Part shown: positions 1 to 31,629 of the stretch, piece after piece
How the letters are laid out: each line of letters opens with the position of its first letter
Position numbering within the stretch: position 1 is the stretch's first letter
Assembly (NCBI GenBank): GCA_038064155.1
Contig: JBBTTR010000024.1
Coordinates: 1 to 31,629, forward strand
DNA from: Patescibacteria group bacterium
GTDB taxonomy: Bacteria > Patescibacteriota > Minisyncoccia > Phycocordibacterales > UBA2163
Direction of reading: 5' to 3'
Length of the DNA stretch: 31,629 bases
Position numbers and translations under genes: made by a program
Notes under the pieces: model-generated
What the model was told of the DNA's origin: nothing
Databases searched by the model: none
What the model saw: the letters and a program-made list of their open reading frames with translations, nothing else

Positions 1-52
1 TTTAAAATGTTTTTGCTCAACCAGACCATAAATTTTTGTGTTTCGTAATTCA
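1..52 (+). repeat. Family A hairpin element, copy 1 (right part only, cut by window edge)
   Basis: Identical to the right half of copies 2 and 3, ending TAAATTTTTGTGTTTCGTAATTCA. Confidence 0.95.
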
Positions 53-71
53 AGAGTTTAATTAAAAAAAC

Positions 72-917
72 ATGGACTCAAAAAATATAATAACAATTCT
101 CGTAGCAATAATTATAGTTCTAGGATTTGGCTACTTTGGAACTATGAATATATGGAAAGGCACAATGATGAATGACGAGCGTCATGAAGACGAAGTGATA
201 GAAGAACATGAGATTTATCCCGGTGATGTCGCGGAAAAAATAAAAAACGGCGAAGATATCGTACTACTTGATGTACGAACATTGAAAGAATATGAAGAAA
301 TTCATCTTAAGAATGCACTCTTACTTCCTGTGCAGGAATTATCTGCACGGACACTTGCAGAAATCGGTTTGGGAGATAGTGCAAAAAATAAAGAAATTAT
401 TATTTATTGCAAAAGCGGCGCAAGAAGTAAGACTGCATATGACATTATGAATTCGCTTGGATATACGAATATCAAAAGCGTTGCCGGAGGGATGATACAT
501 TGGGAGGAGGACAATTATCCTTTCACTGAGGTCGGCGAGTATAAAGAAAGAAAAATTAAAATACAATCTCAAAATGATAGCACTGGTCCAAAAATTACAG
601 TTGACCGTGCATTGCATAAATTTGGTTTAATCCATCAGTATGGCGGGACGGTTGAGACAACATTCACTGTAAAAAATGAAGGAACCGAAACGCTTGAAAT
701 CGGAGACATTACTACAAGCTGTAGCTGTACTTCAGTTAAAATTTCTTCCGCGTCAATACTTGCAGGCGGTGAAGCAAAACTTACTGTGGTGTTTGACCCT
801 GATTTTCACGAAGAGCCGACAGATGTATTTAAACGTACTATCTTTATACCAACAAACGATATGAATAATCCAGAAATGGAAGTCACGATAGAAGTTGATA
901 TAGATGAAGGAAAATAA
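72..917 (+). CDS. Membrane-anchored rhodanese domain + C-terminal DUF1573-like (Ig-like, CxC) domain protein
   Basis: N-terminal hydrophobic helix; rhodanese motifs LLDVRT..EY...HL..A and active-site loop YCKSGARS; C-terminal domain with TTSCSCT and PTND..NP typical of DUF1573. Confidence 0.8.
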   Translation: MDSKNIITILVAIIIVLGFGYFGTMNIWKGTMMNDERHEDEVIEEHEIYPGDVAEKIKNGEDIVLLDVRTLKEYEEIHLKNALLLPVQELSARTLAEIGLGDSAKNKEIIIYCKSGARSKTAYDIMNSLGYTNIKSVAGGMIHWEEDNYPFTEVGEYKERKIKIQSQNDSTGPKITVDRALHKFGLIHQYGGTVETTFTVKNEGTETLEIGDITTSCSCTSVKISSASILAGGEAKLTVVFDPDFHEEPTDVFKRTIFIPTNDMNNPEMEVTIEVDIDEGK

Positions 918-931
918 TTATTAAATTACTA

Positions 932-1036
932 TGAATTACGAAACACAAAAATTTAGATCCTCGGGTCGCAAAATCTCTTTGTTTTTTAAAATGTTTTTGC
1001 TCAACCAGACCATAAATTTTTGTGTTTCGTAATTCA
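932..1036 (+). mobile_element. Family A ~105-bp hairpin element (MITE/PATE-like), copy 2
   Basis: Perfect 24-bp terminal inverted repeats TGAATTACGAAACACAAAAATTTA (932-955) / TAAATTTTTGTGTTTCGTAATTCA (1013-1036); inner GCAAAA/TTTTGC pairing; near-identical copies at 1-52, 2582-2686 and 4756-4859. Confidence 0.8.
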
Positions 1037-1056
1037 AGAAAATTAATTAAAATAAC

Positions 1057-1527
1057 ATGAATAAATACACAATAATCTTAATAATCTTTACAATAGCTGT
1101 CATAGCTTCTTCCGTAATTATTTCTGGTAATAAAAAATCAGAAGATAATAAACAAATTACATCTGTAATCACCGTAGATAAAGAATCTTATGATTTTGGA
1201 GAAGTTGATATTTTTGGTGGCAAAGTTGAGACAACATACATTATTAAAAACGAAGGGGAACAAGATGTCAAAATCACATCTGCAATAACAAGCTGTATGT
1301 GTACAGAGGGTAAGATAGGAAAGATGAAATTTAAAATGCATAGCGCTACTGGTGGATACACAATAATACCTGCTGGTGGGCAGGAGACTCTAACAGCAAT
1401 CTATGACCCGCTAGCACATGGTCCAGATGGTACTGGCAAGATAACAAGAGAACTTACGATAAAAACAAATTCTATAACAACACCTGAAATCACGGTCAAA
1501 CTTAGTGCTGATGTTGTGAAAAATTAA
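1057..1527 (+). CDS. Membrane-anchored DUF1573-like protein
   Basis: N-terminal TM helix; DFGEV..FGGKVETTY..KNEG..ITSCMCT, paralogous to the C-terminal domain of 72..917. Confidence 0.75.
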   Translation: MNKYTIILIIFTIAVIASSVIISGNKKSEDNKQITSVITVDKESYDFGEVDIFGGKVETTYIIKNEGEQDVKITSAITSCMCTEGKIGKMKFKMHSATGGYTIIPAGGQETLTAIYDPLAHGPDGTGKITRELTIKTNSITTPEITVKLSADVVKN

Positions 1528-1531
1528 TAAT

Positions 1532-2401
1532 ATGAAAACAAAGAAAATAACTCTAGGTCAAACACTCATTGCAATAGTAGGTATGGCACTCATTGCTTTT
1601 ATTATTGTAAATACGGACATAAACTCTTCAGAAAATTCAATTGCAAACTTTGAAGAATTTGTGTTGCCGATAGATGGTATTGTATTACCGATACAGTGGA
1701 ACGATTTGGGTAAACAAATGGTAGAAGTTGGTGTAATAGATAAGGAAAAATTTGAAGCGCTATACGCAAACAGAGGCGGTTTGAATAGCGAAGATATAAA
1801 ACTTCTTTATGGTGAGGATAATGAAAACATTGTAATGAATAAAGAAAATTCAGCAATATTACTCAATATATTATGGGCATTCGGACTTTCAAATAAAAAT
1901 AAAATTTTAGAGGAAGGTCCAATGGTTGATGAAAAATATGGAGGTAATGCAGGAAATTTTGCTTCAACAGGTGGATGGGGATTGTCGGTTGGAGATGCTA
2001 TGAATCATTATAGTAAATATTCATTTGTAACATTAACAGAAAATCAGCAAAAACTTGTAGTGGATATATCAAAAAATATTTATCGTCCGTGTTGTGGTAA
2101 TTCTACACATTTTCCAGATTGTAATCATGGTATGGCAATGCTTGGACTTCTAGAATTACTCGCGTCACAAGACATAAGTGAAAAAGAAATATACGATATA
2201 GCGCTTCAAGTAAATTCGTACTGGTTCCCAGACACTTATCTTACTCTTGCGGAGTATTTTGAAGGGCGCGGTACAGGTTGGGACAAAATTAATTCAAAAG
2301 AAATTTTGGGTTCAACTTATTCAAGCGGGCAAGGATACTCAAAGATTCTCAAAAAAATGAAACCGACAAAGATACGCGGTGGAGCCGGATGTAGCGTATA
2401 G
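1532..2401 (+). CDS. Membrane-anchored hypothetical protein with Cys/His motif (PCCG-x7-CNHG, C-terminal GCSV)
   Basis: 289-aa ORF 4 nt after the previous stop; N-terminal TM helix; YRPCCGNSTHFPDCNHG. Confidence 0.8.
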   Translation: MKTKKITLGQTLIAIVGMALIAFIIVNTDINSSENSIANFEEFVLPIDGIVLPIQWNDLGKQMVEVGVIDKEKFEALYANRGGLNSEDIKLLYGEDNENIVMNKENSAILLNILWAFGLSNKNKILEEGPMVDEKYGGNAGNFASTGGWGLSVGDAMNHYSKYSFVTLTENQQKLVVDISKNIYRPCCGNSTHFPDCNHGMAMLGLLELLASQDISEKEIYDIALQVNSYWFPDTYLTLAEYFEGRGTGWDKINSKEILGSTYSSGQGYSKILKKMKPTKIRGGAGCSV

Positions 2402-2413
2402 TTAAAAGACATT

Positions 2414-2606
2414 ATGAAAAATATAATTAAATTTTTACCTGCCGATTATTATCGCAAAGTTTCTATTTGGTGGCTTGGGCGCATATGTATCAAAAAACCA
2501 TTTTACGCCAAAGACAAAAGTGTATGAAATAAGCAAAAACGCGGATGATATACTTCCGCCTATCAATCTTTACTATAACTATGAATTACGAAACACAAAA
2601 ATTTAG
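2414..2606 (+). pseudogene. Frameshifted fragment of a secreted/membrane protein gene running into element copy 3
   Basis: ATG 2414 (MKNIIKFL) joins by a 1-nt shift to LPIIIAKFLFGGLGAYVSKNHFTPKTKVYEISKNADDILPP, which reads into the repeat and stops at TAG 2604-2606. Confidence 0.45.
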
Positions 2607-2686
2607 GTCCTCGGGTCGCAAAATCCCTTTGTTTTTTAAAATGTTTTTGCTCAACCAGACCATAAATTTTTGTGTTTCGTAATTCA
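2582..2686 (+). mobile_element. Family A hairpin element, copy 3
   Basis: Same 24-bp terminal IRs; differs from copy 2 at only two internal positions (AGGTC vs AGATC, ATCCC vs ATCTC). Confidence 0.8.
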
Positions 2687-2703
2687 AGATATAATAAAAA
2701 GAT

Positions 2704-4749
2704 ATGGATAATTGTCACAAACATAATCATAAGGAATCGCATGAACATGGAAGTCATACAGACGCGATGAGCAACGACTCGACCTGCCTGCCTGCGGGCA
2801 CGGCGCGGGAGTTTTTACATCGGTTTTGGATTGTTACATTTCTTCTAATACCGCTTGTGTTGAGTAATGAAAAAATTTCTGGATTATTTAATATTGATAT
2901 ATTTGGCCTGAGCAAGTTTGTACAATTTGGTATCGCCACGGTTATTTTCTATTTCTCACTTGTATTTTTTCAGCATGCGTGGCATGAAATAAAGTCCAGA
3001 AAATATGGAATGATGACATTAGTGTCGCTCGCTGTGGGCGCTGGGTATATATTTTCTGCATCTTCTACTTTTATTGCATCACTTAATGTTGAGTTCTATC
3101 TTGAAATCTCGACTCTTATCTGGGTGTTGCTTTTCGGGCATTATTTGGAAGCACGCTCAACAGCTTCTGCTGACAATGCTCTCAAAGAGGTTGCAAAGCT
3201 TTTACCTAATCGCGCGCATAAGCTTATTGGTGATGTGGAAGAAGATGTTGATACGGCAGAACTTATAGCAGGCGATATTGTGCTTGTAAAACCGGGGGAG
3301 AAAATCCCTGCCGATGGGGTGGTAATAAAAGGCACATCAAATGTTAATGAATCTCTAATAAGCGGTGAGTCAAAACCAGTTGAAAAAAGAAAAGATAATG
3401 AAGTTGTTGCAGGGTCCATCTCGCTTGACGGTTCTTTGATTGTGAGACTTTCTCGCGTTGGAGAAAACTCAACAGTAGGGAAGATTCAAAACCTAATAGC
3501 GCAAGCGCAAAAAACAAAACCAAGTTCACAGAGAATAGTAGATAAAGCGTCGGCAATACTTACACTTGTTGCGGGAGTTACAGCGCTTTTGACTATATTG
3601 GTATGGTCACTCTTACTCGGTCTTCCATTTGTGTCAGCGATAACGCTTGGTATTACAGTGCTTGTTATAGCGTGTCCTCATGCGCTTGGGCTTGCTATCC
3701 CGACCGTGACGATGATAACCACGGCACTTACTGTGAAGAACGGAGTGTTTATAAAAAACTTAGCAAAAATTGAAACGATAAGAAAAGTAAATTATGTTGT
3801 ATTTGATAAAACAGGAACTCTGACAAAAGGAGAGTTTGGTGTGACAGATGTTACTACTTTTGGCGATGTAGACGAGAAAGAGGTTTTGCGCATAGCTGGG
3901 TCAATAGATAAACATTCCTCGCATATCATAGGGCAATCAATAGTTGATTATGCGCATAAGCAAAATGTGGAATTTGCAGACATTGATGATTTTAAAAATA
4001 TTGCGGGACATGGTAGTCGTGCAAAAATATCTGGCAGTGAGTATTTTGTAGGTAATAGCGCTTTGATGCAAAAGATGGACATATCGCTTAATGAAAATGT
4101 GAAGGACATAGCGGGAGAATTTTTTGACGACGGCAAGACTGTTGTTTTTATTGCTGGGGGTAAAAATATTCTTGGAGTCATAGCGCTTGCTGATGAGATA
4201 AAGCCCGAGTCAAAAGCGACCGTAGATAAACTCCACGAACTCGGCGTGAAGGTCGCAATGTTAACTGGAGATAATGAATTTGTAGCAAAAGGTGTCGCGC
4301 AAGAACTTGGCATTGATAAATATTTTGCGCAAGTCCTACCTGAAGAAAAATACAAACACATAAAAGATTTGCAAGAGAAAGGAAATATTGTGCTTATGGC
4401 TGGTGACGGGGTAAACGATGCGCCTGCACTTACTCAAGCAGATGTAGGTGTTGCAATCGGCGCAGGAACTGACATAGCGGTTGAAGCGGGCGATGTGGTA
4501 CTTATAAAAAGTAATCCGAACGATATCGTACGGCTTATAATCCTCTCTAAAAAAGTATATGGAAAAATAATACAAAATCTTGTTTGGGCGTTTGGGTACA
4601 ATATTGTGGCAATACCTGCGGCGGCTGGTGTCTTTGCTGGGTGGGGATTTTTCCTAAGACCTGAAATCGGCGCGCTTGTTATGAGTTTTTCAACTGTGAT
4701 AGTTGTCGCGAACGCAATGATGTTAAAGAGAGTAAATTTGGATGTGTAA
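2704..4749 (+). CDS. copB: Copper-translocating P1B-type ATPase (CopB/P1B-3 type)
   Basis: His-rich N-terminus; TGES-like SGES; CPH in TM6 (IACPHALGLA); DKTGTLT; GDGVNDAP; YN and MSFST in the last helices. Confidence 0.9.
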   Translation: MDNCHKHNHKESHEHGSHTDAMSNDSTCLPAGTAREFLHRFWIVTFLLIPLVLSNEKISGLFNIDIFGLSKFVQFGIATVIFYFSLVFFQHAWHEIKSRKYGMMTLVSLAVGAGYIFSASSTFIASLNVEFYLEISTLIWVLLFGHYLEARSTASADNALKEVAKLLPNRAHKLIGDVEEDVDTAELIAGDIVLVKPGEKIPADGVVIKGTSNVNESLISGESKPVEKRKDNEVVAGSISLDGSLIVRLSRVGENSTVGKIQNLIAQAQKTKPSSQRIVDKASAILTLVAGVTALLTILVWSLLLGLPFVSAITLGITVLVIACPHALGLAIPTVTMITTALTVKNGVFIKNLAKIETIRKVNYVVFDKTGTLTKGEFGVTDVTTFGDVDEKEVLRIAGSIDKHSSHIIGQSIVDYAHKQNVEFADIDDFKNIAGHGSRAKISGSEYFVGNSALMQKMDISLNENVKDIAGEFFDDGKTVVFIAGGKNILGVIALADEIKPESKATVDKLHELGVKVAMLTGDNEFVAKGVAQELGIDKYFAQVLPEEKYKHIKDLQEKGNIVLMAGDGVNDAPALTQADVGVAIGAGTDIAVEAGDVVLIKSNPNDIVRLIILSKKVYGKIIQNLVWAFGYNIVAIPAAAGVFAGWGFFLRPEIGALVMSFSTVIVVANAMMLKRVNLDV

Positions 4750-4755
4750 ATATTA

Positions 4756-4859
4756 TGAATTACGAAACACAAAAATTTATGGTCTGGTTGAGCAAAAACA
4801 TTTTAAAAACAAAGAGATTTTGCGACCCGAGGACCTAAATTTTTGTGTTTCGTAATTCA
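4756..4859 (-). mobile_element. Family A hairpin element, copy 4 (inverted)
   Basis: Reverse complement of copies 2/3, one T shorter in the internal T-run. Confidence 0.8.
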
Positions 4860-4881
4860 TAGTAAGATAACTATTTTTTAA

Positions 4882-4890
4882 TGGTATAAT
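4882..4890 (+). promoter_or_regulatory. Extended -10 promoter (TGGTATAAT) 9 nt before the helicase ATG
   Basis: TGn-TATAAT consensus; no SD between it and the ATG. Confidence 0.6.
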
Positions 4891-4899
4891 GGCTTCATT

Positions 4900-6549
4900 A
4901 TGAAACAAAATGAGGCGTTAGATATATTAAAAATGGGGGTAAATGTTTTTCTTACAGGCCCTGCCGGGAGTGGTAAAACATATGTTTTAAATGACTATGT
5001 TAATTTTCTTAAATCTAAAAATGTAGAGGTAGGCATTACCGCCTCAACAGGAATCGCGGCGACTCATATAGGAGGAATGACAATCCACTCATGGGCGGGA
5101 ATCGGCATTAAAGACAGTATGTCAAACAGCGAGATCCGTGATTTGTTTAAAAAAAAGCATTTAGGAGGACGCTTCAAGCGGACAAAAGTGCTTGTTATAG
5201 ACGAAGTTTCAATGTTGCATCATTTTCGCTTGGATATGGTGGATAGGGTGTGTAAGATGTTTAAAGAAAACAGCGCGCCGTTTGGTGGAATGCAAGTAAT
5301 ACTTGTTGGAGATTTTTTTCAGCTTCCACCGATATCGCGTGGGAGCGAGAAAGCACATTTTGTACATCGTTCTGATGTTTGGAGCGCGATGGGACTAAAA
5401 GTGTGTTACTTGGATGAACAGTATAGATATGAAGACGATATGCTTCTAAATCTTTTGAATAATATTCGCGCGAATAATACGGGAGAACATACGCTTGAAC
5501 CACTTCGCGCTCGGTATAAAAAGAATATTAAAGGGGTGCCTATGCCGACAAAACTTTATACGCACAATATGGATGTAGACGCGATTAATGAAAGAGAACT
5601 TGATAAATTGCCGGGGAATAATAAAATATACGAAATGAGAAGTCATGGAAACCGCGCGCTCGTGGATACATTAAAGCGAAGTTGCCTCGCGCCGGAGTAT
5701 TTGTATTTGAAAAAAAACGCCGTGGTGATATTCGTAAAAAATAATTTTGAAAAAGGATATGTAAACGGCACTCTCGGTAAAGTGATAGACTTTGAGTTTT
5801 CAGAGAAATATGGAGATAAATTACCAATAGTAGAGATTACAAAAGGTGAGAAGATTTTAGCGTCTCCGGAGAGTTGGAGGATAGAAGAAGAAGGTAAAAC
5901 AAAAGCTGAGATTAGTCAAATCCCGCTCCGTTTAGCATGGGCTATAACAGTGCACAAGAGTCAAGGAATGAGTCTAGATGCGGCAGAGATTGACCTCTCA
6001 AAGGCATTTGTAGAAGGGCAAGGGTATGTAGCGCTCTCTCGCGTGAGGACTCTTTCAGGACTCCGGTTAATGGGTTTAAATGACATGGCGCTAAAGGTAA
6101 ATGAAGAGGTTTTGGAGTTTGATAAAGAGTTGATAAGAGATTCTAAAAAGGTGACTAAAGAGTTGAAAGATTTTGCCAAAGATACTAAAGCTAAAAAACA
6201 TGAGGAATTTTTGGCATCAATAGCGCCGACTCAGGCAGATATGGAAGAAAAACTTTCTACATATGAAAGAACTAAACTTTTACTTGAACAAGAGTTTTCA
6301 ATAGATGAAATTGCAAAGAAAAGAGAAATGACAAAAGGAACTGTCGTTGGGCATATAGAAAAATTAATAGAACTTGAACAATGTCCGAATATTAATCATA
6401 TCAAAAAGGCGATTGAAGAAGAGCGATTGGAAAAAATCAAGAAAGCTTTCAAGAAATCAGGCGATACAAAACTCTCGCCAGTGCGAAACATTCTCGGAAA
6501 CAGTTTTTCTTTTGATGAACTTCGTTTGGCTAGGTTGTTTTTAGATTAA
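4900..6549 (+). CDS. Pif1-family SF1B DNA helicase with C-terminal helix-turn-helix domain
   Basis: GPAGSGKT, DEVSM, GDFFQLPP, YVNGTLG, TVHKSQGMS, YVALSR; C-terminal TYERTKLLLEQ..IDEIAKKREMTKGTVVGHI HTH-like segment. Confidence 0.9.
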   Translation: MKQNEALDILKMGVNVFLTGPAGSGKTYVLNDYVNFLKSKNVEVGITASTGIAATHIGGMTIHSWAGIGIKDSMSNSEIRDLFKKKHLGGRFKRTKVLVIDEVSMLHHFRLDMVDRVCKMFKENSAPFGGMQVILVGDFFQLPPISRGSEKAHFVHRSDVWSAMGLKVCYLDEQYRYEDDMLLNLLNNIRANNTGEHTLEPLRARYKKNIKGVPMPTKLYTHNMDVDAINERELDKLPGNNKIYEMRSHGNRALVDTLKRSCLAPEYLYLKKNAVVIFVKNNFEKGYVNGTLGKVIDFEFSEKYGDKLPIVEITKGEKILASPESWRIEEEGKTKAEISQIPLRLAWAITVHKSQGMSLDAAEIDLSKAFVEGQGYVALSRVRTLSGLRLMGLNDMALKVNEEVLEFDKELIRDSKKVTKELKDFAKDTKAKKHEEFLASIAPTQADMEEKLSTYERTKLLLEQEFSIDEIAKKREMTKGTVVGHIEKLIELEQCPNINHIKKAIEEERLEKIKKAFKKSGDTKLSPVRNILGNSFSFDELRLARLFLD

Positions 6550-6550
6550 A

Positions 6551-7297
6551 ATGATAAATATATACAAACCAATCGGTATATCACCACTTGATGCGATTAA
6601 AGCTTTGCGGGAAAAAAATCACGAATATAAAAATGTGCCGATAACATACGCTGGCCGGCTTGACCCTATGGCGGAAGGAGTTTTGATATTACTCGCAGAA
6701 GATGAGGTGCACAAGAAAGGTGAATACATAAAGCTCGATAAGGAATATGAAGCGGAAATTCTTTTTGGTTTTGAAACGGACACTTATGATATTTTGGGTA
6801 TCTCCCAACTAGTCCAGTTAACTGGACTAGTTGAAGATATTAAAAAAGAGATACAAAATATAGTTGGTGAAACATCCTTACCACTTCCGCAGTATTCTTC
6901 ATACAAGATAAAAGGTAAACCACTTTTTATGTGGGCGCGAGAAGGGAAGTTGGACGAGATAGAGATACCTATGCGGACTACACAGATTTATAATGCTGAA
7001 TTTTTGAGCTCTCGGGAAATAAATGAGGTTGATTTACTCGCGGAGATTACTGAAAAAATTAATTTAGTGAAAGGAGATTTTAGGCAGGAAGAGGTTTTGG
7101 AGAATTGGCAGGAAGTTTTAAACAAAGAAGACCAAAAATATTTTATAGTGAAAGCAAAGTTCAATGTCTCAAGTGGAACATATATACGTTCTATTGCTTA
7201 TCGTCTAGGAGGCATACTTCTTGGACTCACCCGTACAAAAGTAGGAAATTTTGATATAAAAGACTCTGTTAAAATTCAGATTGATATATACCCGTAA
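6551..7297 (+). CDS. truB: TruB-family pseudouridine synthase (short, no PUA domain)
   Basis: YKPIGISP, YAGRLDPMAEGVL (catalytic Asp), KEYEA..FGFETDTYD, SSGTYIRSIA. Confidence 0.8.
   Translation: MINIYKPIGISPLDAIKALREKNHEYKNVPITYAGRLDPMAEGVLILLAEDEVHKKGEYIKLDKEYEAEILFGFETDTYDILGISQLVQLTGLVEDIKKEIQNIVGETSLPLPQYSSYKIKGKPLFMWAREGKLDEIEIPMRTTQIYNAEFLSSREINEVDLLAEITEKINLVKGDFRQEEVLENWQEVLNKEDQKYFIVKAKFNVSSGTYIRSIAYRLGGILLGLTRTKVGNFDIKDSVKIQIDIYP
6806..6833. repeat. Perfect 28-bp palindrome inside truB
   Basis: CAACTAGTCCAGTT|AACTGGACTAGTTG, translated in frame as QLVQLTGLVE. Confidence 0.95.
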
Positions 7298-7314
7298 TAA
7301 TGATATTTTTTATA

Positions 7315-7341
7315 TCACTTGGAAACTTAGTTTCCAAGTGA
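7315..7341 (+). repeat. Family B REP-like palindrome, copy 1
   Basis: TCACTTGGAAAC-TTA-GTTTCCAAGTGA, just after the truB stop. Confidence 0.95.
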
Positions 7342-7438
7342 GAATAGACAGGCGCTTTTTGGTATAATGCAAGGTAGCATATTTGCGTATACTAATTATT
7401 TCACTCACCAGAAAAGTCCTAAGACTTTTCTGATGTTT

Positions 7439-8362
7439 TTATCTCGTGGTGTGTGCTTGGTAGATGTCTTCAACTGCTTTTATGGCGTCGCCTGCTGCTA
7501 TATTATTCTGGTGGTAGAGTTCGTTTGTGACATCTCCAGCTGCCCAGATACCAGAAGTTGATGTCCGCTGGTTCCTAGGGTCTGTGATGATTCTGTTGAA
7601 TTCATCCAATTTTACGACATCTTTCGCAAATTCAGTTGATGGTATAACACCTATTTCTACAAACACGCCATTTGCTGGTATGTCCCTAATCTCTCCTGTT
7701 TTTAAGTCTTTATACGAAATACCCGTTACAAATTTATCGCCTTTTATTTCTGTTATGTCAACTTCTGTAAGTACAGTCATATTAGGATGCGCTGTTATTT
7801 TTTGTACTGTAACAGGGTCTGCTTTACATACTGATTTTCTACACAAGAGTGTTACGCTTTTTGTATATGCGAGAAGTTGCGCCGCTGTTTCAAAACCAGC
7901 ATTTCCACCTCCTATGACTATTACATCCATATTCGCAAAGAGTGGCCCATCACAAGATGCACAATAAGTAAGTCCTTTATTATCAAATTCTTTTGCCCCA
8001 GGGACTGTTAACTTTTTTCTTGTTCCACCCGATGCTATGAGTACATTTTTTCCATTATATTCTTTACCATTTTTTGTTATGGCTGTAAATCCTCCTTCTG
8101 TTTGTACTAATTTCTCAATTCTTTCACCTTCAATAATGTCTACAATATTTTCAGCATACGCATGGAGGTGTTTCTTGAAATTTTCCGCAAGTTTTTTGCC
8201 GGGGATTGAGATTGTCCCTATCCAGTTTTGGATATCTTCTGAAACTACGCTTTGCCCGCCAAATTCGTCCGTTATTAAAATTGTCTTAAGTCGTTTTCGC
8301 GAAGCATAGACTCCGGCGGCGGTCCCCGCGGGCCCGCCGCCAATTATAATTAAATCGTACAT
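7439..8362 (-). CDS. trxB: Thioredoxin-disulfide reductase (TrxB/AhpF C-terminal type)
   Basis: GGGPAG FAD motif, CASCDGPLF redox CxxC, GGGNAG NADPH motif, GIWAAGDVT. Confidence 0.9.
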   Translation of the reverse strand: MYDLIIIGGGPAGTAAGVYASRKRLKTILITDEFGGQSVVSEDIQNWIGTISIPGKKLAENFKKHLHAYAENIVDIIEGERIEKLVQTEGGFTAITKNGKEYNGKNVLIASGGTRKKLTVPGAKEFDNKGLTYCASCDGPLFANMDVIVIGGGNAGFETAAQLLAYTKSVTLLCRKSVCKADPVTVQKITAHPNMTVLTEVDITEIKGDKFVTGISYKDLKTGEIRDIPANGVFVEIGVIPSTEFAKDVVKLDEFNRIITDPRNQRTSTSGIWAAGDVTNELYHQNNIAAGDAIKAVEDIYQAHTTR

Positions 8363-8410
8363 GGTTGTGAATTATGAATTAAAAATAATGAATTATGAGA
8401 CTAAGTATAC

Positions 8411-8441
8411 AAAAAAAAGAACTGGATTTCCAGTTCTTTTT
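8411..8441 (-). terminator. Intrinsic terminator downstream of ftsZ
   Basis: AAAAAGAACTGGA/TCCAGTTCTTTTT stem; 8-nt U-run on the minus strand. Confidence 0.8.
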
Positions 8442-8447
8442 ATTAAT

Positions 8448-9647
8448 TTATTTTATCTTAGATCTTCTTAAGAATGCCGGTACTACGCCCCAATCGTCAT
8501 CGTCATCTTCTTTTTTCTTATTTTCTTCATCAGGTGTTTTTGGAGCAGAAATACCTTTTTCAGACTTTTCATTTAAGTTTATCGCATTAAAGATTTTACC
8601 TCGCACAGAATCTTTATCCATATCTTTTACTTTTGTGTCAATATCTCTCATTGGACCAGATTGAAATAATTGCGGGCTTTTGTGTAATACATTGTCTGGG
8701 AAACCGGTTGCTATAACAGTAACTTTAATTTCATTTTTCTTAATAGAATCATCTTTAATTGCTCCGAATATTACTTTAGCGTGTGGGTCAATTGACTCTG
8801 TTATAATCTTAGCCGCGTCTTGTATTTCAAGCATTCCTAGATCGTCCCCACCCGCAACGGCAAAGAGCACTCCTTTAGCGCCATTAATAGAGACTTCAAG
8901 CAGTGGTGATGAGATAGCCATTCTAGCCGCTTCTTCTGCTCGTTTTTCGCCACCAGCGATACCTATACCCATAAGAGCTGAACCCGCATTTTCCATAATA
9001 GCCCTTATATCCGCAAAATCCACATTGATAATACCTGGTGTTGTTATAAGGTCAGAGATTCCCTCAACTGCTTGAAGTAATATATCGTCTGACATAGCAA
9101 ACGCGCTCTTAACACTCGTGTCTTTATCAACTATTGCCAGTAGTCTATCGTTTGGAATAATCACAAGTGCGTCAACTTCTTTTTTAAGAATTTCAAGTCC
9201 TTTCTCCGCTATCTCCATTCTATATTGTCCTTCAAAAGAAAATGGTTTTGTTACTATTCCAACAGTTAAAGCTCCCGCTTCGCGAGCTATGTTTGCAACC
9301 ACAGAACTTGCGCTACTTCCTGTGCCACCTCCCATACCACATGTTATGAATACCATATCAGAACCTTTTGTGACTTCTTGCAATTCTTCTTTTGTTTCTT
9401 CAGCGGCGCGTCTTCCTATCTCTGGATTCATTCCAGCGCCAAGACCTTTTGTGAGGTTTTTGCCGATGTGGATTTTCTTCTTTGCCTGGGAGTGATGCAA
9501 ATCTTGAGCATCTGTATTAACCGCAATAAACTCAACCCCTTTGATTTTGGAGTTAATCATATGGTTTATGGCGTTACCTCCAGACCCCCCGACACCTATT
9601 ACTCGGATTCTAGCAAAAGATTCTACATCAGGTTTAACTTGTTTCAT
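8448..9647 (-). CDS. ftsZ: Cell division protein FtsZ
   Basis: GVGGSGGNA, NTDAQ, GAGMNP, GMGGGTGS, INVDFAD, C-terminal VPAFLRR. Confidence 0.98.
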   Translation of the reverse strand: MKQVKPDVESFARIRVIGVGGSGGNAINHMINSKIKGVEFIAVNTDAQDLHHSQAKKKIHIGKNLTKGLGAGMNPEIGRRAAEETKEELQEVTKGSDMVFITCGMGGGTGSSASSVVANIAREAGALTVGIVTKPFSFEGQYRMEIAEKGLEILKKEVDALVIIPNDRLLAIVDKDTSVKSAFAMSDDILLQAVEGISDLITTPGIINVDFADIRAIMENAGSALMGIGIAGGEKRAEEAARMAISSPLLEVSINGAKGVLFAVAGGDDLGMLEIQDAAKIITESIDPHAKVIFGAIKDDSIKKNEIKVTVIATGFPDNVLHKSPQLFQSGPMRDIDTKVKDMDKDSVRGKIFNAINLNEKSEKGISAPKTPDEENKKKEDDDDDWGVVPAFLRRSKIK

Positions 9648-9712
9648 ATGTATTTAGTATTAACTAAGTAAGTAAACACTATCATATCAGATAATGTTTA
9701 ACTTGTTAATTC

Positions 9713-9740
9713 TTGACATATTTTGGTATTGTGCTAACCT
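9713..9740 (+). promoter_or_regulatory. Putative sigma70 promoter in the ftsZ-ftsA gap, antisense to fts genes
   Basis: TTGACA (9713-18), 16 nt, TAACCT (9735-40) preceded by TGC. Confidence 0.5.
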
Positions 9741-9818
9741 TTTGACAGATATTTTGTAATTTTTCAGTAAAAATATAAGAAAATAAATTTCAGAAACTTT
9801 TATGAAAGGTGGAAATAG

Positions 9819-10045
9819 ATGAATATGGTAAAATATAATGAAAAAGGTGATATCTGTATAAATGTCTCAAAAAAAAGATAAAAAATTTTAAAAAATTTTG
9901 GTATAATCCAGAGTTTAAAAGTATAATGGTGGCTGGAATCCAATTCCAACCGATGGGCAACAGAATTTACATGTCTCATATTGGAGCCGAATGGAATCGA
10001 CTTCAATACGAAGAAGTGAGAGAAGAGTTGTTAGAATATTTATGA
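9819..10045 (+). pseudogene. Small ORF apparently split by a frameshift in an A8 run
   Basis: SD-like AAAGGTGG at 9805-12; ATG 9819 gives 20 aa then TAA; a second frame is open 9851-10045 (..FWYNPEFKSIMVAGIQFQPMGNRIYMSHIGAEWNRLQYEEVREELLEYL); one extra A at 9869-76 would fuse them into ~75 aa. Confidence 0.4.
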
Positions 10046-10062
10046 GACAAATAAGATATCCT

Positions 10063-10099
10063 TGCTAGAAACAATAATAATTGTTTCTAGCAGTTTTTT
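10063..10099 (+). terminator. Intrinsic terminator on + strand
   Basis: 13-bp stem TGCTAGAAACAAT/ATTGTTTCTAGCA followed by GTTTTTT. Confidence 0.75.
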
Positions 10100-10191
10100 A
10101 TATTTTGGGAACAAAGATTTGAAGCAATACTTACTATACAAACTATGACAAAAAAGGTAGAAAATGAGTATAGCGTTTTCTATCCTTTTTA

Positions 10192-11379
10192 TTATGGTAA
10201 AAATTGCTTAATCCATTGTATTATATTTCCACCAGTATTTTTTGCGAGTTTTACTCCAATTGAATCTTCTTCCGTAGACAGTCCCCAGATACAAAGTCCG
10301 TATGCAACCGCCCATGAAGAATCCCGTACCAGTCCTTGCACCGCTGACGACCCATTATTACCATTACTAAAACCAGCAAAAGTTTTAGAAGGAAGTTTAA
10401 GCGCGGCGCGCGCGAGGTCTTCTATTGTCGCAATACCCGAACCACCACCTGTAATTGTAATACCGGCAGGCAATAGTCCGTTTTTGCCAATCTTTTTTAG
10501 ATGAGCTTCAATTAGTTCAAATATATCAGTAAGTCTTGCTCCCACTATTTCATCAAGCTTTTTTTTTGGAAACTCTGCGCCAGATAAAGCGCCTGTTTTT
10601 ACTCGTTCTGCTTGATCAAGCGGTATTTTGAGTCCCAAAGCTATATCATTTGTTATGTCCGTTCCACCTATTGAAAATATTTTTAGAGATATAGGAATAT
10701 TATTTTCAAACACCACTATTGAAACAGTCTCTGCGCCAATGTTTGCAAGTACAGAACCCGCAACTTTCTGCGCCCTACTTAGTGTGACAAAACTTCCAGC
10801 AAGAGGGGAGGCCATCACATCTTCCACCACAATACCGGCTTCCTCAACTGATGTGATAAGGTCGTTTAGATGTTGCTCAAGACATGTTATAAAAAGCACA
10901 TCAAGCTCAATTTTGCTTCCGCGCATACCTTGAGGTTTACCAAGAACTTTTTGTCCGTCTATTTTGTACTGCAAAGGAATCTCATGTAAAATTTTTCTGT
11001 TTATAATTTTTTGCGCGACTTTTTTCTCACTGTCCTTGATTGCTTTTTCAATATCAAGATCAGTGATTTCAGAATCAGCGCGCGCAACCACGGCGCTACC
11101 TCGTGAATTCACTTCCTCAAGCCCAACGCCGCCTATGGAAATAAACGCTTTTTTGATTTTTATTCCCGCTGACTTTTCAGCTTGAGCTACGGCAGTTTGA
11201 ATACTGCGCACAGTATCATTTTGGTTGATTATATAACCATGTCTTAGACCTTTGGACTGCGCAAAACCAGTACCTATAATTTTAGGTAAATTACCATTCC
11301 AGTTTTTTCCATGCTCCGTTACAATCACCTTAACTTGGTAGGTACCGATATCTATTCCTGTTGTGATGTTACGCGCCAT
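10192..11379 (-). CDS. ftsA: Cell division protein FtsA
   Basis: GIDIGTYQVKV, SKGLRHG.I, ANIGAETVS, IGGTDITNDIA, ITGGGS; start moved to the second Met (MARNITTG), which follows a TATAAT box. Confidence 0.95.
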   Translation of the reverse strand: MARNITTGIDIGTYQVKVIVTEHGKNWNGNLPKIIGTGFAQSKGLRHGYIINQNDTVRSIQTAVAQAEKSAGIKIKKAFISIGGVGLEEVNSRGSAVVARADSEITDLDIEKAIKDSEKKVAQKIINRKILHEIPLQYKIDGQKVLGKPQGMRGSKIELDVLFITCLEQHLNDLITSVEEAGIVVEDVMASPLAGSFVTLSRAQKVAGSVLANIGAETVSIVVFENNIPISLKIFSIGGTDITNDIALGLKIPLDQAERVKTGALSGAEFPKKKLDEIVGARLTDIFELIEAHLKKIGKNGLLPAGITITGGGSGIATIEDLARAALKLPSKTFAGFSNGNNGSSAVQGLVRDSSWAVAYGLCIWGLSTEEDSIGVKLAKNTGGNIIQWIKQFLP

Positions 11380-11433
11380 ATGCACAATTATTATACAATA
11401 CAATGCGCAAAACCACTAAATTTTATATAAAAA

Positions 11434-11820
11434 TTATATTTTAATATACTTTTTCTTTAATTTCTCCTCCTCTTTTTCCATTTTTTCTCCGTGTTTGAAG
11501 CCTTTTAGGTGAAGTAGTCCATGTATGAAAAGATATACTATAAATTCACGCTCTTCCATATTAAATTTTGGTGCGTCACGCTTTGCGATTTCTGGAGATA
11601 TAAATATTTCACCCTCTGTTTTTGAAAGAAGAAAAGTGAGTATATTAGTTGGCTTATCTTTCTTGCGGTACTTTTTATTAAGCGTTTGAGAATATTTATT
11701 TCCAATAAACACGAGACTTAGTTCATAATTTTTACCAAGAACCGCATTTTTCATATGTTCAAAAGGCAAGCCCGCGGGCTTGCCTCTGATTGTTTTTGAG
11801 ATTGTGAATTTATCTGACAT
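11434..11820 (-). CDS. ybeY: rRNA maturation endoribonuclease YbeY
   Basis: LNKKYRKKDKPTNILTF, GEIFIS, HGLLHLKGFKH zinc motif. Confidence 0.9.
   Translation of the reverse strand: MSDKFTISKTIRGKPAGLPFEHMKNAVLGKNYELSLVFIGNKYSQTLNKKYRKKDKPTNILTFLLSKTEGEIFISPEIAKRDAPKFNMEEREFIVYLFIHGLLHLKGFKHGEKMEKEEEKLKKKYIKI
11764..11785. repeat. Perfect 22-bp GC-rich palindrome inside ybeY
   Basis: AGGCAAGCCCG|CGGGCTTGCCT, translated as RGKPAGLP. Confidence 0.9.
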
Positions 11821-11859
11821 TTAGGTTTGACCTAAACAGTGTTTAGGTCAAACCTAAAC
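11820..11859. repeat. Family C REP doublet (two inverted copies, REPIN-like)
   Basis: TTTAGGTTTGACCTAAAC-AGT-GTTTAGGTCAAACCTAAAC fills the rpsU-ybeY spacer. Confidence 0.95.
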
Positions 11860-11867
11860 GACTAATT

Positions 11868-12122
11868 TTATTTTCTCTTTCCAAATCTTCCCGTCTGTTC
11901 CGCTATCTTTCCAAGTTTTATTAGCTCATCACGCTCTGCTCGTTTCCCGATTTTTTTCAATGTTCTCTTTTTTCTTACATATTTTGATTTACATCTTTCG
12001 TAGTATCTTATACCTCGTACACGAGAGAGTATCCCTGACCCGCGCACACGTTTAGTAAACCTTCTTATAAGGCCAGCTGTGTTTTCTTTGTCATTTTTTT
12101 CTACTTGAACATTAATACTCAT
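11868..12122 (-). CDS. rpsU: 30S ribosomal protein bS21-like
   Basis: Basic 84-aa protein, V.VEKND.E....LIRRFTKRV..SGIL......YYE..KS; start set at MSINVQV. Confidence 0.7.
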   Translation of the reverse strand: MSINVQVEKNDKENTAGLIRRFTKRVRGSGILSRVRGIRYYERCKSKYVRKKRTLKKIGKRAERDELIKLGKIAEQTGRFGKRK

Positions 12123-12164
12123 AGTTAGGTAGGATACCACATAGTTTATGCGTTTACAACATTT

Positions 12165-13418
12165 CTAAATATGCATCCCTTTTAAATACAAAGCCAAATC
12201 ATCAACCAGTACAGTATGTTGAAATTGCGTATCCATGTCGCGAACTATTACAGTGCCATCAAGCGCCTCGCGATGTCCCATTATAATCGCATACGGAACC
12301 TCTAAGTATTGCGCGAGAGATAATTGTTCGCTAAGTTTGTCATTGTCTAATGAATGATGTGTATGTATATTGGATTTTCGCAAGACATCGATTATAGGAA
12401 GGCTTTTTCTTTTTGCTTCACGCCCGAGTTGTATAAAGTATATTTTTGGTTTCTTAGCTCTTTTAAGCATTTGCAGTTCTTTTTCTTTGATACCTTTTCT
12501 TTCAAACTCAAATACTATGCCAACTGTTGGTATATCGACATTAAACATGCGTTTCACAAGTTCGTCACATCTGCCACCTTTTGCAACCACGGAAATACCT
12601 TCAGTTTCTTGCGTATTATGTATCTCAAAAAGTGTTTGAGAATAATATTCATTGTTTCCTATGAGGAAATTGTCTATTTCATATGGAATACCGACGGTTT
12701 CCATATATTCAAGAACTTCACTTAGGTGTTTTCTGTTGTTGTCTGATAAAAATTTAATCGGTTGCGGGATATTTTCTCCACTTGAACTGTATCCTTTGTG
12801 AAGTTGGTCATATGCTTTAAAAATATCTTTCTTTACGGACTGTCTTATTTGCGAGGGAACAGAGTTTATATTTTTTCTAAAATATAAGTTAAGCTCATTT
12901 ACAAATTTTAAAGATGAATCTTTATCCCCGATACTATTTATATGTACCTGAATATCTTTAATCCCGATATCTTCTAAAATAGTTGTCGCTGTTTTTATAA
13001 TAAGCGCTTCAGCGATACTTTTTTTCATACCAATCGCAACAAGTCCGAAATGAAATGTTTTTTCTTTTGTTGAATTATTCGCGACGCTACTTTGATGTAT
13101 TAAAATAGGGTGGTCACATGGTAAAAGTTCATTATCAATAACTGTTTTTAAAGCGCAAAAAATTTCGTCACCTGCTGTATCGGTGTTACAAGTTTTCACA
13201 GTCTGTTTGACATATTTTTGGCGGACATTTGGTAAAGGGGCCTTTTTTGTATTTAATAATGCTTCCGCGTCATTTTTTTCTTTCATATCACTATTCCACT
13301 TTTTTTCATGCGCGATTATTTTATCAATACTGTCAAAACCATAACACGATGCAATATTCATTGCTCTTTTCAACAAGTCCGTTGGATTTGTTTTTGAAAG
13401 TGTTTTTGTATATATCAT
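12165..13418 (-). CDS. Degenerate HisRS-like protein with intact-looking C-terminal anticodon-binding domain
   Basis: YGF..I, INSIGD, LVGNN.YY-like IDNFLIGNNEYYSQTLFE, GGRCD, C-terminal IYFIQLG..A..K...LRK...LSEQLSLA....PYAIIMG.RE..DGTVIVRDM; motif-2 FRYERPQ/GRxRQF absent. Confidence 0.75.
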   Translation of the reverse strand: MIYTKTLSKTNPTDLLKRAMNIASCYGFDSIDKIIAHEKKWNSDMKEKNDAEALLNTKKAPLPNVRQKYVKQTVKTCNTDTAGDEIFCALKTVIDNELLPCDHPILIHQSSVANNSTKEKTFHFGLVAIGMKKSIAEALIIKTATTILEDIGIKDIQVHINSIGDKDSSLKFVNELNLYFRKNINSVPSQIRQSVKKDIFKAYDQLHKGYSSSGENIPQPIKFLSDNNRKHLSEVLEYMETVGIPYEIDNFLIGNNEYYSQTLFEIHNTQETEGISVVAKGGRCDELVKRMFNVDIPTVGIVFEFERKGIKEKELQMLKRAKKPKIYFIQLGREAKRKSLPIIDVLRKSNIHTHHSLDNDKLSEQLSLAQYLEVPYAIIMGHREALDGTVIVRDMDTQFQHTVLVDDLALYLKGMHI

Positions 13419-13433
13419 ATTTTTATTAAATAT

Positions 13434-13982
13434 CTACTTACTATAGTCTCCAGGATAGACACTAAACTCGTTTATTGGAAACAGTCTCACGAATGGTTTA
13501 CCAACAATAAATTTATCTTCAAGCGGTCCCCATATTCTTGAATCAGAACTATGTTTTCTATTATCACCAAGGACAAAATATTCGTCGTCTTTCAATGTCA
13601 CGATAAAAGTATCTTCTATACTTTCTTTTATATATGGTTCTTCCACGCCAAAACCTTCAGGGAAATCAGTATTTTTTATAGTTAGTTCCCCAGAGTCCAT
13701 TTTAACTGTTTCATTTGGGAGACCGATGACTCTTTTGATAAAAAATATAGACGTGTCTTTTGGATATTTAAAAATAACCACATCTGCCCGCCGCGGTTTA
13801 CTAAGTCTATAACTCAATTGATCAACTATAAGGTACTCGCTACTATCAAAATTCGGCTGCATTGACGCGCCACTTACGACAAACGGTTGCGCTATAAAGA
13901 TTCGTATCGGAACAACAATTAAAATCGCAATTAGGGAGAATCTAAAAACTTCTTTTAAAAAATTTTCTTTTTTAGGTTCCAT
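13434..13982 (-). CDS. lepB: Signal peptidase I
   Basis: QPFVVSGASMQPNF (Ser), FIKRVIGLP (Lys), GDNRKHSSDSR. Confidence 0.95.
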   Translation of the reverse strand: MEPKKENFLKEVFRFSLIAILIVVPIRIFIAQPFVVSGASMQPNFDSSEYLIVDQLSYRLSKPRRADVVIFKYPKDTSIFFIKRVIGLPNETVKMDSGELTIKNTDFPEGFGVEEPYIKESIEDTFIVTLKDDEYFVLGDNRKHSSDSRIWGPLEDKFIVGKPFVRLFPINEFSVYPGDYSK

Positions 13983-14116
13983 TTACGCACATTGTACTTG
14001 AAATATCGGTTTGACACAATATTTAAAATTGTGTGATATAATTTTGCGCGGTAAAATGTCTTTTCTTGGCGCGACAAAGCGGAGTGAAGAATGGAACTTG
14101 AGGAGCGCAAGACAAA

Positions 14117-14125
14117 TGTTATAAT
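14117..14125 (+). promoter_or_regulatory. Extended -10 (TGTTATAAT) 6 nt before the pth ATG
   Basis: Consensus match with leaderless spacing. Confidence 0.65.
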
Positions 14126-14131
14126 CAATTT

Positions 14132-14719
14132 ATGATTTATATAATTGGACTAGGAAATCCAAGAGAAGAATACGAAAACAACCGTCATAATACTGGAGCT
14201 TTGGCGGTGTGGAACTTTGCGAATAATAATAAATTCGCTCCTTTTGAAATTGATAAGAAATTGAAAGCGCTTGTTTCGTCTGGCAAAATAGGAAAGCGGA
14301 TATTAACACTTATTTTACCGCAGACTTTTATGAATAAATCAGGGTTGTCATTGAAATCTGCAATCACCAATAAAAAGAAAGCGGAGAATTTGGTCGTGAT
14401 TTATGACGACTTGGATATACCGCTTGGTAAGTTTAAAATCTCATATGGACGTGGTTCAGGCGGACACAAAGGCGTAGAGTCAATAGCGCGCTCCATAAAA
14501 ACAAAAGACTTTATTCGTATTCGTGTTGGTATTGCGCCCGCGACACCGTCTGGAAAAGTGAAAAAGCCCAAAGGCGAGCAAAAAATAATAGATTTCATAC
14601 TCGGTGATTTCAAAAAGAAAGATACAGAAAAATTAAAGAAAGTATTTAAAAAAGTTAACGAAGCGCTTGAAGTAATCATTAAAGACGGAAGACAAAAAGC
14701 AATGAACATATATAATTAA
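14132..14719 (+). CDS. pth: Peptidyl-tRNA hydrolase
   Basis: IIGLGNP...Y..NRHNTG, PQTFMNKSG, YDDLD, GSGGHKG, RIRVGI. Confidence 0.95.
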   Translation: MIYIIGLGNPREEYENNRHNTGALAVWNFANNNKFAPFEIDKKLKALVSSGKIGKRILTLILPQTFMNKSGLSLKSAITNKKKAENLVVIYDDLDIPLGKFKISYGRGSGGHKGVESIARSIKTKDFIRIRVGIAPATPSGKVKKPKGEQKIIDFILGDFKKKDTEKLKKVFKKVNEALEVIIKDGRQKAMNIYN

Positions 14720-14743
14720 AAAATTCGCCGAAACTGAGTCTCA
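14719..14743 (+). repeat. 25-bp direct repeat, copy 1 (contains GAAAC-TGA-GTCTC)
   Basis: AAAAATTCGCCGAAACTGAGTCTCA vs AAAAATCCGCCGAAACTGAGTTTCA at 15115-15139, 2 mismatches. Confidence 0.8.
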
Positions 14744-14797
14744 ACTAAGAGGATAACTTTAGTATTGTTTGCTTGTATTATTTGATATAATTTCATC

Positions 14798-15070
14798 ATG
14801 AAAAAAGAACCAAAAATCACAAACGAAGACCTTGCTATGATGATTAAAAACAATGTGGTGGACAAAATGGCAACTAAAGAAGATTTAAGCGGGGTCAAAG
14901 AAGATTTAAGCGGGGTTAAAAAAGATTTACGCGCGATATCTGGCAAAGTTGATGACATAGACAAAAATGTTAAAGAAATAAATATGAAACTCCACGATAT
15001 AGGGGAGTCTGTTCACGGCGAACACAGGCGGAGAATTGAACGATTAGAAGAAGCCGTATTTGAAAAATAA
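14798..15070 (+). CDS. Small coiled-coil protein with heptad tandem repeat
   Basis: ATKEDLSGV-KEDLSGV-KKDLRAI; 21-bp DNA tandem at 14876-14929; TGATATAAT 6 nt before ATG. Confidence 0.8.
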   Translation: MKKEPKITNEDLAMMIKNNVVDKMATKEDLSGVKEDLSGVKKDLRAISGKVDDIDKNVKEINMKLHDIGESVHGEHRRRIERLEEAVFEK

Positions 15071-15081
15071 AAATGTAAAAC

Positions 15082-15114
15082 ATAATCCGCCAATGGCTTT
15101 CCTTGACGGATTAT
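15082..15114. terminator. Hairpin after the small ORF (probable terminator)
   Basis: ATAATCCG..CAA...TTG..CGGATTAT imperfect stem directly after the stop. Confidence 0.5.
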
Positions 15115-15142
15115 AAAAATCCGCCGAAACTGAGTTTCAGCG
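15115..15142 (+). repeat. 25-bp direct repeat, copy 2 / palindrome CGCCGAAAC-TGA-GTTTCAGCG
   Basis: See 14719-14743; core resembles family B GAAAC-TTA-GTTTC. Confidence 0.8.
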
Positions 15143-15204
15143 AGAGTTTAGTTATCAACCGCAAAGAGATTTAATAAATAGATTATACATGATAACATAT
15201 AAGT

Positions 15205-16923
15205 ATGTATAAAAGCTTAAAAACCTCAATTTTCATCGCGCTCGTTTTTGTTTTGTTTTCTCCGCAGGCGGTCTCTGCCGATATAACGACAGGTTTGGTA
15301 GGACATTGGAAATTAAACGAAGGAAGCGGAACTGTTGCGACAGACAGCGGAAGTGGCGGAAACGAAGGTGTGCTGACAGGAAATCCAACTTGGACCACGG
15401 GACAAATCGGTGACTACGCAGTAGATTTTGATGGTGATGATTTTATAGAAGTTACAGACCCTAACTTTGGTTCCGCTAATACATTCACTGTAAGTCTGTG
15501 GATTTATCCGACAAACGCAAACACGGAAGTAATTTTAAATTATGGAAACGATACTGCTGGCAGGGGTTGGCGGTTGATTAGAGCTTCAAATGGGACAATA
15601 AATTTTAGAAACGCTCTTGCTCAGGGAGGAAGTGGAACAGCCGTAGCGCCACTTAACACTTGGACGCACATTGTTGCTTTTATATCAACTGGTTGGAATG
15701 ACATAAACACTTATGTAAATGGTTCTGCTGATTATTCAACGCACGGAGGAGATACAAGTTCGCCGAATTCAACTGATGATTTTAGGATTGCAAGGAATTG
15801 GGACAATGACCAAAGCGGGACAAGTGCTCAATTTATTGGAAGAATAGATGATGTTAGGTATTATAATAGACTACTTTCAGGCAATGATATCGCCGAACTC
15901 TATGCCTACACAGAACCAGTTACGGTAGTAGAAGCCGCCACCCCACACACCACCTCCATCCACCACAAAGCGGGAACACCGCCAGTGGTATCTCTGATAA
16001 AAGCGATAGACATAACAGACAGTAGCGCGACGGTAACATGGACAACAGACCTTGAAGCGCATGGAGAGGTATATTATGGCACAGACATAAATCCAACAGA
16101 TGTTAAAACAGACTGGACTCCAACAAAAGATCACAGTATCAAATTAGAAAACTTGCAACCTAAAACAACATATCATTACTCTGTGCGCTCTAAAGACACT
16201 ATAACAAACTCCGCGCTGACATACTCTGACAGATACTCTTTCACGACAATAGGCGTGCCAGACACAGAGCCGCCTGAAACGCCAAAGTTTCTCCGTTCAC
16301 GTTCTCTATCATCGTCAAACATAGACTTATTGTGGAGTAACTCAACAGATAACAATAACGGTGTAAGATACAACATACTGCGAGACGACACGCTAATAGC
16401 CACAACAATAAACAACTCATTCAGAGACGATAACTTATCTCCGGATACGCGGTATTCATACGCTGTGTCCGCCATAGACACGTCAGAGAATGAATCGGAT
16501 AAAATCACCGTCACAGAAAAGACAAGACGCGGCGTAAGCGCAAGCAACTTATCATTTGACAACACGCCGCCGGAGACACCGCGTAACTTAAGAGCTGAAG
16601 TTGTGTCAGACGACAGGATTGATTTGAGGTGGACGGAGGTGGATGACGATTCTATTCTTACCAGATATAATGTATTTAGAGATGATTTTTTGATAGACAC
16701 GGTAGTGAAGACTTTATATAGAGATATTGAACTTTCGCCAAATACCACATATACATATTCCGTATCAGCGATGGATATATCGTCAAATGAATCCCTTAAA
16801 TCATTCAAAGCTAAAGCAACTACTTTTTTAGAAATAAACTACTGTTCCGCGTTTCAAAAACAAACTCTCTTTCAAAAACTGCAAAACTTTGCCGTCGCTA
16901 CCGTGTTGAGATTTGACTACTAG
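15205..16923 (+). CDS. Secreted LamG-like (concanavalin A fold) + fibronectin type III repeat protein
   Basis: Signal peptide ending AVSA; GLVGHWKLNEGSG..FIGRIDDVRYYNR.LS; FN3 units with VTWTTD..YHYSV, DTEPPETP..YSYAVSAID.SENES, DNTPPETP..YTYSVSAMD.SSNES. Confidence 0.85.
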   Translation: MYKSLKTSIFIALVFVLFSPQAVSADITTGLVGHWKLNEGSGTVATDSGSGGNEGVLTGNPTWTTGQIGDYAVDFDGDDFIEVTDPNFGSANTFTVSLWIYPTNANTEVILNYGNDTAGRGWRLIRASNGTINFRNALAQGGSGTAVAPLNTWTHIVAFISTGWNDINTYVNGSADYSTHGGDTSSPNSTDDFRIARNWDNDQSGTSAQFIGRIDDVRYYNRLLSGNDIAELYAYTEPVTVVEAATPHTTSIHHKAGTPPVVSLIKAIDITDSSATVTWTTDLEAHGEVYYGTDINPTDVKTDWTPTKDHSIKLENLQPKTTYHYSVRSKDTITNSALTYSDRYSFTTIGVPDTEPPETPKFLRSRSLSSSNIDLLWSNSTDNNNGVRYNILRDDTLIATTINNSFRDDNLSPDTRYSYAVSAIDTSENESDKITVTEKTRRGVSASNLSFDNTPPETPRNLRAEVVSDDRIDLRWTEVDDDSILTRYNVFRDDFLIDTVVKTLYRDIELSPNTTYTYSVSAMDISSNESLKSFKAKATTFLEINYCSAFQKQTLFQKLQNFAVATVLRFDY

Positions 16924-16959
16924 TATTTTAGTAGATAGTAAATTACTGTAAGTTAGACA

Positions 16960-17000
16960 AGACAAAATACCCGCGAATAAAGCTTGCGGGTATTTTGTCT
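16960..17000. terminator. Bidirectional terminator between convergent genes
   Basis: 15-bp perfect stem AGACAAAATACCCGC/GCGGGTATTTTGTCT. Confidence 0.75.
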
Positions 17001-17035
17001 AAACTTACTATGTTTATACAATGACCCCCTTGGAT

Positions 17036-18196
17036 TTAGTCTTTCTTGTGTGAAAGCGTCATCTTTTGTTCTTTTGGTTCAAAGATAATTATTTTGAACT
17101 TATAAGTTTTTCCAAGTTCAAGCGCGCTTCGCAATGACTCTTCATTTTCAAATTCTGAAACATGCACAAGTCCCGCCACACCTTCTTCTATTGAAGCAAG
17201 CGCTCCGTGTTTATTGTATTTGATAATAACACCCGTCACTTCATCGCCCTTCTTATATTTGGATGTTGCTCCTTTCCACGGATTTTCTTTCAGCGCTTTT
17301 ATAGAAAGTGAAATCTTTCCGTCTTTTATTTCAATAATTTTCACTTTTATTTTATCTCCGACAGAGAAAAGGCTTCTGGTGTCATCAACAAGTCCCCATT
17401 CAATCTCAGAAATATGCACGAGTCCTTCAAGTCCGTCTTCAAGTTTTACAAAGATTCCAAAATCAACAATTCCAGTCACTTCTCCTTCTGTCTCGTCGCC
17501 AACCGTGTATTTATCAACAATTTTTTCTTTTTCTTTCTTTTCAGGATCTTTTTCAGAGAATATTAGTTTACCTTCTTTTGGGTCAGCAGTTATTATTAAC
17601 ACTGAAAGTTTTGTACCGACAAGTTTCTTTAGTTCGTTTAATATTTTATCTTTGTCTCCATCTGTAACTCGCGGGTAATGGCTTGCTTTGAGTTGTGATG
17701 CGGGCAGAAACCCTTGTATGTTTTTCCACTCAAGGATGAGCCCTCCCTTGTTTGCTTCTTTTACTTGCACATCAATGACACTTTTATTCGCGATAGCGAT
17801 TTCAGCTTCACTCCATAATAGCGCTTGACGAGCTTCTTTTAATGAAAGTTCAATATAACCATCTTTATTTGTAGTTCTATCAATTACCTTTGCGGCAATA
17901 TTATCTCCAATTCTTACTTTTCGTAATATATCAGATGCTTGTAAAAATTCCTTTCCGTAAATAATACCAGTTCCAAATGGGTGCATATTAATAAATACAG
18001 TCGATTTATCAATACCAATCACAGAACCTTCAATAAGGTCTCCAACTTCGGGTGGGGTAGGACTATCATTTAGCATCTTTGCCATTGGAGAATCCTTCTT
18101 TCCTTTTTTTACCGCTTGTAGAGGCAAATCTTTTGTTTCAACCGCTTCGTTTTTATTTTCTTCTTTATCTTCTGAATTTTCAATTTCTGTTGTCAT
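17036..18196 (-). CDS. rpsA: 30S ribosomal protein bS1 (short form, about four S1 domains)
   Basis: Repeated S1 motifs: ANKGGLI..GFLPASQL, IVDFGIFV..GLEGLVHISE, ISLSIKAL..NPW, GVAGLVHVSE. Confidence 0.9.
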   Translation of the reverse strand: MTTEIENSEDKEENKNEAVETKDLPLQAVKKGKKDSPMAKMLNDSPTPPEVGDLIEGSVIGIDKSTVFINMHPFGTGIIYGKEFLQASDILRKVRIGDNIAAKVIDRTTNKDGYIELSLKEARQALLWSEAEIAIANKSVIDVQVKEANKGGLILEWKNIQGFLPASQLKASHYPRVTDGDKDKILNELKKLVGTKLSVLIITADPKEGKLIFSEKDPEKKEKEKIVDKYTVGDETEGEVTGIVDFGIFVKLEDGLEGLVHISEIEWGLVDDTRSLFSVGDKIKVKIIEIKDGKISLSIKALKENPWKGATSKYKKGDEVTGVIIKYNKHGALASIEEGVAGLVHVSEFENEESLRSALELGKTYKFKIIIFEPKEQKMTLSHKKD

Positions 18197-18218
18197 AATA
18201 TAAAATAGCGCAAGATAT

Positions 18219-18258
18219 CCTTAATACTCTAAAATGTCTCACCTCCAAAGTATTAAGG
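18219..18258 (-). promoter_or_regulatory. Hairpin in the rpsA 5' leader with GGAGGTG in the loop
   Basis: CCTTAATACT/AGTATTAAGG stem 22 nt upstream of the start codon; minus-strand loop GGAGGTGAGACATTTT. Confidence 0.5.
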
Positions 18259-18345
18259 GATTAATTCTTACACGGCTAATAAATACAATACTTCGCATAC
18301 TACTACAAAACTTAACATTTTGCAATTATCTGGTATAATTACTTT

Positions 18346-18495
18346 GAGTTATCGAAATAATCGCAACAAATTTTTCATAAAAGAGAGTTCGCTTAAAGAC
18401 GAGCTTTGCATTGCATAGCGGTAGCTATGGAAAATTAGTATGAAAGATGAGCTCGCGCCTATAATGAAGCCATAGTAGAGTATATTTCGTAATTC
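18346..18495 (+). repeat. Diverged, longer (150-bp) relative of family A, or a structured ncRNA
   Basis: Left end TTACTTTGAGTTATCGAAA vs family A TTACTATGAATTACGAAA; right end TTTCGTAATTC identical; internal stems CGAGCT/AGCTCG and CATAGC/GCTATG. Confidence 0.55.
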
Positions 18496-18510
18496 TAAGT
18501 ATATAAAAAT

Positions 18511-19152
18511 ATGGTAATTACATATCACGGAGGGGAATCCTTTAAGGTGACATTTGGAGATACTACAGTCGCTATAAACCCTATCTCAAAAGAATCAAAA
18601 TTAAGTGGCGCGCGATTTGGCGCCGATATTGCCATCGTCAGCTTGAATGACAAGGATTTTAATGGTGTTGAACAAGTGACACATGGCGACAGAAAACCTT
18701 TTCTTATTTCAGGTCCAGGAGAGTACGAAATTAAAAAAGTTTTCATAAAAGGATTTCAGTCTGTATCGGAATACGGCGGGAGCGAGAGGATAAATACAGT
18801 TTACTCAATTATGCTTGAGGGTATGAATCTTGTATTTCTTGGTGCGCTTAGTTCAAAAAAGCTCAATGCGGATGTAAAAGAAGCGCTAGGAGATATTGAT
18901 ATTTTATTTTTGCCGATTGGTGGAAACGGAGCGCTAAATACGACAGACGCGCACGCGCTTTCTGTTGACCTCGAACCGAAGATTGTTATACCGATGCATT
19001 ATGGAGAGATTGAAGGAGACGAAAAAGGTAAAGCATTAGCTAAATTTTTGAAAGAAGATGGTGGCGAAAACGGCAAGCCAATAGATAAACTTACGATAAA
19101 GAAAAAAGATTTAGAAGGCAAAGAAGGGGAGATAATCGTTCTTAAAACATAA
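18511..19152 (+). CDS. Metallo-beta-lactamase-fold protein (degenerate metal motif)
   Basis: ITYHGGESFKV..INP, GPGEYEI, DILFLPIGG, P.IVIPMHY; the HxHxDH position reads SLNDKDF. Confidence 0.75.
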   Translation: MVITYHGGESFKVTFGDTTVAINPISKESKLSGARFGADIAIVSLNDKDFNGVEQVTHGDRKPFLISGPGEYEIKKVFIKGFQSVSEYGGSERINTVYSIMLEGMNLVFLGALSSKKLNADVKEALGDIDILFLPIGGNGALNTTDAHALSVDLEPKIVIPMHYGEIEGDEKGKALAKFLKEDGGENGKPIDKLTIKKKDLEGKEGEIIVLKT

Positions 19153-19247
19153 CAAAATCTGAAATTCTCTCCTTATTCGGCAGAGCTGGTAAAAGAAAGA
19201 GGCGATGATTTTGTAAAACTCGTTATCACTTGTTAATAAAATCTATC

Positions 19248-19517
19248 ATGTTGAACATAATAGAAAAATTAAGAGAAAAACCAGAATCATACAAAGTCAG
19301 TGTTGCGTTTATAGTGTCCGCGTCTATTGCGGGAATAATATTTATTGTGTGGCTTTCTGTAGTTGGTGTTAGATTTAATAGTCAAGAAAATATAGTTTCT
19401 GAACAAGAAGGGCCATCCCTCGTGGCTGATGTAAAGACCGGATTTTCAAAAATATTTGAGGAGGGAAAAGCGCGGATTGACAGCAACAAAGAAGAGCTAA
19501 AGTTTATAATTCATTAG
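19248..19517 (+). CDS. Small single-TM hypothetical protein
   Basis: MLNIIEKLREKPE then one hydrophobic helix; ATG 19248 preferred over TTG 19230. Confidence 0.7.
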   Translation: MLNIIEKLREKPESYKVSVAFIVSASIAGIIFIVWLSVVGVRFNSQENIVSEQEGPSLVADVKTGFSKIFEEGKARIDSNKEELKFIIH

Positions 19518-19520
19518 AAC

Positions 19521-19561
19521 TCATAAACCACTCATTTTATCCTGAAATGAGTGGTTTATGA
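19521..19561. terminator. 17-bp hairpin after the stop codon
   Basis: TCATAAACCACTCATTT/AAATGAGTGGTTTATGA with 7-nt loop. Confidence 0.65.
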
Positions 19562-19630
19562 TATTTTCAAAAACAAGGTATTAATGATTATCATAAGATA
19601 CACCATCAAGTATTGACTCTTTTTAGATAA

Positions 19631-19673
19631 ACATCCTTTCACTTGGAAACTTAGTTTCCAAGTGAAAGGATGT
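19631..19673 (+). repeat. Family B palindrome, copy 2, with arms extended to 20 bp
   Basis: ACATCCTTTCACTTGGAAAC-TTA-GTTTCCAAGTGAAAGGATGT upstream of gyrA. Confidence 0.95.
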
Positions 19674-19725
19674 AACCTAACTTAGCTTTTAAAATATCCC
19701 AAATATGTTATAATTAAACACAATT

Positions 19726-22200
19726 ATGGCAAAAAAAGATGACGAAAATAAAGCGGAAAAAACACCGCATCAAAATGTAATATCTCAAAATATAAGTTCC
19801 GAAATGAGAGAGTCTTATTTGAGTTACGCTATGTCTGTTATTACATCGCGCGCGCTTCCAGATGTTCGCGATGGTCTTAAACCTGGCGCGAGAAGAGTTT
19901 TACATACAATGAATCAAATGGGTTTGACCGCGTCAGGAAAGTTGAGAAAGTCAGCCGCGGTAGTCGGAGATGTGATGGGTAAATACCACCCGCATGGAGA
20001 CTTGTCTATTTATGACGGTATGGCAAAAATGGCGCAGAACTTTACATATAGATACCCGCTTATTATAGGTCAAGGAAATTGGGGGTCAATTGACGGAGAC
20101 AGGCCTGCCGCTATGCGTTATACAGAAGCAAAAATGTCAAAACTTTCAGCGGAGCTTTTACAGGACCTAGAAAAAGATACGGTAGAATGGCGTCCTAACT
20201 ATGATGACACAAGAAAAGAACCCGTAGTACTTCCAGCGGCAGTTCCGAATGTATTACTTAACGGCGCGCTCGGTATCGCCGTCGGTATGGCGACAAACAT
20301 TCCCCCTCACAATCTCACCGAGGTTTGCAACGCAGTGATTGAACTTATAGACAATAAAGAAGCTGTTATAGAAGACCTTATGAAACACATCAAAGGTCCT
20401 GATTTTCCAGTTGGCGGGATTATTTATAATCACAAAGATATTCATCACGCTTACTCGACTGGGAAAGGCGGAGTACTTGTACGAGGGGATGCTGAGATTA
20501 TAGAAGACAAAAAAGGAAATTTTAATATTATAATCAACTCAATCCCATATCGTGTTAACAAATCTGACATGATAATAAAAATCGCTGATCTCATACGCGA
20601 CAAAAAACTTGAAGGAATACGAGATATGCGAGATGAATCCGCGAAAGGAGACATAAGGGTTGTAATAGAGCTAAAGAGCGGCGCGCAACCACAAAATGTC
20701 CTAAACTATATTTATAAACACACGCAACTTGAAGAGACTTTTCATTTTAATATGGTCGTGCTTGTAGATGGCGTGCCACAGACACTTTCACTCAAAAAAA
20801 TACTTGAAGAATTTGTTTCTCATAGACAAATAGTAGTGCGTCGGAGAACGGAATTTGATTTAAAAAAAACAGAAGACCGTGAGCATATTCTTATAGGGCT
20901 CAAAAAAGCGCTTGACCACATAGATAAAATAATCAAGACAATTAAGGCGTCAAAAGATGCTCCGACTGCCCACGGCGCTCTTATGAAAGAGTTTAAATTC
21001 TCCGACAAACAGGCAATAGCGATACTTGAGATGAAACTTCAAAAACTTGCGGGACTTGAGCGAAAGAAAATTGAAGACGAATTGAAAGTTGTTCAAGAGG
21101 TTATAAAAAATCTCAAAGATCTTCTGGCAAGTCCTAAAAAGATTCTCACTACAATCAAAGACGAACTTCAAAAAATCATTACAAAATACGGCGACGAACG
21201 AAGAACAAGAATTGTTAAAGGTGGAGTCAAATCTATTTCTGCGGAGGACCTTATACCAGACGAGGAAAGCATTTTGGTGTTAACTTCAGGCGGGTACATG
21301 AAAAGGACAAATCCTGATGAATATAAAAAACAAAAACGTGGAGGTGTTGGGGTAATTGACCTAAACACAAAAGAAGAAGATTTTGTGACTACATTCTTAA
21401 CCGCGAATACTCATAGCGATTTGCTTTTCTTTTCTGATCGTGGAAAAGTGTATAAAATGAAAATGTATGACATCCCAGAAGGAAGACGCGCGACTCGTGG
21501 CAAGTCTATTATGAACTTTTTGTCATTTCCACAAGGGGAGAATATCACATCAGTGTTAGCCCTTCCGAAAGATTCTAAGAAAGACGCGCTGTCTCTTGTG
21601 ATGGTAACGAGAAACGGCACCGCAAAGAGAATTGCCGCAGAGAATTTCTATGATGTGCGTAGAAGCGGACTTATCGCGATAACTCTGGTAAAAGATGATG
21701 AGCTTATTTCAGCATCACTTCTTGAGAGCGGTGATGAAATCGTTGTTGCAACAACAAAAGGACAGTCAATTAGATTTAAAGGCGGAGACGTGCGAGAAAT
21801 GGGTCGTAACGCAGTTGGTGTACGCGCTATAAAAATAGGAAAAGACGACAAGATTATTAGCGCTAGTGTCGTAAAGAAAGGCGACACAAACGTAGAAATA
21901 CTGGTACTTAGCGAAGCAGGATATGGTAAGAAGACGAAAATAAAAGAGTATAAGGTGCAAAACAGAGGTGGTTCTGGTATTAAGACCGCAAAAGTCACGG
22001 TAAAAACAGGAAACTTGATTGCGGCAAAAGCTATTGGAAGTAGTGATGTTGAAGACCGCGAACTCGTCGCAATGTCAAAGAAAGGACATGTGATACGGCT
22101 TGATCTAAAAGAAGTGCCATCTCTCGGAAGGCAAACACAAGGTGTGCGAATAATGAAACTCCGCGCTGGAGACAGTATTGCCGCGCTCGTCTGTCTATAA
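19726..22200 (+). CDS. gyrA: DNA gyrase subunit A
   Basis: [26 protein letters not shown] (catalytic Tyr), GyrA-box QKRGGVG, C-terminal beta-pinwheel repeats. Confidence 0.97.
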
Positions 22201-22202
22201 TC

Positions 22203-22225
22203 CTGTTTAGGTCAAACCTAAACAG
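22203..22225 (-). repeat. Family C palindrome
   Basis: CTGTTTAGGT-CAA-ACCTAAACAG, 2 nt after the gyrA stop. Confidence 0.95.
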
Positions 22226-22245
22226 AACAAATTTTCTTTATAACT

Positions 22246-22506
22246 ATGACAACAATAATCAAAAAAAACAAAAGATGATTTTTCTCAAATAATTGATAAT
22301 TTTGATTTAGGTTCATACAATCCGCATTCTTATGTCACAAAAGTTGGAAAATAGGCAAAATATATGTTGAAAAAAATTCCAAATACAGATGAGAAATAGT
22401 TCTTTTGTCTGTTTAGTTACACGATCTTGGACATAAAGATCAAGGAAAAGTTTTCGATGTTATTGGAAAAATGCAAAGAGATTTTAAAAATTCAATTTTT
22501 TCCTGA
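22246..22506 (+). pseudogene. Degraded ORF remnant, possibly an APH/type II homoserine kinase-like N-terminus
   Basis: MTTIIKKN, shift in an A8 run, DDFSQIIDNFDLGSYNPHSYVTKVGK*AKYMLKKIPNTDEK*, shift, EIVLLSV*LHDLGHKD..; family resemblance judged by eye only. Confidence 0.3.
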
Positions 22507-22522
22507 AAACTCAAAATAATAT

Positions 22523-22543
22523 TGTTTAGGTTTGACCTAAACA
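22523..22543 (+). repeat. Family C palindrome upstream of RAYT-1
   Basis: TGTTTAGGT-TTG-ACCTAAACA. Confidence 0.95.
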
Positions 22544-22568
22544 GAATAGAGTTGCTATAATTTAGGTA

Positions 22569-23291
22569 ATGAGGAAAGAACCATTTTTTGTTGGAGATTT
22601 TGTGCATGTTTTTAATCGTGGTAATCGCAAACAAGAAATTGTGCGTGATGAAAAAGATAAATTATATTTTTTACAAGCACTTTATTATTTTAACGACTCC
22701 CATTCAATTTTAAATATTTTTCGTAACTTGAATGACTTGTTTAGGTTTAATTTAAACAAGATGATGTGGCCAGAAGAATTTCCAAAACGTGACCCTTTAG
22801 TAAAAATTCATGCTTTTATTTTAAAAAATAATCATTTTCATCTAATTCTTGAAGAAATTAGAGAAAGTGGTATTTCTGAATTTATGAGAAAATTGAGTAC
22901 AGGAGTGACTTGTCGTTTCAACAAGAAATATGACGAAACAGGTAAATTATTTCAAGGGTCGTATAAAGCTCGTCGGGTTGACAAGGACAATTATTTGCAA
23001 TATCTAAATGTTTATATACATATAAAAAATGCTTTTGAAATGTATGAAGGCGGTATTGAAAATGCAATGAAAAATTTTGATGATGCCTATGAATTCGCGA
23101 AGAAATATCCATACAGTAGCTTGAGTGTGTATGAAGGAATAGAATCATTACTTATAAAGATAATCTCTACAGATTGGTTGATTGAAGCTTTTAATGATAA
23201 TGAGTTTAAAAATTTTTCAAAAGAATGTTTGGAATACTTAGATTTTGATGAAACAACATTGAATGTAATTTTTGAACACTCCTCTGTTTAG
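22569..23291 (+). CDS. HUH/Y1 REP-associated tyrosine transposase-like protein (RAYT-1)
   Basis: HVFNRG (H13-R17), NHFHLIL HUH motif (H89/H91), FNKKY..TGKLFQGSY, catalytic-position Y149 (YIHIKN), YPYSS; flanked by palindromes. Confidence 0.85.
   Translation: MRKEPFFVGDFVHVFNRGNRKQEIVRDEKDKLYFLQALYYFNDSHSILNIFRNLNDLFRFNLNKMMWPEEFPKRDPLVKIHAFILKNNHFHLILEEIRESGISEFMRKLSTGVTCRFNKKYDETGKLFQGSYKARRVDKDNYLQYLNVYIHIKNAFEMYEGGIENAMKNFDDAYEFAKKYPYSSLSVYEGIESLLIKIISTDWLIEAFNDNEFKNFSKECLEYLDFDETTLNVIFEHSSV
22736..22760 (+). repeat. Degenerate family C palindrome inside RAYT-1 CDS
   Basis: CTTGTTTAGGT-TTA-ATTTAAACAAG; 3 substitutions from GTTTAGGTTTGACCTAAAC, the two stem changes leave G.T pairs; encodes LFRFNLNK. 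Confidence 0.75.
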
Positions 23292-23312
23292 TGTTTAGGT
23301 TTGACCTAAACA
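23292..23312 (+). repeat. Family C palindrome immediately after the RAYT-1 stop
   Basis: TGTTTAGGT-TTG-ACCTAAACA; the stop TAG itself lies in a half-site CTGTTTAG (23284-91). Confidence 0.95.
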
Positions 23313-23417
23313 GATATAAAAGATGTTAACAGAGCACTATTGATATTATTGATTATTGTATGTAATATTAGTTAAGCTGATGAAGTTAATGAAGCTGATT
23401 TTTAATAAACTAAAATA

Positions 23418-23945
23418 ATGTTTTCTGACCCTAAAAAAAATGTAAAACGATTAGGACTTAATGAAGGTATGACGGTTGCTGATTTTGGTTCAGGCTCTGG
23501 TCATTATGTCATGGCTTTGTCTGAATTGGTGGGAGATAGAGGTCGTGTGTATGCTATAGATTTACAACAAGCGCTTTTACAGAGAGTGAAAAATATGGCA
23601 ATGGCAGAAAATATAGAAAATATAGATATTCTGTGGGGCGATATTGAAAATATTGGTGGAACAAAACTTGGCGATGAGTCTGTGGACGCGGTTATCATTG
23701 CAAACACATTTTTTCAGGTAGAAGACAAAGATACAACTATAATGGAAATACGCCGTGTGTTAAAAGAAAACGGTAAAGTGCTTGTGGTAGATTGGAGCGA
23801 TTCTTTTAATGGTATGGGTCCGCAACCTAATGATATAGTAACGGAAAGCGTATCAAGAAAAATGTTCACAGAAAAAGGTTTTGAATTTGATGAAGATTTT
23901 GATGCTGGGGAACATCATTACGGGTTAATTTTTCATAAAGGATAA
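23418..23945 (+). CDS. Class I SAM-dependent methyltransferase
   Basis: VADFGSGSGHY motif I, VYAIDL, VDAVIIAN, RRVLKENGKVLVVDW. Confidence 0.85.
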   Translation: MFSDPKKNVKRLGLNEGMTVADFGSGSGHYVMALSELVGDRGRVYAIDLQQALLQRVKNMAMAENIENIDILWGDIENIGGTKLGDESVDAVIIANTFFQVEDKDTTIMEIRRVLKENGKVLVVDWSDSFNGMGPQPNDIVTESVSRKMFTEKGFEFDEDFDAGEHHYGLIFHKG

Positions 23946-23966
23946 TATTAAAATAATACCAGGATT

Positions 23967-25271
23967 ATGAAGAACATGACGGGTTTTCAAATTGCAATAA
24001 TAGGAATATTTATAGTGCTTGCTATTGCGGGTGTTCTTGTGTTTTCTGGCATTGGCGGTTTGGGGGACAATAATCAAAAAGTGGGTGATGTTGAAATATG
24101 GGGTACTATACCGTATGAAATATTTGACAAAATGATAAGCGGACTTAACTCTGGCAACGGACGTTTCGCTGGGGTGAAATACATAGAGAAAGATAAAGAA
24201 ACATATGAAGAGGAATTTGTGGAAGCGTTAGCCGCGGGCGTTGGACCGGATTTATTTTTATTGGCACAAGATGGGATAGTGCGAAATCAGGATAAAATAA
24301 TAGAAATACCCTACGATACTATTTCTGGGCGTGATTTTAAAAATACTTTTATTGAAGAGGGAGAAATGTACCTTACGGAAAATGGCGTGCTTGGATTGCC
24401 GTTCACTATTGACCCCATGGTGATGTATTGGAATAGAGATATATTTCAGAGTGTGGGTATAGCAAACCCGCCAGAGTTTTGGGACGAACTTTTTTTATTA
24501 AGCCCAAAGATTACACAACGTGATACCGCGTCAAATATCATAAGAAGTTTTACGGCGCTTGGAGAATTTAATAATATTGAAAATGCAAAAGAAATACTCT
24601 CTGCTTTTATAATACAATCTGGTAATAAAATTATTATTCCAATAGCAACTGGATTTGAATCAATAATAAATGAGAAGCTTGATTTTGTCATACCTCCCGC
24701 GGAAGCCGCCGTAAGGTTCTATACAGAATTTTCTAACCCAATAAAATCAGTATATTCATGGAATAAATCGCTTCCAAACTCAAAACAACTCTTTACAGCG
24801 GGGGACTTGGCAGTATATTTTGGGTTTGCAAGTGAATTATCGGAAATACTCCGTTCAAATCCTAATTTAAATTTTAATATAAGCCCGTTACCGCAGTTAA
24901 GAGATGCTAATGTAAAAATAACATATGGCAAAATGAGCGCTTTTGCAATACCAAAAAACTCAAAGAATCAAACTGGGGCTTTATCTGTGGGATTTGCTTT
25001 AACAAGCTTTGAAAACATAGCGCAATTTTCGGTAAATCTTGGACTACCTCCCGTCCGTCGCGATGTTTTGACAAACAAGCCAACAGACGCGATAGGTTCA
25101 GTTTTCTACGACTCTGCTTTGATGTCAAAATCATGGTTTGACCCTGATAGCGACGAAACTGATGATATCTTTAAGAATATGATTGAATCAGTAACATCGG
25201 GCAGAGCGCGCCTTGGTGAAGCAATAAATCTTGCAGACCAAGAACTTGGTTTACTTTTACGCAGTAGATAA
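23967..25271 (+). CDS. Membrane-anchored extracellular solute-binding protein (sugar-binding family 1-like)
   Basis: N-terminal TM helix without lipobox Cys; VEIWG, AAGVGPDLF, GLPFTIDPMVMYWNRDIF, F.AG.LAVYFG. Confidence 0.75.
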   Translation: MKNMTGFQIAIIGIFIVLAIAGVLVFSGIGGLGDNNQKVGDVEIWGTIPYEIFDKMISGLNSGNGRFAGVKYIEKDKETYEEEFVEALAAGVGPDLFLLAQDGIVRNQDKIIEIPYDTISGRDFKNTFIEEGEMYLTENGVLGLPFTIDPMVMYWNRDIFQSVGIANPPEFWDELFLLSPKITQRDTASNIIRSFTALGEFNNIENAKEILSAFIIQSGNKIIIPIATGFESIINEKLDFVIPPAEAAVRFYTEFSNPIKSVYSWNKSLPNSKQLFTAGDLAVYFGFASELSEILRSNPNLNFNISPLPQLRDANVKITYGKMSAFAIPKNSKNQTGALSVGFALTSFENIAQFSVNLGLPPVRRDVLTNKPTDAIGSVFYDSALMSKSWFDPDSDETDDIFKNMIESVTSGRARLGEAINLADQELGLLLRSR

Positions 25272-25308
25272 TGTTGATATAAATTAAATAATAAGAGATA
25301 ATTTTAAT

Positions 25309-25704
25309 ATGAAAAGTGTTAATAAAATTTATTTTGGTGTAATTGCAATAATTTTATTTTTACCGATAAATTTCATAGTAGCCGCTAATGTTTCTGGGAC
25401 ACTTCAAAATCCATTAAAAGATGGGTATGCTTCAATTCCAGATTTTTTGGGCGCGCTTCTTAAGGTTGTAATAACAATTGCAATACCTATTATTATATTT
25501 ATGATTATTTATTCAGGGTTCTTATTTGTAAAAGCGCAAGGGAAGCCAGAAGAACTTGTAACCGCGAGAAAATCACTCATATGGACATTTATTGGCGCCG
25601 CGGTCATACTTGGAGCGTCACTTCTTTCATACGCAATACAGGGGACGGTAGATGAAATAAGAAGAGATGTCGCGCAATCTGGTTACACAATAGAATTAAC
25701 ATAA
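25309..25704 (+). CDS. TrbC/VirB2-like (T4SS-type) pilin 1
   Basis: Signal peptide; LQNPL; two hydrophobic helices joined by AQGKPEELVTARKSLIW. Confidence 0.75.
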   Translation: MKSVNKIYFGVIAIILFLPINFIVAANVSGTLQNPLKDGYASIPDFLGALLKVVITIAIPIIIFMIIYSGFLFVKAQGKPEELVTARKSLIWTFIGAAVILGASLLSYAIQGTVDEIRRDVAQSGYTIELT

Positions 25705-25711
25705 TATTTGT

Positions 25712-26137
25712 ATGAAAAACTACATTAAAAAAATTAAATTATTTTTATTTAGTATAATGATATTTTTTGTTCCACTTGTGTCGTTCGCGCAAAATATATT
25801 TGGATCAAGTCGTAATCCCAGTTATAAAAATTATGGTTCAAGTTATGGATTTGGAACTAAATCCGGCAGTTTCAGTTTAAATTATGTATATGGCACTGGC
25901 TCAACAATTACAGACATAATATTTTTTATGATTAATATTATAAATCAAGCCGTTGTGCTTGTTATGGCTCTCGCGCTCCTGTTCTTTTTCTGGGGCGTTG
26001 CTATGTTTATTTATAACGCAGACAATGAAGATAAGAAAACAGAAGGAAAGAAAGTAATGATGTGGGGTATTATTGCGCTATTCGTAATGCTTTTTGTGTG
26101 GCAAATAATCAACATACTGGCAAATACGTTTTTTTAA
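25712..26137 (+). CDS. VirB2-like pilin 2
   Basis: Signal peptide ending VSFA; FFWGVAMFIYNADNEDKKTEGKKVMMWGIIALFVM. Confidence 0.75.
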   Translation: MKNYIKKIKLFLFSIMIFFVPLVSFAQNIFGSSRNPSYKNYGSSYGFGTKSGSFSLNYVYGTGSTITDIIFFMINIINQAVVLVMALALLFFFWGVAMFIYNADNEDKKTEGKKVMMWGIIALFVMLFVWQIINILANTFF

Positions 26138-26252
26138 AAAATATCCACATTACCGGTATTTACAAGGTTATAAGTAACATATTATACTATTTATATAAAT
26201 TAAAATTTATTGGTCGTCTATTAATCATTAATCATTTATTATTTATATAAAA

Positions 26253-26594
26253 ATGAAAAGAATCACCTTTTTAGGTTTAAGTATAGTTGTTTTAACTCCT
26301 GCGATGGCATTAGCCGCTGATTTGGATTCCGTATTAGACAAAATAGGAGACCTTATAGGAACAGCTACTCCGATAATTGTCGCTCTAGCGCTTATATTCT
26401 TTTTCTATGGTCTTGCGAAGTATATCTTAAACTCGGGAGATGAAGAAAAGAGGACCGAAGGCAAGGGTATAATGATATGGGGCATTATCGCATTGTTTGT
26501 TATGGTATCTGTATGGGGACTGGTAAACCTTCTTGCCAATACATTTGAAGTAAATGACGGTTCAACAATAAATATACCGTCTGTTACACTCTAA
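26253..26594 (+). CDS. VirB2-like pilin 3
   Basis: Signal peptide ending ALA; FFYGLAKYILNSGDEEKRTEGKGIMIWGIIALFVM. Confidence 0.75.
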   Translation: MKRITFLGLSIVVLTPAMALAADLDSVLDKIGDLIGTATPIIVALALIFFFYGLAKYILNSGDEEKRTEGKGIMIWGIIALFVMVSVWGLVNLLANTFEVNDGSTINIPSVTL

Positions 26595-26600
26595 AATATT

Positions 26601-26849
26601 ATGTCCTCGGTTTATAAATTAATAGATAGTATTCAGTTTTTGATTATAAATCCGCTCATAGGACTTTTGTTTGCGTTAGCGTTCCTAATGTTTTTATGGG
26701 GTTTAGCTCAGTTTATTATCAATTCTGATAATGAAGAGGGTAGAACTACCGGGAAAACACATATGATATGGGGTATTGTCGGGATGTTTATAATGGTTGG
26801 CGCTTATGCCATTATAAATATTTTGAGTAACACGCTTAATACAATTTAA
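26601..26849 (+). CDS. VirB2-like pilin 4 (no obvious signal peptide)
   Basis: FLWGLAQFIINSDNEEGRTTGKTHMIWGIVGMFIM. Confidence 0.7.
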   Translation: MSSVYKLIDSIQFLIINPLIGLLFALAFLMFLWGLAQFIINSDNEEGRTTGKTHMIWGIVGMFIMVGAYAIINILSNTLNTI

Positions 26850-26865
26850 TCTCGGACCAATTGTG

Positions 26866-26907
26866 AAAAAAAACCTCCACGACGACATCGTCGTGGAGGT
26901 TTTTTTT
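26866..26907. terminator. Bidirectional intrinsic terminator
   Basis: A8-CCTCCACGACGA-CA-TCGTCGTGGAGG-T8 between convergent genes. Confidence 0.85.
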
Positions 26908-26946
26908 GCTGAAATATGTTTATAAATTTGTATACCGTACTAATTC

Positions 26947-27429
26947 TTACCCAGTCTTAATCTTAAGCTTAGTCTGCTTCTCTTTATTTATTTTAGGCAT
27001 TACGATTGTTAGAAGACCATGCTTTTCGCTGGCTGTTGATTCATCCACTTCAATTTCCTGTGGCAAAAGAATAGTTCTAGAAAATGAACCCCAGTAAAGT
27101 TCTTTATAGAAATAATTATCTTCTGTAACTTGTTTTACTTCCTCACGCTTTCCTTTTATAGTCACCATATCACGTGTTATGGACACGTCTAAATTTTCTG
27201 GTCGTACTCCCGCGACAAGAGCTTTTATAATAATTTCATTCGGGTTCTGATATACATCTACTGTAAGCTGTCCTTCATTATTGTCTTCTTCCATCCAATC
27301 ATTTTCAATACTGGAATCAGACATGGAATTATCCGGAACAGTATCTATTTTCACAGATTCTTCCGCGCCGTAATCGTCTATGTTGACTGTTCCAGTAAGT
27401 CTTTCAAAAAATGAGGGTCTTTTTGCCAT
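26947..27429 (-). CDS. Small heat-shock protein (Hsp20/alpha-crystallin)
   Basis: VDVYQ..EIIIKALVAGV.PENLDVSIT..MVTIKGKR, ELYWGSFSRTILLP, GLLTIVMPK. Confidence 0.9.
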   Translation of the reverse strand: MAKRPSFFERLTGTVNIDDYGAEESVKIDTVPDNSMSDSSIENDWMEEDNNEGQLTVDVYQNPNEIIIKALVAGVRPENLDVSITRDMVTIKGKREEVKQVTEDNYFYKELYWGSFSRTILLPQEIEVDESTASEKHGLLTIVMPKINKEKQTKLKIKTG

Positions 27430-27433
27430 AATT

Positions 27434-28126
27434 TTATTTTATTAATTTATTTTTAATTTTCTTAACTTTTTCAAAAAGAAGTATAAGAATAATTATTCCA
27501 ATCCACACGAAGATAAATATAGTCAATATTTTATTTCCACTTCCTTTTATTATAAAAAAGTTAAATAGACTATGCAATAGGATTGCGAGAATAAGTCCGT
27601 ATAACGCGTATGTTTTCTTAAATATTTTCTTTTTGTAAAAAGAGAGAGCTATCATCACGCCGACTATCGCAGATGAAAGCGTATGAAGGAGTGTTGCGCC
27701 TAAAAATCTCAAATTACCATTTATGACGGTATTCATAAAGTTGCCGTCCATTATTGGATTTATTAGAAATAGCGTGTTTTCAAGCGCTGCAAATCCAAGA
27801 GCAACTGTAATCATATAAATCACGACATCAATAGGCTCATCAACCGCTTTTCTTTTTAATATTATAAAATAGGCTAAAATATATTTGAATATTTCCTCAA
27901 GCACAGACCACAGCACTATCACCACCGTGCCAGAAAAGTATGTATCAGCTAACTTTTCAAAAGGTAGTACTATTGGCGCTGCTATCATTCCGATTATAAA
28001 AGCAAGCATTATCATACCTCTTGGTTCTGGACGTTTCTTATCTTGTTTAAGCCAAAACCAAAGCCATAAAAGAGATGGGAAGACTCCTCCTAATAGCGCG
28101 AATGATAATGTTTGAAATGAGAACAT
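27434..28126 (-). CDS. prsW: PrsW-family intramembrane metalloprotease
   Basis: DKKRPEP, EEIFK, DEPID....ITVALGFAALEN, LHTLSS, LHSLFN; start set at MFSFQ because the upstream Mets lie in a hairpin. Confidence 0.85.
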   Translation of the reverse strand: MFSFQTLSFALLGGVFPSLLWLWFWLKQDKKRPEPRGMIMLAFIIGMIAAPIVLPFEKLADTYFSGTVVIVLWSVLEEIFKYILAYFIILKRKAVDEPIDVVIYMITVALGFAALENTLFLINPIMDGNFMNTVINGNLRFLGATLLHTLSSAIVGVMIALSFYKKKIFKKTYALYGLILAILLHSLFNFFIIKGSGNKILTIFIFVWIGIIILILLFEKVKKIKNKLIK

Positions 28127-28133
28127 ATGTTTA

Positions 28134-28171
28134 AGTATTGGCATTAGTATACTCATACTAATGCCAATACT
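28134..28171. repeat. Perfect 17-bp-arm hairpin between valS and prsW
   Basis: AGTATTGGCATTAGTAT-ACTC-ATACTAATGCCAATACT abutting the valS stop; no U-run. Confidence 0.85.
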
Positions 28172-30331
28172 CTATTGTGGCCAACTAGCGACGATAAGCG
28201 TTTCGCTATCTTTTTTCGGCAAACTCTGCCATATTTCTTCTGTAATAAACGGAGCAAACGGATGAAGCAGTTTCAGGCATGTTGTAAGTATAGTATATAG
28301 TGTCCATTTTGCCGATTTTTTGTCCACGTCACTGCCATTTTGAAGGACAAGTTTTACTTCTTCAATATATATGTCCGCGAAATTATGCCACACCCAATGA
28401 TATATTTCGTCTGCCGCGAAATCTGGTCTATATCCATCTATATTATCGGATACGGTTTTTGTTATATTATTCAAATTTTTTATCCATTCTTTATCCAAGG
28501 CGCTAAGTTTTGGTTTTTCTTTTATGTTTTTCTCATCAACATTTGAAAGCACGAAGCGTGCAATGTTCCAGATTTTGTTTGAAAAATTTTTGTATCCTCT
28601 TATTTTGTCTTCTGACAAACTTATATCATTACCCGGCGGCGCGCCTACAATAAGAGAAAGGCGCGCCGCGTCCGCTCCATATTTTTCTGTCATATCAAGT
28701 GGGTCAATTATATCCCCGCTACTTTTACTCATCTTCTTTCCTTTTGCGTTTAGCACCATCCCATGTAGATAGACTTTCTTAAACGGCACATCGCCAAGCA
28801 GATATCCTGACATCAAAATCATTCTTGCAACCCAAAAGAAAAGAATATCGTGACCTGTCTCCAACACACTTGTCGGATGAAAATTCTTCATATCATCAGT
28901 ATCCTCAGGCCAGCCGAGAGTGGAGAATGTCCACAGCCCAGAAGAGAACCATGTATCAAGCGTGTCGGGGTCTTGTGTCCACCCATCGTCTTCTGGTGCA
29001 TCCACACCTACATATACTTCCTTGTCTTTATTCCATACAGGTATTCTATGTCCATACCAAATCTGCCTACTTATGTTCCAGTCATTTAATTTATCTATCC
29101 AATGAAAATAAGTTTTATCAAAATGTTTTGGAATAATCTCAATTTGCCCACTCTCTACGGTCTTTCTCATTATTTCTTTGAGGCTCGTTTCGTCGCCATT
29201 TTTTATACCATTTATTTTTGAGTTCTTAAGTTTGAATTTTTTATTTACATCAACAAACCATTGCTCTTTTATCTGCGGTTCAATCACACCTCCACCACGA
29301 TAGTTTGTCGCAAGGTTGAGTGTATAGTTTTCATTTATTTTTGTAACTAATCCTTTTTCTTTTAACTTTTCAACTATCATAGACCGCGCTTTCTTAATAT
29401 GAATTCCCGCAAACTCTTTTGTTATTGGCAATAGTTTTCCATTGAAATCAATTATTTGTTCTGTGTCCAGATTGTGTCTTTTTGCAATTTCAAAGTCAGT
29501 CGCATCATGCCACGGAGTTATAGTCATCACACCTGTTCCAAACTTCATATCTACAGCTTCGTCTTTTATAACAGTTGCAGTGATTGGTCCGTTTATCCAT
29601 TCTAAATCAAGTTTCTGTCCGTGTTCATATTTTTTATATCTTTTATCATCTGGATGCATTACAACATATTTGTCTCCAAATTTTGTTTCAGGACGCGCAG
29701 TACCGATTTCAAAAGGTCCGTACTTAAGATAATAAAACGGTGATTTTTCCTCTTTGCGTTCTATCTCATCATCGGAAACGTTTGATTGCATTTTAGGGTC
29801 CCAGTTTACAATTCTGTTACCGCGATAAATAAGTCCGTTGTCGTACATTCGTTTGAATGCTGTTTTTACAGCTAAACTTCTTTTTTCATCAAGAGTATAA
29901 GTTTCTCTACTCCAGTCAATAGACGCACCCATTTTTTTAATCTGATTAACAATAGTATCGTGGCTTTCTTTCGCAAATTGTTCAACACGCTTTAGAAATT
30001 CTTCACGTCCCAAATCGTGTCGCGTTTTCTTTTCTTTTTTATACAATATTTCTTCAATTTTTGACTGTGTTGCGATTGCCGCATGGTCTGTTCCAGGTAG
30101 CCACAGCGTCTTCTTACCCTTCATCCTGTTATAGCGTACAAGAATATCCTCAATAGCGAGCATTGCCGCGTGTCCCATATGAAGCGTACCTGTCACATTT
30201 GGAGGGGGAAGTATTATAGAGAAAGCTTCTCCTGCGCCTTTAGGCTTGAAAAAACCACCCTCTTCCCAGAGTTTGTAGATTTTACTTTCAGTTTCCTGCG
30301 GATTATATGGTTTTAGGAATTTATCGTCCAT
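28172..30331 (-). CDS. valS: Valine--tRNA ligase lacking the C-terminal coiled-coil arm
   Basis: PPPNVTGTLHMGHA (HIGH), PGTDHAAIATQ, WNISRQIWYGHRIP, KMSKS; ends at SWPQ; start set at MDDKFLKPY because GTG 30385 lies in a palindrome. Confidence 0.95.
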   Translation of the reverse strand: MDDKFLKPYNPQETESKIYKLWEEGGFFKPKGAGEAFSIILPPPNVTGTLHMGHAAMLAIEDILVRYNRMKGKKTLWLPGTDHAAIATQSKIEEILYKKEKKTRHDLGREEFLKRVEQFAKESHDTIVNQIKKMGASIDWSRETYTLDEKRSLAVKTAFKRMYDNGLIYRGNRIVNWDPKMQSNVSDDEIERKEEKSPFYYLKYGPFEIGTARPETKFGDKYVVMHPDDKRYKKYEHGQKLDLEWINGPITATVIKDEAVDMKFGTGVMTITPWHDATDFEIAKRHNLDTEQIIDFNGKLLPITKEFAGIHIKKARSMIVEKLKEKGLVTKINENYTLNLATNYRGGGVIEPQIKEQWFVDVNKKFKLKNSKINGIKNGDETSLKEIMRKTVESGQIEIIPKHFDKTYFHWIDKLNDWNISRQIWYGHRIPVWNKDKEVYVGVDAPEDDGWTQDPDTLDTWFSSGLWTFSTLGWPEDTDDMKNFHPTSVLETGHDILFFWVARMILMSGYLLGDVPFKKVYLHGMVLNAKGKKMSKSSGDIIDPLDMTEKYGADAARLSLIVGAPPGNDISLSEDKIRGYKNFSNKIWNIARFVLSNVDEKNIKEKPKLSALDKEWIKNLNNITKTVSDNIDGYRPDFAADEIYHWVWHNFADIYIEEVKLVLQNGSDVDKKSAKWTLYTILTTCLKLLHPFAPFITEEIWQSLPKKDSETLIVASWPQ

Positions 30332-30378
30332 ATTTAAGATACTTCTTATAATACCAATAATACCAAAATATAATACAC

Positions 30379-30411
30379 AAGTCACTTGGAAACTTAGTTT
30401 CCAAGTGACTT
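30379..30411 (+). repeat. Family B palindrome, copy 3, upstream of RAYT-2 (15-bp arms)
   Basis: AAGTCACTTGGAAAC-TTA-GTTTCCAAGTGACTT. Confidence 0.95.
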
Positions 30412-30432
30412 ATAAAATGATAGAGTTTACTT

Positions 30433-31116
30433 ATGAGAAAAATAAAATTTGTAAAAAAAGAGTTTTATCATATTCTTAATAGAGGTGTAGACAAAAGAAT
30501 AATTTTCCCTGAACAAGATGATATAAACAGATTTTTTCAAAGCATGAAGGAATTTAATGTTATAGAACCAATAGGGAGTATTTATGAAAATTCATTTAAC
30601 AAGAATAAACTTGGAAACTTAGTTTCCAAGTTGGAGGGTGGTAATGATAAACAGGGAAAACTAGTTAACTTCATATGTTACTGTCTTAATCCAAATCATT
30701 ACCATTTTATTCTTGAGCAATTGGTTGAAGACGGTATAGCAAAATTAATGCATAAAATAGGGTTAGGTTATACAAAATATATAAATGAAAAATACAACCG
30801 TTCAGGTTCATTATTTCAAGGAACATTTAAAGCGGTACATATAAATACAAATGCACAGTTATTGCATACCAGTGCTTATGTCAATTTAAATGATGAAGTT
30901 CACCAACTTGGAAACTTAGTTTCCAAGTTGGGAAAATCAAGTTGGAAAGAATACATTAACGAAGATATTAAAGATCCATTTTGTAAGAAAGATATTATTT
31001 TAGGACAATTTAAAAATAAAGCGGATTATAAAAAGTTTGCAGAAGAATCATTAGAATATATTTTAGAAAAAAGATACATAGATGAAAAAGGTGAGAAAGA
31101 GCTATTTCTTGAGTAA
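30433..31116 (+). CDS. HUH/Y1 REP-associated tyrosine transposase-like protein (RAYT-2)
   Basis: YHILNRG, YCLNPNHYHFIL (H89/H91), YINEKY.RSGSLFQGTF, Y149 (YVNLN), SSWKEY; flanked by palindromes. Confidence 0.9.
   Translation: MRKIKFVKKEFYHILNRGVDKRIIFPEQDDINRFFQSMKEFNVIEPIGSIYENSFNKNKLGNLVSKLEGGNDKQGKLVNFICYCLNPNHYHFILEQLVEDGIAKLMHKIGLGYTKYINEKYNRSGSLFQGTFKAVHINTNAQLLHTSAYVNLNDEVHQLGNLVSKLGKSSWKEYINEDIKDPFCKKDIILGQFKNKADYKKFAEESLEYILEKRYIDEKGEKELFLE
30608..30632 (+). repeat. Family B palindrome inside RAYT-2 (codons 59-67)
   Basis: AACTTGGAAAC-TTA-GTTTCCAAGTT, encodes KLGNLVSKL. Confidence 0.97.
30903..30931 (+). repeat. Second family B palindrome inside RAYT-2 (codons 157-167)
   Basis: CCAACTTGGAAAC-TTA-GTTTCCAAGTTGG, encodes QLGNLVSKLG. 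Confidence 0.97.
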
Positions 31117-31138
31117 CTTGGAAACTTAGTTTCCAAGT
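31116..31138 (+). repeat. Family B palindrome overlapping the RAYT-2 stop codon
   Basis: ACTTGGAAAC-TTA-GTTTCCAAGT; first A is the last base of TAA. Confidence 0.97.
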
Positions 31139-31223
31139 GGATATAAATTTTTTGCATATTTTATCTTTTATGATATACTCATTTAAGATTAGTTTTTATA
31201 TTTTTTATGGAGAGGGGGATGTT

Positions 31224-31568
31224 ATGTTTTTGATTTATGAAAATAAAGAGGTAAGAGTATCAAGAGACATCGGCTGGTTTTTGAAGAATGAATATAAAAA
31301 TATTGTTAAGCCGAAAAATATTTGTATTTATTCTTCAAGTATAAGTAAAGCTGATACGGCTTGTATTATACGAAGTATTGTTAAAAACAGAGTCGTATTT
31401 TACCCAATGGGGTGTATCGTGAAAGAGTTTTTTGATTTTTATCTTAAAAAACAAAAAGGCGTTATATTTGTCGCTAACCAAAAACAAATAGAAAGAATAA
31501 TTCGTATGATAAATAGCGGTGATTATGAAATCATCGCTAAGAAAAAAATAGTCTCTATAAATTTATAA
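31224..31568 (+). CDS. Basic hypothetical protein (114 aa)
   Basis: ATG 31224 preceded by GGAGAGGGGG; the GTG at 31137 in the ORF track lies inside the palindrome; TTGCAT-16-TATACT promoter-like boxes at 31152-31179. Confidence 0.6.
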   Translation: MFLIYENKEVRVSRDIGWFLKNEYKNIVKPKNICIYSSSISKADTACIIRSIVKNRVVFYPMGCIVKEFFDFYLKKQKGVIFVANQKQIERIIRMINSGDYEIIAKKKIVSINL

Positions 31569-31596
31569 AAAAAATTTACAAAAAATATAAAAATAA

Positions 31597-31628
31597 AAAA
31601 AGGCGCTAGAAACATATAGCGCCTTTTT
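31597..31628. terminator. Bidirectional intrinsic terminator
   Basis: AAAAAGGCGCTA-GAAACATA-TAGCGCCTTTTT. Confidence 0.8.
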
Positions 31629-31629
31629 C

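Follow-up and report, generated by a model that had tools for sequence, protein, structure and literature searches.

A copper-homeostasis cluster at the start of a contig from a groundwater member of the Campbellbacteria is divided by four near-identical hairpin repeats, and the question raised by this locus is whether these repeats assembled the cluster, as borders of cassette-like units, or entered an operon that already existed. The window, the whole stretch of 31,629 nucleotides analysed here (G000:C24:1-31629), is part of a 458 kb genome, designated G000, that was compared with its sister species (G003), a second member of the same genus (G006) and additional MAGs. The repeats very probably belong to a genome-wide family of MITEs, with target-site duplications of 6-7 bp, that are moved in trans and that landed in the existing operon. 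The features in this region of the window are:

1..55, forward strand: copy A, 52 nt of a MITE, its right half (100% match to element positions 54-105), plus the AGA terminus
72..917, forward strand: ORF1, membrane-anchored protein with rhodanese and DUF1573 domains (Pfam PF00581, PF07610)
923..928, no strand: left target-site duplication of copy B, AAATTA, 6 bp (TAAATTA/cta ... aga/AAATTAA)
929..1039, forward strand: copy B, full 111-bp MITE, CTA + 105-bp hairpin with perfect 24-bp TIRs + AGA
1040..1045, no strand: right target-site duplication of copy B, AAATTA
1057..1527, forward strand: ORF2, DUF1573 protein
1532..2401, forward strand: ORF3, Cys-rich protein, conserved but without a Pfam family, ortholog in G006 (contig C18)
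2579..2689, forward strand: copy C, full MITE, 17 nt 5′ of the start of the P-type ATPase
2704..4749, forward strand: heavy-metal P-type ATPase, CopB-like (PF00122, PF00702; His-rich N-terminus, CPH motif)
4753..4862, reverse strand: copy D, full MITE, inverted, termini CTA...TAA
4900..6549, forward strand: PIF1-like helicase, outside the metal cluster, at which synteny with G003 and G004 resumes

Re-examination of the window bore out the repeat coordinates, the perfect 24-bp TIRs and the near-identity of the repeats given in the preliminary description. Exact matches to the 24-nt TIR are present at seven sites, 29-52(-), 932-955(+), 1013-1036(-), 2582-2605(+), 2663-2686(-), 4756-4779(+) and 4836-4859(-), with none expected by chance (100 shuffles of the window), and the same scan confirmed that the rest of the window is without a further copy. 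Between copies B and C, identity is 97% across 115 nt, and copy D is their reverse complement with 93-97% identity. The spacing to the next ATG is, as described, 19, 20 and 17 nt for copies A, B and C, and is 40 nt for copy D. Copy A (1-52) is correctly identified as a repeat but is not a short copy: a full copy is cut by the start of the contig, and its right half remains. Similarly, the reported length of 105 bp applies to the hairpin core but not to the element, which extends a further 3 nt on either side (CTA...AGA), as indicated by the point at which the target-site duplication starts. A full element is 110-111 bp, with asymmetric 3-nt tips, CTA and AGA, on a 104/105-bp hairpin, and the revised borders of the full copies in the window are 929-1039, 2579-2689 and 4753-4862. 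The element is non-coding, with room for no ORF, and its entire length forms a single long imperfect hairpin, with a predicted folding energy for each window copy of -38 to -45 kcal/mol (z of ~-9 to -10). Perfect 24-bp TIRs are present in every G000 copy; in the LBYO01 copies, the inverted repeat reaches the tips (CCCC...GGGG). An Rfam covariance-model scan of the whole window (E ≤ 1) gave no match at the four repeat sites. The window also has a rod-like hairpin at 18331-18499 that is single-copy and outside the MITE family.

There are 17 full copies of the element on 13 contigs in G000, ~31 of its 90 contig ends fall within a copy, and the total copy number is ~33-48, put at ~35 overall. These copies are spread over 25 or more contigs, have unrelated genes as neighbours and occur in either orientation. 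The sister species has at least 63 copies, ~1 per 5 kb, G006 has ~10, the family is also present in four other Campbellbacteria/Parcubacteria MAGs, and more than 119 contigs in the groundwater metagenome bear copies. Identity is 0.97 among the copies in G000, 0.88 among those in G003 and 0.87 between genomes; the G000 copies show recent spread from one master copy and the G003 copies constitute older, more diverse subfamilies. A special link to metal-resistance cargo had been proposed, but as the element is genome-wide, with copies that have no cargo association, this reading fails.

The duplication signal over 106 copies occupies exactly 7 columns, with 63-69% match versus 10-34% in the neighbouring columns and 44.6 ± 1.6% in shuffled pairs. 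The duplication is perfect (7/7) in 39 of the 106 copies and many others show a 6-bp duplication. The duplicated target is AT-rich, 6-7 bp long, with a consensus of about TAAWTTA, and this duplication arises by staggered-cut insertion. Window copies C and D have poor duplications, just 5 bp (TATAA, at 2574-2578 and 2690-2694) for copy C and none for copy D. On contig C21 of G003, a 110-bp insert is located within another copy with TCTTATA duplicated on both sides, and half-copies at contig ends in G000 could be paired via their 7-mers (C15 with C7, C29 with C45), joins that are borne out by the independent contigs L231 and L188. No near-identical strain yielded a base-exact empty site, near-identical contigs from Hainich all being collinear with G000. 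The description of these repeats as recently active, non-autonomous hairpin elements stands, given the 97% identity within the genome, the duplicated targets, the insertion nested in another copy and the lack of an ORF; the role assigned to them in assembling the metal cluster is not supported.

Contig C18 of G006 has csoR, ORF1, ORF2 and ORF3 in identical order with the element absent, and the ORF1 ortholog there is without the rhodanese domain. Copy B is positioned between ORF1 (stop codon at 915-917) and ORF2 (ATG at 1057), genes that are adjacent in G006 without this copy; copy D begins 3 nt past the ATPase stop codon (6 nt for the 104-bp hairpin core) and ends 37 nt (core, 40 nt) 5′ of the ATG of the PIF1 helicase, the promoter of which is without this copy on contig C13 of G003. 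In these presence/absence comparisons, the intergenic DNA is too diverged to define a base-exact empty site. As this gene order is found free of copies in a relative, the operon probably predates the insertions, and the idea that the repeats assembled the gene cluster is not supported. Each of the four copies in the copper cluster would then have inserted independently into the AT-rich promoters and spacers of that operon. A csoR 5′ of copy A was not found in G000 by tblastn, and this gene may be located on an unbinned short contig.

Both termini of copy D are left-type (CTA...TAA) and a clean duplication is absent (4/7); a second TAA-ended copy, at the junction of C42 and C37, is likewise without a duplication. 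Synteny with G003 breaks exactly at copy D, and the assembly has no reciprocal duplication for the outer flanks of copies A and D, that of copy A being lost at the contig start. The two left-type termini, together with the absence of a clean duplication, suggest a rearrangement through recombination between two copies, and copy D would be a chimera of two inversely oriented copies. To this extent, the earlier idea of shuffling may survive.

The search for a TIR-bounded element of 0.7-3 kb took in G000, five further MAGs, 119 contigs from metagenomes and IMG/VR, and gave none at ~230 loci. The unpaired TIRs in that search belong to degenerate or truncated MITEs or to a variant with a 65-nt insert (L161), and one 24-nt TIR match, inside a viral ORF, was set aside as chance. 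The five MITE-bearing genomes searched have no member of four DDE Pfam families (PF01609, PF12762, PF00872 and PF13612), the genomes in the transposase search being 59-96% complete. The sole DDE transposase of G000 is encoded by a multi-copy IS481-family element, rejected as the partner as its ends are unrelated and it is present in G008, which has no MITE match, and was not found in the MITE-rich G003. Matches to rve in G000 and G041 were also rejected, as they belong to ISs with unrelated ends. Contig L209 extends 7.9 kb past its MITE, into a region missing from the bin, with no transposase. A DDE-type transposase outside the assembled genomes would move the element in trans, and a 0.7-3 kb segment encoding it would be bounded by CTATGAATTACGAAA...

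Could the hairpins nevertheless be recombination sites or transposon ends, attC-like or with copies A and D as the outer borders, that assembled the metal genes? The presence of four copies in 4.9 kb, versus ~0.36 expected at the density of the whole genome (Poisson P ~5e-4 per window, ~0.05 genome-wide), the mutual inversion of copies A and D, and the end of G003 synteny at a copy without a clean duplication are consistent with this model. It is, however, very unlikely and already largely refuted by copies on at least 25 contigs with unrelated neighbours and in both orientations, by target-site duplications, which do not arise in attC recombination, by the copy-free but identical gene order in G006, by equal densities elsewhere (3 copies in 3.8 kb on C44 and the density throughout G003) and by the absence of a reciprocal duplication at the outer flanks of A and D. 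We consider it extremely improbable that these are REP- or PATE-like hairpins moved single-stranded by a RAYT/IS200-like nuclease, with insertion 3′ of TTAC or TAAC as for IS608. Two HUH nuclease genes are present at 22.5-31.1 kb of the window, the left flank is frequently TTAC or TAAC, the whole element is a hairpin in which pairing is maintained by compensatory changes, and a DDE partner was not found. But the HUH genes of the window are each served by cognate palindromes unrelated to the element, the 'C' of TTAC is that of the element's CTA tip, with the preceding TTA or TAA being the end of the duplicated target that is repeated on the opposite side, and the 6-7 bp duplication is clear, whereas IS200/IS605 and REP elements make none, which refutes the model in this form.

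None of 184 copies is inside a called ORF, and there is a 2:1 orientation bias, with the AGA end toward the gene start. Gene starts are faced by 84 AGA ends and 50 CTA ends, and stops by 42 AGA ends and 65 CTA ends (Fisher p = 4e-4), and 38 of 98 gene-start-facing AGA ends are within 30 nt of the start. Compensatory double changes are present at 15 stem pairs, compared with 7.4 ± 1.5 on shuffling and 4-6 for the slid controls, a count inflated by sequence relatedness. Neither the orientation bias nor the compensatory changes are predicted for a purely selfish DDE-moved MITE and, with no autonomous partner found, these observations count against the MITE reading. Selection would explain both if the copies, however they first moved, now regulate the downstream gene, either as RNA hairpins in the 5′ leader or between genes or as promoter modules, a possible but rather doubtful alternative. 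An RNase III gene is encoded in the genome, and Correia elements are known to supply promoters and RNase III sites (PMC10969869). A third of the copies are, however, opposite in orientation or face gene ends, a consensus scan of 1-5200 for sigma-70 promoters and terminators gave promoter-like sites in numbers below those of shuffled sequence, with the element itself having none, and repair from one hairpin arm to the other could also yield the compensatory pattern without selection. When co-transcribed, the perfect 24-bp stems would be RNase III substrates, as known for Correia elements, and so the copies may uncouple or modulate the expression of the genes they separate. The interior is flipped relative to the tips in 17 of the 134 copies scorable for both. 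As neither the six host genomes nor the metagenome contigs sampled have a TIR-matched parent, the fold-back is kept beyond the TIRs and the interior occurs in both orientations, a route without a classical IS transposase would also fit, either hairpin-dependent (single-strand/flip-flop) or through an outside enzyme from the host bacterium or a phage of the episymbiont, with the copies perhaps co-opted, in these ultra-small genomes, as promoter-proximal regulatory hairpins, but this is unlikely.

As a MITE, the element is of an ordinary kind, not yet described for this bacterial group. No description of a MITE in the Candidate Phyla Radiation was found in the literature searched, and these phyla are not mentioned in a census of 183,232 RefSeq genomes (PMC11602168). 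A selfish element that has expanded recently, to ~1% of the DNA, is tolerated in a genome of only 0.46 Mb; in the sister species the share is close to 2%. Since about a third of the contig ends in the short-read assembly stop in copies, the MITE is the main cause of fragmentation of these MAGs, and the target duplications can be used in scaffolding their contigs. Promoter-proximal insertions, including those within the copper-homeostasis operon, may alter expression and, in annotation, such repeat clusters should not be taken for cassette boundaries.

The attC sites of integrons (Vibrio cholerae repeats) are also near-identical imperfect palindromes, ~120 bp, between the genes of an array but these are in one array and one orientation, beside intI and without duplication, whereas the element described here is dispersed, in both orientations, with the target duplicated. 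REP/BIME sequences with RAYT, and the IS200/IS605-derived PATEs, are similarly intergenic hairpin repeats, and HUH genes are present in the same window here, but their palindromes are shorter, with a conserved tetranucleotide at the head and no target duplication, in contrast to the 24-bp TIRs and 6-7 bp duplication. Rickettsia palindromic elements (RPEs) are likewise mobile palindromes, and they have multiplied in a very small genome that depends on a host. RPEs are often in frame within genes; here, 0 of 184 copies are in a called ORF. The Correia elements of Neisseria (CREE/NEMIS), likened here by features rather than sequence, are non-coding MITEs of 100-155 bp with ~26-bp TIRs that account, through numerous near-identical copies, for 1-2% of a small genome, are mostly just 5′ of genes, form long transcript hairpins cut by RNase III, have a reported internal inversion and have no known cognate transposase (PMC10969869). 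They differ in that TA is duplicated, rather than 6-7 bp, in having demonstrated promoters and IHF sites, with none here, and in belonging to a different phylum. RUP in pneumococcus and other IS-derived MITEs, such as MITEAba12, share the fold-back of ~107 bp, TIRs, target duplications, intergenic clustering and insertion into one another (PMC10969869 and, in part, PMC6382973). For RUP-type MITEs, a parent IS with matching TIRs has been identified, whereas none was found here in six genomes and a metagenome sample. The RUP parent is IS630-Spn1. The element is a bacterial MITE, a known kind of element, and in behaviour it is closest to the Correia and RUP elements.

The 24-nt end sequence TGAATTACGAAACACAAAAATTTA has seven exact matches in the window and none in 100 shuffles of it, bearing out the preliminary description of hairpin copies with 24-bp terminal inverted repeats (TIRs). 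The copies differ by three bases at most, as had been reported, and are positioned between genes as described:

1-52: copy A, half element, ends 19 nt before ORF1 (rhodanese plus DUF1573)
932-1036, + strand: copy B, full element, between ORF1 and ORF2 (DUF1573)
2582-2686, + strand: copy C, full element, ends 17 nt before the heavy-metal P-type ATPase gene
4756-4859, - strand: copy D, full element, inverted (104-bp hairpin core)

The core of copy D starts 6 nt past the ATPase stop codon and ends 40 nt before the PIF1-like helicase gene, distances that shrink to 3 nt and 37 nt when its 3-nt tips are included (4753-4862). Every window copy forms a single long hairpin when folded (-38 to -45 kcal/mol, z ~ -9 to -10). 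The window covers the first 31.6 kb of contig C24. As ~31 of the 90 contig ends in the source genome (G000) likewise stop mid-copy, copy A is a full copy truncated by assembly. The 180-nt gap between ORF3 (Cys-rich) and copy C contains, at 2414-2581, an ORF of 37 codons overlapped by a second frame; the two resemble a small membrane protein with a frameshift. A rod-like hairpin of ~165 nt at 18331-18499 begins 6 nt after TGGTATAAT and has ends loosely like those of the element; it is single-copy in the genome, absent from all loci compared, has no Rfam match and is possibly a small RNA gene.

The element is transposable and duplicates 6-7 bp of its target. G000 copies carry a CTA tip at one end and an AGA tip at the other (AGA in 16 of the 17 full copies, the exception being TAA in copy D), with direct repeats outside these tips. 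When the two flanks of 106 oriented copies are compared, the match between the seven left positions (-10 to -4) and the seven right positions (+4 to +10) is 63-69%, against 10-34% for adjoining flank columns and 44.6 ± 1.6% for shuffled left/right pairs. The duplication is perfect (7/7) in 39 of these copies and 6/7 in 12, and in many others it spans 6 bp and is shifted in register. The exact boundaries are established by contig C21 of a related genome (G003), in which one copy is nested in another: the centre of the outer copy reads ...TCTTATA TCG-(104 nt)-CAG TCTTATA..., and intact copies have a single TCTTCTA at the site doubled here. The mobile unit therefore comprises the hairpin (104/105 bp) and a 3-nt tip on either side of it, and its insertion duplicates 7 bp. 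The target is AT-rich, approximately TAAWTTA, and the 'TTAC/TAAC' of left flanks consists of the last target bases plus the element's own C. Insertion of the IS608 type leaves no target duplication and is thus excluded. As an independent test of the duplication, half-copies at contig ends were paired by their flanking 7-mers. Other assemblies of the same site contain contigs that bridge two of the predicted joins, C15-C7 (TTTATGA; L231) and C29-C45 (AAATAAA; L188); a third, C44-C11, rests on the distinctive 7-mer TCGCATA, and one further join, C42-C37, is shown by an independent contig. The 7-bp duplications at half-elements could serve to scaffold these MAGs.

The G000 assembly (457,830 bp, 45 contigs) has its 17 full copies across 13 contigs, and the ~31 contig ends that stop mid-element are additional to these, a genome-wide distribution that argues against the cargo-linked cassettes originally proposed. 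Given that left and right halves at contig ends are roughly equal in number, the total is ~33-48 copies, ~1 per 10-14 kb. Four copies in 4.9 kb of the window is an above-average density (Poisson estimate ~5e-4 for one such stretch, ~0.05 genome-wide), and a comparable density occurs in C44, with three in 3.8 kb. Another assembly-breaking repeat in G000, the long palindrome AACTATGCCAATATACTGGTATAGTT... adjoining CATTCCGCAACCCGCAACTCAAC, is unrelated to the MITE and is located at the ends of C6, C32 and C30, the starts of C10 and C22, and near 250 in C43.

In a second related genome, G006, the orthologous copper cluster (contig C18) begins, at L041 1040-1370, with a CsoR-family repressor gene behind a TACCC...GGGTA palindrome, TACCCCCATAGGGTA, which overlaps TATAAT. 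Orthologs of ORF1, here lacking the rhodanese domain, and of ORF2 and ORF3 follow, ordered as in G000 and with no element in the cluster. The elements therefore entered a pre-existing copper operon, and the suggestion that they assembled these genes is not sustained. No csoR was found in the G000 assembly; if located between two copies, it would give a contig of <1 kb, which binning would probably lose. ORF1 (72-917) has its rhodanese domain fused ahead of DUF1573, and the G006 ortholog (153 aa) is the DUF1573 part only. Upstream of the helicase gene, G003 shares with G000 the extended -10 promoter and the start, and has different neighbours and no element. Shuffling, rejected as the origin of the cluster, may be right for copy D alone. 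The TAA tip of copy D is the reverse complement of TTA, a left-tip variant in three other copies, and its flanking 7-mers share only 4 of 7 positions. A second TAA copy, the only one besides copy D, spans the C42/C37 junction (L151) and likewise has no duplication. Two left-type tips and unrelated flanks suggest that copy D is the remnant of a deletion between two inversely oriented copies, with identical TIRs used as direct repeats; ancestrally, a + copy, oriented as copies A to C, would have followed the ATPase gene and a - copy would have preceded the helicase gene. The metagenome contig L255 (1-1312) has a homologous ATPase gene with a lone inverted left TIR, TTA-tipped, 177 nt downstream, perhaps a decayed insertion in a position equivalent to that of copy D.

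None of the 184 distinct copies from all sources is inside a called ORF. Among distinct copies, the AGA end is toward gene starts in 84 cases and gene ends in 42, and the CTA end in 50 and 65 cases, respectively (Fisher p = 4e-4, an optimistic value as the ORF calls are crude and some copies are orthologous); G000 alone has the same trend (22/11 for AGA, 11/18 for CTA). As copies avoid ORFs and AGA ends are often close to start codons (38 at ≤30 nt), the spacing of 17-20 nt before ATG is no sign of a cassette boundary; it reflects insertion, moderately biased in orientation, into AT-rich heptamers just 5′ of start codons.

Of 40 related genomes, only G003 (dozens of copies, 91-95% identity) and G006 (about ten, 83-91%), two species from the same genus as G000, have the element; it was not found in six other species searched in the genus, nor in 31 further families of the order. 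An exact-pattern scan, with one genome per species, named as hosts two Candidatus Campbellbacteria MAGs (MFAC01 and PFAA01), Parcubacteria GW2011_GWA1_40_21 (LBYO01) and two Patescibacteria MAGs (JAGXAA01 and JBBUED01); the element is also in >119 groundwater metagenome contigs. Mean pairwise identities of 0.97 within G000, 0.88 within G003 and 0.87 between them indicate a recent burst in G000 from a single master copy, and older, diverse subfamilies in G003. Recent activity, already proposed, is supported by this 0.97 identity, the target duplications and the nested insertion. A 170-bp variant (L161:4239-4408 and L242) has ~65 nt of unrelated, GC-richer sequence in place of part of the left half. 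An exact match to the G000-type 24-nt TIR within a 607-codon viral ORF (IMG/VR contig L140, 4214-4237), with no second TIR nearby, is taken as chance.

TIR positions 16-17 have matched variants (CAC/GTG, CGC/GCG, TGC/GCA, TAC/GTA), with G·T and A·C intermediates forming sizeable subfamilies. In 97 distinct sequences, double changes occur in 15 of 40 stem pairs, a count inflated by relatedness, compared with 7.4 ± 1.5 in shuffles (0/500 reach the observed value) and 4-6 in slid controls, and are also present in the interior stem (GGG/CC versus GAA/AT). This is suggestive of pairing kept by compensatory changes, for which either selection on a fold-back or mismatch repair acting on an extruded hairpin would account. 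The interior is inverted relative to tips and arms in 17 of the 134 copies scorable for both orientations (in G003, for example, CTG...AGA versus TCT...CAG). Recombination between an element's own TIRs would have this effect, and inversion has been reported for Correia elements (PMC10969869).

The staggered-cut duplication is the one feature that suggests movement by a DDE enzyme. Five host genomes lack the DDE families PF01609, PF12762, PF00872 and PF13612, and no 0.7-3 kb element bounded by these TIRs is present among the loci compared. G000 has a multi-copy IS481-family transposase, with a truncated gene at C9:2-658 and ends at C43, C23 and C40; assembly breaks at its copies (C9:1-700 (L130), C43:1-57, C23:2969-3020 and C40:1040-1100). 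This IS was rejected as the partner: its ends, ...GGGTGGACTCAATCA and ...GCAATATGTATGTGAAC, bear no relation to those of the MITE, and it is present in a related genome with no MITE match (G008) and was not found in MITE-rich G003. Beyond the right end of the IS, ...GGGTGGACTCAATCA, all four copies have 5 variable bases and then TTGAC; the IS either inserts just upstream of -35-like boxes or has an outward -35. The HUH nucleases encoded elsewhere in the window, which have palindromes of their own, would leave no target duplication.

An RNase III gene is present in the genome, and the enzyme would cleave perfect 24-bp stems that are part of polycistronic transcripts. No promoter consensus was found within the element; we hypothesize that it may regulate genes. 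A literature search returned no description of MITEs in CPR/Patescibacteria, which are unmentioned in a large RefSeq census (PMC11602168). The value of the element is practical, for assembly and annotation, and the biological surprise is modest. It has all the testable defining features of a MITE, save an identified parent IS. Its closest analogues in behaviour are RUP and the Correia elements, whose stems are cut in transcripts and which supply promoters (PMC10969869); it is not a Correia family member, as Correia elements duplicate TA whereas this element duplicates 6-7 bp.

Follow-up and report, generated by a model that had tools for sequence, protein, structure and literature searches.

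Many RAYT-like nuclease genes of Patescibacteria carry the hairpins of their own flanks in frame

Two Y1/HUH nuclease genes in a Patescibacteria genome each contain, in frame and at a fixed position, a copy of the palindrome that brackets the same gene. The family shows this arrangement regularly: 89 of 166 complete Patescibacteria homologues share at least 14 nt exactly between the coding sequence and its own flanks, and almost all of the internal copies lie in two slots, one before the HUH strand (slot 1) and one just past the catalytic-tyrosine helix (slot 2). The genes were read in a window of 31,629 nt (contig JBBTTR010000024.1, positions 1 to 31,629) from a tiny groundwater bacterium. 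The initial annotation of this DNA had already claimed that each gene holds its own palindrome at the same place, which the homologues bear out, and the layout is much broader than it saw. We found no published description of this layout. We lean towards reading the hairpins as resident sites whose tips the nuclease probably renews in situ, and the internal copies as ordinary members of that population.

Both proteins, RAYT-1 and RAYT-2, fall within Pfam PF01797 (Y1_Tnp; Table 1), a membership that was seen again in a whole-genome family search, and are 30% identical. Residues H13, R17, H89, H91 and Y149 have identical numbering in the two proteins, as the initial annotation stated and as alignment confirmed; the gap-free alignment that it described is approximate, as the aligners put two 5-residue indels, which cancel out, in the variable segment. 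The HUH motif is H89-x-H91 and the catalytic tyrosine is Y149; across 86 sequences H91 and Y149 never vary and conservation of H89 is 90% or more. In an AF2 model of RAYT-2 (pLDDT 89.7), Y149 is within helix 140–151. The best match of this model in the PDB is the REP-associated transposase of Escherichia coli (4ER8_A; Z 15.5 over 149 residues), compared with Z of about 10 for the IS608 and ISDra2 transposases, which places the fold nearer to TnpA-REP than to IS200/IS605. The link came from fold comparison alone; a profile search against solved PDB structures gave nothing at E ≤ 0.01. Scores for the NCBIfam RAYT equivalog NF047646 (23.9 and 21.9 bits) are below its cut-off of 80. The activity of RAYT-1, RAYT-2 and their relatives is predicted from sequence and model.

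Table 1 Nuclease genes, palindrome copies and promoter-like site in the window
Feature	Position	Strand	Details
Palindrome 2, dispersed copy between convergent ORFs	7318..7338	+	sequence match
Palindrome 1, two neighbouring copies in opposed orientations	11818..11860	.	2 and 1 mismatches
Palindrome 2, dispersed copy upstream of gyrA	19642..19662	+	11-bp copy-specific stem extension
Palindrome 1, copy with opposite loop orientation	22204..22224	-	exact 21-nt match; 4 nt past gyrA stop
Palindrome 1, RAYT-1 upstream copy	22523..22543	+	exact; DNA hairpin -7.1 kcal/mol, z -5.9
Promoter-like site TTGACC-18-TATAAT, TG-extended	22532..22561	+	consensus scan, 11/12; pattern match only
RAYT-1, Y1/HUH nuclease gene	22569..23291	+	240 aa; Pfam Y1_Tnp 31.7 bits (cut-off 23)
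Palindrome 1, decayed in-frame slot 1 copy in RAYT-1	22738..22758	+	codons 57-64; 18/21 (3 mismatches)
Palindrome 1, RAYT-1 downstream copy adjoining TAG stop	23292..23312	+	exact
Palindrome 2, RAYT-2 upstream copy	30385..30405	+	exact; -13.8 kcal/mol; perfect hairpin 30380-30410
RAYT-2, Y1/HUH nuclease gene	30433..31116	+	227 aa; Pfam Y1_Tnp 24.9 bits (cut-off 23)
Palindrome 2, in-frame slot 1 copy in RAYT-2	30610..30630	+	exact; codons 59-67, peptide LGNLVSKL; -9.9 kcal/mol
Palindrome 2, in-frame slot 2 copy in RAYT-2	30907..30927	+	exact; codons 158-166, peptide LGNLVSKL again; -14.0 kcal/mol
Palindrome 2, RAYT-2 downstream copy right after TAA stop	31117..31137	+	exact

Palindromes 1 and 2 are each 21 nt long. 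The internal copy in RAYT-1 still folds despite its decay (8-bp outer stem, -5.0 kcal/mol); in RAYT-2, codons adjoining the slot 2 hairpin lengthen its stem to 14 perfect base pairs, and model confidence drops to 64–80 in slot 1. This slot 2 copy (30907, codons 158–166) was absent from the initial finding. All four paralogues of the genome have the layout, the remaining two with palindromes of their own; the four are 30–50% identical and form no duplicate units. The palindrome families number 18, about 9, 7 and about 8 copies in 458 kb, with 4 of 18, 3 of 7 and 4 of about 8 located at the gene. The genome also contains a solo remnant resembling the right end of an IS200/IS605 element.

No matches were expected in shuffled sequence for either palindrome, and other, independent genomes and samples have the layout too, which rules out chance or an assembly artefact. 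The contig joints listed have sides of 20–28 nt, resembling repeat artefacts, and contigs break at the slot 1 copy.

The sharing is specific to each gene. At the same threshold (at least 14 nt, exact), coding sequences matched their own flanks in 56 of 91 genes, the flanks of other paralogues in the same genome in 1 of 274 pairs and those from other genomes in 69 of 7,916, so that the earlier observation that neither gene contains the palindrome of the other extends to the family. An independent named set gave 33 of 75 cognate and 37 of 5,550 non-cognate matches. Both flanks share at least 14 nt in 103 of the 166 homologues, and 47 of these 103 genes have no internal copy, so an internal copy is not required. 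The rayT gene of E. coli, which was the only classical control (the family search gave no loci from well-known genomes), has REP flanks and no internal copy.

Internal copies, where present, number one or two per gene, in two surface segments, and one further hairpin covers the predicted promoter of a probably leaderless gene and another lies at the stop codon. Internal stems reach 12–19 perfect pairs and exceed the part that is shared with the flanks; copy-specific stem extension is also found at sites unrelated to the nuclease gene. Slot 2 has a constant length and a conserved outer stem across one clade, and its inner part varies. Slot 1 is more variable, with the palindrome present or absent among close orthologues; genes without it are not shorter by one element length. 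In one orthologue, slot 1 still contains the decayed remains of a G000-type palindrome, and slot 2 and the flanks have a new one. Slot 1 copies share the orientation of the downstream copy in a ratio of 14:4 and oppose the upstream copy in a ratio of 16:10, biases that are too loose to support an orientation rule for the mechanism. Comparing palindrome conservation with synonymous divergence in orthologue pairs did not discriminate, as shared 18-mers are common in conserved motifs of these AT-rich genes.

Three housekeeping genes, namely tgt, mnmA and one resembling holA, have the same palindrome in their reading frames. Orthologous sites in tgt and mnmA behave like the nuclease slots: the outer stem is kept, and the inner stem and loop are specific to the genome. 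These tips match the nuclease-linked palindrome of their own genome in G000, G007, G008 and G009; some match no nuclease gene found in the genome (G002 and G007 at mnmA). Filled and empty alleles of tgt and mnmA differ by only 4–5 codons rather than by an element of 23–29 nt, and simple insertion or excision is therefore an imperfect fit. The notion of a dedicated template slot is only partly supported. Its role as a master template or specificity coupler is unsupported, given the copies in three housekeeping genes, the equally genome-specific tips in tgt and mnmA and the 47 repeat-flanked homologues that have no internal copy.

We propose that each gene encodes a RAYT-like Y1/HUH nuclease of single-stranded DNA that, with its private hairpin family, would form a compact unit. 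The hairpin sites would be long-lived residents; their apical part would be replaced without a change of site, and the copies in one genome would stay alike. This work would most probably fall to the nuclease itself, which may cleave and rejoin hairpins in single-stranded DNA, either excising a hairpin and re-inserting it where it had been or exchanging tips. There is biochemical precedent in TnpA-REP, which cleaves 5′ or 3′ of its hairpin and carries out strand transfer (PMC8266576). Internal copies would be ordinary members of the target population, tolerated because the slots are permissive, and a few residues of the enzyme would change with each change of family. Binding to the promoter copy, and perhaps to the internal copies, may damp expression of the gene. 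Template switching during replication at quasi-palindromes could also perfect and extend stems without the nuclease. We saw no excision or exchange junctions and no variants in assembled contigs from four runs of four studies (0 differences at the locus).

A simpler account, raised in part by the initial annotation as cis-biased insertion into a tolerant loop, is that the internal copies are a passive by-product: small mobile hairpins land wherever they are tolerated, and a cis-biased nuclease produces repeated independent landings in two permissive loops, with no role and no upkeep. The three unrelated genes that hold the same element in frame are in keeping with this account, as are a different palindrome family in frame in ORF 6551–7297, the location of both slots in the least confident parts of the model, the variable presence of slot 1 among close orthologues and the intragenic REPs known elsewhere (PMC3733652). 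We nevertheless judge it unlikely. Landings alone do not predict a slot 2 in which only the tip varies across a clade, the full length of genes that lack the slot 1 palindrome, the older relic retained in place or the different tips at identical tgt and mnmA sites of sister genomes. In addition, the listed matches of several families all lie at the gene (3–4 copies for some families of sister genomes), which leaves no dispersed source for hopping. Tolerance of the loop remains part of the explanation, and one-off insertion is incomplete.

Selection for autoregulation, in which hairpins at the promoter, inside the gene and at the stop codon act like operators, the enzyme or a DNA or mRNA hairpin limits synthesis and selection keeps the match to enzyme specificity, is in our estimate quite unlikely as the main explanation. 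The median distance from the end of the upstream hairpin to the ATG is 24 nt, and in 94 of the 166 genes a −10-like hexamer ends 6–10 nt ahead of the start codon (by pattern match only), so that the hairpin would cover the −35 and spacer region. In RAYT-1, the −35 hexamer TTGACC falls in the loop and 3′ arm of the upstream palindrome, and the −10 hexamer ends 7 nt ahead of the start codon, a spacing that implies an mRNA without a leader. This overlap with the promoter of a leaderless gene makes autoregulation plausible from the sequence, the long perfect stems of the internal copies are consistent with it and REP hairpins have been proposed before to down-regulate RAYT genes (PMC3733652). Against it, the consensus scan found no promoter across the upstream hairpin of RAYT-2, many family members have no internal copies and copy-specific stem extension also occurs away from the nuclease gene.

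A bolder form of in-place renewal is that the nuclease rewrites resident hairpin tips genome-wide, including two in its own reading frame, and thereby periodically re-codes a few residues of its own, possibly DNA-contacting ones, in the sequence of the target that it has at the time. We regard this as very doubtful; if true, enzyme and target would form a self-referential pair that makes paralogous systems of sub-megabase genomes diversify rapidly and orthogonally. It is most improbable that specificity is self-coupled, with residues encoded by the internal hairpin contacting the hairpin so that one change alters target and reading head together: slot 2 follows the catalytic helix in a region through which the structural alignment to 4ER8 extends, binding and cleavage by the E. 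coli enzyme suffer when its C-terminal region (helix α5 and what follows it) is deleted (PMC8266576) and tip and peptide necessarily change together, but one hairpin of L002 gives NPAT or GGGV in the two slots according to its orientation, the same tips are translated into passenger peptides of tgt and mnmA and model confidence is low in both slots.

These genes both resemble and differ from several known systems. As in the REPtrons (TnpA-REP/RAYT; group 2 in E. coli, group 3 in Stenotrophomonas and Marinomonas), a single-copy Y1/HUH gene is bracketed by a private palindrome family, paralogues have separate families and the closest structure is a REPtron enzyme; REPtrons with repeats at the gene only have been reported (PMC3733652). 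The genes described here differ from REPtrons in their in-frame cognate hairpins at two conserved slots, NF047646 scores of 22–24 bits, proteins that are about 60 residues longer, families of 3–18 copies and up to 13 homologous matches in one sub-megabase genome. No GTAG tetranucleotide, which (or a similar one) marks the 5′ foot of the hairpin in REPtrons, was seen beside the subset of palindrome copies that we read; the conserved outer stem may serve the role of this tag. The REPIN–RAYT systems of Pseudomonas (Bertels and Rainey) likewise combine a vertically inherited nuclease with a repeat population, with one family per RAYT, next to the gene. REPINs, by contrast, are doublets that lie outside genes and number in the tens to hundreds, and we found no report of copies within a RAYT gene in the papers searched. 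IS200/IS605 elements (IS608 and ISDra2) share the Y1 fold, single-stranded DNA chemistry and a unit of about 0.8 kb with a subterminal hairpin at each end; the four paralogues here are not near-identical copies of an element, their fold is nearer to the RAYT structure and one hairpin sequence recurs at either end and within the gene. Intragenic REPs and Rickettsia palindromic elements (Di Nocera 2013, PMC3733652; Ogata 2000, as cited there) are also short palindromes translated in frame inside working housekeeping genes, as we find in intact tgt, mnmA, holA-like and nuclease genes. Here the palindromes are tied to a specific nuclease gene, lie inside that gene and have genome-specific tips at orthologous sites.

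RAYTs and REPs are the classic example of a domesticated transposase that coexists with a repeat family. How the two diversify together and how the repeats spread are unsettled questions, and the layout described here offers a way to study joint change in a DNA-cutting enzyme and its target sites. This clade writes the target into the gene of the enzyme itself, with promoter, coding sequence and terminator all carrying the hairpin, and its minimal genomes tolerate many hairpin insertions in essential proteins. Hundreds of natural enzyme–target pairs, as many as 13 homologous matches within one genome and in-place replacements that can be dated make both the specificity code and the mechanism of turnover testable by comparison and by oligonucleotide assays.

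Each of the two Y1/HUH nuclease genes in the window, RAYT-1 and RAYT-2, is flanked by a private 21-nt palindrome and carries a copy of that palindrome inside its own coding sequence. Both pass the Pfam Y1_Tnp model; the proteins are 30% identical and share H13, R17, H89, H91 and Y149 at identical numbering. All palindrome copies at the two genes fold as DNA hairpins (−5 to −14 kcal/mol; z of −4 to −7.5), and shuffled sequences gave an expectation of 0 copies. Extragenic copies of palindrome 2 terminate in TCA...TGA, the TGA being a stop if read in the nuclease frame; both internal copies in RAYT-2 have A...T at that pair. The valyl-tRNA synthetase gene diverges from RAYT-2, and its stop-to-stop frame includes, 5′ of the probable true start, the upstream copy of palindrome 2; on the minus strand this copy scores as a terminator-like hairpin of 18 pairs. 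The window corresponds to contig C24 in an assembly of 458 kb in 45 contigs that is 88% complete (genome G000); the sequence is present in groundwater metagenome runs and its named relatives are Patescibacteria.

Nuclease genes, palindromes and related features in genome G000
Feature	Location	Strand	Detail
RAYT-1	C24:22569-23291	+	
RAYT-2	C24:30433-31116	+	
Palindrome 1	25 nt 5′ of RAYT-1; abutting RAYT-1 stop; 3′ of gyrA (third copy)		exact
Palindrome 1, internal	RAYT-1 codons 57-64		3 mismatches
Palindrome 2	5′ of RAYT-2; RAYT-2 codons 59-67 and 158-166; abutting RAYT-2 stop		exact
Palindrome 2, upstream of RAYT-2	C24:30376-30414		
Valyl-tRNA synthetase	C24:28172-30385	−	
28-nt palindrome	C24:6806-6833		perfect; in frame within ORF 6551-7297
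RAYT-2 end-like stretch	C40:25619-25670		
Y1_Tnp fragment (L236)	C19:14765-14890		53 codons
Odd-tip hairpins	C3:7147; C9:15523; C28:25810		single

An AlphaFold2 model of RAYT-2 (86 sequences; mean pLDDT of 89.7) has two confidence dips, at residues 51–80 and 151–170, which correspond to slot 1, the segment before the HUH strand, and slot 2, just after the catalytic-tyrosine helix. Its best solved match is 4ER8, the E. coli REP-associated transposase with bound hairpin (Foldseek E of 7e-6; VIA-align Z of 15.5 over 149 residues, spanning model residues 1–211), with the IS608 and ISDra2 transposases clearly below it (Z of about 10). The NCBIfam RAYT model gave the two proteins 22–24 bits against a cut-off of 80, and a PDB profile search returned no match; because this sequence link is weak, we call both RAYT-like, on the basis of fold and gene layout, and place them outside the curated equivalog.

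The initial annotation had proposed that each gene contains its own palindrome at a fixed position, and never that of the other gene; both statements stand, and the first extends well beyond the window. Homologues were found in 42 of 61 genomes (that of the window plus 60 related genomes from its genus and order), with a maximum of 13 matches in one genome. For 91 complete genes extracted with their flanks, we determined the longest exact match between the interior of the coding sequence and the 120 nt of flank at either end, with a threshold of at least 14 nt. This was reached in 56 of 91 cognate pairs (a gene and its own flanks), compared with 1 of 274 pairs that used the flanks of another paralogue in the same genome and 69 of 7,916 that used flanks from other genomes. 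Matches lie at codons 49–73 (slot 1), at codons 144–171 (slot 2) or at the extreme C terminus; in the last case gene and downstream copy overlap. In a second, independent set, made up of 75 complete genes from named Patescibacteria (including Moran-, Niyogi-, Yanofsky-, Giovannoni-, Nomura-, Davies- and Levybacteria), the threshold was reached in 33 of 75 cognate versus 37 of 5,550 non-cognate pairs, with the slots unchanged. Across both sets, 89 of 166 genes have an internal cognate copy, nearly all in the two slots; 103 have a repeat common to both flanks, and 47 have repeat-bearing flanks without an internal copy. The flanks of the E. coli K-12 rayT control have a 37-nt REP in common, and its coding sequence matches them only at background (8–9 nt).

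Two further paralogues were identified in G000 by tblastn. Read directly, the gene on contig C3 has its own palindrome in its flanks and both slots, and that on C27 in its flanks and slot 1; the internal-copy layout is thus present in 4 of 4 G000 paralogues. The palindrome families are small and clustered at their nuclease genes, with 18 exact copies for palindrome 2 (4 at the gene), 9 for palindrome 1 at up to 3 mismatches (4 at the locus), 7 for the C3 family (3 at the gene) and about 8 for the C27 family (4 at the gene). Copy-specific perfect stem extensions of 4–17 bp past the shared core occur in 8 of the 18 palindrome 2 copies, compared with 0.65% of random positions, and nuclease-internal copies likewise reach 12–19 perfect pairs.

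Several other loci in G000 carry related sequences. The final 24 nt of the RAYT-2 coding sequence, together with the downstream palindrome 2, occur again on C40 (94% identity) without the gene; this stretch resembles a solo right end, a hint of past copying of the whole RAYT-2 unit or of its end. The N-terminal Y1_Tnp fragment on C19 (19.5 bits, below the cut-off) adjoins copies of palindromes 2 and 3 and is probably what is left of a fifth nuclease gene. The 28-nt palindrome in the window has related copies with 2–4 mismatches on C14, C10, C28 and C43, and constitutes an additional in-frame family without an assigned nuclease gene. The odd-tip hairpins have the outer stem (base) of the family but a divergent tip (inner stem and loop), in one case similar to the dominant tip of the relative G009; they may be left over from earlier tip families.

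The initial annotation read the internal copy as a candidate dedicated slot of the nuclease gene. This reading is partly supported. The hairpins are not peculiar to that gene: in-frame copies of palindrome 2 occur within tgt, mnmA and a holA-like gene of G000 as well. The tgt site is alike in position, frame and outer stem in G000, G007, G009 and G008, and in each its tip is identical to that of the nuclease-linked palindrome of the genome (L001, L009, L033 and L002, respectively). Elsewhere, the tgt site partially matches the genome's own palindrome (G026), looks decayed (G003 and G006) or is empty (G005). The mnmA site behaves alike: it shows four or five tip types (that of G008 matches its L031 palindrome) and is empty in G004, G005 and G009. 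Some site tips match none of the nuclease genes found in their genome. Two tgt alleles are unusual: that of G008 (L189) contains an inverted dimer of its own palindrome, a perfect 25-bp stem that is read as 16 residues, and in that of G024 (L200/L201) the variable segment that bears the palindrome in G000 spans 166 residues, versus 27 in G000, in an open frame of 556 codons. Filled and empty tgt and mnmA alleles differ by 4–5 codons, not by one element length. Passive repeated insertion, by which the hairpins would simply have arrived time after time, is an unlikely explanation of the internal copies.

Tips also differ between genomes within the nuclease genes. Throughout the RAYT-2 clade, slot 2 does not change in length and its outer stem, which encodes H-Q-L-G ... 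S-K-L-V, is conserved; its inner stem and loop vary between genomes and match each gene's own flanks. In slot 1 the G009 orthologue (74% identity; genome search) retains a G000-type palindrome in decayed form, and a different palindrome occupies its flanks and slot 2. A genus-wide pattern scan recovered a few uniform tip families per genome, with a shared outer stem; among the matches listed (34 are unlisted), 3 of 3 G009 L003-type copies, 3 of 3 G007 L072-type copies and 4 G008 L002-type copies are at the nuclease gene.

RAYT-1 has a promoter-like match (TTGACC-18-TATAAT) with the −35 element within the upstream hairpin and the −10 element ending 7 nt before the ATG. Among the 166 genes (L001–L170), 94 have a −10-like hexamer ending 6–10 nt 5′ of the start codon (consensus matches), and the median distance from the end of the upstream hairpin to the ATG is 24 nt. 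These motifs suggest that the nuclease genes are leaderless, with the hairpin covering the core promoter; a scan detected no promoter over the upstream hairpin of RAYT-2. That the hairpins are a selected autoregulatory device seems decidedly doubtful, and self-coupled specificity, in which enzyme and target would evolve together through the internal copy, is very improbable.

A full-text search of part of the journal literature returned no description of cognate repeats within a RAYT coding sequence; REPtrons (RAYT genes flanked by their own REP palindromes), REPINs and intragenic REPs are described. The nuclease genes are a variant of the REPtron kind that differs in having cognate hairpins inside the coding sequence, where E. 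coli rayT has nothing above background, and this layout is of interest for specialists in mobile elements and HUH enzymes. We infer that the hairpin sites are inherited, and that the nuclease would renew their tips and keep them uniform. Published TnpA-REP activity, cleavage 5′ or 3′ of the hairpin with strand transfer (PMC8266576), is a precedent for tip renewal. Three observations agree less neatly with such renewal: the site tips that match no nuclease gene of their genome, the difference of 4–5 codons between filled and empty alleles, and the lack of junction molecules of excision or exchange among the assembled contigs. With tips renewed at inherited sites, the internal copies would be ordinary targets that reside in two permissive segments, and each change of hairpin family would re-code a few residues of the enzyme.

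Follow-up and report, generated by a model that had tools for sequence, protein, structure and literature searches.

A gene for a RAYT-like Y1/HUH enzyme in a Patescibacteria genome most probably belongs to an ancient REPtron variant, the hairpins of which are kept uniform by copying. On this reading a working enzyme gene would carry its cognate hairpin at four family-ancestral positions: U before the start codon, S1 and S2 in frame within two tolerant linkers of the protein, and D on the stop codon. The layout is old, its hairpin sequence is copied in blocks and the protein is under purifying selection. The LGNLVSK peptides encoded by the two inner copies would be passengers of the DNA.

The hairpin is CTTGGAAACTTAGTTTCCAAG, a 21-nt palindrome with 9-bp arms and the loop TTA. 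Six perfect copies start at positions 7318, 19642, 30385, 30610, 30907 and 31117 of the window, by which we mean the whole stretch of 31,629 nucleotides that was analysed, and none of 100 shuffled versions contained a match. The last four copies lie within 760 bp, all in the + orientation with the loop TTA, in agreement with what the earlier note had reported. The features of the window are as follows.

7318–7338, + strand: dispersed intergenic copy; its 3′ flank, to about 7390, is a roughly 90% copy of tgt coding sequence
19632–19672 (core 19642–19662), + strand: dispersed intergenic copy; stem of 19 bp through copy-specific flanks
30379–30411 (core 30385–30405), + strand: U, upstream REP hairpin; stem of 15 bp through copy-specific flanks
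30433–31116, + strand: RAYT-like Y1/HUH enzyme gene; 227 aa, open reading frame intact
30608–30632 (core 30610–30630), + strand: S1, in-frame copy; codons 60–66, read as LGNLVSK
30697–30705, + strand: HUH motif H89-Y-H91; invariant alignment columns
30877–30879, + strand: putative catalytic Tyr149 (YVNLN helix); invariant, in helix 140–152 of the model
30903–30931 (core 30907–30927), + strand: S2, in-frame copy; codons 159–165, read as LGNLVSK, 13-bp stem
31116–31138, + strand: D, copy overlapping the TAA stop codon (31114–31116)

As the earlier note had described, both inner copies are in frame, in the same orientation and unmutated. Their extended palindromes (30608–30632 and 30903–30931) span codons 59–67 and 157–167, and S1 and S2 with their flanks have 27 identical bases in common. 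Folded as single-stranded DNA, U, S1, S2 and D all formed strong hairpins, with energies of −8.9 to −15.2 kcal/mol and z-scores of −5.3 to −7.6. U lies 22 nt 5′ of the ATG, in the intergenic region between the divergent valS and RAYT genes. The mechanically called open reading frame of valS (28172–30385, − strand) extends from a GTG start into the U hairpin; the conserved N terminus of its product (MDDKFLKPYNPQ) suggests a start near 30333, which would leave U within a divergent intergenic region of about 100 bp. A promoter and terminator scan was uninformative, with 7 promoter-like sites against 6.7 expected. The source genome (458 kb in 45 contigs, 88% complete), which is contained in runs of groundwater metagenomes, has 18 perfect copies of the palindrome, 14 of them away from the RAYT-like gene; the relatives discussed below are likewise Patescibacteria metagenome-assembled genomes. 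At C40:17117 of the source genome, the right half of one copy is partly repeated behind it (..CCAAGTGGAGTTTCCAAGTGG), a half-site duplication.

The earlier note had also held that the gene is still functional, with its reading frame and catalytic residues intact, and the comparison with relatives bears this out. The 227-aa frame is open, and H89, H91 and Y149 are invariant in 32 aligned family sequences. Against two syntenic orthologues, dN/dS was 0.05–0.10 at dS values of 0.7–2.3, so that relaxed selection, with dN/dS near 1, is rejected. Judged by dN/dS and by the invariance of the HUH motif and the tyrosine, the enzyme gene is functional. Residues 78–151 match the Pfam family PF01797 (Y1_Tnp) with 24.9 bits against a cut-off of 23. 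The AlphaFold (AF2) model of the protein is of only moderate quality (pLDDT of 63.6); its best Foldseek match was 4ER8, the E. coli TnpA-REP bound to REP (E-value of 2.6e-4, probability 1.00), followed by IS608 TnpA and ISDra2 TnpA. Searching PDB sequences with the family profile gave nothing relevant, and 4ER8 was found by the fold search only. The score against the NCBIfam RAYT equivalog NF047646 was 21.9 bits, below its cut-off of 80, and by this measure the protein is a distant relative of that family, not the proteobacterial equivalog.

In the AF2 model, residues 48–73, which include S1, and 159–170, which include S2, form low-confidence coil with pLDDT below 50. The S1 peptide is modelled as the linker from helix 1 to the HUH strand and the S2 peptide as the linker following the Tyr helix. 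The structure prediction that the earlier note had called for thus places both peptides in coil, and, the model being of moderate quality, surface loops are likely at both places. The genome contains five Y1 matches, all of them different genes; a second copy of this gene was not found among them, and no tnpB adjoins it. An ENA contig from the same organism (L098) carries a 99% identical version of the gene (P0001) with one-base changes in A-runs at both ends. These changes shift the start and the end of the gene, and valS and tsaD are also split on that contig. We rejected phase variation at the A-runs as the likely cause; the pattern resembles long-read homopolymer errors.

A protein search returned 3293 relatives, 31 of which were aligned. 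A peptide of the type LG-x-x-x-SK stands at both inner positions of this alignment, and its variable residues agree between the two sites within a protein and differ among proteins. We surveyed the DNA layout in 80 homologous Patescibacteria loci (48–65% identical) together with the window, 81 loci in all. Nearly every locus has its own palindrome, built as ACTT(G/A)G, inner stem, loop of 3–5 nt, inner stem, C(C/T)AAGT, at up to four conserved places: U about 40 nt before the start, S1 near +180 (codon ~60), S2 near +455 (codon ~159) and D at the stop. A site was called when its hairpin had a stem of at least 8 bp, so the following counts leave weaker hairpins uncounted, and some U and D copies are missing through contig ends.

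U hairpin: 69 of 81 loci
S1 hairpin: 53 of 81 loci
S2 hairpin: 59 of 81 loci
D hairpin: 59 of 81 loci
All four hairpins: 30 of 81 loci
At least one inner copy: 71 of 81 loci

Pairing was also measured free of any hairpin selection, on the 21 nt aligned to codons 60–66 and 159–165 of the query. At S1 and S2 a mean of 8.0 of the 9 stem positions formed Watson–Crick pairs, compared with 2.5 of 9 across 9545 in-frame control windows drawn from these genes, and the inner stem positions 6–9 were occupied by two to four different pair types. In a quick maximum-likelihood search, loci with all four sites fell in every major clade, and this picture was unchanged once the hairpin columns were dropped; given the strict hairpin threshold and the quick tree, counts of gains and losses are rough. 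The four loci that have neither inner copy form one nested clade (SH-aLRT of 100), in which the protein is intact and U and D are kept. The enzyme can thus do without the inner copies. Syntenic orthologues adjoin valS at L094, L097 and L098, and because they and most of the 80 homologues have the same inner sites, the insertion sites are ancestral and only their sequence is young. On the loci compared, the four-site layout is ancestral to the sampled family.

The sequence held at these sites changes in concert. The outer stem ACTT(G/A)G is common to the family, and the inner stem and loop are genome-specific: the 8-nt inner arm was identical between two sites of one locus in 62–78% of comparisons and between loci in about 2%, and none of 10000 permutations reached the observed value. 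The change can be followed between the window and two of its close syntenic relatives.

Window: U, S1, S2 and D all GGAAAC-TTA
L094 (83% amino acid identity to the window): U with loop TAA (flipped), S1 with TTA, S2 with TCG, D with TCG
L097 (77% amino acid identity to the window): U GGTAAC-CCC, S1 GGAAAC-TTA, S2 GGTAAC-CCC, D GGTAAC-GGG (flipped)

The variant switch in L097 affects U, S2 and D; both arms and the loop are altered there, and the neighbouring codons are ordinary orthologous sequence. Two same-genus loci carry imperfect palindromes. In L115, U and D have one and the same such palindrome and S2 has its reverse complement, mismatches included, and S1 is a decayed GGAAAC-TTA; in L120, one imperfect unit stands at S1, S2 and D and is flipped at U, again mismatches included. 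Mismatches repeated identically point to copying, since selection for a stem cannot make mismatches identical. Replacement is not uniform, as three relatives in which S1 trails the other sites show. Between the window and its two syntenic orthologues, S1 is identical despite dS values of 0.7–2.3, so its bases are held at the DNA level.

Many stems are lengthened by 4–15 bp of copy-specific flank, as at 19632–19672 and 30379–30411 of the window. Further examples occur at C28:18514, C36:3112 and C41:356 of the source genome, at the D sites of L037 and L018 and at S1 of L036. The downstream arm of the L037 D site is an inverted copy of the last codons and stop of the gene, and 13 codons at S1 of L036 form one perfect palindrome. 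The sequence of these extended stems suggests that one flank was copied onto the other, by a template switch or by snap-back synthesis.

Loop orientation between sites is close to random across the family loci. Among the 21 loci in which a flip would leave the frame free of a new stop codon, S1 and S2 were flipped relative to each other in 10. With TTA, TCA or CTA as the sense loop, none of six loci had them flipped, although 15 of 38 comparisons of inner with outer copies showed a flip. A flipped loop would read TAA in the window. This accounts for the common direction of the two inner copies there, and the shared orientation of S1 and S2 is, to judge from these loci, not a conserved design. 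Loop flips yield complementary middle codons (for example CCC and GGG, encoding P and G), and the stem codons pair by reverse complement as L with K, G with S or T, and N with V. Taken together, the P/G flips and the pairing of L/K, G/S and N/V codons place the constraint on DNA (or RNA) and not on the peptide.

Hairpins of the same kind sit within other genes. Three of the 14 dispersed copies in the source genome are in frame within long open reading frames, where the REP is read in three different frames.

tgt (PF01702), C26:8836–10056 of the source genome: REP read as LETKFPS
mnmA (tRNA_Me_trans), C42:9601–10692 of the source genome: REP read as WKLSFQ
219-aa open reading frame, C28:21249–21905 of the source genome: REP read as LGNLVSK

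At the tgt site of same-genus genomes, the outer stem and flanks are the same and the inner stem differs (GGGTGC-CTT in G010). The tgt copy of G012 is identical to the D copy of one of that genome's RAYT genes, mismatches included, and two same-genus genomes have the site without a hairpin. The orthologous mnmA site likewise combines a single outer stem with four or more inner variants. In G005, where no close RAYT of this subfamily was found, the mnmA hairpin (C5:9809–9829) is a perfect palindrome and the sole copy of its variant in the genome; it is probably the relic of an extinct hairpin family, and it indicates that a hairpin can persist without the system. The mnmA gene of G004 holds a decayed form of the G005 variant. 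Three other genomes have 12–15 palindrome copies each, 3–5 of them at RAYT genes. At 7313–7390 of the window, the stretch of about 50 nt on the 3′ side of the REP copy at 7318 is roughly 90% identical to the tgt coding sequence beside the tgt-embedded REP (C26). The loop is flipped between these two copies, and a hairpin thus seems to have carried its 3′ flank along when it was copied.

Related genes repeat the arrangement with palindromes of their own. A second gene of the same subfamily in the source genome (L102, C3:11366–12046) has its own degenerate hairpin, ACTTAGT..CGAAAC.ACTAAGT, which stands upstream (flipped) and at two in-frame sites, S1 and S2, read as LSNETTK and LSGETTK. Four more copies are dispersed elsewhere; a copy downstream of the gene was not seen. 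RAYT-1 (22524–23311 of the window, open reading frame 22569–23291) is a second Y1 gene, from another subfamily, with the palindrome TGTTTAGGTTTGACCTAAACA 25 nt upstream and just past its stop codon, and a decayed copy at 22737–22761, near codons 57–64. Same-genus genomes of about 0.5 Mb (G006, G008, G009, G010 and G012; loci L115–L126) have 3–7 Y1 or RAYT-like genes each. Several of these, 34–40% identical, carry unrelated private palindromes at U, at +153 to +184 and at D. No gene carries the palindrome of a paralogue from its genome; each has a separate one. An S1-like position seems to be common to genes well beyond this subfamily.

Four other accounts of the window can be set largely aside. 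An assembly artefact, which the earlier note had named as a threat to its reading, has a negligible probability: unitigs do break at the S1 repeat, where no single unitig bridges S1 and the pieces overlap by 29–30 nt, but contigs from four runs of four different studies match the stretch with 0 differences and no joints, one contig covers S2 and D with 0 differences, and the same layout recurs in 80 other assemblies. The earlier note had itself proposed a recent or actively maintained self-insertion or gene conversion. Of this, maintenance stands, in that a process of copying or of a conversion-like kind actively keeps the copies identical. That a mobile REP recently inserted itself into the gene of its own transposase is highly improbable, because the same sites are present in most of the 80 homologues and in the syntenic orthologues, S1 is identical in relatives though dS reaches 0.7–2.3, and replacement in place explains the identity; this holds even though S1 and S2 share 27 identical bases and the REP does sit in frame in tgt, mnmA and the 219-aa frame of the same genome. 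We give equally little credence to LG-x-x-x-SK as a selected protein motif from which the dispersed palindromes derive. An LGNxVSK consensus does appear at both sites of the protein alignment, but its residues pair by reverse-complement codons with a middle residue that flips between P and G, the non-coding U, D and intergenic copies have the same sequence, and other genes use other frames (LETKFPS, WKLSFQ). Only slightly less remote is a programmed deletion switch, in which the direct repeats S1 and S2, 297 bp apart, would recombine, deleting the HUH motif and the tyrosine in frame and turning the enzyme off. The two sites are indeed perfect 27-nt direct, in-frame repeats around the catalytic core, but the switch is unlikely because direct orientation is not conserved (the 10 of 21 flips given above); the contigs of the four runs also contain no S1–S2 joint, a weak point since contigs drop rare variants.

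A more serious competitor, though distinctly less probable than the REPtron variant, is that the inner hairpins are passive passengers without a role: the enzyme would be uninvolved, the linkers that house the copies would accept any peptide, and host processes, namely template switching at quasi-palindromes and short-tract gene conversion, would keep the copies both palindromic and uniform. The nested clade that lost both inner copies with its protein intact fits this account, as do the low-confidence coil around both peptides, the orphan mnmA hairpin of G005, perfect with neither a second copy nor a close RAYT, and the stems extended into copy-specific flanks, as template switching would give. 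Against it, retention of the inner copies is about equal to that of the flanking copies by which a REPtron is defined, every gene has its own palindrome and never that of a same-genome paralogue, and the S1-like private hairpins of distant subfamilies (34–40% identical) would need repeated capture at the same linker.

On the REPtron-variant reading that we prefer, all hairpin sites of a genome with the outer stem ACTT(G/A)G...C(C/T)AAGT take over their inner stem and loop in one block from the variant current in that genome. This overwriting, in either orientation, amounts to concerted evolution by copying. We consider it about as likely as not that the enzyme itself drives the replacement by nicking the foot of the hairpin, which holds a CT; that the foot ACTTGG contains CT, like the cleavage sites of E. 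coli TnpA-REP, is a lead drawn from analogy. It is possible, although we hold it only tentatively, that the copies within and beside the gene have a role in cis, as sites bound by the enzyme itself, which would give autoregulation and keep enzyme and substrate inherited together. A fuller and rather speculative form of these proposals is a "hairpin cassette exchange", in which the enzyme would nick the conserved foot and the inner stem and loop would be recopied from another copy on either strand, driving genome-wide concerted evolution of the substrate, with the copies in the enzyme's own frame as protected master templates and operators. If this were true, substrate copies inside essential genes would also evolve in concert, and the copies in the enzyme's own frame would tie its specificity to its substrate through inheritance.

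With small genomes and 12–18 copies, four of them at set places of the enzyme gene itself, this RAYT family offers a compact natural system for studying how REPs spread and stay uniform and what RAYTs do. Between close relatives, replacement of the inner hairpin can be traced individually for each site, those at orthologous positions of housekeeping genes among them. In this family a coding sequence has also retained a DNA structure over a long period, and the protein tolerates any peptide that the hairpin of the moment specifies, a point that matters for annotation and for the interpretation of "conserved" peptide motifs.

We found no description in the literature of RAYTs in Patescibacteria or CPR. 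For REPs in RAYT genes, the literature search returned overlaps at gene ends only and none inside the coding sequence, and no account was found of concerted replacement of cognate in-frame REPs in a RAYT gene. Published work describes REPs that flank RAYT genes, overlap gene ends or lie inside other genes (PMC2817692; PMC3733652). The closest known systems are the REPtrons, RAYT/TnpA-REP genes flanked by cognate REPs, including E. coli YafM (4ER8) and those of Pseudomonas and Stenotrophomonas (PMC2817692, PMC3479197, PMC8266576). E. coli TnpA-REP cleaves at a CT dinucleotide, and its segment beyond the Tyr helix is an auto-inhibitory tail (PMC3479197). The gene described here resembles them in encoding a Y1/HUH enzyme with an HUH motif and one tyrosine and a fold nearest to 4ER8, and in being bracketed by a short palindrome with further copies scattered through the genome, with a separate palindrome for each paralogue. 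Cognate copies flank it on both sides (U at 30385, D at 31117), and it is a vertically inherited, non-IS gene, one per palindrome family, as the synteny with valS at L094, L097 and L098 indicates. It differs in having two more copies in frame inside the gene, at conserved positions, and in that the conserved part of its palindrome is the outer stem ACTT(G/A)G: a GTAG or CGTC foot was absent from the flanks of the 18 copies in the source genome, where the conserved part is (C/A)ACTTGG. Copy number is also low, at 12–18 per 0.5–1.1 Mb, and the protein is far from the NCBIfam equivalog (21.9 versus 80 bits).

Elements of the IS200/IS605 type, such as IS608 and ISDra2 with their TnpA proteins, have the same fold and likewise place the gene between sub-terminal hairpins, which in IS200/IS605 are recognized as single-stranded DNA. 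The gene here, by contrast, is not multi-copy, is syntenic beside valS in relatives and has no tnpB; its left and right hairpins are the same palindrome, small hairpins and not the gene are dispersed, and the several identical whole-element copies typical of such elements were not found. Correction of quasi-palindromes by template switching is an established mutational mechanism, and it would explain the perfecting of stems, the loop flips and the extension of stems into flanks. On its own, however, it leaves unexplained the inner stem shared by distant sites of one genome and the mismatches copied in imperfect palindromes. Intragenic REPs and the Rickettsia palindromic elements (surveyed in PMC3733652) share with this family in-frame, translated palindromes in working genes, often those of nucleic-acid metabolism (here tgt and mnmA). 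They differ in that the host gene here is that of the element's own presumed enzyme, and in that the sites are conserved family-wide, with the inner stem replaced in place between genomes.
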